From Octopus vulgaris (Eukaryota), in NCBI GenBank assembly GCA_951406725.2, contig OX597826.1, positions 58,900,001 to 58,964,000 of the forward strand: a stretch of 64,000 bases of DNA. Direction: 5' to 3'. Shown piece by piece: positions 1-64,000 of this stretch. Made by a program: the position numbers and the translations under genes. The number at the start of each line of letters is the position of its first letter. The stretch's first letter is position 1. The notes beneath the pieces were generated by a model, which was not told the origin of the DNA, did no database searches, and saw only the letters and a list, made by a program, of their open reading frames with translations.

Positions 1-94
1 GGTGCAGCTACAGCTATCCCCATCAATCTGCAATAACAAAAGTTGGCAGCTCAGCTTATTCAATGCATATTAATGATATACTAATATTACAATC

Positions 95-414
95 GTGGAG
101 GCGCAATGGCCCAGTGGTTAGGGCAGCGGACACGCCGTCGGAAGGGTCGCGGTTTCGATTCCCAGACCGGGCGTTGTGTGTGTTTATTGAGCGAAGACAC
201 ATAAAGCTCCACGAGGCTCCAACAGGGGGTGGGGGTGGCGAACCCTGTTGTACCCTTTCGCCCCAACTTTCTCTCGCTCTTTCTTCCTGTTTCTTGAGTA
301 ATGCTGCGATGGACTGGCGTCCCGTCCAGGCGGGGGGAACACATACTCCATAGAAACCGAGAAAACGGGCCCATGAGCCTGGCTAGGCTTGAAAAGGGCG
401 CATATATAGATAAA
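95..414 (+). mobile_element. tRNA-derived SINE, family A (head GGAGGCGCAATGGCCCAGTGGTTAG)
   Basis: A-box TGGCCCAGTGG, B-box-like GTTTCGATTCC; TSD AATATTACAATC at 83-94 and 415-426; related copies at 13066, 18047, 30747, 39853. Confidence 0.85.
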
Positions 415-933
415 AATATTACAATCATCTACAACAATTATAACTCTCACCCCTAAAAACAATCAACTCCTGAAATGCATCTCGTAAGTTTTCTGCCACT
501 TCATTGGTTATTTTTTTGATGAAAGTTTTAAATTTGCTTATTCATTATAGAAATACCTTTTAATGATGTTAAGGACGTCTTACTTTTATGGTGTTTGTTC
601 AAGTTTGCATCAAGAAACGATGATTTATGGTAACATAGTTTTAAAATATCATTGTTTTGGTCAGTTTATTAGGAAAGATATATCCTTATGAGTGAAGGAA
701 TTTAACTGTGAAACTAAATTAAGAACTGTCTTATTGTAAATGGCATTTCACAGTTGATTGAGTTTGGATTCTTTACTTCAATAGCAGAATTTTTTGAAAT
801 ACTATTATTTTGTATGCGAGTGTAAAAATCTGTTTGTTTTTTTTATGCATGATACTGTTTGGGTTCGCTGTTGTTGGTTAATCGGTTTAGGTTAAAATGA
901 TTTGAAGTTTTCTTTGGGCACTATGAATTTCTC

Positions 934-1139
934 TCTTACTCTTTTACTTGTTTCAGTCATGTGACAGTAGCCATGCTGGAGCACCGGCTTTTAGTCGAGC
1001 AAATCGACCCCAGGACTTATTGTTTGTAAGCCTAGTACTTAATCTATCGGTCTCTTTTGCCGAAACGCTAAGTTACGGGGACGTAAACACACCAGCATCG
1101 GTTGTCAAGCGATGTTGGGGAAAAACAGACACACAAACA

Positions 1140-1201
<62 letters not shown>

Positions 1202-1369
1202 TATATACGTTGGGCTTCTTTCAGTTTCCGTCTACCAAATCTACTCACAAGGCTTTGGTCGGCCCGAGGCTATAGTAGAAAACACTTGCTCAAGGTTCTA
1301 CGCAGTGGGACTGAACCCGGAACCATGTGCTTGGTAAGCAAGCTACTTACCACCCACCCACTCCTGCGC
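934..1369 (-). mobile_element. tRNA-derived SINE, family B, with internal (CA)n
   Basis: High similarity to copies at 21602(+), 36857(-), 57849(-); head GCGCAGGAGTGG..TGGTAAG..GGTTCAGTCCC, tail TGAAACAAGTAAAAGAGT. Confidence 0.85.
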
Positions 1370-1599
1370 TTAACTGAAGAATTTCTTTTTATTTTATGTT
1401 CATAATTGGCCAAATACTCATGGTTATTATTTCATTAGAGCATTTGTTATTTGTATCCTTTATATCCTTCTTGATGTCATAGTTGATTGGTTACGACTAA
1501 AATATTTGAAACTATAAATGTAAGTATACATGCAAACGCATATATGTATGCGTATGTGTCAATGTGAGTATGTGGACAAGTGTAGCTGTTCTGCTCTCC

Positions 1600-1810
1600 C
1601 TCTTATCCTGTTTGGTCCTCGGACAATTTTTCGAAGACGAATTTTCTTTTGATGTCAGCAGCGTTATAAGATTTCATTCATCCAGTTTAGATTGTGTGTT
1701 CTGGGTGATTATGTAACATTTTCTGCATTGATCATAGAAGAGTTTCCATGTCATATGTATCTAACTTTGAAGGCTCTACATGTTTGTACCGATGTGCCAT
1801 TTTATTCCAG
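1600..1810 (-). pseudogene. Degenerate GIY-YIG endonuclease fragment of a Penelope-like element
   Basis: Minus strand reads HIG(frameshift)QTCRAFKVRYI*H and later KRKFVFEKL, resembling the YIGxTxRxxxxRxxEH...E pattern. Confidence 0.5.
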
Positions 1811-2084
1811 TTTGCGTAATTGCTTCAGTTTTCGGCTGTATTTTGTGTGTTTGCTTGATGTGTTTCATGTTTTTGTGCAGTTGTATTGCTTTTGTGATTT
1901 ATTTGTCGAACATTTTGTGATATTTATGCTTTGTTGGGAAGTGCTTATCCAGTACTATTAATGTGTCTGCTATATTTGTTGATACATTAAGCCTGAATGA
2001 TAGGATTAACTTCTTCATAATTTTTTTCCTGGGTTTCTCTAACGTGTTGTCCGTTGGTGTCGTTTCACTATATATATTATATTT

Positions 2085-2172
2085 AATTTATATAAAATTT
2101 TTTATGTATTGGATTAAGTCTTTCTTTGTTTGATTTGCATAATAGTGGTTTTGTCTCTAATTAATATTATAT
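2085..2172 (+). mobile_element. Penelope-like terminal fragment, same family as 14105-15605
   Basis: TTTATGTATTGGATTAAGTCTTTCTTTGTTTG..TAGTGGTTTTGTCTCTAAT matches 15540-15600 and runs into (TA)n. Confidence 0.65.
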
Positions 2173-2182
2173 ATATGTATGT

Positions 2183-2216
<34 letters not shown>

Positions 2217-2219
2217 ATA

Positions 2220-2737
2220 TCTATATATATAAAACTGTAGTTGTGTGAGTGTCTATCTCCTACGATTTAGATTCCTAACTCCTCCCACATTTTGCGGTGC
2301 AGTTTAACCAAATTCGGGTATCTTATAGTCGTGATTAATATCGAGCCCGTCTGGCCATTAGCGCGCGTCTACGATGAGTCTACGATTTTAAAAATAATTT
2401 AACATAATTTTTTATTCCATTTTAATGCATAATTTTTCGTGTGTCGATGGCGGCGGAGTTGGCGTTCACGCTCAAACACCTGCACCTGTGTTTGCTTCTC
2501 CCCCTTCTTCCCTCCCTCGTGAAGCTGTGGAGAAGGGAGTTTAAGGATATCAACGTCGTAAAGCGTTGTCAAGGAGACCAGCGTTCTTTTAGAACAACGA
2601 CTTCATGGCTTGAAGACACCAAAACAGAAATGGCTAAGAAAGCCCGAATTGGCATCTATAAAGGAAGTAACTCTCTAAAAAATGCTTATATAGTTATTTC
2701 CCTTACAAACCCGAGCAACGCCGGGCGATACTGCTAG
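2220..2737 (+). mobile_element. Non-autonomous Helitron
   Basis: 5' TC, 3' CTAG, subterminal hairpin CCCG..CGGG, inserted between A and T in (TA)n; second copy at 19267-19788. Confidence 0.8.
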
Positions 2738-3252
2738 TATATATATATATATATATATATACATTTATGTATGTATCCATGCATGTATATACATAGTCGC
2801 ACCGACACTCAAACACATACTGTATTTCCGACAGAATGAATTATCTTTATTATCTCTTTATGTACTCGAAACTGTATCCTCATCTTGTCAGCTACATCCT
2901 CAGCATCATTTCGGGCATCATGTTCCACGACATATCATCAGATGTCTGCTCTCCTCGCAACGTGACAGAAAACAATATAAGCGTTGATAAAATCACAGGC
3001 GCTAGGCACAGTTGTTTAGTTAGCCAGCTTGAGTTCAAGTTTTTGGTCAACCGCAAAGTATATTCTGTGGTTAAAGAGAAGAAGCAAGCGGCAACTGAAT
3101 CAAGAGAATTATTCATGGATGTGTTATTCGTGTGGAGAAACAGATGAGAAACATCTCAAACCGTGGTTTTAGTAAAAGGTTTCATTCAAATTTACGAGAA
3201 TATAACTGAATATGAAAGGCGAATGAGGATATATAAACATACATACATACAT

Positions 3253-3310
<58 letters not shown>

Positions 3311-3343
3311 TCATATATCTATATCAATATTTATATATATCTA

Positions 3344-3469
<126 letters not shown>

Positions 3470-3530
3470 GGTATGACACTGAACGGCATTAAATTAAGCG
3501 CTTAAAATTCTACTCATAAGGAACATACAG

Positions 3531-3577
<47 letters not shown>

Positions 3578-3734
3578 TGTAATATGCACATACACACACG
3601 CACGCCCTCCCCCCGCATACAAGTATACACACAACACACAATTCCATATATAAGGACACATATTTATGTATGAATATTCTCTAGCACATTTCGTGTGAAG
3701 AATTTCATGCGCATACCCTGGTGCTATGTGAGTT

Positions 3735-3766
<32 letters not shown>

Positions 3767-4162
3767 CATACATACATACATACATACATACATACATACA
3801 TACATACATACATACATACATACGTATATATATAGATATATATATGTATATATATGTACAACAAACATGTATAAACGTTTCCATAAACATACACACGCAT
3901 ATTAGCACATATGCACCTATATACACATTGTACATGCACACACACAATCGCACACACATAGATAGAAAAACACACAAACATACGAACACACACACACACT
4001 CCAACACACACACATAAATACCATACAGAGTTCTCTTTATTTATTTATAACTGTGTATGCATATAAACACAAATTATTGCTAAAATAAACATAAATATCT
4101 TTACACAAAACCGTATAAATATTGAGATGTCGATAAATGTACGCCTGCACACACACACACAC

Positions 4163-4209
<47 letters not shown>

Positions 4210-4672
4210 CATGCGCATCTGTGTAGGCATGATTCACACGCATTTATAGATACACAGATACACACATTTCGTACGTGTACGCATCTGTGTGTGTAAGTAT
4301 TAGTGCGTGCGTCAGAGTACTGTCTTGTTTGTGTGTGTGTGTGCGTGCGAGCGTGGAGATTTCACCACACATTCCACTAAAATGCTAAGTTTACTTATGC
4401 AAAACAGAAATATGCCCAGGGAGGAATCCGGCAAAATGCAATTGTGCAGTTTTGCATACCAAATAGTCTTGACTACTTTTAACATTGATGTCATACAATC
4501 ATATAGACCACTATGGAAAAGTGATGAATATAAATATATAGACACACACATATACATGTAAATACATTCATATATATATATTATAAAACACACACACGCA
4601 CACTGACACACACGCACACACACGCAAACACACATATATTTATATATAAGTATATATATGTATATATATATT

Positions 4673-4721
<49 letters not shown>

Positions 4722-4779
4722 TTATATATATATATATACATATATAATTATGTATGTATGTCTGTGTGTGTATATATGC

Positions 4780-4825
<46 letters not shown>

Positions 4826-5104
4826 GTATATGCATATTTGCCTGTGTATGCTTACGTGTGTATGTACCTGTGTATGTAAATGCTTTTAAAGCGAATAATT
4901 TTCCCATTAAAAGAATCTATATGAGTGTATTTATATATGTACGAATGCTTAGCCGTTTGGTTGATGTATTCGATTTTTAACAACATGGTCCCGTTTTCGA
5001 GCGAACTGCATTGCGTTTTGACCAGTGGTAATTCATCAGTGCTTGGTGCTGATTCGAGGTCTCTTAGTGAAATTGAGTGAACATCAGCTCACTTAAAGTA
5101 TTTC

Positions 5105-5520
5105 GAGCTGGCAGAATCGTTAGCACGCCGGGCGAAATGCTTAGCGGTATTTCGTCTTTCGCCTGCCGTTACGTTCTGAGTTCAAATTCAGCCGAGGTCG
5201 ACTTTGCCTTTCATCCTTTCGGGGTCGATTAAATAAGAACCAGTTACGCACTTTGGTCGATATAATCGACTTAATCCGTTTGTCTGTCCTTGTTTGTCCT
5301 CTCTGTGTTTACTTCCTTATGGGTAGTAAAGAAATAGGTATTTCGTCTGCCGCTACGTCCTGAGTTCAAATTCCGCCGAGGGCGACCTTGCCTTTCGTCC
5401 TTTCGGGGTCGATTAAATAAGTACCAGTTACGCACTGGGGTCGATATAATCGTCTTAATCCGTTTGTCTGTCCTTGTTTGTCCTCTCTGTGTTTAGCCCC
5501 TTGTTGGTAGTAAAGAAATA
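5105..5520 (+). mobile_element. SINE family C (GAGCTGGCAGAATCGTTAGCACG..GAGTTCAAATTCC), body in tandem
   Basis: tRNA-like A/B boxes; body 5146-5336 repeated at 5337-5520; many copies in window. Confidence 0.85.
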
Positions 5521-6061
5521 GATTAACTAACAATTATGCTTTATCACACACGATGATATGCAAATGCTGACAGTGGATGGGATCTATGATATCTAACTTC
5601 TTCCAGAAATCTTGTGCTGTAGGTTTATCTTCAAAATCTTTCATTAGTTGTTCGGACTTTGTCCTCAGCTAATATTCCTTGCACATAGCTATCTCACTTT
5701 GATTTCCGTGATATACTGAGCCATTTAGACAAATAATTCACTGACAATATAGTTCAGTTGATAAAGCCATGAGATTATTCATTATGGCGTCAAACATTGT
5801 GTAAGTTGTATTTCGCTTGTTTTGAAACCAAGAGGGAAGGTAATGACGATGACTCGTTGCAGAACCTCTCAGGCTGTATGAATGGAAAGAGGACGGTATC
5901 TTCACATTGGTGACCCATCAAGAACTCTTTCAATAGAAAGGGCTTCGATAAAGGCTCTCAAGATCCAGGTAATTATCTTAAACCTACAGGCGGTTTCGGT
6001 CAATCAACTCCTCTCTTATTGTTTTATTCACTTCATATGTCTCACCAGCTTATGCAAATTG

Positions 6062-6252
6062 GTTTCAAATTTAGGCACAAAGCCAGCAAGTGCCGGAGAG
6101 GGGTTCAGTCGTTTATATCGGCCCCAGTGCTCAGCTAGTACTTATTTTAAGGACACCGAAAGGACGAGCAGTAAAGTCGACATCGGCAGAATTTGAACTA
6201 CGAACGTAAATACGGTCGAAATGCTGCGAAGCATTTTGCCTGCGTGCTAATA
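6062..6252 (-). mobile_element. SINE family C, diverged
   Basis: Reverse similarity (AAAGTCGACATCGGCAGAATTTGAAC). Confidence 0.65.
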
Positions 6253-6748
6253 TTTCTGTACGTTTGTTGCCTTATCAGTGTATCCATATTAAAACTAGAT
6301 TCGGTCTCGGTTCTATCATGTGTATCTAATAAATCGATCCATTTTCTCCTAAGTAGAAAAACATTCAATATTCGTAGATACTTCTTCCTGTAAGCTATAC
6401 GAAACGACATATCGTTAAGTCGATATATTTCTATTATTTCCAGTACCGAATTATTTGTATGTTTTCGTATCTGTTCTCTCATCGTCTTCATCGCTATAAC
6501 TGTGTACCTTGAAGTGAATAATTTTCTCGGTCTTTAGTTAATAGTTTGGGAGATGCAATGGTTTCCATGATTCTATCTTTTGTTTTGCGTTTTGTCTGTG
6601 CTTAATTTTTCACCTCATATTCTCCCTCTCACTCTTTCACTGTTCTTTCTATCTCACTCTATGCATTTATGTATACATACATTATACATACAAATACACA
6701 AACAGATACGCATACATACATACATACATACGTGTATGTTTGTATGTA

Positions 6749-6790
<42 letters not shown>

Positions 6791-7003
6791 GGAGTGTGTG
6801 AGTGTGCATGTATGGATAGATGGATGTATGCATATGTGTATGTTTGCATGTTTGTTTTTATGAAATACGTATGCCTAAAATGTATGCAAATATATTGACG
6901 AATACTCACATATTTTAACATGCAAACATAGTTATGCACACAAATATATATAAATATTGTTTTATAGACACATATGCGTATGTGTGAGTATAAGTTCTCT
7001 TTC

Positions 7004-7041
<38 letters not shown>

Positions 7042-7567
7042 TGTAAGTGTTTATGAGTTTGCGTTGCTGTGTGTATGTACACGATTGCTAGTTATTTCCG
7101 CGCTGCGGGCATGTGAGCTGCCTTTGCGAATATTTCATTTGAAATTGTTTAAACTGAAAGAAAGACTTAAAGAAAAAAAAAGTCGTTTATATATTTATCT
7201 CATAGAAGAATGCAGAAAAATAACTTTTCTTTTTTTGTTTGTCTCTCATTAATATATCATTCGTAATTAACAAAAAAGAGACTAATTAGATCTCTCCAGG
7301 AAATGATAGTATCGTGGCGATGACGATGAAATCAGCGTGAATGCCGCCAAAATTCTCTCCAAGATCATCTCTTGTGTTCTTACAACCGAATATGTAATAA
7401 ATTAGAGCCAATCGTTAACTGAATGAAATGAAAAGCAGCAACCAAAATTCCATATGAATATTCACTTCACATTTCTTTTTGCGATATGAGTTCAAATATC
7501 ACGACCGTGACCATTACCCATCACTCTTGTTTGAGTCTATAAAATAGTTACCAATCGATAAATTATT

Positions 7568-7903
7568 TATTACGGAGATGTACTTGCATAGCAAGTGACC
7601 TAATCTGAGATCTTGCGCTGGAATGAAAACAATTTTAGCGTGGAAGGTGTTTATAAGCCATTTAAGAAACACTCTAAAACCGTTAGATTCACTTCAACAT
7701 TTAAATTTAATTTGTCTAAATATTTTCGTCGCTTTCAGACCGTGACTTGTTCACGGAGATGCAGTACGGAGTTTTGTCAGTGAACAGGTCGCGGTCTCAA
7801 AGCGACGAAAATATTTTGTCAAATTAAATTTAAATGTTGAAGTGAATCTAACGGTTTTTGTGTGTTTCTTAAATGGCTTATAAACACCTTCCACGCTGAA
7901 ATT
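7568..7903. mobile_element. Fold-back element, ~124 bp inverted arms (7631-7754 / 7780-7903), Penelope-terminus-like
   Basis: Arms are near-perfect reverse complements; HHR-like motif at the start of the right arm. Confidence 0.75.
7773..7823 (+). ncRNA. Hammerhead-like motif, G3:C8 core variant
   Basis: TTTGTCA-GTGAACA-G-GTCGC(loop)GCGAC-GAA-AATATT-T-TGTCAAA; helix I has one mismatch in this copy. Confidence 0.45.
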
Positions 7904-9074
7904 ATTTATTATTATCATGTAATCAATGATAATTTTGATTGAACAACTGAATGTTCCTCCTCGAAATGTGAAATATCTCCCTACCCACCAAATATGTTAG
8001 ACAGCATTGCTGTTTCCTTCTGGGAAGTTTCCTGTTACGCACCGCTATAGCCATATCCAGGAAACCATTTATAATATTTGAAATGAATTATAAGAACATT
8101 TTAAAACTGGAACCAGAGTACAGGATTTTACAAAGTTCTACAATTGCGTACATAGATTTTATGGGATTAAACCGATGAAAGCTGAATAAATCTACAAGGA
8201 TAATGATAGGACACCCTTTTTTTGTTAAGCAACATATCCAGCAAGAACTCGAAATGAAGGACATAGGTCAAGATATATTGCTAAAATGCCCTAAAACACA
8301 TCTATGAAATATGTATTTGACTTTAAGGTGAGTTAAGAGTTAAAAACCCCACAATTAACGGTCCTAGTTGGTCTGAGTGCTATTACAAATATAAAGAAAG
8401 ACCGTGAACTGCGAGAAAAGAAAAAAATATTGCTCAAATGGAACTTAATTGTATGATATAAATTTGAACTCAGATCTACAATTTGGTCGACAACAACATT
8501 AGCACTTGACTATTTAACCTCAACGCATGCTTGTTTTGTATTTGTTTAGTTCCAGTTCAGACTTCATCCAACAGAACGACAATGATCAAAGAAATTCCGG
8601 CTTTCTTGCCTTTTATTTTTAATGGTCATCACGAATCTGTGAATACAGCAGCCAAAATGCCCTTCCTCTTTTCTCCCTTTCCTTTTTCTTTTGTTTTGTC
8701 GATAGATAACCAAGGGATGGGAATCGTAAGGGCTGGAATGTCTTTGATCATATAAGTTCCCTCGAGAAGGGCTGTCACGGGTCTAAGAATCAACAACGTC
8801 AAGAATAGCAACAATAACAATAAAATTTGACAATTTACCTCCTCGTGGCACCGCATGTATTATTGAAGAAAAATATTGAGTTGTTCGCAAATAATTTCTA
8901 CGCATTCTGTGTTTCCGTGAATATAAATATTTTTCTTTCCGAGGAATGAACAAAGTTTCTATCTCCAGCAGAAATAGCGTATTATTTCTTTAGGACTTCG
9001 AGATGATTCGTCGAAAACTTTGAACTTTTAGTCATTCTCTCTTCCTTTTTTTCTTTCTATACCTTGCTCTGATA

Positions 9075-9117
<43 letters not shown>

Positions 9118-9397
9118 ACAAATAAATAAATAAATGAATAAATAAATAAATATATAAATTGATAAGTAAATAAATACCGGAATTTTCAAAAGTATTGCGA
9201 TAAGGAAAAAATATTTTGAAGAATCATTGGCAGATTGTCATATCAGAGACGGTATATGTATATATATGTATGTATCTATGTGTGCGTGTATGTATACGCA
9301 TATTCAATTTTATATACATGTGTATGTATATAATATTTATACATATATATATATATATGCATGGTATATATATATATATATATATATATATGCATGG

Positions 9398-9470
<73 letters not shown>

Positions 9471-10523
9471 AATATATATGTTCATATATATAAACATATA
9501 TATTTATATATATGTACATATATATATATGTTTATGTATATAAAAATTATATATGTGTGCATATATATGTACACACATACATCATATATATACATGCATA
9601 TATATATATACATATATAAATGTATATATATATATATATAGGTACATATCTATGCACCTATTCCAAACAGTCAGTCATACACACACAAACACACGCACAT
9701 ATATTTGTAGTCATATATATATAAGTATGACATAACGGGTTATTAAAATAATGTCAGCTGAGATTTCTAGAATTGGTTTTACACTTCAAATATCTTTTCA
9801 GCTAAAAAAAGAACAACAAAAAAAAGAAAACAGATTAAAAATGCAAATATCGCCCAAAAAACCAAACGAAACGAAAATGACAAACGCTCTATGCAGGATA
9901 ACTTGTTTGTCAACTGTCATGTCGATGGGAAGATTGGCTGGTTTGAGTTTATTTCTTCTTAAATATTTCCCTGTTTTATATGTTGATCCACGTAAAAATG
10001 ATATCAGTGTGTATGAGGTATGACTACTTGTCTGCAAAAAGTATATAAAAAGCGGAATAAGTTATTTTGCAGGAGTAAGATGAGTTACATTTCGAGTAGG
10101 AGACTTCGTCATAGAGAATAAAAGCAGGGGAAGAAGTGGGAGAGATGAGGGGGGAGGAAAAGAGCAAGAGAGAGAGAGAAAGAAAGTGAGCGAGAGAGAG
10201 GTGGTGAAATACATGTGTTGCTGAATATATAGATGCGTAGCAGCGAGAAGTAGAACAACCTTAATAGTTAATTTTAATGGAAAGGACGAGGCTAAGAAGT
10301 AGAAACTTCGATGTTGAGTTCGAATTTGCATCAAGTATTTTAGTTCATTTCTGGATACAAGTTTTGTTTTTTTCTATTTTACCATTGTTTTCTTATATGT
10401 TGGGAAATGGTATCAGATCACCTGCGGTAGTTTTTTTTTTATCCTAAGACGGGAGTCCAGCAGTTCCGATTCCCTTTGTATAGCATCCAAACTATAATTT
10501 TTATTATAATATGCAATGTTCAG

Positions 10524-10715
10524 ACGGCGATTTGGCAGAATCGTTAGCACACTGGACGAAATACTTATCGGTATTTCACCCGTCGCAACGTTCGGAGTTC
10601 AAATTCCGCTGAGGTCGACTTTGCCTTTCATCTTTTCGGAGTCGATAAATTAAGTACCAGTTGATCGCTGGGGTCGATGTAATCATCTCATCACTACCTC
10701 CCCCAAGCTACCCTT
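10524..10715 (+). mobile_element. SINE family C
   Basis: GGCAGAATCGTTAGCAC..GAGTTCAAATTCCGCTGAGGTCGACTTTGCCTTTCATC. Confidence 0.8.
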
Positions 10716-11074
10716 GAACTAATTATAATATGCAAAATTATTCTTGTTCCAGATCGAATTTTTATCTTCATACATGAATCCAGCAAGTCGGTTTCAATTT
10801 ACATGTCATCCAAACTATGACTTCATTATAAGATGCAAAATTATTCTTGTTATTGTTGTGTTTGTACCAGGAGCAAAGAAGATTACGGTGACTGCTATTA
10901 CTGTTGTTATTAATGTAGAAACCGTGATCAACTCTGATTGAGCAAACCAATGATTTATAAAGATACAAATGAGCGTAAATATGTATTTAGATCTATGTGT
11001 ATGAATGTGTGTGTTTTGAGGCACGAAAATGTTGACAGTGGTAGGAATTTGATGCTTCAAATTTTCGCACAATG

Positions 11075-11880
11075 CCAGCAATTTGGAGGAAGGAGAGTAG
11101 TTGATAACATAGACCCCGATATATGAGTGGTACTTTATTTTAACTACCCTTAGAAGGATGAGATGCAATATAAACTTTGGCGGAGTTTGAACTCAGAATG
11201 TAAAACTGGAAGAAATGTCGCTAAGCATTTTTTTTTCGGCGCGGTAACGTTTCTGATAGCTTTCCATTTTCATTGATATTAATATGATTCTTTCTACAAC
11301 AGACACAAGGCCTGGAATTTTCGTGGGGAGAGGGATAACCGATTACATCGATTCCAGTGCTTGACAGATATTTATTTCATCAACCCTTAACGGATTAAAG
11401 GCAAAATCCACTTCGGCGGAATTTGAACTCAGAAGGTAAGACAAACGAATTGCCGCGAAGCATTTTGTCTGGTTTGCTAACGATTCTGCTAGCTTACCGG
11501 TTTGGTGATATTACAATAATGCTTGCCTTTCATCCTTTCGGGAGTCGATAAATTAAGTACCAGTTGCATACTGGGGCCGATATTAATCGACTGGTCCCGC
11601 TCCCCCCAAATTTCTTGCCTTGTGCCTAAAGTAGAAATCGATATTATTATAGTGCTGAGTTTCAAGACAGCGAGGCAGTAGAATCATAACGCGCCGTGCG
11701 GAGTAATTAGCAGTATTTCGCCCGTTTTTACGTTTTGAGTTCAAATTCCGCCGTGATCGACGGTGACTTTAATTCGTTCAGGGGCCGATAAAATAAGTAT
11801 ATATTTGAGTGCTGGGATCCATGAAAACAACTTACCGTCCCAGAAATTTCTAGCCTTGTCCTAAAATCTGAAACCAATAA
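11075..11880. mobile_element. Cluster of four diverged SINE C copies (two minus, two plus)
   Basis: GGCGGA(G/A)TTTGAACTCAGAA at ~11180 and ~11415; plus-strand bodies at 11520-11640 and 11665-11880. Confidence 0.7.
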
Positions 11881-12243
11881 AATGTCAAGTTTCACCATCC
11901 GTTGCAACAGAAGGTCGGATGAGTGAGTCTACAAGCATTCGAGCGCAGAAACGCACTAGATTCTGGATAAGTCGTCTATTTATTATGCATTATAACGTAT
12001 TTATATCAATATGGCGATACATTGTATTTGCAAGTGAGATTCCTTGTTTTAGCTGTACGTATATATCATTGGTCTAAATCTGATTATATTTTCAGTTATC
12101 TTCAGCTTTCTTTCTAATCACTTTGTCACTTTGAAAAAACGAAACGTATAAAATATTTTCTTTATGATTACGACCATTTCTCTTTATTTCTCTCTCCCTC
12201 TGTATACACACACACACACGTGCATATATATAAATACATACAT

Positions 12244-12279
<36 letters not shown>

Positions 12280-12831
12280 GTATATACACATATGTATACA
12301 CACATACATATATATATATATGTGTGTGTGTATATATATATATATAAACTCGTATAGAAATATAAACGTATGTGTTTAAATACATAAACGTGTACAAGTA
12401 AATATGTATATTCATACGCATATATGTATGTGCATCAGTATATTTATATATATATATATGCATTATGTGTGTGTGTGTGTGTGCGTGTGTGTGTGTGTTT
12501 GTGTGTGCGTGCGGGATTGTGTATCTATATGCGTACGTGAGTATACATATATGTTTTGTGTACGTATATATATTAGGAGACATGTACCAATTACTTCTGG
12601 CAAAAATAAAAGTAAATGGAAAATAAAAAATAAAATATACGCAAAAGAAACGCTTTGGAATAATTTCATTAATGGTTTTTACTTAGAATATATTTTACAG
12701 AGACAACAAGTCTAATTCGAAAATATGGTAAGTCGCATCAAAAATGAATATATTCAATACCGCTTCAGAGAAAGAAAGAATGGGTGAGATAGATAGATAG
12801 ATAAATAGATAGATAAAGAGAAGGAGAGAGT

Positions 12832-12881
<50 letters not shown>

Positions 12882-13065
12882 GTGAACACCGGAAAGATGC
12901 ATATAGAAGAGAGAAAGGGAGAGATATGGGAAATAGTAGAAGGAGGACAAACTAGAAATGAGGTTGTTATGATGAAAGCCATTTTTGTTGTTAAAGAAAT
13001 AACATCCAACATATGCAGATATCTGTGCAAACGTGGATTAAATTCGCACAGCTACATACGCACAC

Positions 13066-13369
13066 GTGGAGGAACATGGCCTAGTGGTTAAAGCAGCGAC
13101 CTCGCGGTCGAGGGATCGCGGGTTCGAATCTCAGACCGGGCGATGTGTGTGTTTATGAGCGAAACAACTAAGCTCCATGCGGCTCCGGCAGAAGATAATG
13201 GCGAACTTCTAGTGACTCTTTCGCCACAACTTTCTCTCACTCTTTCCTCCTGCACTTGCAGCTCACCTGCGACAGACCGGCGTCCCGTCCAGGTGGGGAA
13301 CCTATACGCCAAGAAAACCGGGAAACCGGCCCTATTGAGCCAGGCGTGGCTCGAGAAGGAACAAACAAT
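13066..13369 (+). mobile_element. SINE family A variant
   Basis: TGGCCTAGTGGTTA and GGTTCGAATC boxes; TSD ATACGCACAC 13056-13065 / 13370-13379. Confidence 0.85.
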
Positions 13370-13434
13370 ATACGCACACAGACACACATATACAAACGTA
13401 CACACATATACACGCACTCATATATTCTTTCTTT

Positions 13435-13652
13435 TTTCTTTTACTTGTTCCAGTCATTTTACTGGGGCCATGATGGAGACCCGCATTTTAGTCGAACAAA
13501 TCGACACCATGACTTCTTTGTAAGCTTAGTACTTATTCTATAGGCCCCTTTTGCCGAATCGCTAGGTTACGGAGATATAAGTTGCCGAACCGCTGAGATA
13601 CGGAGAAACACCAGTATCGGTTGTCAGGCGATGGTGGGAGTACAAACACAGA
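13435..13652 (-). mobile_element. SINE family B, 3' half
   Basis: Matches 934-1135. Confidence 0.7.
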
Positions 13653-13932
13653 CTGCCTTTTTTTTCTGTCTGCAGACTTCCACCAACATCCTACATATTT
13701 TTTAAGTCTTAACTCTTGTCTTCATTTTGTTTTGTGTGAATCGTGGCACTTTGCATTTGGACGCGAACTATTTTCCAAGTATCGAAATCGTAATAATTCT
13801 GGATAGAAAAGGTCTGATGAAATTGGCTTACCCAACTGTATTTTTGTTACTTTTTGCTGTGGAACCAGTTCTTCCACAATATTTTGAAGTATGTATGCAT
13901 ATATATGCTCATACAATTATATGCATACATTA

Positions 13933-13997
<65 letters not shown>

Positions 13998-14045
13998 TAT
14001 ATACATATATACAGACATATAAATATATGTGTGTATATATATATG

Positions 14046-14104
<59 letters not shown>

Positions 14105-14109
<5 letters not shown>

Positions 14110-15598
14110 GGGAATAAATCCAAATTTACAGGAAAAAATCAGATTTAGGATTAAATCCAATTTTATAGTAAAATATTATATAATATTATTAGAGACAAAA
14201 CCACTATTTTGCAAAACAAACAAGGAAAGACTTAATCAATACATAAAATTTTAATAAATAGTAAAAAAAAACGCCACTACAATTGTTTCTTGTCTTGATC
14301 GACAATCTTCAGGTGGACTTCCAATCTAAAATATCAATATTTTAAAATATAAAAATAATAATTTTAAAATAATTAAAGTATTAATGAAAAAATATAAATA
14401 TATAATCTATATATAACCTATATATAATCCATATATAATCAATATATAAACAATATATAAACTAAAATAAACCTATCAACAATTAAATATAAAATATAAA
14501 ATATAAAATATAAAACAAAACAAAAAAATAAACTATATATACACCCATACACATATAACTAATTATATATAACCATATCTAAATACATACACTAAATCAC
14601 ACACCTATATATATATATCCCTATACATACACATAAAAACGTCTAGGCAACGATAAATAAATAAAATAGCTAAATACTTCAACACAATACTTATTCATAC
14701 TCCCCACACACGTACAACCCACATTCCCGCTCTAGAAACGGACATGTATATGTTGTGGTGTGTGGTTTACGTGTGTGTATTTGTGTGTGAATGTTTAGGT
14801 TAGGATTGCTATATAGGTATGTTATAGAGTTTAGTAAAGGAGATTTTATCATTATATGTTTTTATGAGTTTTGGTTTATCATGGTAGTTTTGTTAAGGAA
14901 TTAGTAGTAATTTGTGTCTATTTGCGATGTCTGTTGTTTTATTGCATTATTTCATTCATAATTTTTAAGTAGTGTTCGTTTTACCAAGTGAATATAATTA
15001 TTAATTCCATTTATTCCATTTCTCCGTTCATAATTTTAAGTGATGTCCGTTTCTAGAGCGGGAATGTGGGTTGTATGTGTGTGTGAGGGAGTATGAATAA
15101 GTGTTGTGTTGAAGTATTTAGCTATTTTATTTATTTATCGTTGCCTAGACGTTTTTATGTGTATGTATAGGGATATATATATAGGTGTGTGATTTAGTGT
15201 ATGTATTTAGATATGGTTATATATAATTAGTTATATGTGTATGGGTGTATATATAGTTTATTTTTTTGTTTTGTTTTATATTTTATATTTTATATTTTAT
15301 ATTTAATTGTTGATAGGTTTATTTTAGTTTATATATTGTTTATATATTGATTATATATGGATTATATATAGGTTATATATAGATTATATATTTATATTTT
15401 TTCATTAATACTTTAATTATTTTAAAATTATTATTTTTATATTTTAAAATATTGATATTTTAGATTGGAAGTCCACCTATTGTCGATCAAGACAAGAAAC
15501 AATTGTAGTGGCGGGTTTTTTTTTACTATTTATTAAAATTTTATGTATTGATTAAGTCTTTCCTTGTTTGTTTTGCAAAATAGTGGTTTTGTCTCTAA

Positions 15599-15605
<7 letters not shown>
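14105..15605. mobile_element. Penelope-like fold-back element, ~565 bp inverted arms (~14180-14745 / ~15043-15605) between (TA)n tracts
   Basis: Arms near-identical in reverse complement; ~300 bp spacer; HHR in each arm. Confidence 0.8.
14274..14316 (-). ncRNA. Minimal type I hammerhead ribozyme
   Basis: CCAC-CTGAAGA-TTGTC(GATCAA)GACAA-GAA-ACAATTGT-A-GTGG; intact core, palindromic helix III, GUA site. Confidence 0.8.
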
Positions 15606-15663
<58 letters not shown>

Positions 15664-15990
15664 GTTTCACTTACATCTCATTTCGATCATTTCTTTCTTT
15701 ACTCAATCTTCCAACTTACTTCCAGTTACATTTATTCATTCTTTCTTCTTTCCGCCAACGTCCCTTTAATTCTGCAATATTTTTCAATCCATTTCGCTTT
15801 TCTAAACATTTGACTCCACTTTTAACAATTCGTCCTATTTCGATTGGTTTATTTTGTAGATTTTTCTTCAATTCTATAGGTGTATCTATAGGTGTATGTA
15901 TGTATGTATGTATGTATGTATGTATGTATGTATGTATGTATGTATGCATGTATGTATGTATGTATGTATGTATGTATGTATGTATGTATG

Positions 15991-16068
<78 letters not shown>

Positions 16069-16150
16069 AATCCATACTCATATATGTAAACATCTCTCTC
16101 TCTTTGTTTCTATCTATCCATCCATCCATCCATCCATCAATCCATCCATC

Positions 16151-16244
<94 letters not shown>

Positions 16245-17279
16245 ACGAAAGTATTAATGTATGTATTTATATATGTATAGGTTGCTTTATATTTTTTTAT
16301 ATGTTTATGTGGTTGTCTTTCTGCTCCTTTTTCATTTTCGTTTATTTTTTCTCTTATTTTTCTTGTATATGTCCTTTTTCTTTAGCCCTTGTGGCGATAA
16401 ATAAAATCATCATGACCATCGTCATCATCGCTGTCGTCTCCCTGACAACATCATCATCACCACCATCATCATCATTATGCTCTTACTCTCTCATCACTTT
16501 CGTCTTCTCCTCTTCTTCCGTGTTCCACATCGTCATCATTATCGTAGTCGACATATTCATCCTGGTCCTTTTCCCTATTATTTTCCATTGCATGTTCGTT
16601 TCTTTTTTCTTTTTTTTTTATTCGTTGTTTTTGCTATTAACACGCTGATCTCATCGACAAGTTAATAGAATCTTTCCGTCCCCCACTGACAATATGTATA
16701 TGTATGAGACTCAGAATAGCCACCGATATACTATCTTGGGCAAAATTCTTGCCACATCTTCCGCGGAATGTCAAACCAGCGGGCGCCATTTTTTTGTTCA
16801 TTTGTTCCCTTTGTATTCTTCTTCTTGTAACTGTTGTTACTGTTGTCAATATTGTAATTTTGTTGTCGTTGGTATTTTCTCCATTCTCTTCTTCATCTTT
16901 TCCTCCTGCCCCTTCTCCTCATTCCTCTCTTCCTTCTCTTCTTATCTTCCCAGCCCTCCACTACGTATCTTTATTTCACACGTCATAAGATCCGTCTTTA
17001 GCCATTTTTTTTTTCGTTTTAAATTCTCTTATAATCCGTTCTCTACACATATACGGATTTGTGGGCAAGTGTGTGTGTATGTGTGTGTGTGCGTGTGCGC
17101 GCGCGCGTGTGTGCGTGTGTGTGTGTGTGTCTGAATGTTTTTACGTGTAAGCTTGTTTGTGGACATACGTCTAAGTTGTGTGTGTGTGTGGATGCATGCC
17201 CGCGTGTGTCTATGAATATGTGTGTCTGTGCATGTATTCATGTGTATATCTACGGAAACAATTATTTCATCTAACCACA

Positions 17280-17341
17280 ATAGCACCATCACCGCTACTG
17301 CTATGACGGTGACGATTACCACCACCACCACCATCACCACC

Positions 17342-17373
<32 letters not shown>

Positions 17374-17484
17374 CATCAACAACAGCAACAACAAGAGCAA
17401 CCACCACAACAAGAATAAAATCTTCTAATACTATCACCACCGATACTACTATCACCACTACCACCATCCCTTCTTCTTCTTCTT

Positions 17485-17535
<51 letters not shown>
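17280..17535. repeat. Compound trinucleotide repeats (ACC/AAC/CTT/ACT)
   Basis: Visible directly. Confidence 0.9.
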
Positions 17536-17538
<3 letters not shown>

Positions 17539-17936
17539 GCTAATGTTACAGAGGCTATTACCAGTGTATTTCTTGCTTATTGTGTTGTTATTGGTTGTTG
17601 TTGTTGGTGTTGTTCTTGTCACTAATATATTGATCTCTAACAAACACACGTCACACGGGTAGAGAAGTGCTATAGAAAAAAAGTATATATATATATATAT
17701 ATATATACTCAGTAAATTACATTTCTGTACAGAAACACACACACACACACACACGCACACATACACATACACACGCACACACACACATCCAACCGTACGC
17801 CACACTCTTAGGCGCACAAACACACATAATCACACAAACATGCAAGTATGTACATCACAGGATTAGAAATGGTTCATGGAAGTTGTATACTTTATAAACT
17901 ACACTTCTGCATATATACATACATACACACTGACAC

Positions 17937-17978
<42 letters not shown>

Positions 17979-18046
17979 GCATGCATACATGCCAACACTA
18001 GCATACGCAAATATATTCACTTGTGTCCATATGAATGTGTAAATAT

Positions 18047-18462
18047 GGAGGCGGATGCGCAATGACCCAGTGGTTAGGGCAGCGGACTCGCAGTCGGAGG
18101 ATCGCGGTTTCGATTCCCAGACAGGGCGTTGCGAGTGTTTATTGAGTGAAAACACCTAAAGCTCCACGAAGCTCCATCAGGGGATGGTGGCGAACCCTGC
18201 TGTACGCTTTCGCCACAACTTTCTCTCACTCTTGCTTCCTGCTTCTGTTTTGCTTGTAATTCAAAGAGCCAGCCTTGTCACACTGTGTCACGCTGAATAT
18301 CCGCGAGAACTACGTTAAGGGTACACGAGTCTGTGGAGTGGCTGAGCACTCCACGCTAATTTCACTTGCACTTGCACGCTAATTTCACGAGCAGGCTGTT
18401 CCGTTGATCGGATCAGCTGGAACACCCCCACTCGTCGTAAGCGACGGAGCGCCAAGAAACAA
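18047..18462 (+). mobile_element. SINE with family A head and a different 3' body
   Basis: Head matches 97-290, then diverges (AATTTCACGAGCAGGCTGTTCCGTTGATCGGATC..). Confidence 0.8.
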
Positions 18463-18702
18463 AATATACACAAGCGCGCGTGCATGCACACAAGTGTAGA
18501 GGAAAACGTGTATATATGTGTGCATGTGTATGCACTTGATTGTAACTATGTGTGTGTATGTGTGTGTGTAATGCTTGATTTTAGCTATATGTGTCTGTAT
18601 ACGCTTGATTGTAACTGTGTCTGTGTGTATGCGTTTGATTGTTAGTATGTGTGTGTGTATGCGCTTGATTATATGTGTATGTCCGTATGTGTGTTTAGAG
18701 CG

Positions 18703-18740
<38 letters not shown>

Positions 18741-19266
18741 TATCATACAGTGTCCGACAAAAGGGAAGAATCGAAAATAGTTGCGAATTGAAATTGAGGT
18801 CAGACAGAGAGAGGGGACACTGGTTCGAATCAAAACAATGACAGCGTTCACAATATTAAAATGATGGTCCACAGGTATTGCAATGTTGAAATGTCTTTTA
18901 ACAGTAATAATCTCAAGACTGTCTTTTAGAAGTGACATAGCACTGACATAACGGTCCCATAGCTGTGAAACAAACACACACACATTAATTAATTAATTAT
19001 TTTCAAGACTCATTTGAATCGCGGTATGTTGATGATAAAGACATCAGGTAAAGTCGAAATTAGAATAACCGTATGAATAGCGTATGCGAACACACACGCA
19101 TATAGCAACGTATGTATAGATATATCTTAACACGTTTGAAACAGCTGCAGTTAACTTTAATCCATTTCTGTTCTTTATACATACACACAACATACATACA
19201 TATATATATATATAATCAAGGTGCAGAAATGGCTGAAACAAGTAAAAGAATAAAAGAATATATATA

Positions 19267-19788
19267 TCTATATATATAAAACTGTAGTTGTGTGAGTGTC
19301 TGTCCCCTTCGATTTAGATTCCTAACTACTCCCACATTTTGCGGTGCAGTTTAACCAAATTCGGGTATCTTATAGTCGTGATTCATATCGAGCCCGTCTG
19401 GGTATTAGCGCGCGTCTACGATGAGTCTACGATTTAAAAAATAATTTAACATCATTTTTTATTCCATTTTAATGCATATTTTTTCGTGTGTCGATGGCGG
19501 CGGAGTCGGTGTCCACGCTCACACCTGCACATGTTTGGTTCTCCCCCTTCTTCCCTCCCTCGTGAAGCTGTGGGGAAGGGAGTGTAAGGAAATCAACGTC
19601 GTAAAGAATTGTCAAGGAGACCAGCGTTCTTTTAGAACAACGACTTCATGGCTTGAAGACACCAAAATTACCATCATTTTTATTCCATTTTTAATGCATT
19701 TTTTGCTATTTTTTGGCTATAACTCACTAAAAATGCTTATATAGTTATTTCCCTTACAAACCCGAGCAACGCCGGGCGATACTGCTAG
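19267..19788 (+). mobile_element. Non-autonomous Helitron, second copy
   Basis: TC..CTAG ends, same hairpin, high identity to 2220-2737. Confidence 0.8.
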
Positions 19789-19808
19789 TATATATATAAA
19801 CGATAAAC

Positions 19809-19945
19809 GTCGCCCTTTTCAAGCCTAGCCAAGCTGATGGGCCCGGTCTCCCGGTCTCCCGGTTTCGGTGGGGTATGTGTTCCCCCAGCTGGACGGATCG
19901 CCAGAAACAGGAAGAGAGAGTGAGAGAAAGTTGTAGAGAAAGAAT
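19809..19945 (-). mobile_element. SINE family A 3' fragment
   Basis: Reverse complement of the 3' tail at ~320-400 (CGCCCTTTTCAAGCCTAGCC). Confidence 0.7.
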
Positions 19946-20060
19946 AAGGTGATGTAATCAGATGGTAGAAAGAATTCCGCGAATTAGGTATTCCGAAGCC
20001 AGTCGGAAGTACAGGAGTACGTGTGAGCGTACGGTAAAAAAAGTTAAACAAAAAAAAAGA

Positions 20061-20363
20061 AAAAGAACGGGGAGAAAAGGACAACAAGAAAAAAACAAAA
20101 CAAAGCGAGCACGTGGTACATGCAACGTATTAATAAGACGGTCAGAGAAGGAAAGAAAGGGTGTTTTACGTTTTGAGCAGAGCTCTTCTTCAGAAACAGG
20201 AGGAAAGTCAAAGAGAAAATCGTCAACAGTACACATTTTGTTACATTTTGTAACTATGAATGGATGCGTTGTCAATCCAAAATGAGCGTCCTATTAATAC
20301 TTTCCATGTAACACGTCCTTGCGTTGTGTCTTTTCTTCTTGTCCTTTTCTTCTCCGTATTTTT
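20061..20363. mobile_element. Imperfect fold-back element containing a minus-strand HHR (20162-20198)
   Basis: Arms ~20061-20144 / ~20283-20363; TGTTT-CTGAAGA-A-GAGC(TCT)GCTC-AAA-ACGT-A-AAACA, G12 mutated to A. Confidence 0.65.
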
Positions 20364-20380
20364 TATCTTATATATACATG

Positions 20381-20431
<51 letters not shown>

Positions 20432-20434
20432 GGA

Positions 20435-20640
20435 GTAAAGACATAAATGTGAAACAAGGTGGAAAAAAGAGTACTCAAATACCAGTGGTAGAGTAATATG
20501 CTTTATTTAAAAGCAGCAGAAAATTCGACAACACCTGTTACTCTGAGTTTCACGTTCCCAAAAACTGTCCGACGAACCGGAACGTGAAACTCAGAGTAAC
20601 AGGTTTTGTTGAATTTTCTGCTGCTTTTAAATAAAGTATA
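20435..20640. mobile_element. Fold-back element in (TA)n with HHR-like motif at 20565-20602(+)
   Basis: Arms ~20497-20558 / ~20579-20640; CTGT-CCGACGA-ACCGGAACGT-GAAAC-TCAGA-GTA-ACAG. Confidence 0.65.
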
Positions 20641-21119
20641 TACATATATATATATAGGAAAGGAAAAAAATATTAAGGCAGAATGCTAAACTGAAAGCAA
20701 ATTTTTTTGTACATGGGTGTAAGAAAAATCAAAAAAGGAAATATATATTTATATATATATACAGAGAGAGAGAGAGAGGGAGAGAGAAAGAGAGAAAGGC
20801 ATTTAAAGTTATGTCTCGGAAGTAATGTCTTCTAACCAACGTAATCTGACACTTAAAACCACAACTTACTTATTCGATGAATATTTAAAAGTATATATGT
20901 AGGGATAATTTGAGAAGTAATTTTATTTTTATATGAGAAATCTGGAGCAGAACTATTCAACTCTTATATAACGCATGATAGCATCAAAAAACGTGTTACA
21001 ATTACACGGCATAACCTCGCAGGGGTTTGATTTGACACTGTTTAAAACAAGATACGAAACATGTGACATAAACAAAAAAATCATCTTTTGGACACATTGA
21101 TTTCAATATATATTTTTTT

Positions 21120-21346
21120 ATTCTTTTACTTGTTTCAGTCATTTGACTACGGCCATGCTGGAGCGTGGCCTTTATTCGAACAAATCGACCCCACGACTCA
21201 TTCTTTGTATGCCTAGTACATATTCTATCGCTTTCTTTTGCCGAACCTCTAATTTACGGGGACTTAAACACACCAGCATTAGTTGTCAAGCGATGGTGAG
21301 GGACAACCACATGTACACAAATACATGCACACGCACACACGTACAA

Positions 21347-21377
<31 letters not shown>

Positions 21378-21562
21378 TACAAACAAACACTTACGCACAC
21401 ACATAGATATACATACATATAAAATAAGCGCGTTATTAATACTTTGCATGTACCACGTCCGTAGATACATATATACATATATACGGATGCCTAAGGTGGG
21501 ACTGAACCCGGAGCTAAGTGGTTGGGCAGCATGTTCCTTGCCACACAGCTAATCCTGCGCCT
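21120..21562 (-). mobile_element. SINE family B, diverged and interrupted
   Basis: 3' part 21120-21310, head 21490-21562; 21425-21460 resembles the arm of the 20061 element. Confidence 0.65.
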
Positions 21563-21601
21563 ATATATACAATTTATAAATAAATATATATATATATATA
21601 T

Positions 21602-21991
21602 AGGCGTAGGCGTAGCTGTGTGGTAAGTAGATACCTCACCAACCACATGGTCCCGGGTTCAGTTCCACTTGGGCAAGTGTCTTCTACTATAACCTCGGGC
21701 CGACCAAAGCCTTGTGACTGGATTTGGTCGACGGAAACTGAAAGAAGCCCGTCGTATATATGTATATAGGTGTGTGTATGTGTGTGTGTCTGTGTAAGTC
21801 CCTCCAATATCGCTTGACAACCGATGTTGGTGTGTTTATGTCCCCCGTAACTTAGCGGTTCGGCAAAAGAGACCGATTGAATAAGTACTAGGCTTCCAAA
21901 GAATAAGTCCTGGGGTCGATTTGCTCGACTAAAAGGCGGTGCTCTAGCATGGCCACAGTCACATGCCTGAAACAAGTAATAGAGTAAAGAG
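21602..21991 (+). mobile_element. SINE family B
   Basis: Head to tail (TGAAACAAGTAATAGAGTAAAGAGTA). Confidence 0.85.
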
Positions 21992-22259
21992 TATATATAT
22001 ATATATGTATATGTGTGTGTTTGTGTTTACAAATACGCACACATATTCTAAGAATGTCAATGACATAATTTGGCCGTGCTAGTATGTTTCTGTCGGAAAT
22101 GCTCTGTATTGTCAATATTTTGTTTATTTCCAATGATATTTGATTCAACACGAACAGTATTCTTGTCGCAGTGCCTTACGCTTGTTTTGTTTTTCTTCCT
22201 CCAATTTAGGTTATAATATTTGTAATTTCAATGGATTATATTATTTTCTGAAGCTTGTT

Positions 22260-22577
22260 ATGGGAGAGTCAAATAGAATACGATGATCATTTTCGACACC
22301 TGCTTCTCTTCACTTTCGATCAAAACTTCAAAGATTCCAAAGACACTGGAGACATTTGCCATGTGTACGGAGGAGGCGTTATTGTTGAAAATAGTTTCTA
22401 TATTCTAGGAAGGTGAAATTCAATAGCAGAGACTCTCCCCTTTCTGGCTTACTTTCAGTTCACTGAGGATATATCGAACAAGCCAATCCGAAAGCATACG
22501 CACCTTTCAACTAAAGAATTGGTCAAGCAGATGGGATATTCTCATGATACCGTCGCCCATAACCTTCATTTGACGGA
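22260..22577 (+). pseudogene. Mariner transposase N-terminal (HTH) relic
   Basis: QIEYDDHFRHLLLFTFDQNFKDSKDTGDICHVYGGGVIVEN ... STKELVKQMGYSHDTVAHNLHLT, with frameshifts. Confidence 0.75.
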
Positions 22578-23079
22578 CGATCCTTCTGAAACGATGCGAC
22601 TGGCGAAATGGCATGATTCTTCAAAGCTAAAATGTTCACCGTATATGGCTAATTTGACGAAAAATGTTATTCAAGACCTCAGTTAAGAAGTTCAGATTTT
22701 CACCTTTTTCAATCGCTCACCAAGGGTCTGTGAAGTATTTCGTTCAACAACGATGTGAACCTGAAAAACATTCATCGAGTAATGATGACCCGGGGTTTTC
22801 TACCGCTAAGGCATTAAGAAGCCTGTGTACATTAAGAGAGAAGCCAATATTCTCTCTAATTTTGTCATAACATCAGCGATTTTAAGGAGTGCATATGTCA
22901 ATTACATCCTATTCTACTATTTTATCAAGCCCGAAAGGATGAAAGAGAAAATTAAACTTGAAATTTGAAATGTGAAAGAAGAGGCCCGGGAAAATGGCAT
23001 CAAATATTTCGCTCAACGAGCTAACAGCTCAGCTTGAACGCCGCCTTTATCTTGGTTTAATTTCGGTTTTAGAAACACT

Positions 23080-23123
<44 letters not shown>

Positions 23124-23149
23124 AATAATATATACACATATACATATAT

Positions 23150-23308
23150 ATGACGGGCTTCTTTCAGTTTCCGTCTACCAAATCAACTCGCAAGGCTTTG
23201 GTCGGCTCCAGGCTATAGCAAAAGACACTTGCTCAAGGTGCCACGCAGTGGGACTGAACCCGGAACCATGTGGCTGGTAAGCAATCTACTTACCACACAG
23301 CCATTCCT
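23150..23308 (-). mobile_element. SINE family B 5' half
   Basis: Matches 1205-1365. Confidence 0.8.
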
Positions 23309-23344
23309 AATATTAAAGTGTGTAAACACGTATGGCTCCTAGCC

Positions 23345-23555
23345 TTCGGAATCGTTAACACGCAGGGCAAAATCCTTAGCAGTGTTTCGTTCGGCTTTGC
23401 CTTCTAAATTCAAACTCCCTCGACGACGATTTTGCGTTTTATCCTTTCATCCTTTCGGTATCGATAAAATAAGTACCAGTTGAGCACTGGGATCGATGAA
23501 ATCGACTTAACCCGTCCTCAATCCTCGAAATTGCTGGCCTCGTGCCAAAATATGG
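23345..23555 (+). mobile_element. SINE family C, diverged
   Basis: GGAATCGTTAACACG..GATAAAATAAGTACCAGTTGAGCACTGGG. Confidence 0.65.
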
Positions 23556-24002
23556 AGCCCATATTAAGGCATACACCAATATTAGTATACACGCTGTATA
23601 GAATATATAAGATTACATTCAAGTTTTTATCTATCTATCAAGGTTATAAAATATTTTCCCATGATTTCCTTGCAGTGTGTTTGGAAATGTGAAGTTCTTA
23701 AATTTATTATAACATTCCTACCTTCGACTTGATGAAGAAATGTTTGCTGGATTTACTGTCTCTTTACGGCTAAATTTCGACAGCTATTGAAAACCCAACA
23801 TGCAGTATTAAACCGTCACATCTTTCATTTCTAAATAGTATTTTTAACAATAAAGTGTTAAAATCGTACATCGAAATCATATCAGTGATCAGGTCACAGA
23901 TGTGCGCTGAAATCTTTTGACACTTTATAGCATAAATTACTCTCATGGAATATGAAATACATGGCTGTAATAGTTCATGTGCGTTTATAAATCGTTTCGG
24001 CG

Positions 24003-24068
<66 letters not shown>

Positions 24069-24168
24069 CATACATACATACATACACACATACATACATA
24101 CATACATATATATACATACATACATACATACATACACACACACATACACACATACATACATACATACA

Positions 24169-24204
<36 letters not shown>

Positions 24205-24288
24205 TGTATGTATATATATATATATATATATATACATACATACATACATACATACATACATACATACATACATACATACATACATACA

Positions 24289-24322
<34 letters not shown>

Positions 24323-24754
24323 AGAGTTAGCAGTTGGAATAACCGTCTAAGGGATAAGAATATCCGTTATTACTACCGATATAAATTACCTATGTTAACC
24401 CTAGGCATGGAAATATTTTTCTAGATTATTTGCTAGTTTATCCACTTGCTCATCGACATCAAGCTTTACACCGCAAAATGGCATGATTCTAATTTATTAA
24501 GACTCCTTTCCTCCCCTCGAGGCCCAGATCTTCTCTCTTCTTTCTTCTCTTATTTTATCTTATGTATTTGTATCCACTCTGATGAAGATCCATGTATTAG
24601 ATAGCATGTGCTATAAAGATGAATATTATTCTTATAATTTTCTCTGGCGACACCGAATGATGTTCGTAGCAGAAACAGCTGTATTAAAAAGATATTTAAC
24701 TGATGATAGTCAAGTTGTTAGTTGATCAAAAGTTTTCTCCATTTTCTGTTCATT

Positions 24755-25072
<318 letters not shown>

Positions 25073-25489
25073 TGTATGTATGTGTGTATGTATGTATGTA
25101 TGTATGTATGTATGTATGTATGTATGTATGTATGTATGCATAGGTTGTATTAAACGTTTCCGGAGAAGTCAGAAGAGAAACGAAAATGCTCTATATTGGC
25201 AAGTAAACAAAAATGTTATTAATATTGTCTTCCAGTAAAAGGTGGGTACCTTAGGGTTCGAAATCCATATATGTAGACAATGAATTCATAACTACAACAT
25301 TTGTACGGTATGCTTGCAAATCGAGTCCACACCTAATATCGCAATAAGTATGACGTGGATTACAGCAACATACTCATCCAGTTTTTTCTGTTGGGCGTAT
25401 TAATGCTCATTTTTCCGTCGAGTGTTTATATGCTCCGGTATTAGAGTATTTTCTATAGTCAATGTATTCGGATAAAACTTATATTTACA

Positions 25490-25540
<51 letters not shown>

Positions 25541-25628
25541 TATACATATTTATATATATACATATACATACATACTGACGAGATGCCGGAGGTTTCCACC
25601 CGACATCTGAAACTCGGAGTCTTATTAT

Positions 25629-25681
<53 letters not shown>

Positions 25682-25866
25682 TCACATACATACACACATA
25701 ATATGGTGTAGAAAATTTTTAAGAATATGTTTTGGACGTGAATAAATCTCCACTCTCCTCTTGTTTTTCAATTATATGTGTGTACGTATGTATATATATA
25801 TATGTATATATATGTATATATATATATAGTTGTGTATATAGATATATATTTACATATAGATATATG

Positions 25867-25924
<58 letters not shown>

Positions 25925-26906
25925 AATATATACGTACACAGATGTACACACGAACACACACACACACACGGTCATACACGCATACGCACATATATACATA
26001 CGACGAACTTCTTTCGCATTCGCCATATCATATCCGCTCATATATCCATAGTAGAAGACATCTGCTTCAAAGTGCTACACGGCGGGATTGATCCCAAAAC
26101 CATGTAGCTGGAAAGCAGATTTCTTACTTACACAGCCATACTTACATATGTGAATATGTGTGTGTGTGTGTGAGTGTGAGAAAGAGAGCGAGAGAGATAG
26201 TGAGAGAGAGAGAGAGATGGAGAGAGAGAGAGAGAAAATGGGAGAACAGAGGAAGAGAGGGAGGGAGAAACTACAAGAGGGTTAAAGCTGACAGACGGAC
26301 ATTTGAACAGCCGCTGTGTTTCCCACACTTAGACAGCTGTTGCCCGAGGTTTGATCAGCAAAACATTGTGCTTGCTACTTTGCGAATGCTGAAGACTGAA
26401 GCTTTGGTAACATCTGGCACAGGGAACCAGTGAACTGTCTAATGTATTAGTTCAAGGGTGAAGTGCTCACCTTTCGACTGAGTTCTTTGGATAATACCAG
26501 CTGATGGAAGATTGTTTCGTTTGTTGTAGTCTGTTGTTATTGTTTTATTATTAAATTCATTCACAAGATTAACCAGTAACACAGATGCACACATGCAAAT
26601 ACACGCACGCATGCGCACACGCACACACATACATATCCCATCACATATACGCATGCGTACACAGACCCACTTTTTTTTTTCCTTTTCGAACTATTATAGG
26701 TGCCCACAGACTTAAATATATGTATATACTATTTCAGAAACACGCCCTCACACACATGAGCGCGTTCATATACCCGGTTACAAAATCATATCTCCAGGCT
26801 TTTACACATACACACACACACACACACATGCTCACACACACACACAACACATACATACACACACGCACACACATATCCATCCATCCATCCATCCATCCAT
26901 CCATCC

Positions 26907-26970
<64 letters not shown>

Positions 26971-27375
26971 CTCTTTATATATATCTATCTATCTCTCTAT
27001 TATATATATATATATATGTATGTATATACATATATACATATATACACAAATACACTCACACACACACACACACACGTACTCATATACACAAATCTACTTC
27101 TTGTTATACGCAAACTATAGTCAGCGCGACAACCCACCGATGACGTTCCACCGCACTCGAACCATGATCCATCGCTATTGTCATTTTCTGTACCACAGCT
27201 ATTTCCTAAACTAACAGCGATAGAGTGAGTGGTAGCAACTCCACCACCAATTTTACTACTACTACTACTACTACTACTACTATTTTGTTGTATCTGGGTA
27301 GAGTCATTTTCTTTTTGTGCCTTATAATCTAACACTCTCACCGGTAATTTCCACTTATTCCTTATTTCTATATTC

Positions 27376-27412
27376 CTAAACTTTTCGTTGCATCTTGCAA
27401 TCTTTTCAGTAG
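27376..27412 (-). ncRNA. Degenerate HHR-like motif in a repeat also seen at ~51185-51265
   Basis: CTA-CTGAAAA-GA-TTGC(AAGAT)GCAA-C-GAAAAGTT-TAG; uncompensated G8A. Confidence 0.35.
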
Positions 27413-27429
27413 TCTTGACAGTATAAATA

Positions 27430-27654
27430 TTGGGTTGGTGCATAATTATTGCGGCTTTCTTTCAACAAATTCTGTTCAATGAAAATAATAACGACATATA
27501 ACAAAAACATATTTAAATGATTATTCCGGAGCATATTCACCATCTACTTCAATTACTGCTTCCAATTTAAAGATGTTTTTTATTAAATATTGTTATTGTG
27601 TTTGTTGAATAAAATTTGTTGAAAAAAAGTCGCTATAATTATGCACCAAATCAA
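27430..27654 (-). mobile_element. Mariner-derived MITE (internal deletion derivative)
   Basis: TIR TTGGGTTGGTGCATAATTATTGCGG, similar to Hsmar1/MADE1-type TIR; TA on the left; minus strand encodes transposase-like C-terminus WEAVIEVDGEYAPE*. Confidence 0.8.
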
Positions 27655-27754
27655 CATGTGTGTATGTGTGCACGTCTGTGTGTGTGTATGAATATATATA
27701 TTTATGTATATGTTTATGCAATTCCAACAATTGTTAGATTTTTAAGGTGTGATC

Positions 27755-27836
<82 letters not shown>

Positions 27837-27848
27837 TTGTATACAGCG

Positions 27849-28301
27849 GTGGTGTAATTTCCATACGAGACTGTCACGTTAAGTTGACAGTATACAACCA
27901 CACTATCGCTCCACCACCGCTCTTTTCTCTTTGAGACATTTAGAAATTTAATATTTCTGAATACGGTAACCAGTGAATAGATTTCACTGTAAATATATAT
28001 ATTTTTGAAAGCTGGACAGGCACCTCAGTCAGCAGATCTCACTATCCTGGGCTGATGACGGGTTAAGACCCAGAAACATGCATGTCCTCAGGTGTGAATC
28101 TTGGCTGGTATGGGTGCTTGCCTCTACTTCACAAATGGAAGGACACAGAAAATGTGTCAAAGCCGACAGGAAGCGTTCGATGCTTCCTAGTGGTGTAATT
28201 CCCATACGGGACTGTAACGTTAAGTTGACAGTATACAACCACTCTATCACTCCACCACCGCTCATGTCTCTTTGAGACATTTAGAAATTTAATATTTCTG
28301 A
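27849..28301 (+). mobile_element. Retrozyme-like element: 341-nt monomer plus 112-nt direct repeat
   Basis: 27849-27960 repeated at 28190-28301; canonical HHR inside; between (GA)n and (TA)n; no meaningful ORF. Confidence 0.8.
28046..28092 (+). ncRNA. Canonical type I hammerhead ribozyme
   Basis: CCTGGG-CTGATGA-C-GGGT(TAAG)ACCC-A-GAA-ACATGCATGT-C-CTCAGG; GUC site, predicted cleavage after 28086; helix I extends via TCAC/GTGA. Confidence 0.9.
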
Positions 28302-28833
28302 TATATATATATATATGTATGTATGTACATGTATGAATTTATGCGTATTTGTATATATACATCGTGTATATGTGTATGTGTGTGCTAACATGTGTTCATG
28401 TATGTTTGAATATATCAATAATATACAATCATGCCCTGACGTCAGCAGCAAATCTTTATTAGAAAATATAAACCAACTTTGTAGATAATAGAAACAATTA
28501 GCGTTATATATTCCAACCACTGTCAGAAAATAGGGGACAGAAAGATATAATAGATATACAAAGGATTAATTGAATTGACCCCTTTTTTCACATTTCACTA
28601 ACTTTAAAAAGAAGTCGTATGCATAATCATATAAAATATATAACAAAGACCCGAAATGATGTATATATATAATAAATAACGAATTAGCCGTGAAAATATC
28701 AGTGTTGCGTGTTTTATTTATGACAAGGAAATAAAGAAATAGATAAATAGAACACCTAGAAAATAGGTCAGTATTGTGTTTAATAGGTAGATTAATAGAT
28801 GAAGAATAGGATTGATACATGTATGTGTGTATA

Positions 28834-28895
<62 letters not shown>

Positions 28896-29023
28896 TATAT
28901 ATGTATATATGTTTATATATATATATATATACATATTATATATTTATGTATACATATATAAATATATATACAGAAATATATATACATAAATGTGTATATA
29001 TGTATGTGTGTGTGTGTGTGTGT

Positions 29024-29320
29024 AATATGGAACAAAAATGCAATAAAGGACAGTAAAACAATCGGACAGATAGAGGTTTCAAAGACGGACAGGAAATCAA
29101 CAATTACAAGGACAGGGAAAAAAGGGGACGGGGTATTCTTGGCCTTCTTTCTTCAGTCAAGTTACCAGATGTCCTTACAGTTTCGGGAAGTCATACTTGA
29201 GAATTTTCGATCTGATAGTCTCCCAAAATGTCTAAGATAAGCGCATTAAATTTTTTTTGTAAGAAAGCTAAAAATGTGTACGGCAACAAAGACAAAAAAC
29301 GGAGAATATAACAACAGGTG
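29024..29320 (-). mobile_element. Interspersed repeat (Penelope-terminus-like) linking the fragments at 24826 and 44240
   Basis: Left part similar to 24826-24950; right part similar to the reverse complement of 44240-44360. Confidence 0.5.
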
Positions 29321-29685
29321 CCTTTCGTGTGAGGATGAATGAAATTGACCTGGCGTGTATAAAGTGAAAGCCTAAAGGCAGGAACAAATGAGATAAACAT
29401 AAGAGGTGTTAGCAACCGGAAGTCAGGCCAAGAAAGAAAGATCATGGCTGGCCGGACATCGGTCACGTGGATGGAGGAGAGAGGGATGGGGGGCAGCGGG
29501 ATTGAAGGATTAGAAAAATATCAAAGAGACAAAGGGAAAGGTACAGGGGAGATAAACGAGGAGGAAAAGCGGAAGTTAAAGAAAGAGAGGGCCAAGAAAT
29601 GTATGAGAGAGGGGGAGCAGGATAAAGAAAAGAGGAAGAAAATATGAGGAGTACCAAAAGCGTGCATATATATATATATATATAT

Positions 29686-29882
29686 ATTTATTTTATAGAA
29701 GGAGCTTCTACAGGACTAGAACTGTTTCATTCAAAAGAAACTCAAGAAGCTCCATTTGATGATTTCTTTTGAATGAAACAGTTCTAGTCCTGTAGACGCT
29801 CCTTCTATAAAATAAATTAATTTACTCTGCTATGTATTGAGTACCTTATTTACTGTGGTTAACCCCGACTCAAACCGGGACC

Positions 29883-29885
<3 letters not shown>
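29686..29885. mobile_element. Fold-back element in (TA)n, arms 29686-29740 / 29763-29817
   Basis: Near-perfect inverted arms; degenerate TTGATGA..GAAAC motif at the right arm start. Confidence 0.65.
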
Positions 29886-29944
<59 letters not shown>

Positions 29945-30746
29945 ATGTGTGTATGAATAGGTTGAATTATATTTCGTCCTTGAATCTTGAAGGTTCCATA
30001 GGGCGATTTCTAACTGGCGTAAAATTTATGCGAATATGAAATTATTACATTTATAGAGTGTGTTATGAGAATTTATGGAAAATATCCCATAGAAACTCGA
30101 CAAATATGTTAAAAATGGAGAAGAGAAAATGTTAAAATTTGAAAGAATTTTGATATATGCATACGATCATTTTGAACAGCGATATTAGCATGTAAATAAC
30201 AAGGTAGAATAATTAAAATTAATTTGATTAAATTAAATTAACTACATATCACTGTTCGCCTCAGTGCAAGAAATATACAAGAAAAATCATTCTTATTACA
30301 GAAGACTTGATGAAGGAAATAGCAGATAACAAATTCGGATATATATATTTTTCTTTATGAAAAATTGAGAGCATACTAAAGAATGTTGTTGAGTCTTGTT
30401 GTGTATAAACTAAAACTGATGTAGCTAACGGTTATTTGAAAATATAAGTGAAAGATGTTTAAGAGACGTTCCCTCTATATAATATGTAGATAAGTAATTT
30501 AAACTCCAAATAAGTTATTTATCGTAGGAATTACTTTTTATTAAACTTAAATAATATCCCCGCCTAGTTTGATTTTTATATCATTTCCCTTTTCTTTCTA
30601 ATATCTCTATTTAAAAAAAAATATCTCTATATATATTAACCCTTTATATGGTATTAAATTATTAATCATCAAATACTCTACGCATCAATTCATCTTATAC
30701 TATATGGATATATATTTATTATTTAACTATCTCCCCTATAATTACA

Positions 30747-31020
30747 CGTGGAGGCACATGGCCGATTGGTTAGAGTAGCAGACTCGCGGTCGAGGGAACA
30801 CGGATTTGATTCTCAGACCGGGCGATGTGTGTTTATGAGCGAAACACCTAAGCTCCACGCAGCTGTCTCTTTCACCACAACTTTCTCTCACTCTTTCCTC
30901 CTGCATATTCCAGCTCACCTGCGACGGACCGGCGTCCCGTCCAGGTAGGGAACCTATACGCCAAGGAAACCGGGAAACCGGCCCTTATGAGCCAGGCATG
31001 GATTGAGAAGGAACAAACAA
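30747..31020 (+). mobile_element. SINE family A variant
   Basis: TSD CCTATAATTACA 30735-30746 / 31021-31032; similar to the 13066 copy. Confidence 0.85.
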
Positions 31021-32302
31021 CCTATAATTACATGACCCACCTTATATTGGTCTAACATCTTCTCCAAATTTCCATACACCTCCCTTTGTCTCCGTGTATT
31101 CTTATATCTTCCCTTAGTATAAAACATACCTTTCTTTTTTGTAATTTATTTCATTTGCATATGCACTTATAACCTCACTTCTCTTACCTATTCCAATTAT
31201 TATTGTTTAATGTTATCTGCCAATCTTCTTGATATTTAGTTACATCTTGCAGCTGATCTGATAACTGCAAACACCTATAATACTTCTGGGTGTCCAGCTT
31301 GCCTACAGCAATGTGTGCATTTGTAGATATCGTTTTATTTCCCATCATGTGTCTACATCTATTTTTATTTATCTTATATTACTTTTTATATTTATTTTTA
31401 TTAACATTGATATTATTATTACTATTGTGTGCTTATTAAATATATGTTATCACCAATTTATAAGTTTTTAATAAATCGGGTGCACATATACGTATGTCCT
31501 ACACTCACAAACACACATATACATATGTATATATATACACCGCTATACACCCTCAAATAATACAACTTGAAAAACAGCTAGAATACATAAACCCATGTAT
31601 ATTAATTCGCAGATATGTTCTCTGCAAATTAATTAGTATATACGATAAAATTATTTTGCTTTGTAAGATTTTTATATATGAATTATTTTCGTATACTTCA
31701 GTATACTATGTGCACCCACTACTCCATAAATAAATAAATATTGTATCTTATATTATTCACAATACATAATAACATTATAATAGTTACTCATTACTTACAT
31801 AATATCATTATATATTTCTCTCTCATTTTATACCAAGGTAGATTCTCAACATTTTTATTTATACACATAGTCAATGTACTAAATATCGATAATCTTAAAA
31901 CAATTTTTACTACCTTGTTCCAGCATTATCTCCCCTACATTGTTAATTTTCAGTCTTATATTATACCTATGAACGTTCTTTTAATATTTTTTGCCACAGC
32001 AAATTAATAACTGTTTTACCGAATTTTATTTTTTTACCTAATATTTAATACACACAAATAAATGTAAGTTCTTTCACTACTAAAATTTACATTATATGTA
32101 ACTATTCAAGTATTTGTACTAACTCTTGTTTTCGTTGCATTCTAGCAGCCTACTATACAACTAATTTATAAACGCAACATGTTTTACCAACACCATCATA
32201 ATTATTGGTAAAACATGTTCTCTGTCTATCTCCTTATCCTCTTGCAGATTTTGGTTAAAATCGTACTAATGTATCATTAATTTAATTAAATTTTATGTCT
32301 TT

Positions 32303-32396
32303 ATGCAGCTGATGATTGCTCTACATTTTAAATTGATATAATGAAATGATTGCACTGTTCAATTAAATGGAGTCGCATGAAACAATCGTACTGCAT
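32303..32396 (+). ncRNA. Type I hammerhead ribozyme with long helix II
   Basis: ATGCAG-CTGATGA-(~63 nt stem-loop incl. CATTTTAAATTGA/TCAATTAAATG)-GAAAC-AATC-GTA-CTGCAT; 6-bp helix I. Confidence 0.7.
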
Positions 32397-32606
32397 TACC
32401 TCTGCATATACTTGTTGCTTATTTTGATTTTAATCATTTTTTTTGAAATTGTATGGATAATACCATATTAAATTCTGGTGCCTCAACTTAAGTACCATAT
32501 TCATCTGAATCTAAATTATATATATTTATCTATAGCGATAATAAATCTCTGAGCGAGATATGAATAGTAGCAACACCACATCAAAGTATATTTACCACCT
32601 AATATA

Positions 32607-32658
<52 letters not shown>

Positions 32659-32690
32659 ATATATATATAAGAGAGAGAGAGATGCATATA

Positions 32691-32753
<63 letters not shown>

Positions 32754-33233
32754 ACACACACGTGTGAGTGAGTGTGTGTGTGTATGTGTGCGTGCGCGTG
32801 CGTGTGTGCGTGTGTATGATCAGAAAGAATCGCCTACGCATGCTAACGTTGAGTAGAAAATCGAGCATGCAGGCACGCACACACGTGCACTCAACCCTCC
32901 CGCTTATACATACATAAAATTCACATTCTCGTACGTACGTACATACGTAATAACACTAATAATTTCTTGAGTTACGTCCACATTCGAAGAGAGCGACGTA
33001 AATAAATGGTTGATATGAAAGTAGGGGAGCAAAATATATAAGACAATTTAGGAAGTCAACTGCACAGAGAAATATTTCAAATAATTTATAAGTCTTAGAC
33101 AATGTGTTAGTGTTGGAACGATGAAACTGGAATATAAAGACATTCAATCTAATATCAAAATAAATTCGCCAGTCGCACTATATTTTCTCATCGTTTTCAG
33201 TTATACATATATATATATATGTGTGTGTGTGTC

Positions 33234-33282
<49 letters not shown>

Positions 33283-33283
33283 C

Positions 33284-33352
<69 letters not shown>

Positions 33353-33498
33353 TTAACTACCTATATAAATAACTACCTGTCTGACTACACACACACATAC
33401 AAGCACACTCACAGACATGTATATATATATACTGATATAGATATAGCTATAGATATGTATCAATATATATGTATAAGAATATATGTGAATATATACAT

Positions 33499-33577
<79 letters not shown>

Positions 33578-34049
33578 TATAGATACACAGTCAGTTAAAT
33601 ATGTATAGCTATCAATGTGTGTATGTATATATAATTTGATACATATATGTGTGCGTGTGCGTGTGTGTGTGTATGCATATATAGATATATATATGTGTGT
33701 GTGTGTGCGTGTGTATGTACGTATATATGGGTTTATGTTACTAAGCATACAATCATGGATGTAGGTCCATGTGAGAGAATTTCTTTTCGCTTCCATGTGC
33801 ATGTGTGTGTGTGTGTGTGTATGTGTGCGCGAGTGTATGTGCGTGTGTGTGGCATGTGTCCGTTCTCTTAACATTCGATTTTATGTTCTATCACAAGACG
33901 CAGGTGAAAATTTTTTAACAAATCCTTAATTATATATTTTGAGAAATATTCTTGAAATATGCCTCCAAATATACATATATTGTATCATATGGGCATATAT
34001 ATACATACATATATGTATGGGTATGTGTATGCGTATATAAATATAAATG

Positions 34050-34152
<103 letters not shown>

Positions 34153-34360
34153 ACATATGTATATATATTTATACATGCATATACAAGCGCGTGCGCTCAC
34201 ATATACTCACGTAGATAGCCATTGGTATTCCACATAAATATATGCATTTTATCAAGAAACAGCGCAATAACACTTAACCAGTTAGAACATTTAGACTTGC
34301 AACTTGAGGTTCATAAAATCTGTGTTTGAAATTAGAAGTCCACACACACACATACACACA

Positions 34361-34440
<80 letters not shown>

Positions 34441-34599
34441 GCTTACTGGTTAAGCACGGTCACTTTCACATTGATCGTTATGTATATGGATGGATGCTAG
34501 ATGTGTCGAAACAATTGTCGGGATTAATATATATGTAAGATGTTGAGATGACAAGGGAATGAACAATTATGATATGAACTTCTTTAGTTTACAGTTATT

Positions 34600-34694
<95 letters not shown>

Positions 34695-35730
34695 AATAGA
34701 TATCGATTTATGCATATATATATATGTATTGATATATATATATATGTGTGTGTATGTATATATGTATGTATGTATGTATAAATATATATATATATTTATG
34801 TATATATACATATACATATATGTGTGTGTGTATGCATGTATGTATGTATGCATATGTATGTATGTATGTATGTATGTATGTGTGTATATATGTATATATA
34901 TACTCACAATGCATGTGTATATGTCATGTGTATTCGGGTGTGTAATATGAGTGTGTATGCGTGTGTGTGTGTACGTGTGTATGTGTGTGTACACGCATAA
35001 TCATATATATATATATACATTTAAGGTTGAAGATAAAGAAAAAACCCTTAGCTAGTGTTATACAGATAGAAAGATATAAAGATAGATAAACGCGAGAGTA
35101 AGATATGAGTGTTGTGTGACATGTACATCTACGAAATTAGGTCTGTGTATGGGATTTTTATTTTGTGAGTAAGTACGCTTCGGTGGGTATTTTCCTTGGA
35201 TAGGTGTGAAATGTAGCGTAACAAACACCTGCATGGGTACAAAAGCGAAGGAATAAAACTCCACCTTTGTACCCCGAAGGATCTTTAAGGGTATTATTTC
35301 CTTTACGTTGATTTCTTCTGCCAGGTTGCATAATGGATACAGTCCCATTCACACACATACCAATGTGTGTATGTGTGTGTGTATGTGTGCGTGTGTATAT
35401 ATACTTATAAACATATATATGTATACATATATGTATATATATATATGTGTGTATATATGTGTGTGTGTACATATATATACATATATATATATATGTATGT
35501 GTATATATGTATATGTAATATATATATGTACATATATATACATACATACATAGATACATGCATAGAAATCATATTTATATAGACATATAATGTGAGAAGA
35601 TATGCGTGTGTGTATTTGTGTGTGTGTAGATAAGTAGACATAGATATATTCACTCACAAATATATAGGCCAAAGTCTATAAAATATATTTTTTTAACGGT
35701 ATCACTTATCTCTGAATGAGTATATCTATG

Positions 35731-35763
<33 letters not shown>

Positions 35764-36219
35764 ATCTATCTATCTGTCTATCTATCAATATCTATCTGTT
35801 TATGTATCTACATACATATACATGTAAAACATATAAATATATATGTATATATACACATATACACATATAGTTGTATGTGTAGACATATATATATATATAT
35901 GTATATATGCTCATATATATAAATGTATGTAGGTATATATTTTGTACATGAGTAGGAATATATTTTGTATATGAGTATAGACATGTCCACCAAGCTCACA
36001 TTACTACCATGGTATCACGTGTTTGTCTCAGTTCTCGAACTTTGCCTTAACGATAGTAGTTTGTCGTTTGTGGTTGTTCTATTTTCCGACATTTTGTAGT
36101 CAGTCAATTTGATGTCGAATCATAATTTCAGACTGGTGCACATTCATCCGTTCTCTACTTTGCGGAACCGCTAATTTTGAGGAATTGAATGAATACTTCG
36201 CGGGAGAGGTTAACTAGTA

Positions 36220-36690
36220 CTTACTTTATCGACCCCAAGGCGAGGAAAGGCGATTCTGCCAGCTCACCGCCTAATGATGATGATGATGATGACGGTGATA
36301 CTGATAATAATATTCATTTCAATTTTTTTTGCCGCAAGAGTAGCTTGGGTGAGATAGAGATGAGTCAATTACATCGACCTCAGTGTTCAACAGGTACTAA
36401 TTCTATCGACACCCGAAAGGATGAAAGTCAAAGTCGACCTCGGTGGAATTTGAACTCAGAACGTAGCGACGGGCGAAATACCTATTTATTTACTACCCAC
36501 AAGGGGCTAAACACAGAGAGGGCAAACAAGGACAGACAAACGGATTATTCGATTATTCTATAACTGGATCGACCCGAAAGGATGAAAGTCAAAGTCGACC
36601 TCGGTGGAATTTGAACTCAGAACGTAGCGACGGGCGAAATACCGTTGAGCATTTCTTCCAGCATGCTAACCATTCTGCCAGGTCACCGCT
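36220..36690 (-). mobile_element. Tandem/nested SINE family C copies
   Basis: CCCGAAAGGATGAAAGTCAAAGTCGACCTCGGTGGAATTTGAACTCAGAACGTAGCGACGGGCGAAATACC duplicated at ~36412 and ~36573. Confidence 0.75.
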
Positions 36691-36799
36691 TTTTAATCTT
36701 TCGGGGACGCTAAAATAAGTACCTCTGATCGACTCATCCCCTCCCCCCAAATGGCTTCTTTTGTGCCATTATTCGAAATCATCATCATCATCATCATCA

Positions 36800-36856
<57 letters not shown>

Positions 36857-37241
36857 TCTTCTATTTGTTTCAGTGGTTTGACTGCGGCCATCCTGGAGCA
36901 CCGCCGTTAGTCGAACAATTCGACCCCAGGACTTATTCTTTGTAAGCCTAGTACTTATTCTATCGGTCACTTTTGCCGAACCGCTAGGTTACGGAGGCGT
37001 GAGCACACGAACATCGGTTGTCAAGTGGTGGTGGGGGGACAAACACAGACACACAAACATATATATATATATATATATGTACGACGGGCTTCTTTCAGTT
37101 TCCGTCTACCAGATCCCCACATAAGGCATTGGTTGAACAGAGGTTATAGAAGAAGCTACTTGCACAAGGTGCCACGCAGTGGGACTGAACCCGGAATCAT
37201 GTGGCTGGTAAGCAAGCTACTTACCACACAGCCACTCCTGC
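36857..37241 (-). mobile_element. SINE family B, flanked by (ATT)n
   Basis: Matches 934-1369. Confidence 0.85.
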
Positions 37242-37252
37242 ACGTGTTGTTG

Positions 37253-37374
<122 letters not shown>

Positions 37375-39077
37375 TCTGTTTATCATAGTATTTGTTGGAA
37401 CTCCTGGAGTCTTACATGCGAAGTGGCCTTACTACCTGCAGCCTATTCATTCTTTTCAGCTACCTGTGTTACGTTGAAACTGGTTAGATGCGTTCTTTCA
37501 TACCTACCCTGCAATGTCATCTAAAATTAACCAATCACATGCTGGGATTCTCGAAGCTATAAAATAATGCATGATTAATTCTAAAGAATGTGAATAAACA
37601 AGCATTACCTGTTACAGAGTAATCTGGATGCAAATTGTTAATAAATTCTGGCATTCTAAAATGATTAAACTTCAGCGAGGTTTACCTAGTAAATTTATTT
37701 GATATTCTTGTAAATTTTGTGAAATCAGATTTGATTTAGAAATCATATAGCTGCACTTTTAACATGTACTGAATGTCATGGTTAAATTTGACAACGCTAT
37801 TCACTGAGGGCAATCAGTTGTGTGGCAAATATTGATTTCATTTGGTCATTTGTGATAGTATTTTCAAGAAAACTGATTCAAATTTCGATGGAGCTTATTT
37901 TCAAACGACTTTGCAGATTCGACGGTCAGTTTAATGATTCAAGGTAAGACGATGATCAAAGTGTAGGTTGTGAAGTTACGAATGTAGTTGAGAACAATAT
38001 TGATCTACAGGAATTTACGTGAGGGACATATGAGTTTAGTAGGAAGTTTACTTTCAAATTGCATGTTTTTAGGCACAGTTCCACTGCGTGGCAACTTGGG
38101 CAAGTGTCGTCTAATATACCATATATCCTCGAGCTAACCAACGCTTTGTGTGTATGTGTGTGCATATCTGCGTGTGTGCATGTGTGTGTGTGTTGAAGGT
38201 CGTTCCACTGGAAAAAGTTCAAACACTGGCAATGTCAAAGTATTGTTGATGGTGTTGTCCTTGCTTTGTCCTAAATTAGCTCTGATTAAGCAGATATATT
38301 TTCATATGAATTCCTGCAATCACCACGATGTCCTTTATTCAGACATAAATGTGTCTTGGCCTAAATAATCTAATGTGTACATCTTATTTCTATGATTACA
38401 TTCAATTGTAATTTTGAAGAGACTTAGCAGTTATATCTACTAAGTCGAAGTACCACGGAGCCACCCCATCATTTTAATCTCCTTTGATCAGATTTATTAT
38501 TATATAAAATTTGTACTCGTATTTTCATACGAAACAGAACCATTTTACGGATATTTGGCTGCTACTTCTAGCATATCATCCGATCATATTCAAGCCCATT
38601 TCGTTTTCTCATCGTTAGTAAGTTATAAGGGTAAGGTTTACTTACGACTAAATAGTTTCCGGTCAACATGTTGTCATCAATGCTTGTAGCAAATGTTAAA
38701 CGTGACAGAAGCGGAAATTATCAAATCTCCATTATTTCTAAAGATAACATAGAATAATGGAGGACATTGCTGCTGAAATAAAAGTGCTGAGATTCTGGTT
38801 TAAAGAGTGTTGCATTCTTTCGGCAACGACATGCGAATTAAATTAACTAATTTATATATTTGCAATGTAACCGCGTCGATAAGATGCTAATTATCCGTGT
38901 ACATCGTTGCGTGGTGTATTGTGGTATACGTGTGTATGTGTCTGTCAATGCGTGTATGATCTATTCAATTACCTGTTCATTGAAATAACATGGAGATCGG
39001 CTGGGAATTCCACAGACTCAGGTAGACTTAATGTAATTCTCAGGTACAACCAGCGTGACATGCATGTACGTACATAA

Positions 39078-39176
<99 letters not shown>

Positions 39177-39239
39177 AGTGTGTATGTATTTGGGCTTTAG
39201 AAACACATGTGCACAATTGTTTTGAAACTGCCAAAACAT

Positions 39240-39600
39240 ACAGGTGGGCCTGTGTGTGTGTGGTAAGAAGATTGCTTCTCAATCTTAATGTTTCTGGGTT
39301 CAGAACCCACTGCGTCGCACCTCGAGCCCGTGGCTGCCACTATTGCCCGGAGCCGACCAAATCCGTGTGAGTGAATTTGGATGGCGAAAACTAAAAGAAG
39401 CCCGTTGTATATGTGTGTGTGTCTGTGTTTGTTTTACTCCATTCACTGCCATCGCTTGCTGAGGTGTGTTGGTATGTTTACGTCCGAGTAGCCTAGCGGT
39501 TCAACAATGGTAGCAAATAAAACAAGTACCAGGTTTTTAAACGATAAATGTTAGGGGCGATTAGTTTGACTAAGCCCCCAGCATGAATGAAACCAGGAAA
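39240..39600 (+). mobile_element. SINE family B, old diverged copy
   Basis: TGTGGTAAGAAG..GGGTTCAG..CCGACCAAA..AAAGAAGCCCGTTGTATAT. Confidence 0.65.
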
Positions 39601-39852
39601 AAATAAAAGTTTTAATCTTATAATCTCCCATCTCACACCCATATTCACAAAATACCATTTGTTTCACCTTCATTGAGAAATCAATAAACATGTTCTATTG
39701 AGATATTGTTAATGTATACACATTCAAAGATGTAATTCCTTTTATTCTATTCATGGCGTGAAATGGTAAATTTTTGTAGTTCTTTTCGAGAATGGTTGGA
39801 TTTAGTTTCGCTTCCACAGAGCAACAATTTAGGATTACTACATTACTATTAA

Positions 39853-40140
39853 TGGAGGCACATGGCCTAGTGGTTAGAGAAGCGGACTCGCGGGTTCGAA
39901 TCTCAGACCGGGCGATGTGTGTGTTTATGAGCGAAACACCTAAGTTCTACGCGGCTCCGACTGAAGGTAATGGTAAACCTTTGTTGATTCTTTCGCCACT
40001 AGTTTCTCTCATTCTTTCTTCCTGTATCTTGCAGCTCACCTGCGACGGTCCGGCGTCCCGTCCAGGTGGGGAACCTATACGCCAAAGAAACAGGGAAACC
40101 GGCCCTAATGAGCCAGGCATGGCTCGAGAAGAAACAAACA
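39853..40140 (+). mobile_element. SINE family A variant
   Basis: TSD ACATT(A/G)CTATTAA 39840-39852 / 40141-40153. Confidence 0.85.
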
Positions 40141-40383
40141 ACATTGCTATTAACTATAAGATTGACTTAGATTCATGAAGGAGCTGACAAACTTGGTAAT
40201 GTTTGGTGTACTACATCGACCGATTCTAATGAATTGAGATTACCCATGTTCTAAACAGAACAATCGTTTTCTCAATTACTATGATCCAGGGGCTGTAAGG
40301 TAAGGTGCTGGCAACATGACAAGGTTGTTCTTAAAGTGCACTGGAAACTTAGCAAGAAATAGGATCGTTTGTGAACAGATAAG

Positions 40384-40690
40384 TGGTATGACCACATTCC
40401 ATAGGCATTGGCTGAGAATGAGCGAGTGAAGCTCACGTGGGACATGATCACCTTTAAAGACTGTGGAGAATAATCGCCCAGATATCACAATGGTGAAGAA
40501 CGATACACATGAATGGACACACATGATAGACGTCGTTGTTACTTCTAATCAGAATGTTGAAATCTTTGAGAGAGTGAAAGTAGAGAAATACCAGGATTTG
40601 GTGAGGCAGGTACACGAGATACATGAAGTGACATTAAAAATTTACCCTTTTGATATTGATGCACTCGGAACAGTTTTAAACAATCTAGAT
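40384..40690 (+). pseudogene. REL endonuclease fragment of an R4/Dong-like non-LTR retrotransposon
   Basis: WYDHIP*ALAENERVKLTWD..ENNRPDITMV..IDVVVT..KVEKYQDL..P..ALG; PD..D..K..KY pattern. Confidence 0.75.
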
Positions 40691-41504
40691 GCAATGCCAG
40701 ATACATCACTCTTTTTTAAAAATCTTTTTGTTTCAGTCAGACTACAGCATACACGTGATCAGCAAAACAAACTTCACAACTTGCGAAGTAAACACAGCGA
40801 TGTCACTCAGTACATTGCCTTGTGAAAATGCCTGGTAGCTCTCACTGTGCAAGCAACCGTGTGCTGTCATGTGTTGGCGGCCTACAGTACTAGTCCAAGG
40901 ACGTTTTGATATCACCTCGTATATCATGTGAAATTGTTATGCTTACATTTATGCATTCATACGCACACACACTCACGCACATATATGTGTGTGTGTATAT
41001 GCGCATGGGCGTGTGTGCGTGAATATCTGAATATATAGATAAATATACACGCACACACATAAACGACAGACTTCAGCACAGTCTTCGTCTACCTAATTCA
41101 TTCAAAATTCTACTATAGCCTAGGGCTACAGTAGAAGACAATTACCCAAGTTACCGCGTATTCGGACTGATCCTGAAGTCACGTGGTTGGAAAATGAGCT
41201 TTTTGTCCTGTCTGTCGTGCTTGCGACTCTTCTCACACTTCATACATACATACATACATACATACATACATACATACATACATACATACATACATACATA
41301 CATACATGCATGCATGTATGCATTGATACATACATACATACATGCATGTATACATATATACATGCATGCATACATACATACATACATACATACATACATA
41401 CATACATACATACATACATACACACATATATACATACTAACATACATACATACATACATACATACATACATACACACATACATACATACATGCATGCATA
41501 CATG

Positions 41505-42315
41505 TAACGTACTGCCTAAATACCAATATATAATGATTTGGGATAGAGAAGAGAAACTGTGCACAGTTGTGGAAATTAGCTGCCTAGCGGGTATTAATAT
41601 AAAGATGAAGATCAAAGAAAAGAGAGCACATATGCTGAACTATTGAGACATTTGCAGTTACTCTATCCAGATTACAAGTTCAGATTTATACCTTGCAATC
41701 ATTGTGGCCCTGGGATATGTAACACACTGCCTAAATACCAATCTTGAGAAATTAGGCTTCTTAAAACAAGAAAGGAGAAAGCTAATTCAAGGACTACATA
41801 TCCAGTCCATCACTGGAACTGTAAGAATCTGTAAGACTTTCCAGAAATTTATCATTCAAATATGTATGAGCATGTCTAGATATATAACTACATGCATGAG
41901 AATACATACTTAAGACATAAAAATCTGCACATACATATATACCTACCTACCTACCTACCTACCTACCTACCTACCTACCTACCTACCTACCTACCTACCT
42001 ACCTACCTACATACATACATACATACATACATACATACATACATACATACAGACGTACATACACACAATAATACCCTGTTGTTGATGTTGAAATTCCAAT
42101 GAAGGATTCTTGAATCTATGTTAGAAACCGGTTCTTTATTGGCAAGAAATCTTGAAATAAACTGAATAATGTCATACATACATGCATACATACATACATA
42201 CAAAATACCCTGTTGTTGCAGCTGAAATTCCGGAGCATTGGATCAAGATTAGAAACCGGCACTTTCGCACTTTCTCTATTGGCAAGAGATCTTGAAATAA
42301 AACTGAACAATGACA
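41505..42315 (+). mobile_element. 3' end of a REL-type LINE embedded in (TACA)n, with duplicated 3' unit
   Basis: IMIWDREEKLCTVVEISC..KIKEK..YAELLRHLQLLYPDYKFRFIP..ALGYV..ICKTFQKF; ~105-110 bp unit at 42070-42175 and 42204-42315. Confidence 0.7.
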
Positions 42316-42419
42316 TATATACATACGTGCGTGTCTGTGTGTGTGTGTTAATGCACATACACATATATCTACTCATATAAACAAACGTCTCTATTGGTAA
42401 TATAATATTGAAAACCAAG

Positions 42420-42870
42420 GGCGCGATCTGTCGGAATCCTTGGCATGCCGAAATAAATGCTTAGCGGCATTTTATCCGTCTTATTTCAAATTACGCCAAG
42501 TTCGACTTTACCTTTCATACCTTCTTGGTCGAAAAAGTAAGTACCATCTAAGCACTGGTTGGATTAGGGGTTCGATGTAATTGACTCACCACCTCTCATG
42601 ACATTGCTGGCCTTGTGTTAAATTTTGAAACCGGTGTTTACTTGAAAATCAAGGCGGCGAGGTGGCTGAGTTGTTTGCACGTCGGGTAAAATGCTTAATA
42701 ACATTTCATCCGTTTTTATATTCTGAGGTAACATTCCATGAAGGTCGACTTTGCCTTTCATCTTTTCGGGGGTCGATTAAATATGAATCAGTTGGGCACC
42801 GGGGGGTCAATGTAATCGACTTACCTTCTGCCCCGGAAACTGATGGCCTTGTGCCAAAATTTGAAATCAA
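42420..42870 (+). mobile_element. Two diverged SINE family C copies
   Basis: TCGACTTT(A/G)CCTTTCAT and GGCCTTGTG..AAA(T/A)TTTGAAA tails at 42420-42635 and 42652-42870. Confidence 0.65.
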
Positions 42871-43447
42871 TTTTATATCGAAAACTGTAACCTAAACCTA
42901 TCCATTTCTACTCTAAACAAACCCGTCTCTGAACAGAAATTTAAATAAATTAGTATGACTTTAGATTAGTTATTAGAATCATTGAATTAGAAAATTATTA
43001 TGCTTTATTTATTCATTTATTCATTTGAAACCCAAACAACTATACAAGCAATAAACCCACCCCAGACTAAATTAGATATATACACAAACACTCAAAAAAA
43101 AAACAGGCACATACATACCAATCGAAGGCTTATCGCTTGGTTGACTGGAGTAGTAATTAAGTAATAATTTTCGGAATTTTCATTAACTGAAATCTCCCGG
43201 CTCGAATGTTAATGTCGTAACGGTGGAAAGAAGTAAATGGATAAAACACTTGGATATCAGCTCATTTGGTAATTCTTCGTTTGTTTGTTTGTTTATTTTA
43301 GTTTTACTCTTACCTTGTGTTTAGGTTAGTTTCGGCTGAAATATAACTAATACACAGGCATGTACACTTACATAAAAGTGTACGTATATATATGTATAAA
43401 CCTAGATATATGTATATATATACGTACAAGTGCACGCCCACGCACAA

Positions 43448-43487
<40 letters not shown>

Positions 43488-43490
<3 letters not shown>

Positions 43491-43571
43491 GAACTCAGAA
43501 CGTAACAACAGACGAAATAGCGCAAAGCATTTCGCCCGACGCGCTAACGTTTCTGCCAGCTCGCCGCCTTT

Positions 43572-43608
<37 letters not shown>

Positions 43609-43750
43609 AAAGGTCATATATATATATATATATATATATATCGATAAACAAAGTACCAGTTTCGCACTGGGGTCGATGTAATCGACTTAATCCATTTGTC
43701 TGTTCTTGTTTGTCCCCTCTATGTTTAGCCCCTTGTGGGCAGTAAAGAAA

Positions 43751-43752
<2 letters not shown>
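43488..43752. mobile_element. SINE family C fragments (minus head 43488-43570, plus tail 43645-43752)
   Basis: Direct similarity to 59694-59912. Confidence 0.7.
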
Positions 43753-43798
<46 letters not shown>

Positions 43799-44069
43799 TA
43801 TGTATGTATTTGCACCACGCTCTAATCATTCGAACTCCTCGGGGTTTATCTTAATTCGTCTCAGCGGTGTATATATTATGCATACATTATACTCATGGAG
43901 GTATACTTTTATACGCAAATATATACGTTCGCACGTATATGCAACATATATGTATCTCTGCGTGTGCATGCGTCTGTGTGCGTGTCTTGCACACACATAT
44001 TCAGTAATTACAGAAATTATTGCTCCACAGTGCTTCGTAGGTTCTTGCGATGTATAATCAGTGTATGCG

Positions 44070-44156
<87 letters not shown>

Positions 44157-44162
44157 CCCCAT

Positions 44163-44219
<57 letters not shown>

Positions 44220-44632
44220 ATGTCCTGTTATTTGTATTTGTGTAACATTCTCAGCTTTTTTTTCGCCCTAGTTTTCGTATACATTCGCTGCTTTCTTCCA
44301 AGGAATCTAATCTAATCTCTTAGCTTGGTTTTTCCTTGGGGATGGCCAGATTGGAGCAATTTTTCACACAATTGCCACTACTGGTATCATCACTACTAAC
44401 ATCACAACCACCAACTGGAATGTCAACACTGATGAGTGTGACAGTAAGGTTAAAACCGCTCTCTCTCTCTCACACACACACACGCACACACATTCATAAG
44501 ATTTAGAACTACATGTGTGTGTGTATGTGTGTGTGTGCGTGTGTGTGCGTGTGTGTGCGTGTGTTTGCATGTATGTATATTCATGAATATATATAAATAT
44601 ATCGAGAGAGAGAGAGAGAGAGTGAAAGAGAA

Positions 44633-44664
<32 letters not shown>

Positions 44665-44720
44665 TGAAAGAGAGAAAGAGAAAGAGAGAGATAGAGAATG
44701 AAAAGAGAGAAAGAGAGAGT

Positions 44721-44752
<32 letters not shown>

Positions 44753-46109
44753 GATAGAGAGAGAGAGATACAGTTAGATAGAAAGGTAAAAAGCGAAAGA
44801 GGGGAAAAATTTAACGCACTTTAACAAGCTGACAACAAAGGCGTCTAACTATATACAAAGTAAATGGGCGGCGCTGGTCCAACCTATGTAATGTGAGGGG
44901 TGGAATTAAACACCGAAAATTGTACGTGATCTAACACACATAAATATGACTCAGGACTGAAATGTCTGTATGGTTTTGCATGTCGCTAAAAAGAGCAGCC
45001 AAATCTCCTTAAAATGTTCACTCTCAAGTGCGTAATTGATAATTTAGACTGGCGTAGGAAAAATATGTGCCGCCCAGTCCCCTAAAAGCCTATACAGCAT
45101 TATGCAGTCGATCCCAAGTGCCGCTCCAATGAACGCGTCGCCTGGACTGGACTTTCACACTCGCTCTTCTTTCGCCTTACCTAGGTACGCTACTGATAAT
45201 CTAGCCTTTGAAGTATAGTGTCTGCGATTGTCCAAGGGCTAAATAATAATAACACAATCATTCTCTGAACGAAAAATATATTCACTGCGCATTAATTCCA
45301 TAGTCACACATGCAATACGAACATATGTTGCATGTATTCGTATTGCATGTAGAATCAACAAGGCGGCGATCCACAATTTTGAATCAATTTATTGTAATAT
45401 TCAACATAAACGATGGTTTTGTTAGGTTCTGATACTGGCGCATGTCGAGGTCGATTTTTTGCCTTTGATCTTGACGAGATCGATTTTGCCTTTAATCTTG
45501 ATGAGTTCGATAAAATAAAATTAGAAAGTACTGATAAAAATATTAAACTAAATATCAATTTAACCCAGACACATTATCTGTACTTCGATTGCTAAATTGA
45601 TTTCTTTAGTGAAAGCAGTAGTTGTAAGAATATTGCATGCCAGGAAATAGACTTTGGCTTATTCCATGCCACAACTGCAATTGTCTTGAAGCATAACGAG
45701 ATCCATAAAATAAAGTTAGGAAGTACAAATGTAATCATCAAAATAGATATAATCTTACTTCAGGCGGAAAAGCTGTGCTTCGATTGCTAGATTGATTTCT
45801 TCAGCGAAAGAAGTTTGTGTGCATATCACATTCTTGTAAATAGTCTTTGGGCTATTGTACCCCACAAGCAGTATGGCCATTCAGAAGCGGAATCATTGAC
45901 AGGCAGTAATTCTTGAAGTGCCCTAATGGGTTTAAAAACTAGGACTGTCCCTGTTGTTATAATTTTATATAATAGATCATATGGCGAAGTGATGGTATTA
46001 CGTTCATCCATGAGGTGGCAGACGAATATGCCGACTCCTTGGTCTGTCGTTGTCCATTCCTTTCCATATAAATGATTATGTATTAAACCTATTATTAGAG
46101 TGTGTCAAA

Positions 46110-46505
46110 AGCGGCGAGCTGGCAAAAACGTTAGCACGCCGGGCGAAAGGCTTAGCGGTATTTCGTCTGCCGCTACGTTCTGAGTTCCAATTCCGCCGAG
46201 GTCAACTTTGCCTTTCATCCTTTCGGGGTCGATTAAATAAGTACCAGTTACGCACTGGGGTCGATATTATCGACTTAATCCGTTTGTCTGTCCTTGTTTG
46301 TCCCCTCTATGTTTAGCCCCTTGTGGGCAGTAAAGAAATAGGTATTTCATCCCTCTCTAAGTTCAGCGTTCAAATTCCGCCGAAGTCGATTTTGCCTTTC
46401 ATCGTTTCAGGGTCGATGAATTAAGTACAAGTTGCGTACTGGGGTAGATCTAATCGACTGGCCCACTCTCCCAAAATTTCAGGCCTTGTGCCTATAATAG
46501 AAAGA
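46110..46505 (+). mobile_element. SINE family C dimer (tail-A unit followed by tail-B unit)
   Basis: Junction AAAGAAATA|GGTATTTC at 46340/46341. Confidence 0.85.
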
Positions 46506-47277
46506 ATTATTAGAGCGTGCCAAATCATCAGAGATTCGAACAAATTAACTTGCGATATTCAGTTCGACTTTTTATGTCTTTTGTTCAAAATCCACCGATG
46601 TCATTTTTGCTTTTCAAACTTACGAAGTCGATAAAATAAACTCAATTTAGTGGGTCCCTGTAATCTACTGGGTCCCTGCAATCGGCTAGAAACTTCCCTT
46701 CAAACCTCTTGTTTTGTGTCTTAATTAGAAATTATTGTTAGTAGCTCTGTCAGAGCCATCGGTGTTATGCCAAACCCGTTTAGGCCGCGTTCTCTCTTCT
46801 CCACCGGCCAAAGACGGTGCAGTGTAGTAGATGGGCCAACAAGAAAATGCAAGCAAAATTTTGTTCCATAACAATATAGAAATGCGTTTTGTCATGGGAG
46901 ATTTCAGTCAGAAATATAAGGTTGGGACAAAAGAAGAACAGCAACGACTACACCACTTTCACCATCGTTATTACAACCAATGATTATAATACCGCCCCCG
47001 ACATCACCACCACAACCACCACAACCACCGCCATCATCACCACCACCTCAGTCATCACGGTTACCTCTTCAATCAACAAGAACCTCGTGACTACCTCCAC
47101 TACGAGCTGCAGCAATGACCATAACGATAGCAGTAACGAGCCTCTGTGTGACCACACGATCTACTAGAAATAGCAGTAGCATCTATCTCGAACCTCACAG
47201 TAAAGTCTTTAAAATGGACATTGGATAATTTACGTAACTCAGGCTTCTTTATATCTGGAAAACATGAAAGAATAATG

Positions 47278-47347
<70 letters not shown>

Positions 47348-47349
47348 GA

Positions 47350-47795
47350 TTTGCTTGTCAGTTGTTTGACCTTAACCAGTTGACTATGTCCCTTGGTGGC
47401 TGACGATACGTGCATCTCTGATCTTGAGCAGAAGTAGTGGGGGAGCATCATAGCCGTGTGTTGAAAGGAATTCTTAGAGGTTTGGATAATTCAGCTTTGG
47501 AAACATGGGTGGTTCGTTCAACATCCTTAAACAATCCTTCTTCAGGGACCTTTTGAACGGGATGGAATACTTGACCAGAAGAAAATTCTAACTGGGCCCC
47601 CACCTGCAAGGTCATGCGCTGTTTATCTTGATATGAGATAACCATGTCGCGCACATATGGTTGTGATGCATGTGCCTGGTGTAGCCTTATCAGACGGGTA
47701 GTCATGATGGGTATACTGGGCTTCGTATATTTTACCCCTGTGTCACTATGATGGCATGCACTGCTCTCTTACTCACTAATGATAATAATAATAAT
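47350..47795 (+). mobile_element. Probable 3' end of a non-LTR element lying in (TAA)n
   Basis: GC-richer ~430 bp block bounded by (TAA)n on both sides; class inferred. Confidence 0.45.
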
Positions 47796-47833
47796 AACAG
47801 CAACAATAACAACAGCAACAACAACAACAACAA

Positions 47834-47870
<37 letters not shown>

Positions 47871-48250
47871 AATAATAATATAAATAAATTAGAATGCGTT
47901 GATTTTCGTTCTGCTTCATCACGGCTCAACTATTGATAAACAAACAACATTAGGAACTGCATCAGCATCAGCAGCATCAGCAGCAGCATCATCAGCATCA
48001 TCAGCAGCATCATCAGCAGCATCAGCATCAGCAGCAACAAAAACAATAACAACAACCACAACAGCAAGAGCAGTAACATAATTATTAGGCACCATCACCA
48101 CCACCACCACCACCACCATCACACCATCACGACAACAACAACAACAACAATAACAACGGCAACAAGAACTAGAACAACGACAGCGGCGACGACTGCAACA
48201 ACATCAACAACAACAACAACGACAACAACAACAACAACAACAAAAACAAC
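47795..48250. repeat. (AAC)n, (GCA/TCA)n and (ACC)n compound repeats
   Basis: Visible directly. Confidence 0.85.
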
Positions 48251-48904
48251 TGCAACAGGGCATCATCCCTTTCACAACGATAATACAACCTAGAGGGCGG
48301 CATGGCAGGAAGAAAGAACGATTTCAATAAGAAAATTCCTGGTATTGATTAGAGAGTTAGATATATAGAGGATTCTCAAAGGACCTATTGCAACTTATCT
48401 TCCTTCCAATTAAGTTTTCAATGTGTTCACTTATTGTAACCCGAAGCTTGATTTTTGTGTTCAATACAATCTGTATTTGTGTTCAATACAATCCTGTATT
48501 TATTGGCTACATTGACACTGAATGAAGAGAGGCTGACTGCGAAGAATTGGATGCGTTACTTACGGGTTGCCTGCGGATGAAATCCACTGTTAGAGTTCTT
48601 GATTGGAAGAGTTTCAGTGTTAACATATTGACATAGATATTTACCGTGTGCAGTGCTTGACTGTGTATATATACATATACATATACATATTCATATACAT
48701 ATACATTTGAAAGTGTGTAAATGACAATAGAACAGAGACAGCGTAAGTTTTAAATTGAAAGATTTGCACAAGGTGTATATATTGATACGATAGATGCATT
48801 ATACAGGATTAGAGAGGATTTAATGGAGCTTATAGATATTAGGTTAGATACAGCTTACTAATATTGACTCTGTTTGTGTGTGTATGAATATATGTATATA
48901 TATT

Positions 48905-49072
48905 ATATTATATTATATTGGAGGAAAAATCAAAAGCAAGGCAGAACAAGTATCTCAAGTCATTTAGAATAATTTAATAAGAGTAAGGCGAATTACCCTA
49001 ATTTAATTATTCTAAATGACTTGAGATACGCGTTCTGCCTTGCTTTTGATTTTTTCCTCTAATATAATATAT
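48905..49072. mobile_element. Fold-back element, ~75 bp arms
   Basis: GAGGAAAAATCAAAAGCAAGGCAGAAC..TCATTTAGAATAATT and its reverse complement at ~49000-49072. Confidence 0.7.
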
Positions 49073-49213
49073 ACATACTATAACAGAAGCCTAACACGAA
49101 TACCTAGATCCTGCCTTAGCTCTAATTTTGGAACCTAATGGTCGACCAACTATGGCACTTACCCAGTGTACCTATTCGTTTAGATCTCTACCCCCTCTCC
49201 ATCTCTCTGTTTT

Positions 49214-49298
<85 letters not shown>

Positions 49299-49330
49299 TT
49301 TATTTTCTCTCCTTTTTTCTTTATGTGTTC

Positions 49331-49366
49331 CTTTCTGTGGAAGAGCATAGGCTCGAAACGTTAAAG
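49331..49366 (+). ncRNA. Minimal HHR-like motif (A6U variant) in a ~170 bp element between (TA)n tracts
   Basis: CTTT-CTGTGGA-A-GAGC(ATAG)GCTC-GAA-ACGT-T-AAAG; same architecture as 20162-20198. Confidence 0.55.
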
Positions 49367-49562
49367 ACTTTTTCACTTCCCGAGCGTTAAACTAATACAT
49401 CTGTTTGTTGCCTACACCACCTGTCGTCATCGTTTGTTTTATTTTTGTGAATTATCCTCCCTATATATATATATATATAGGTATGTTAATGTAAACAGGA
49501 AAAAATGTACTCAAAATATGAGTATATATATATATTTATTAACGTTTAGCAATAACAGAGTG

Positions 49563-49605
49563 ACTCGAGGTCCAAGAGTTTCGTGCGTTGGCACTTATCA
49601 AGAGT
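49563..49605 (-). ncRNA. HHR-like motif, U3:A8 variant
   Basis: ACTC-TTGATAA-GTGC(CAAC)GCAC-GAAA-CTCTTGGACC-TC-GAGT; helix III weak. Confidence 0.55.
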
Positions 49606-50711
49606 TTGTTATAGCTCTCAAGAGCCCTATAATTTATGAGTAAAGTTGGAAAATGGAAACTGTATGGAATCCCAGTGTATATACTTGTGTGTGATTTTGT
49701 AATTAATTTTCTTTTGATATACATTATTTTCGAAACTGTATAATGGAATTCCAAAGTATAAAATTTTGCAATTGATAATGAATATATTATTAAATAAACT
49801 TCACGAATGATAGCGCTGAAACAGATTTTGAGAACCATTTTTATGTAGCTTCAGAAGGTTTGTGAAGGTGCACGACTTTGTTACGGTGTTGGCTTCATGA
49901 CTGTAAGATTATAGTTTCGATTCCTGTGCAAAGTATTTCATCTCACGTTGCTCCAGTCCGCTCACCTGACACAAAAACGTACCATCCTACGACTGACTGC
50001 TTCGAAACCTGCAACTACTATACTCAGATTATAAATTCACAATTATATTTAAGTACATTTATGTACTTCCTGAGTAAGTACATAAATGACTGTGGAATAC
50101 AGGGAGCTTTCTGAAAAAGAAACCAACTAGGTACAATATACATTACAAATACAGTCTGAAAGCGGAACGATAAATATATACATGACATTTCTCAAGTTGA
50201 ACATCTAAATTTGTTTTTTGCTGTCTACATTCCGACGACGTAAGAAACCAGCTGCATCATACATGATGGCTTTAATTAATAAAAAATCGAAAAGATCATA
50301 CATACATACCCATTTCATATTACACTCTTCTGATATTCAAAAATTATTTCTGAATAAGATACTCCGGTCGATTTCTTCGCCCCTTTCCTCACCTCTAGAA
50401 CGTCTAAACTTGTACCTATCTATGTTAAAACTATCACTGGTCATATAGCATCTCTTTTAATCACATTATACTCTAGTAATAATTTAACAGAGCCGATACC
50501 AACTTATGTGAAAAGTATGTGTGCAAAACATGGTATAATTATATAATGCTTGACATGTGAAATCGTATAATTTCGTGACTTTAACAGGAAATTAGTAATT
50601 AAAAACAATGGCGTTTCTAAACTTTTTTTTCTTTTTGCACTCTCTCCCATACACACGTATACGCATAAACGTCAGTATGTATATCTATATATGTACAAAG
50701 ATACACATATA

Positions 50712-50880
<169 letters not shown>

Positions 50881-51017
50881 TATATATATATATGCGCGCG
50901 TGTGTGTATGTGTGTATATATATATAATAAATCTCTGAACGACAGTAACTGCACGACAATGTGAGGTATATTTGCCATCTCAATATGGCTAACCACTAAG
51001 GGTGGGTGTTACTGTAG

Positions 51018-51065
<48 letters not shown>

Positions 51066-51136
51066 GTATATATATATATGTATATATGTATGTCCTCTCT
51101 CTATATATATGTATATGTATATATACATACGTACTT

Positions 51137-51190
<54 letters not shown>

Positions 51191-51779
51191 GTCTGTAGAG
51201 AGTCATTCTGTTTTAATGCCTTATTAACACACTCACCGGTTCGATTTCCACTCGTTTGCTTATTCGTGTGTGTGTGTGTGTGTCATTGTGTCAGTATTTG
51301 TGCCCCACCACTGTTTGACAACCGGTGTTGGCTTATTCACATCGCCGTAACTTAACGCTTTTGTCAATGAGACCGAGAGAATAAATACAAGGTTGATAAT
51401 ATATATGTTTCGGAATCAATTCGTTCGAGTAAAATTTTTAAAGGCGGTGCGTTTTCATTTTTTTATGATTATTTCGATTCATATTCAAAGGACAATCTTG
51501 ATCCACTATTCATATTATTTATATACATCATCACATCTTACATTACTTTGCGATATAATAAATATTGAATTATCTATGAATTTATACATTTTTTCTCCTA
51601 TATACACACGTCCCATAACTGTATTTCATATTTGATACTTTATGAATATCACTGATTAATTCGCCACTTTGTAGCTATTATCACTATTACACCTTTTTAG
51701 CCTTTTCCAATTTCCTAACCATTCCATCGTAATACTCATAGATATGAGTATTATACGTAATGCTCTTATTATAGTAGAA

Positions 51780-52085
51780 TGTACTCAGTGGTTAGAGCGT
51801 CGGGCTCACAATCATGAGGTAGTGAGTTCAATTCCCGGACCGGGCTGTATGTTGTGTTCTTGAGCAAGACGCTTTATTTTACGATGCTCCAGTTCACTCA
51901 GCTGTAGAAATGAGTTGCAACGGCACTGGTGCCAAGTTGTATCGGCCTTTACGTTTCCCTTGGATAACATCTGTGGAGTAGATAGGGAAGGCTTCCACAA
52001 ACAGCCTTACCCGGATTTGTGCTTCGAAGGGTAAGTTTCTTCGTACAATCCCATGGACATTCATGACCGAAATGGGGTCTTTTTT
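51780..52085 (+). mobile_element. tRNA-derived SINE family D (CORE-like central block)
   Basis: CTCAGTGGTTAGAGCG..GAGTTCAATTCCC, then TGTGTTCTTGAGCAAGACGCTTTATTT; diverged relatives at ~49880(+) and ~57620(-). Confidence 0.75.
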
Positions 52086-52544
52086 TCCTTAGTACGAATC
52101 GCTGCTTTGCCATGATTTATACAGCTGGAAGCACTTCCTAATGCTCCGCTCCACACTAGAAGCTACATTGGTTGCTTCTCCCGTGGCACCAGCATTAGTG
52201 AGGTCACTATATAAATCATAAGGCAGAATACCAATGTTGTGTAAAGTCTATGTAAACGTGTGAAGATATACTGCCTCATAACATTATATGACATCCCGAA
52301 ATATGCTAAACACAATAATTTCGTGATTTTAACAGGAAATTGGTTATTAAAAACATAAATGTGAAAATTTATTTATTTCCATTTTATATATTAATTTTAT
52401 ATTAATTTATGTATTTTCTTATTCTTTGAACTCAAAATCGCCATGTATGTCTATTTTTTAAAAACACTTTTGATTTCATATTCTGTTTGTGTATTGTATT
52501 TGAAACACGTGGATAGTAGATGGGGAAACGGAAGAGAAAGAGGG

Positions 52545-52829
52545 GGAGGAGGAGCAGGAGCCGGAGGAAAAGAAGAAGAAGAAGAAGAAGAAGAAGAAGA
52601 AGAAGAAGAAGAAGGAGAAGGAGAAGGAGAAGGAGAAGGAGAAGGAGAAGGAGAAGGAGAAGGAGAAGGAGAAGAAGAAGAAGAAGAAGAAGAAGAAGGA
52701 GAAGGAGAAGGAGGAGGAGGAGGAGGAGGAGGAGAAGAAGGAGAAGGAGAAGAAGAAGAAGGAGAAGAAGAAGAAGAAGAAGAAGAAGAAGAAGAAGAAG
52801 AAGAAGAAGAAGAAGAAGAAGAAGAAGAA
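52545..52829. repeat. Long purine (GAA/GGA)n tract
   Basis: Visible directly; source of poly-E/R/L ORFs. Confidence 0.95.
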
Positions 52830-53512
52830 TGGACGACAGCAGGAACAACGAAATGAAATTAATGCGTGTTTACGTGGACATTGGAAAGTGATGAGAAAAT
52901 TTTGAAAATATTGAATGATATAGAAATTGGTAAAATAAAGAATATGTTATTAAGAAATGATTGTATTTTACTATTTAACGCGATTTGCAATATTAATTGT
53001 TCTAAGCATGGGTACGTGACCAGAAATTTACGGAGAGAAATGGAGAGGCGGAGAGAGGGAGAAAAAGAGAGGAAGGGAAAAGAAGGAAGAGAGGGGAGTA
53101 AGAGCAGAGAGGGAGAAAAGGAAAGAGAGGGAGGAGGGGAAAGAGGTAGAAAGGAAGCTGTTGATGATATCTACGTTAGTAGTTTTCTGGTGTCTTATCT
53201 TTATCAAATCTGGAAGGATTAAGTTTGAACCCGACAGGATTTTAATTCAAGAGTTAAAGAGCAGGAATAAATACCACAAGGCATTTTGCCTGATGATTCA
53301 ACAATTCTGCAATCTGTTAGGCATTTACACAGACACACAGACACACACAACATATATGTATAAATTAAAAATTGTTTCCAGTTCAGATATGCATGAGCGA
53401 TATTCGAACCCTTAAGAAAGCACTTTAATGTATATTGTCATGGAGAAAACTTCCCACTGGACAGAAATAAGTATAAACACACCGAGTCTGTTCGCAGTGC
53501 TCCGGAACCAGA

Positions 53513-53560
53513 CTGCTGGACGCATGAATTTCGGCGTGGTTATACCGTCTTCAGTAGCAG
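53513..53560 (-). ncRNA. Type I hammerhead ribozyme in a ~340 bp GC-richer island (~53400-53740)
   Basis: CTGCTA-CTGAAGA-CGGTATAACCACGCC-GAAA-TTCATGC-GTC-CAGCAG; one mismatch at the base of helix I. Confidence 0.65.
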
Positions 53561-54784
53561 AGACCGGAAAGGCAGACGCTTCGAGCTGACACGAGAGATG
53601 GGTCCCTCTTATGATATTCAAGTCATCGCTCAATGATTGGTTGCAGTATTCAGCGACTCGCCTTAAACATAATTCGGGGTTATAGCGCTGAGATAACTCG
53701 GAAGCAGTTCAAATATGCCTGAGAAATATTCGAGACTGTAAAAAAGTCATTCTCTGTATTTTGTTATGCAGACAAATGTGTAAATATTTCGCTGTAGAGA
53801 GATAGATGTGAAAACAGTAAGTCAGTTCACAGCACCCACTTACTATTTGTATTTGTACACATCACTGTCACGCCGTAGTTAGTTCACGGCAAGCCGCTGA
53901 ATACCACAACCAGTTATTGAAGAGGGACATGTCTTTCTTGTCAGTTCGTAGTGTTTCCCTTTCATCCCTAAAAGGAAAGGTTGACCTCGGTGGAATTTGT
54001 GCTCAGAACGTAGAGTCTGACGAAATAGCGTTAAGCACTGAGTGAACGACGTAATGGACAAACGCCGTCCTCCAAAATTTTAGGACTTGTGTCTATATCT
54101 GAAAGAATTGTTATAGGCAAACACAATATGAGCGCAATATAAAGTCATCAGAGAGCAAATAAAAAACAAAAATATTATGCACAGGAGTTAATCTAAATCT
54201 AAATCTCTCACGATTCCGTTAATTCGCCGGATATTTTAAATGTAAATAAGTTATAAAATTACTAGTTTGATGCATTTTAAATCTTAGTTCTAACATTCTT
54301 TTTGTCGGTTGTGTTACATCGCAGTATGGTAGATGCACATACTATAAATGGCAGCTAAATGTGCTTCAAATGATGCTTAACTAGAATCTTAAATAACTAG
54401 GCTGCATGGGTAGTATAAACATCGATATATAAAATTAAAAACAATAGAATTGATGGTCACGGTCGGAAGGTATTTGATCAAAGGGCTATATAATGAAGTT
54501 AAAACAATTTTATTTTATTTATTTATTTATTTATTTTCTTCTAATGAATGATAGGAAAATATCAACAAATAATCAGAAAGAATTTAAGCAGAGAAATTAT
54601 TATTGAATGAGAGAGAGAGGGGGAAAGGACAGATTGAGAGAGAGAGAGAGGGGGGAGAAAGAGAAAGAGGGCAGGGATAGCGGAGGAAAAAGAGGGCGGA
54701 AAAGATAAAAGATAGCGTGGTATTTGTAAATATATATACATATATATGTGTGAGTGTGTGTGCGCGTGCGTGTATCTTTATGTA

Positions 54785-54819
<35 letters not shown>

Positions 54820-55563
54820 GTTTAAATACACATATACTTATATATATGTGCGTGTGTGTATGTATGTATGTATATATATATATATGTTTATATACACATA
54901 TACATATATATATATACATATGTGTGTGTGTGTATGTATGTATATATATGTATATATATATATGTGTGTGTGTGTGTGTGCATATGTGTATGTATATGTA
55001 TATATATCCTATGAGTGAGAATGTCATACATATGTACATATATGCATAAACATATGTATATGTGCGTATACAATGATAATGATGATGATGATGATGATGA
55101 TGATAATGGTGGTGGTAATGATGATAATGCGTGTATGTCTCTGTGTGTGTGCGAGTGTATTCCTCAGTATGCGCACCACAGAAATGAAGTGCTGAAAGAG
55201 TTTGTTATGCAGTACAATGAAAAGATAATCATGTTTTAACGTAATCAATGTAAACATTTCAATAAAGTCCAAATTGGCAGTGGATGGGTCAAAGTTCACA
55301 TTTATATCCCTGACAAGTCTGTCAATATTTAGACTGTATTTTTTTTTGTTTTTAAGTGGTGATGGAAGTAGTGGTGCAGGTGGTAGTGGTGATGGTGGTG
55401 GTGTGCTGTATTTTCAAATTCCACTTTGTTGTATGATGTTTGGTTTCCTTTGATTAGCGCAACACTTCTCCATACCCAACACAATCAAACGCACAATCTC
55501 ACACACATATTTATATACAAACGAATATATAGTATGCATTCACATATATGTATACGTATTATA

Positions 55564-55643
<80 letters not shown>

Positions 55644-55948
55644 TATGTATATATATATATGTATACATATTTATATGTATATATATATATATATGAGTGT
55701 GTGTGTGTGCATATATATGTATATAGCGAAAAAGCTAGTTTTAAAATCTAAGAGATGAATGCAGTAGTTGTTCTAGCAAGTAATGTTCGTATCCATTTCA
55801 ACATGGTTGGCCGTTCGAACGGACTCTACTGCGATTTGTTTAACCCCAAGAAGACATCTCTAGCTATTTTACGATGCACACCTTTCTCCGAGAGATTTTA
55901 TAACTAGCTTTCTGTTTGTTGCAAAATCAGCGGGTGTGTGCTGATTGA

Positions 55949-56008
<60 letters not shown>

Positions 56009-56234
56009 GAAATATTAAAATTACTAAGTCTCTCTAAAAGAGAACAACGGCAGCGTTCCCGGAAAATATTAGTTATCGCCATACTAATATGGCATTCTTA
56101 TAAAAATAAGAATAAAGCTGACCGCTTATTAGCTCCATGAGGCCATCGCCTTAAGTTAGCTATTTGATACACAAACTGTATCCATATAACCTTTGAACAA
56201 GGGAGGTCAGTCGCTCCACACTACTTGGCCGGCA

Positions 56235-56275
56235 GCTACAGACGCGTTTCGGGTATTGCCCCTTTTCAATGCAGC
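56235..56275 (-). ncRNA. Type I hammerhead ribozyme, U3:A8 variant
   Basis: GCTGCA-TTGAAAA-GGGG(CAATA)CCC-GAA-ACGCGT-C-TGTAGC. Confidence 0.8.
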
Positions 56276-56604
56276 GTAGCCAAACCAGTAGGTGTCGCTT
56301 CCGACAATCTCTGTTCAAAGGTTTTATTTACCTAGCTTCGGTGGAATACATCCACTTGTTTTCAATAATAGAAATATTAAAATTGTTAAGTCTCTCTAAA
56401 AGAGAACAACGGCAGCGTTCCCGGAAAATATTAGTTATCGCCATACTAATATGGCATTCTTATAAAATTAAGAATAAAGCTGACCGCTTATTAGTAATTT
56501 TAATATTTCTATTATTGAAAACAAGTGGATGTATTCCACCGAAGCTAGGTAAATAAAACCTTTGAACAGAGATTGTCGGAAGCGACACCTACTGGTTTGG
56601 CTAC

Positions 56605-56645
56605 GCTGCATTGAAAAGGGCAATACCCCGAAACGCGTCTGTAGC
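56605..56645 (+). ncRNA. Type I hammerhead ribozyme, U3:A8 variant (inverted copy)
   Basis: GCTGCA-TTGAAAA-GGG(CAATAC)CCC-GAA-ACGCGT-C-TGTAGC; GUC site at 56637-56639. Confidence 0.8.
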
Positions 56646-56806
56646 TGCCGGCCAAGTAGTGTGGAGCGACTGACCTCCCTTGTTCAAAGGTTATATGGAT
56701 ACAGTTTGTGTATCAAATAGCTAACTTAAGGCGATGGTTCATGGAGCTAATAAGCGGTCAGCTTTATTCTTATTTTTATAAGAATGCCATATTAGTATGG
56801 CGATAA

Positions 56807-56860
<54 letters not shown>

Positions 56861-57124
56861 TTATCGCCATACTAATATGGCATTCTTATAAAAATAAGAA
56901 TAAAGCTGACCGCTTATTAGCTCCATGAGGCCATCGCCTTAAGTTAGCTATTTGATACACAAACTGTATCCATATAACCTTTGAACATATATATATATGT
57001 ATGCACGTATGTATATATAAAATAATTTTATATATAAAATTAATAAAAATATATATATAAACATTTACAAGGTAGAATAACCATAAAACGATGTTTTATG
57101 AGGTGTCTACATACGTCTGTCATG

Positions 57125-57177
<53 letters not shown>

Positions 57178-57727
57178 AAATGTACTTAAGTATATGTATG
57201 ATTATATATATATATATTCATGTGTATGAAAATATCAATTTATCTATATTTGTGTTTGCATATGCGTATGCAATTATGTGTATAAACTTGTATATGTATT
57301 TCTACAAATGTGAATCGGTATAAATAAATAAAATAAAATGAAATGAAATAAAATAAAATTCGTCGTGAATCCTTAAGCAGCGTAATTGAAAGGAAAACTT
57401 TGTTACGTGTGGAATCTAGTGAATATGAAAATTTATAAAAGTATAAAACGTGAATAGAGATCTAAGATGTGTTAATATTTAATCATGCCATGTACAAAAG
57501 CAGACTTGCAACTCTCTGAATTTCAGAGAGGCCGTATTGTGGTGGACATAGCGTAATATCCATAGTCACAGCAATCCATGACAAAGCAATCCATTTGAAA
57601 CATGGGTGATACCGATATTTGCCAGCTGAGTGGACGGGAGCTACGTGAAATGAAGTGTGTTGCTCAAGAACATAACATGGGTATGGAACTCATGACCTTA
57701 CTATCATGTGCCTAAACACACACGCTA

Positions 57728-57774
<47 letters not shown>

Positions 57775-57848
57775 TATATAAGTATGTATAGATAAATATA
57801 TAGAAACTAACACGTGTGTGAAATATTGTAATATACGAACAGATGTTC

Positions 57849-58246
57849 TCTTTTACTTGTTGCAGTCATTTCACTGTGGCCATACTGGAGCACCGCCTTT
57901 AGTCGAGCAAATCGACCCCAGGACTTATTCTTTGTAAGCCTAGTATTTATTCTATCGGTCTCTTTTGCCGAACCCTTAAGTTGCGAGGACGTAAACATAG
58001 CAGTATCGACTGTCAAGCGATGTTGGTGGGACAAACACAGACACACAAACACATACACATACACACACATATATATACATATATACGACGGGCTTCTTTC
58101 AGTTTCCATCTACCAAATCCACTCACAAAGCTTTGATCGGCTCGAGGCTATAGAAGACACTTGCCTAAGGTGCTACACAGTGGGACTGAACCCGGAACCA
58201 TGTGGTTCGTAAGCAAGCTACTTACCACACAGCCACTCCTACGCCT
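57849..58246 (-). mobile_element. SINE family B
   Basis: Matches 934-1369. Confidence 0.85.
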
Positions 58247-58798
58247 ATTGGTCAACGTTTTTCACACTAATCACTATATTTATGTTTCCACCAATCATCA
58301 CCCACACAAAAAATATTAAACAACGCAAGAACAATCAATGTTAGGGTCAGAGGTGATTTCCCCCCTTTTTTTTCTACTTCAAGACATCTATCAACAAGTT
58401 AGATGGTAATGGAAATCAATGATGCAATAAACAATGTATTAGTCGGTGTATTTTGCCTCTATCTATCTCTGTATATAACAACAGATTCAAAGTATTTCAC
58501 AAACATACACAAATATTTTAATGGCGTTTGGCTCTTCACCAACTTCAAAAGTCACTTTATACCTACATAAAGACATACATACACATATGCATGCATGCAT
58601 ATAAACATTACATACATACATACACACATACACACATACATACATACATAGATAACATATGTATATAAACATAGATATGAATACATACAAACACATACTC
58701 ATATATATATATGTATATAGTCATAAGACTATATGTATACAGGTTTTTCACTCACTCTGACTCTCACCTTCTCTCTCTCTCTCTCGCGTCACTCTTTC

Positions 58799-58834
<36 letters not shown>

Positions 58835-58918
58835 TACTTATAGACACACACACATATATGACTATTTGTACATGTAACTAGAGTTATATATGTATGTATA
58901 TATATATATGAATATATG

Positions 58919-58967
<49 letters not shown>

Positions 58968-58972
58968 TTATA

Positions 58973-59027
<55 letters not shown>

Positions 59028-59074
59028 ATCTCTATATACATATGTATAGGTATAAATATATCCACACACATAAA

Positions 59075-59109
<35 letters not shown>

Positions 59110-59194
59110 TGACAGAGATCTGTGTACGAGTGTAGAAAATATATTTAAATACAAACATACATACATATAAACACGCATGCCCACATCTACACAC

Positions 59195-59235
<41 letters not shown>

Positions 59236-59312
59236 AAGTGTAAGAGTATTTACTACAAGATATACACAATCCCTCACACATCCATATAGTTAAATACATA
59301 CATTCAAAGGAT

Positions 59313-59376
<64 letters not shown>

Positions 59377-59659
59377 CTGTGTGTGTGTGTATGTGTGAGT
59401 GTGTGAACGCGCGTGTCTCTGTGTATGCGCATTCTTATAGATTATTTATGTAATCAAATTCAAGCCAGAAATATAATCAGTGACCGAAACAAGCATTATT
59501 GAGCAAACACTGACATTTTTGTGTATTGCCATCAATAGTATGAACCGTTAATAAGGAGACGTGGTTGTTGGGATATTGTTGGCGCGAGATGGATGTTGTT
59601 GTTTTCGTTACTGGGCGCAACGCTAGTTATATATGAATATATGCATGTGTTTATACACA

Positions 59660-59693
<34 letters not shown>

Positions 59694-59694
<1 letters not shown>

Positions 59695-59909
59695 GGCAGA
59701 AACGTTAGCACGCCGGGCGAAATGCGTAGCCGTATTTCGTCTGCCGTTACGTTCTGAGTTCAAATTCCGCCGAGGTTGACTTTGCCTTTCATCCTTTCGG
59801 GGTCGATTAAATAAGTACCAGTTACGCACTGGGGTCGATATAATCGACTTAATCCGTTTGTCTGTCCTTGTTTGTCCCCTCTGTGTTTAGCCCCTTGTGG
59901 GTAGTAAAG

Positions 59910-59912
<3 letters not shown>
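59694..59912 (+). mobile_element. SINE family C, well-preserved copy
   Basis: Near-identical to 46120-46340. Confidence 0.85.
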
Positions 59913-59974
<62 letters not shown>

Positions 59975-60191
59975 TTAACACACATACACACACACAGAGA
60001 CATATATGTATATGTACAAATATATATTTTGATATATATATATATATATATATATAACCTTGTTACGACACTGTGTGTACACGTCTTTTTCTCTCCCTCA
60101 ACTCTTTCCACACACATACACACATAAATTTTAACCCCCACTCACATTTATGGACATACATGTAGATATATGTATGGTTCTTACTGTAAGA

Positions 60192-60238
<47 letters not shown>

Positions 60239-60464
60239 CATGTCAAAGGAAAATGGAATTTTATTAAAAGTAGAACATTCAATCAAAATTTACATTTCAA
60301 GTGGTCTAACGTGCAAAAAATATTAGTCAAGAAGAATATATATTCTGTCGAATTTTATCCGTTATTTTTGTGGTTTACAGAACCTAGCTGTTCTTTCTAG
60401 CGTGCTGAATTCCCTGTAGGTGGATTCCTTATGTGTTTAAATATACACTATATCGTATGACTAA

Positions 60465-60496
<32 letters not shown>

Positions 60497-60875
60497 CATA
60501 AATACATACATATGCTTATATGCATATTTATATAAAAGTATGTATATCATATATTTATACATACGTATATAAGCGAGTGTGTATATGACTGATGTTTCCA
60601 CGCGTGCGTTCTGTGTTGCGTGCTTGTGTTGTTGTATGGTCTTCCAAACTTGTCATAGAAGTCAGACTACCTTTTGATGAATAATTGTATTTACCTTAAA
60701 TTTGTCAGTTAATTTAACCTTTTATGAGCAACTTTTGTACCAAAGTGTCAAACAGAACCGGGTGTGGTTTATGACGTTGTTTATACGTTCATGCATATAC
60801 TACAGCACATAGACGGATAGATACACATACTCACATACATATATACATACACGAAGTCACACATATATGCATTCT

Positions 60876-60913
<38 letters not shown>

Positions 60914-61413
60914 AATAAAATATATGCATATATATAAACATGTATGTACGTACCTACCTCTACATGTACATATACGCGCATATATGTGTACAGGACACCA
61001 AAAGGACGTCGAACACATAGAGAGACGAAAAACATAGACACAAACCAAGGAACAAGACATGTATGTATATATATATATATATTATATATTATATATGTAT
61101 AGATAGATAGATAGATAAAACTTACTTGGAAAAGGATGCGTCGCGTTCGATCATAAAATAATATAAATGATATATAAATGTATGCATATATACATATATG
61201 TACATACATACATATAGATGTATATATACATGCATATATGTGTAAAGGACATCAAAAGAAAAAAAACGTTGAGCGCAATGAAAAACAAAAACATAAAAAC
61301 AAAAGCAAATAAAATGAACTATTTTTCGAACAACGAAAAAAACAGAGAAACGACACGTGCAACATAAAGAATATCCCCCTTCATCAGTTGTCCCTCTTTC
61401 ATCTACTTTCATC

Positions 61414-61554
61414 AACTTTCCAGGAAGCCCCCAAATCCTCGGAACTTTCCATGAAATACTCGGAATTTTCCAGAAAGTCCCAACCTGGGAACTTTCTAGG
61501 AAGTGCCATTCTCTGAAATTTCGAGGAAGTCCCTTCCTCGGAAATTTCCAGGAA
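61414..61554. repeat. Degenerate 21-29 bp minisatellite (GGAA(C/T/A)TTTCCAGGAAGTCCC-like)
   Basis: About six imperfect units visible. Confidence 0.75.
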
Positions 61555-61715
61555 TTACATACATGCACACATATACATACATGCACACATACATACATAT
61601 ACACACATACATGCATGTAGGGTATGTTATTGTTATGTGTTGTGCAATGAAATACAAGTTGCACATTAACAAGTTCAAAGAGACTGAATACAGAACTTGT
61701 AGCTAAATACTTGTA

Positions 61716-61796
<81 letters not shown>

Positions 61797-61823
61797 CTAT
61801 ATCTATCTCTCTCTATATATATA

Positions 61824-64000
61824 TGGACTAAGTTTCATGGCCTGTTTTAGGTTGACATAGGATTGGAAAATGTAATAAAAATGCAGTAGTACCTTTGACG
61901 TTTTGTACTGATATTATTCTGATTGCCACCAACACTCTGTTTAAGCAGAAAAATAAATATAAAACAACCTGGATGCACCCAAGTTCAAAGCAATGGCATC
62001 TCATAGATTATATTCTGATCAGAAAACGTGATATGAAAGACGTTTCTAGTGTTCAGGCCATGAGAGGAGCAGTAGACTAGACTGACCATCATGCAGTGCG
62101 TGGAATAATAGATTTTTTGATAATGCTTAAAAATCGACAGTCTGGTTCTAAGGTACCCAAAAATGTTGCAAACTTTAAATTATCAAGCAAACTTTAAATT
62201 ATCAACTTGCAAAGATTCAACGATGCTATAGAGAGTATCAATCTTCATCCAAACAAAATATGGGAAGATTTCAAAACAAAAATATTTCAGTCTACAAGTT
62301 CGTCAGTGGGATTTAAATCACATAAGTCCAGTGATTGGTTCTCAGATAGATCAGAAGAAATTCATGATTTACGTTTAGAAAAACAAGACTTAGGCAATAC
62401 ATTTCTTTCCCTGTCCTTGAACCCCAACTCAAACGAAGCTCGCAGAAAGCCGAAAAGGAAAGTGCAGACTGCTCTAAGGAAAATTAAACAGGAGTAGCGG
62501 AATGATAGAGAAAAGGGAGCACAAGAAGCAGCTGATAGAAATGATGCCAAGAGTTTGTACTTTTACGTTAATGATGTATATGGCTCAAAATCTTCTTCAG
62601 TGAGAACAGCAAACGGACGTTTGCTTCTGATTGACACCGCTTCTAATCATAAGCGCTGGGTAGAGTTGACATGGGGACGATAGAAAACATCGAACACCTT
62701 CCAGTTATAGAAGAAAGTGCATTTGAACCAGTTCTAAATGATATTTATTTAGCTGTGAATAAGCTGAATAACAATAAGTTTCCAGGGTCTGATGGAATCC
62801 GTGCAGAGGTTTTGAAATATGAGGGTGACAAAATGTTTGAACTCTTAAATATATTAATTTGTCACTGTTACAGAACTGAGAAAGTGCCTCAAGACTGGAT
62901 TGATACCATTTTAGTATCCTTGTATAAATCATGGCCAAAGGATCTGTGTGGTAATTTTCGCGGGATTTTGCGTTTGTCTGTGGTTGGAAAGGTGCATGCC
63001 CGCATTTTGTTAGAAGGTTTAAATACCTTCATAGTTCCAAATATAGTGCCTGAGTCTCAGTGTGGCTTTCGTTCCTACAAAGGCACAGCTGATTGTATCT
63101 TTACTGTCAGACAATTACAAGAAAAGTGCATTGAACTGAATCTTGCTCCAAACCATTGGTTTGTTGATTTGAACAAAGCATTCGATACTGTTAATCGAAA
63201 TGTTCTGTGGCTAGGTTGCCCCCAAAATTTGTAAACATGATCAGGGCTTTGCATCAAGATATGAAAGCTAGAGTTAACCTTGGCGGTAGGCTCTCTGGAT
63301 CTTTTGACGTAAAAAATAGAATAAAGCAAGGAAACCTTGATGCACTCACCCTCTTTGCAATATACTTTGTTGTTGTGTTGTCAAATGATTTTCAAAACTA
63401 CGAGGAGAGTATTTACATAAAATATCGAACAACCAGGAATGTTTTTAATCTGAACAGACGGAAATTCAAAACGAAGGTTTTTACTTCACTAATTAGGGAA
63501 CGTTTTTACGCTGACGGTTGCAATCTTGTCGGTCATTCTGAAACAGGCCTGCAATCTCTTGTATCTGCATTTGTCTCGGCTTGTGATGGTTTTGGCTTGA
63601 CCATCAACTTGAAAAAAGCAGTTGTAATGCACCAACCTGCGTATGGTGCTGTTTGTAACCCCACCAAAACTTTTGTGAAGTGTAAGTTACTTGAGGTTGT
63701 CAATTCGTTCATCTACGTTGGAAGCTCTGTTCAAAATGATAGAAATCTTGATACAGAAATACACCTGCAAATTCAAAGGGCAGCAAAAGTATTTGGTGAC
63801 TTGGTGTCACGCGTTTGGTGCCAGTGACATATAAATAAGAATACAAAGCTGGCTCTTTACAAATCATTTGCCTTACCATCCTTGTTGTTTTCCTTTGAAA
63901 CTTGGACTTGTTATGAAAGTCATTTTAAATTGTTAGAACAACTCTACCAAAAATACCTTCATCGCATTTTGAAAATTAAATGGAATTCTTTTACACAGAT
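61824..64000 (+). pseudogene. Decayed RTE-type LINE: APE endonuclease C-terminus plus reverse transcriptase, runs off the window
   Basis: TNTLFKQKNKYKTTWMHPSSKQWHLIDYIL..DH; PGSDGI; PESQCGFR; FVDLNKAFDTVNR; KQG; FYADG (YADD mutated); GLTINLKK; stops and frameshifts. Confidence 0.9.

What the first reader, a model, noticed from the sequence alone, without database searches (positions are those of the whole stretch)
27849..28301. Non-LTR retrozyme-like element: 341-nt structured monomer with a canonical hammerhead ribozyme
Seen: a 112-bp direct repeat with period 341 (1.3 monomers) between (GA)n and (TA)n. It holds an intact type I HHR (CUGAUGA, GAAA, GUC, 6-bp helix I extended past an internal loop, palindromic helix III ACAUGCAUGU) and many hairpins (CAGTGAA/TTCACTG, GACACA/TGTGTC, AGGAAGC/GCTTCCT, TGTCTC/GAGACA). 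Known: metazoan non-LTR retrozymes are short non-coding tandem units with type I HHRs that yield circular RNAs. Inferred: this is the genomic footprint of a self-cleaving, circularising RNA mobilised in trans. I cannot tell whether this family is already described in this lineage.
Basis: partly seen in the sequence, partly recalled or inferred. Interest (0 to 1): 0.9.

Follow-up and report, generated by a model that had tools for sequence, protein, structure and literature searches.

The report
Penelope-copied hammerhead retrozyme carrying hitchhiking LINEs
This is a decayed copy of a 354-base non-coding repeat that carries a predicted self-cutting hammerhead RNA and occurs hundreds of times in the genome; its paired ends show it was likely copied by Penelope-like retrotransposon enzymes, and related copies hold a whole LINE retrotransposon beside the ribozyme that likely travels with them.

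Summary
Real, and a member of a known kind (animal non-LTR retrozyme), with three corrections and two additions. Corrections: the family unit is 354 nt (the 341 period is a private 13-nt deletion); the hammerhead is not canonical at 10.1-11.1 (C.A here, never G-C in 74 parsed copies); this copy has one ribozyme, so it cannot excise a circle itself. Support: 526 exact matches of a 24-mer, compensatory changes in helix I, circular-fold z of -7.7. Addition 1: copies end at two fixed sites about 55 nt apart, and 44 of 45 back-to-back insertions pair one short with one long end, mostly in TA-rich DNA. This is the Penelope 'tail' signature, shown also by a Neptune-type element of this genome, and is direct genomic evidence on which enzyme moves animal retrozymes. 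Addition 2: Tx1-like LINEs sit 26-32 nt before the ribozyme core in three homologous retrozyme lineages (34 of 70 LINE 3' flanks), and LINE-plus-retrozyme composites were copied with the retrozyme's own ends. Cleavage, circles and the partner element are untested or not found.

The parts
27758..27804 (.). (TA)n microsatellite, left flank; likely the insertion target
   Evidence: 64 of 123 arm ends in the unbiased set abut a TA repeat
27823..27844 (-). Inverted stub of unit positions 42-63: the 'short-end' arm, running out into (CT)n as in many other copies
   Evidence: same end in L003, L011, L017, L030
27845..28301 (+). Forward arm: unit positions 351-354, 1-341, then 1-112/113 (the 'long end'); 1.3 units, 93% identical to an intact copy (L009)
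27849..27960 (+). First copy of the 112-nt repeat (unit positions 1-112)
28022..28045 (+). 5' strand of the extended helix I; its start is homologous to the site where Tx1-like LINEs sit in related copies (no LINE in this copy)
28046..28092 (+). Type I hammerhead variant: helix I 28046-28051/28087-28092, core 28052-28058, C28059.A28072 mismatch at 10.1-11.1, helix II 28060-28071, GAAA 28073-28076, palindromic helix III 28076-28085, predicted cut after 28086
28189..28190 (+). Site of a private 13-nt deletion that turns the 354-nt family period into 341 and removes one strand of a predicted stem
28190..28301 (+). Second copy of the repeat; holds both family end sites (unit 53-63 and unit 109-116); 28253-28301 is the 'tail' present at this end only
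28302..28317 (.). (TA)n right flank

Best explanation
The element is a decayed single-ribozyme copy of a 354-nt non-coding retrozyme family that is likely reverse-transcribed and inserted by a Penelope-like (probably Neptune-type) RT/GIY-YIG enzyme acting in trans. Steps: (1) rare loci with two or more ribozymes are transcribed (inferred); the hammerheads would cut out unit-length RNA that a host ligase would close (inferred from coral, mussel and axolotl retrozymes, not tested here). (2) The Penelope-type enzyme nicks both strands of TA-rich DNA and starts copying inside the RNA at two fixed sites, unit 53-63 and unit 109-116, one per strand (the two ends and their pairing are shown; the enzyme is inferred). 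(3) The two 5'-truncated cDNAs are joined back to back, or one is lost (structures shown). Copying runs through the predicted cut site without a pause (shown), so the template was a circle or an uncut multimer. (4) Tx1-like LINEs insert just before the ribozyme with a 15-30 nt duplication (shown), and the enlarged unit is then copied by the same route (inferred from end structure). Separate odds: Penelope-type mobilisation 0.88; family ribozyme active 0.75; circular intermediate 0.6; LINE carried as cargo 0.8.
For: Family: 526 exact matches of a unit 24-mer, 0 for the reversed control; 64 matches from 40 scored of 2810 candidates. Ends: in 76 loci taken in list order, 123 of 141 arm ends fall in two clusters (57 short, 66 long) and back-to-back pairs are long+short 44, long+long 1, other 7 (binomial p 1e-12 for 44 of 45). 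Two internal RT start sites, a tail between them and AT-rich targets are the described Penelope signature (PMC11167929; PMC8557442). In-genome control: a young 781-aa RT+GIY-YIG element has two ends 38 nt apart on (TA)n, and its one two-armed locus (L066) is short+long. Ribozyme under constraint: 92% of 560 cells paired, 9 of 20 pairs changed on both sides, slid controls at most 43%; core letters invariant across subfamilies 81% alike. Circular fold z -7.7 and -6.6 for intact units, 0 of 40 shuffles as low. Read-through: 38 of 123 arms reach the cut site, 3 stop within 5 nt; 4 exceed one unit. LINE cargo.
Against: No autonomous partner found: the unit has no DNA similarity to 42 GIY-YIG loci, so the enzyme is inferred from footprints only; the control has one two-armed locus. 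The 10.1-11.1 pair is never G-C (C.A 46, U.U 15, U-A 11, other 2 of 74), Rfam finds no hammerhead, and the catalytic fold is not the minimum-energy fold. Covariation is mostly the A/B subfamily split, a few events, on 28 rows I picked from 93. Two intact ribozymes on one strand were found in only one A/B locus (L004) among L001-L030 and L103-L185; no long arrays seen. In the anole Penelope, uncut RNA is the main substrate, and 8 of 9 Xenopus retrozyme dimers did not cleave. The 76 loci were selected on a 24-mer ending at unit 53, which forces ends at or beyond 53 (but not the two clusters or the pairing).
Confidence: 0.62

Rival explanations
1. Same Penelope-type mobilisation, but the template is an uncut linear multimer or read-through transcript; the variant hammerhead is slow or needs protein, and no circle is part of the cycle.
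For: Core mismatch at 10.1-11.1 and U4C in part of subfamily B; sister lineages carry U at core position 3; few two-ribozyme loci; uncut RNA dominates in the anole element; median arm only 163 nt.
Against: Compensatory changes keep helix I and its extension; unit junction is seamless and constant; arms of 377-529 nt exist; natural U.U at 10.1-11.1 and U4C variants are reported as active or tolerated (PMC3088659 passages); one arm ends exactly at the cut site (L008).
Confidence: 0.22
2. The copies are only 5'-truncated terminal repeats (pLTRs) of an autonomous Penelope-like element that my searches missed.
For: Vertebrate retrozymes are homologous to pLTRs (preprint 10.64898/2026.07.22.740005); an extra base after A9 is typical of Penelope hammerheads (PMC4209133 passages); only 42 GIY-YIG loci of 6136 candidates were compared.
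Against: Arms longer than one unit continue into the same unit, not into an ORF; where long coding DNA lies between two units it is a Tx1-like LINE; Neptune-protein hits in 8 of 200 loci show no shared position.
Confidence: 0.09
3. The Tx1-like LINE found inside the units is the autonomous partner and mobilises the retrozyme itself.
For: 34 of 70 LINE 3' flanks are retrozyme units; some families have intact 1140-aa frames; PMC7229834 names LINEs as candidates.
Against: Where the LINE inserts on its own it ends after AATAAA with an ordinary direct duplication and no inverted arm (L236, L240, the U2 insertions); retrozyme ends lie 230-290 nt beyond the LINE end and match LINE-free copies; the two-end pattern is shared with the Neptune element.
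Confidence: 0.07

Closest known systems
Animal non-LTR retrozymes (Cervera and de la Pena 2020, PMC7229834; results part 1, discussion and passages read; supplement not readable)
   Same: Non-coding unit of about 350 nt (mussel 350-390), GC under 45-50%, type I hammerhead with 6-bp helix I and short palindromic helix III, stable predicted fold, head-to-tail repeats.
   Different: Mostly dispersed 5'-truncated copies under one unit long, few dimers, no arrays seen; core variant at 10.1-11.1; two fixed ends and inverted arms, which that text does not describe; cleavage and circles not shown here.
Vertebrate retrozymes as Penelope derivatives (Li, Clavereau, Pollet 2026 preprint 10.64898/2026.07.22.740005; 3 of 5 parts read, whole main text)
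   Same: Proposes that retrozymes use Penelope enzymes; many monomer copies.
   Different: Its evidence is co-occurrence and pLTR homology; here the evidence is the insertion footprint, and no homologous pLTR was found. It did not sample molluscs.
Penelope-like elements, tail signature (Frangieh et al. 2024, PMC11167929, main text read; Craig et al. 2021, PMC8557442, passages read)
   Same: Two internal start sites, tail at one end only, inverted 5'-truncated arm, (TA)n or AT-rich targets, AC-rich sequence at one start site.
   Different: No ORF; tail about 50-60 nt rather than 30-40; unit closes on itself at 354 nt.
Target-preferring Tx1 clade LINEs: Tx1L in Tx1D, Tx1-Mar in Mariner-N4_AMi, Keno in U2 snRNA genes (Kojima 2015, PMC4494074, passages read)
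   Same: APE+RT LINE with zinc-knuckle ORF1 that prefers one site in another repeat; close relatives sit at U2 genes; tandem arrays.
   Different: Target is a hammerhead retrozyme; U2 insertions are at position +1; truncated copies mostly lack the target upstream, which points to carriage with the target, the opposite of the result reported for SINEU-3 in Mariner-N4_AMi.

Membership tests
Animal non-LTR retrozyme | Non-coding unit of about 150-450 nt with a type I hammerhead | tested here: met
   354-nt unit; motif; no frame of 120 aa or more over the element
Animal non-LTR retrozyme | Head-to-tail repeats with two or more ribozymes | tested here: inconclusive
   Not met by the window copy; met by L004 and by homologous lineages (L246, L208, L287, L290); no long arrays seen
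Animal non-LTR retrozyme | Many dispersed copies without an own RT ORF | tested here: met
Animal non-LTR retrozyme | Self-cleavage in vitro | not testable with these tools
   Only structure and covariation
Animal non-LTR retrozyme | Unit-length circular RNA in tissue | not testable with these tools
   Only assembled contigs of runs guessed to be RNA were served
Canonical hammerhead | Core C3-A9, G12-A14, A15.1-U16.1, H17 | tested here: met
   invariant columns
Canonical hammerhead | Base pair at 10.1-11.1 directly closing helix II | tested here: not met
   C.A in this copy and 46 of 74; U.U 15; U-A 11. Alternative reading: one extra base after A9 and one before G12 around a G-C pair
Canonical hammerhead | Match to an Rfam hammerhead model | tested here: not met
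Penelope-mobilised element | [quoted passage not shown] | tested here: met
   123 of 141 ends; 44 of 45 pairs
Penelope-mobilised element | Inverted 5'-truncated arm and TA/AT-rich target | tested here: met
   52 back-to-back pairs in 76 loci; 90 of 123 flanks TA repeat or at least 80% AT
Penelope-mobilised element | Autonomous partner sharing terminal sequence | tested here: inconclusive
   None in 42 GIY-YIG loci or 20 other hammerhead loci; sampling is small
Autonomous Penelope pLTR | RT + GIY-YIG ORF between the repeats | tested here: not met
Tx1 clade LINE (cargo) | Zinc-knuckle ORF1, AP endonuclease, L1-like RT | tested here: met
   Pfam; closest solved structure L1 ORF2p, E 1e-41 versus R2 1e-22; Atlas first hit a TX1 149 kDa cluster, 0.96
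Tx1 clade LINE (cargo) | Placement in the Tx1 clade by RT tree with named references | not tested
   The tree holds only this genome's copies
Tx1 clade LINE (cargo) | Target preference (over 20% of flanks of one type, Kojima's rule) | tested here: inconclusive
   34 of 70 flanks, but inflated by carriage; separate insertions shown by three lineages, two element types and different duplication lengths

The most novel reading that the evidence does not exclude
A three-tier parasite stack: a Penelope-type enzyme spreads a superfamily of hammerhead retrozymes, and a clade of Tx1-like LINEs has specialised on the base of the ribozyme stem of those retrozymes, using them as promoter, as self-cutting boundaries that release (and perhaps circularise) a 5.7-kb LINE RNA, and as a vehicle for a second, Penelope-driven route of transposition. 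A natural retrozyme would thus carry cargo fifteen times its own size.
Probability: 0.5. Interest if true: 0.82.

Novelty: new variant of a known kind. Interest (0 to 1): 0.66.

Why it matters
Which enzyme moves animal retrozymes is stated as open in PMC7229834 (LINEs or Penelope-like elements) and argued only from homology in the 2026 preprint. The strict pairing of two ends gives a direct footprint and names two nucleotide positions that an existing in vitro Penelope assay can test. If composites are copied whole, retrozymes can carry multi-kilobase cargo and one retrotransposon class can ride another's integration route, which bears on how mobile elements exchange parts and on RNA-templated insertion tools. 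The family also supplies natural hammerhead core variants (C.A, U.U, U-A at 10.1-11.1; U3-A8) under apparent selection. The single copy in the window is itself a dead remnant.

Tried and rejected
Rfam: no hammerhead match in the window, the region or 15 related loci. Expression: no RNA holder listed as RNA; contigs of four runs guessed to be RNA cover 28 of 29 bins, but contigs cannot show ends, strand or circles, and depth follows the parts most common in genomic copies: no evidence either way. Pile-up of 5' ends at the cut site (linear cut monomer as template): looked for, not found. An apparent pile-up at unit 203-207 was an alignment artefact of subfamily B and vanished with a B reference. 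Partner search: two Neptune-type families show no similarity to the unit; the most abundant hammerhead family showed no ORF in 4 loci. A Pfam accession recalled from memory was not in the library. Energy of the forced catalytic fold and of the helix III dimer was not obtained (scripts 65 and 67 crashed there; one search timed out). A U2-type promoter in the unit was considered because sister LINEs sit at U2 +1; spacing by eye did not fit and it was not tested. Literature: searches gave no paper on cephalopod retrozymes, on tail ends in retrozymes or on Tx1 in retrozymes; Repbase/Dfam entries, subscription papers and the supplement of PMC7229834 could not be seen and may hold such a description. 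The repeat table of PMC13282606 has no sequences. Earlier scan notes: none for this sequence or genome.

Full report
Observation. The 112-nt repeat, its 341 spacing and the hammerhead layout are in the sequence. A descriptor tolerant of one mismatch finds this motif once in the window and never in 200 shuffles. The window is otherwise microsatellite-rich non-coding DNA. The genome is a 2.8-Gb animal assembly; its repeats resemble those of octopuses (recalled, not tested by any search).

The family. A 24-mer of the unit has 526 exact matches, the reversed control none. Among 45 distinct unit junctions in the first 30 loci, 43 carry 13 bases that the window lacks, so the unit is 354 nt and the window copy has a private deletion; as circles, intact units fold at z -7.7 and -6.6 against -3.9 for the window unit (40 shuffles each). 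A second subfamily (B, 81% alike) changes helix I from CCUGGG/CUCAGG to UCUAGA/UCUAGA, with intermediates. On 28 rows picked for diversity from 93, 92% of cells pair and 9 of 20 pairs change on both sides; most of this is the A/B split, so it counts as a few events. Position 10.1-11.1 is C.A in 46, U.U in 15, U-A in 11 and other in 2 of 74 parsed copies (19 of 93 did not parse). U.U there and U4C are known natural variants (PMC3088659, passages); an extra base after A9 is typical of Penelope hammerheads (PMC4209133, passages). Activity is therefore likely but unproven. The genome holds 14,936 hammerhead-like patterns against 653 for the control, among them two further lineages colinear with this unit at about 50% identity (357 and 362 nt).

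How copies are made. In 76 loci taken in list order (83 fetched, 7 overlapping ones dropped), 123 of 141 arm ends fall at unit 50-64 or 105-117; the rest include AT-run noise and LINE junctions. Of 52 back-to-back pairs, 44 are long+short, 1 long+long, 7 involve another end. Flanks are TA repeats in 64 and at least 80% AT in 26 of 123. Two internal start sites, a tail between them, both-strand nicking and AT-rich targets are what PMC11167929 showed for a Penelope enzyme (main text), and inverted arms with a tail at one end are general for the group (PMC8557442, passages). This genome has young elements with a 781-aa RT+GIY-YIG frame and a CX4CX2C linker (Neptune-type by the description); they have two ends 38 nt apart on (TA)n, and the one two-armed locus is short+long (my script mislabelled four long-end rows, three loci, read by eye). 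They share no sequence with the unit, so the partner is not identified. The window copy fits exactly: short-end stub, long-end arm, TA flanks. Of 123 arms, 38 reach the predicted cut site and 3 stop within 5 nt of it; 4 exceed one unit. The template was thus a circle or an uncut multimer; the data do not separate these. One arm (L008) ends exactly at the cut site, an anecdote. With one ribozyme the window copy cannot release a unit-length RNA; two intact ribozymes in tandem were seen in L004 only among A/B loci and more often in lineage D.

LINEs in the unit. Two loci with distant 24-mer pairs held coding DNA inside a unit: a 5.45-kb LINE (zinc knuckle, AP endonuclease, RT; L1/Tx1-like) and a 1.66-kb one-frame element with similar ends, both at the same site with a 16-17 nt duplication. 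Searching with LINE sequence only, I read 70 3' flanks (30 best; 40 picked from the 74 rows, favouring long frames and array ends): 34 retrozyme units (14 subfamily B, including the query locus, one two-armed insertion counted twice and one duplicated pair; 10 sister lineage; 10 lineage D), 2 U2 genes at +1, 12 further LINEs in tandem, 22 other or unclear. The site lies 26-32 nt before the core in all three lineages, and all main branches of a tree of 27 RT segments include retrozyme-flanked copies. Evidence that composites move as one piece: they end at the retrozyme's short or long site on (TA)n; 6 of 7 5'-truncated composites have no unit upstream (two interrupted loci left out); and L223, L224 and L292 have LINE sequence in an inverted arm, L223 and L224 in both arms with long+short ends. 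A LINE inserting into a resident copy would not give these. Where the LINE inserted by itself it shows plain direct duplications (L236, L240, U2 sites). The 34 of 70 is inflated by carriage and is not a targeting rate; 22 flanks are unrelated, so the preference is loose. No LINE was seen in the window's subfamily A.

Comparison and novelty. It works like, and by every feature I could test is, an animal non-LTR retrozyme (PMC7229834); cleavage and circles are untested. That paper leaves the mobilising enzyme open; the 2026 preprint argues for Penelope by homology. Tx1 elements preferring other repeats or U2 genes are known (PMC4494074). Seven searches gave no account of cephalopod retrozymes, of tail-paired ends in retrozymes, or of Tx1 in retrozymes; curated repeat databases and one supplement could not be seen. 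An earlier scan note on another genome reports the same Penelope-type pattern for a tRNA-bearing unit (e1-7810660; unchecked, not independent support).

Verdict. New variant of a known kind; interest 0.66. The window copy is a remnant, but the family makes a standing question testable at two named positions and shows a LINE-in-retrozyme arrangement that I did not find described.

Noticed in passing
G000:C23:43310100-43315900 and C3:20822000-20833500 (L266, L294, L263, L301, L302): Tx1-like LINEs inserted at position +1 of full-length U2 snRNA genes with a duplication of about 17 nt; RT nearly identical to copies in the sister retrozyme. L317 has a U2 gene on the other strand about 400 nt from a LINE end.
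   Followed up: partly
L270-L277, L285, L287-L292, L316, L320: Very young 362-nt retrozyme lineage D whose hammerhead has U3-A8 instead of C3-G8 and a two-pair palindromic helix III; holds LINEs with 1140-aa frames, in arrays that mix LINE-LINE and LINE-unit-LINE junctions.
   Followed up: partly
L243, L260-L262 and most rows: The most abundant hammerhead-like family of the genome also has U.U at 10.1-11.1 and occurs as closely spaced inverted pairs; no ORF seen in 4 loci.
   Followed up: partly
L061-L067, L069: Young Neptune-type element with a 781-aa frame, a repeat-rich 3' region with many TGACGTC and CCAAT-like words, and no hammerhead pattern in the parts scanned.
   Followed up: partly
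L319; L008 1436-1507: Two junctions fall exactly at a predicted hammerhead cut site, possible traces of cleavage in vivo.
   Followed up: no
L195 / L236: A LINE insertion followed by another hammerhead-like stretch with a broken core, unrelated by BLAST to the loci.
   Followed up: no
window 27427-27657: Inverted repeat with 81-nt arms, 80% complementary, probably a MITE.
   Followed up: no
window 62653-63827 and 40448-40825: Broken non-LTR retrotransposon frames (RT-like and restriction-endonuclease-like by eye).
   Followed up: no
window 5157-5521: Two tandem 184-nt copies of a SINE-like repeat.
   Followed up: no

Follow-up and report, generated by a model that had tools for sequence, protein, structure and literature searches.

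A young non-coding retrozyme of Octopus vulgaris, likely inserted by a Penelope-type enzyme that starts two cDNAs on a single, probably circular, RNA

Introduction

How does a short element that encodes no protein come to lie in a genome as two inverted copies inside a (TA)n tract, and what kind of machinery put it there? The question is raised by a locus at positions 56003-56987 of a 64,000-nucleotide stretch of the Octopus vulgaris genome (hereafter the window; contig OX597826.1, positions 58,900,001 to 58,964,000, forward strand). A first-pass annotation had proposed a retrozyme-like non-coding element, copied from a multimeric or circular template and integrated in the Penelope manner, and had attributed the inversion to template switching. 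Here we follow up this locus through the genome-wide copies of its repeat unit and through the Penelope-like elements (PLEs) of the same genome.

Much of the background is in place (papers are cited by accession or DOI, with reference to their openly accessible text). A link between retrozymes and PLEs is known (10.64898/2026.07.22.740005), and retrozyme circles have been demonstrated in coral, mussel and axolotl (PMC7229834). One-end tails and inverted copies have been described for PLEs (PMC8557442, PMC3846280), and one of these papers favours self-priming (PMC3846280). U3-A8 hammerhead variants and opposite-strand motif pairs 100-700 bp apart are likewise known for PLEs, the minimal PLE hammerheads are reported to cleave poorly, and circular templates for the PLE reverse transcriptase (RT) were proposed in 2014 (PMC4209133). 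A purified PLE enzyme, for which a dimer is predicted, was shown to cut both strands of AT-rich DNA and to extend them, reverse transcription beginning at two internal positions that define the genomic tail; in vitro the start site showed no difference between the strands, and hammerhead cleavage was dispensable for insertion (PMC11167929). The origin of the inverted and tandem structures of PLEs, and the use of PLE enzymes by retrozymes on circular RNA, are open questions in this literature (PMC8557442, PMC11167929, PMC7229834, 10.64898/2026.07.22.740005).

Results

Anatomy of the locus

Matching the sequence against itself resolves 56003-56813 into a single insertion in (TA)n, composed of a 492-nt arm and an inverted 323-nt arm with a 4-nt overlap. 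The direct repeat pairs 56003-56132 with 56365-56494 (period 362), the inverted repeat pairs 56066-56384 with 56813-56496, and a forward piece at 56854-56987 is an identical copy of 56066-56199. With 56007-56368 as the reference for unit numbering, the features are:

55955..56002, no strand: left (TA)n target tract
56003..56494, minus strand: Arm A, 492 nt, from outer site A (unit position 360) through a full unit (56007-56368) and 126 nt further
56003..56065, minus strand: 63-nt "tail", the stretch from outer site A to outer site B, which only one arm carries at its outer end
56188..56323, minus strand: rod-like long stem around the hammerhead, unit 182-193 pairing with 307-318; its base is a hotspot of arm truncation
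56235..56275, minus strand: type I hammerhead motif with U3:A8 core, 6-bp helix I and palindromic helix III; predicted cut after 56241
56491..56494, no strand: TTAG, the 4-nt microhomology of the inversion junction, unit position 126 joined to 21
56491..56813, plus strand: Arm B, 323 nt, inverted, from outer site B (unit position 60, at 56813) across the unit junction to position 21
56605..56645, plus strand: second copy of the same hammerhead motif, in Arm B; predicted cut after 56639
56814..56853, no strand: (TA)20 tract that borders the two-armed insert on the right
56854..56987, minus strand: separate B-type piece of 134 nt that covers unit 60-193 and stops in the truncation hotspot

The boundaries of the tail are uncertain by a few nucleotides owing to the TA overlap. 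In Arm A the RNA is predicted to correspond to the minus strand, and the first cDNA would read along the plus strand. The unit is non-coding and has 41% GC; its longest ATG frame measures 38 aa on the predicted RNA strand and 77 aa on the opposite one. The hammerhead strand folds far better than shuffled sequences (z -6.8 as a linear and -7.1 as a circular molecule).

These coordinates bear out the inversion near 56491 and the forward piece beyond the (TA)n gap that the first-pass annotation had described, and also its reading of an inverted arm that crosses the unit junction and carries TTACTAA where the adjacent partial unit has TTGTTAA. Its period of 362 is present in the window, but the family unit is 363 nt long, and each of the two hammerhead copies in the window lacks one base, in different helix II homopolymers; these losses may be mutations or base-calling errors. 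The allele difference had also been offered as evidence of template switching, and here the argument fails: TTACTAA is the family consensus and TTGTTAA is private to one pass (of 206 passes, a single one has G at unit position 17 and a single one has T at position 18), so the clue is uninformative.

At unit 135-136 the third piece has the family allele where Arm B has a variant of its own, and it is therefore not a simple duplicate of Arm B. It is likely a further B-primed cDNA that stalled in the same TA tract; it is the only neighbour of its kind among the 88 loci described below, and TA tracts elsewhere have been reused by related elements (loci L109 and L042). A palindrome of 190 nt without mismatch (56739-56928), centred on the (TA)n, is likewise the sole case in the 88 loci. 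An extra G at 56250 is present in contigs of all four sequencing runs examined; the inversion junction is bridged by no listed contig of four runs.

A U3:A8 hammerhead motif in each unit

On the minus strand of the unit, the motif comprises helix I (GCUGCA/UGUAGC), the core UUGAAAA, a 4-bp helix II, GAAA, the palindrome ACGCGU and the cut triplet GUC. A type I scan of the 64-kb window matched hammerhead-shaped cores at 56269..56241 (minus) and 56611..56639 (plus) only; the scan is non-exhaustive, because it overlooked a canonical-core unit at about 28050 that we found by eye. The two opposite-facing hammerheads of the first-pass annotation are indeed of the U3:A8 type I form, with palindromic helix III and a GUC site, but they are the same motif met twice, in two inverted copies, and the idea of two different opposite ribozymes in one unit is ruled out. 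Rfam at its gathering score gave 0 hammerhead matches at the locus, and the matches below that score (miRNA-type) are hairpin artefacts.

Genome-wide, a degenerate U3:A8 pattern matched 9050 sites as against 200 for the reversed control (2.8-Gb genome), and by eye the centre of helix III was self-complementary in 93 of the first 100 of these sites, with 25% expected. The roughly 9000 sites span many PLE and retrozyme families, and the loci L236-L238, L215 and L242-L244 take in both a second PLE family and distant retrozyme-like units. In an alignment of 12 related motifs the core is invariant, U3:A8 included, 9 of 14 pairs have changed on both sides, and the palindrome centre varies (UA, CG, GC, AU) while staying self-complementary in 12 of 12. 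The covariation score was 0.46 against 0.19 for shuffled alignments, a control that overstates the significance because the sequences are related and the structure was supplied by the analyst. The motif is backed by this covariation, and its cleavage is predicted. Folding of a single sequence gives no active hammerhead, helix III reaching just 2 bp in the monomer; helix III forms only between two copies, via the 6-bp palindrome, as in the dimeric hammerheads already described.

A young, dispersed and non-autonomous family

A 30-nt core of the retrozyme has 892 exact copies in the genome, and a 24-nt marker of the youngest subfamily occurs 178 times. A DNA search of the genome gave 1284 candidates, of which the best 40 were scored; these 40, together with 48 loci taken by genome order from two pattern lists, make up 88 unique loci (L051 and L079 were left out as duplicates). 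On average the copies diverge by about 1% from one natural unit (79 loci). This young family is scattered over many contigs, and a sister family of greater age, about 80% alike, ends at the same sites (30 loci retrieved, from 2115 candidates).

Non-LTR retrozymes are recognised by a tandem unit of about 150-450 nt with GC below 50%, a type I hammerhead, no protein, and dispersed insertions with target duplications of more than 4 bp; their RNA cleaves itself and is expressed in linear and circular form. The octopus unit measures 363 nt, and 80 of 165 aligned pieces are longer than one unit. Every unit carries the type I motif, to which Rfam is blind, its reading frames are the short ones given above, and its insertions are dispersed, with target duplications above 4 bp. 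As no examined copy is joined to an ORF with RT and GIY-YIG domains, the element can only be non-autonomous. We conclude that it is a variant of the non-LTR retrozymes that works like a non-autonomous Penelope-type element. Among the sequencing runs listed for the retrozyme sequence, none is recorded as RNA; the unit is covered by contigs of three runs guessed to be RNA and of one other, and such contigs are blind to strand, level and circularity.

One arm from each of two fixed outer sites

In 72 of the 88 loci the element consists of two inverted arms whose cDNA starts point outward, towards the flanking DNA; the other 16 are single arms, eight starting at A and eight at B, and on reading these loci we found no second arm derived from another element. 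The outer ends gather at two points of the unit, position 360 (site A) and position 60 (site B), which lie 63 nt from each other. Among the 63 two-armed loci in which both outer ends lie at A or B, 61 are A+B, two are A+A and none is B+B (p 2e-16 against free choice), and the position-picked set of 48 loci gives a similar picture, with 38 two-armed loci, 34 of them A+B. In nine of the 72 two-armed loci one end is at neither site, which places them outside this test; L081 and L117 read as B+A if an inserted LINE or an internal jump is allowed. Variable permutation points had been expected from the first-pass reading; instead, the genome-wide copies have their outer ends fixed at two sites, and the inner junction alone varies.

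This architecture is that of PLEs in several respects. The tail stands at one end and, as two internal RT starts would predict, is bounded by outer ends at unit 360 and 60; the inverted, 5'-truncated copy and the partial tandems are present in the two-armed majority; and (TA)n flanks both sides in 58 of the 61 A+B loci, a microsatellite or AT-rich target. With flanks that could be read, target duplications of 12-15 nt were found in six of the seven loci tested (two of the retrozyme family, and four of five of the sister family). The inner ends vary in position, but 35 of 138 pile up in unit 182-201, where the long stem around the hammerhead has its base; 2000 uniform simulations gave a maximum of 22. 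The lengths of the two arms are uncorrelated (rho 0.04).

L010 and L045, on different contigs, are nearly the same in their arms (1374/74 and 1375/74 nt) and in their junction (unit 282 and 133); one insertion may have been duplicated with its flank, or the junction may be recurrent.

Junctions, alleles and the template

At the 61 A+B junctions, the arms share an exact overlap of 2-6 nt in 38 loci and of 0-1 nt in six, and bases are inserted in 17. Microhomology of at least 2 nt is thus present in 38 of the 44 junctions without inserted bases, as against 17% by chance. In 11 of 61 loci no more than 20 nt separate the two joined ends, compared with 9.6 after permutation.

At four polymorphic sites the two arms agree in 21/21, 48/48, 23/23 and 27/29 loci, where 12.4, 26.0, 11.5 and 19.5 were expected, or in 119 of 121 comparisons overall against about 69; this suggests that one RNA, or at least one source locus, served both ends. 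Eighteen variants, each found in at most two loci, are common to all passes of their locus, and seven of these, each in a different locus, span the A and the B arm. Rare variants confined to single passes number 187. In L029, A and G alternate every second unit, in register in both arms, as expected of a dimer template. When 18 sites that vary within loci were compared with the expectation for a clean circle, L029 fitted fully, L007, L013 and L027 in part, and L028 and L070 did not fit. Taken together, the genomic allele patterns favour a template of one or two units.

The predicted cut site is crossed exactly in 147 of 160 passes and with added bases in none. Arms that stop there are not in excess (4 of 138 against 2.7 expected), and a cleaved linear monomer as template, whose arms would end at the cut site, is rejected. 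The longest arms run to 4.35 and 5.5 units (the latter in L232, where 13 substitutions are common to every full unit), and no large source array is found among the best 40 of the 1284 candidates.

Penelope-like elements in the same genome

A GIY-YIG PLE fragment adjoining one retrozyme copy led us to a young autonomous PLE family with an 811-aa frame, in which RVT_1 scores above cut-off and GIY-YIG weakly. Its linker, by eye C-x4-C-x2-C, suggests the Neptune or the Nematis clade (PMC8557442). The 3' end carries a hammerhead with the same UUGAAAA core as the retrozyme and an ACCGGU palindrome. Insertions lie in (TA)n and have two end sites about 40 nt apart, and all 11 classifiable two-armed loci are A+B, the tail-less arm being the longer one in six of them. 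These come from 21 PLE stretches; left unclassified were six single-armed ones, L161 (two arms of unlike age, both ending near B), L158 (complex), and L160 and L168, whose second end lies beyond the stretch. Copies of this family (L151-L170, for example G000:C4:142403800-142412800) are about 99.5% alike and have a 495-aa frame upstream that overlaps the 811-aa RT/GIY-YIG frame, an overlap which suggests a frameshift or an intron.

At least two further PLE families have U3:A8 motifs; a second family has a 784-aa frame 57% identical to that of the first, and the young PLE families include the L151, L238 and L215 types. Across the families found by protein and pattern search (45 stretches, and the first 100 of the 9050 sites), no alignment of a PLE 3' end to the retrozyme 3' end scored above shuffles, so that it is the architecture alone that points to a PLE partner.

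Some loci in this comparison are of separate note. The two same-strand hammerheads 6.6 kb apart in L231 belong to two separate retrozyme inserts with no ORF between them. A distant retrozyme relative (about 62%) with a similar two-armed layout adjoins a truncated PLE copy at L202:2151-2500. L031 and L048 share an A arm of 563 nt that stops at unit 196, and they resemble each other in a second end that is short and rearranged; both lie beside PLE-like sequence and were possibly carried along by another element.

Discussion

Based on these results, we consider it likely that the locus belongs to a young non-coding retrozyme which is inserted by a Penelope-type RT/endonuclease, priming two cDNAs on one, probably circular, RNA. 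The first-pass proposal of a retrozyme-like element with a multimeric or circular template and Penelope-type integration is in this sense supported, by the end rule, the PLE comparison and the covariation. In such a cycle, tandem transcripts would self-cleave as dimers and be ligated into circles; in the genome the 363-nt unit occurs in short tandem runs with the motif. The PLE enzyme would cut TA-rich DNA with a stagger of about 13 nt, where we find duplications of 12-15 nt, and each 3' end would prime cDNA internally, one at A and one at B, which is how the outer ends are paired. Each round of reverse transcription could run for a variable distance, up to four or five times round the circle, often stalling at the base of the long stem, and the two cDNA 3' ends would then be joined by microhomology repair at the junctions that now show 2-6-nt overlaps or short inserts. 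Several observations speak against this reading: one end lies at neither site in nine of the 72 two-armed loci, 17 of 61 junctions have inserted bases, the 63-nt tail exceeds the 30-40 nt of the literature, no PLE 3' end aligned with the retrozyme above shuffles, the allele patterns suit a clean circle in some loci only, and the purified PLE enzyme chose its start site alike on both strands and inserted without need of hammerhead cleavage (PMC11167929).

One could go further, although we put this forward only tentatively and at slightly below an even chance, and read the insertions as a genome-scale record of the PLE cycle itself: an asymmetric RT/endonuclease dimer would sit on one RNA with one subunit per start site and make two rolling-circle cDNAs, one from either end of a staggered cut, the tail would reflect the spacing of the subunits, and the retrozyme, with its 363 nt, would be a minimal substrate whose RNA shape, and not any shared sequence, captures Neptune-type enzymes. 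If this is true, the RNA is a ribozyme-made circle of one or two units and the tail is no optional extension.

The template need not have been a circle for two cDNAs to be primed. The same enzyme could work on the uncleaved linear multimeric transcript of an existing tandem copy, with no circles involved, and the clean read-through at the cut site is equally expected of both. Insertion in vitro without hammerhead cleavage and the absence of reads ending at the cut site among RNA-seq reads of an anole PLE (PMC11167929), the poor cleavage of minimal PLE hammerheads (PMC4209133) and the aperiodic allele patterns in L028 and L070 would all suit a linear template. We nevertheless regard it as unlikely. 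Since arms reach 4.35 and 5.5 units with no large source array among the best 40 candidates, arrays copied from linear transcripts would shrink every generation; the 13 substitutions in all full units of L232, together with the private variants that run through all passes of a locus, point to a monomer bottleneck; and the helices and the palindromic helix III are kept by compensatory change. Homogeneous units could also arise from a uniform tandem transcript or from gene conversion, and the circular template, taken on its own, is a reasonably probable element of our reading. The inversion is also where a single cDNA that folds back or switches template and then copies itself has to be weighed, akin to the self-priming favoured for inverted pLTRs (PMC3846280). 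Arms made in this way would likewise share alleles, and palindromes at inverted junctions are known in rotifer Penelopes (PMC3846280). The geometry allows it in 40 of the 61 loci, the window locus included (492 against 323 nt), but makes it impossible in the other 21 and in six of the 11 autonomous PLE loci, where the tail-less arm is longer. Because of these arm lengths, which are moreover uncorrelated, of the longer tail-less PLE arms, and of joined ends that are no more hairpin-like in their proximity than chance (11 of 61 against 9.6), fold-back is excluded as the general route, and template switching, to which the first-pass annotation had ascribed the inversion, is not borne out as its cause. 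At the window locus itself, TTGTTAA and the helix II deletion would be expected in Arm B had it been copied by fold-back, and both are missing there, a weak point that may come down to later mutations or base-call errors. Altogether we hold this route to be very improbable.

An error of assembly, or the later rearrangement of a plain tandem satellite, seems to us the least probable of these accounts for the window inversion and the third piece. The end rule recurs, with locus-specific junctions and microhomologies, in 61 loci, in the sister family and in autonomous PLEs, the two-armed inserts carry flanking target duplications, and the third piece is without Arm B's own variant; these weigh more than the junction that no listed contig bridges, the 190-nt palindrome around (TA)n that is unique among the 88 loci, and the homopolymer losses that may be base-call errors.

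In L1 twin priming, both 3' ends of the target prime cDNA, and the outcome is an inversion joined at microhomology and flanked by a target duplication; the internal site to which the second primer anneals varies, and there is no overlap between the arms. The retrozyme differs in that its starts are fixed, 63 nt apart, and both arms copy the same sequence. With metazoan non-LTR retrozymes (PMC7229834; 10.64898/2026.07.22.740005) it shares a non-coding tandem unit of 363 nt and 41% GC, one type I hammerhead per unit, a highly self-paired RNA (z about -7), target duplications above 4 bp and co-existing PLEs. It departs from them in a PLE-type minimal U3:A8 motif with purely palindromic helix III, as against the canonical C3:G8, in insertions that are mainly two-armed inversions with fixed A/B ends, and in being known here from genomic copies. 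The partial tandems, the inverted 5'-truncated copy, the one-end tail, the (TA)n targeting and the hammerhead upstream of two start sites are those of EN+ Neptune-type PLEs (PMC8557442, PMC11167929, PMC3846280), and the same end rule governs the co-resident autonomous family. Unlike these PLEs, the retrozyme has no RT/endonuclease ORF, its tail is 63 nt long as compared with 30-40 nt in the literature, and no sequence similarity was detected between it and the autonomous 3' ends examined. In the accessible text of the PLE papers the tail is "optional" or "often at one end", whereas here one of each end is nearly strict. The U3-A8 core covariation, the palindromic helix III for dimer folding and the opposite-strand pairs 100-700 bp apart are those of minimal PLE hammerheads (PMC4209133), from which our motif is set apart by its place in a short unit that multimerises, where it caps a long rod, and by helices I and II of 6 and 4 bp.

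The ingredients (retrozymes, U3-A8 hammerheads, tails, inverted copies) are all known, and the value of the present family is an unusually clean mechanistic record. The strict A+B rule, the same-haplotype arms, and the tail-and-inversion scars of PLEs on a retrozyme did not turn up in searches of the open literature, and the PLE reviews of 2005-2006, Repbase/Dfam and the supplements of the 2026 preprint may hold more. "Twin priming" has 0 occurrences in the open PLE-focused papers searched, the word "inverted" is absent from the main text of the 2020 retrozyme paper (PMC7229834), and the main text of the 2026 octopus repeat annotation contains no hammerhead, ribozyme or retrozyme (PMC13282606). 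Importantly, retrozymes and PLEs are now tied together by the anatomy of their insertions and not by mere co-occurrence, and the rule is a sharp one, with one arm per start site and both arms of one haplotype, which rejects fold-back as a general route. As the RNA is short and non-coding and young PLE frames are present in the same genome, the model is open to direct testing with the in vitro assay already established for PLEs.

Other elements in the window

Three further elements lie in the same 64 kb. At 27834-28300, between microsatellites, there is another tandem unit with a period of about 341 and a 116-nt overlap at 93%; its canonical-core hammerhead-like motif, at about 28050-28090, is the one overlooked by the type I scan, and the unit is probably what the first-pass annotation had counted as its first retrozyme. 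At 14107-15600, a PLE-like two-armed inverted insert lies in (TA)n, with 574-nt arms of 97.7% identity, only one of which extends further at its outer end, by about 70 nt; on the minus strand, at about 14270-14320, it has a hammerhead-like motif with canonical core, which is damaged in the other arm. Finally, 62653-63827 holds broken LINE-type reverse transcriptase frames on the plus strand.
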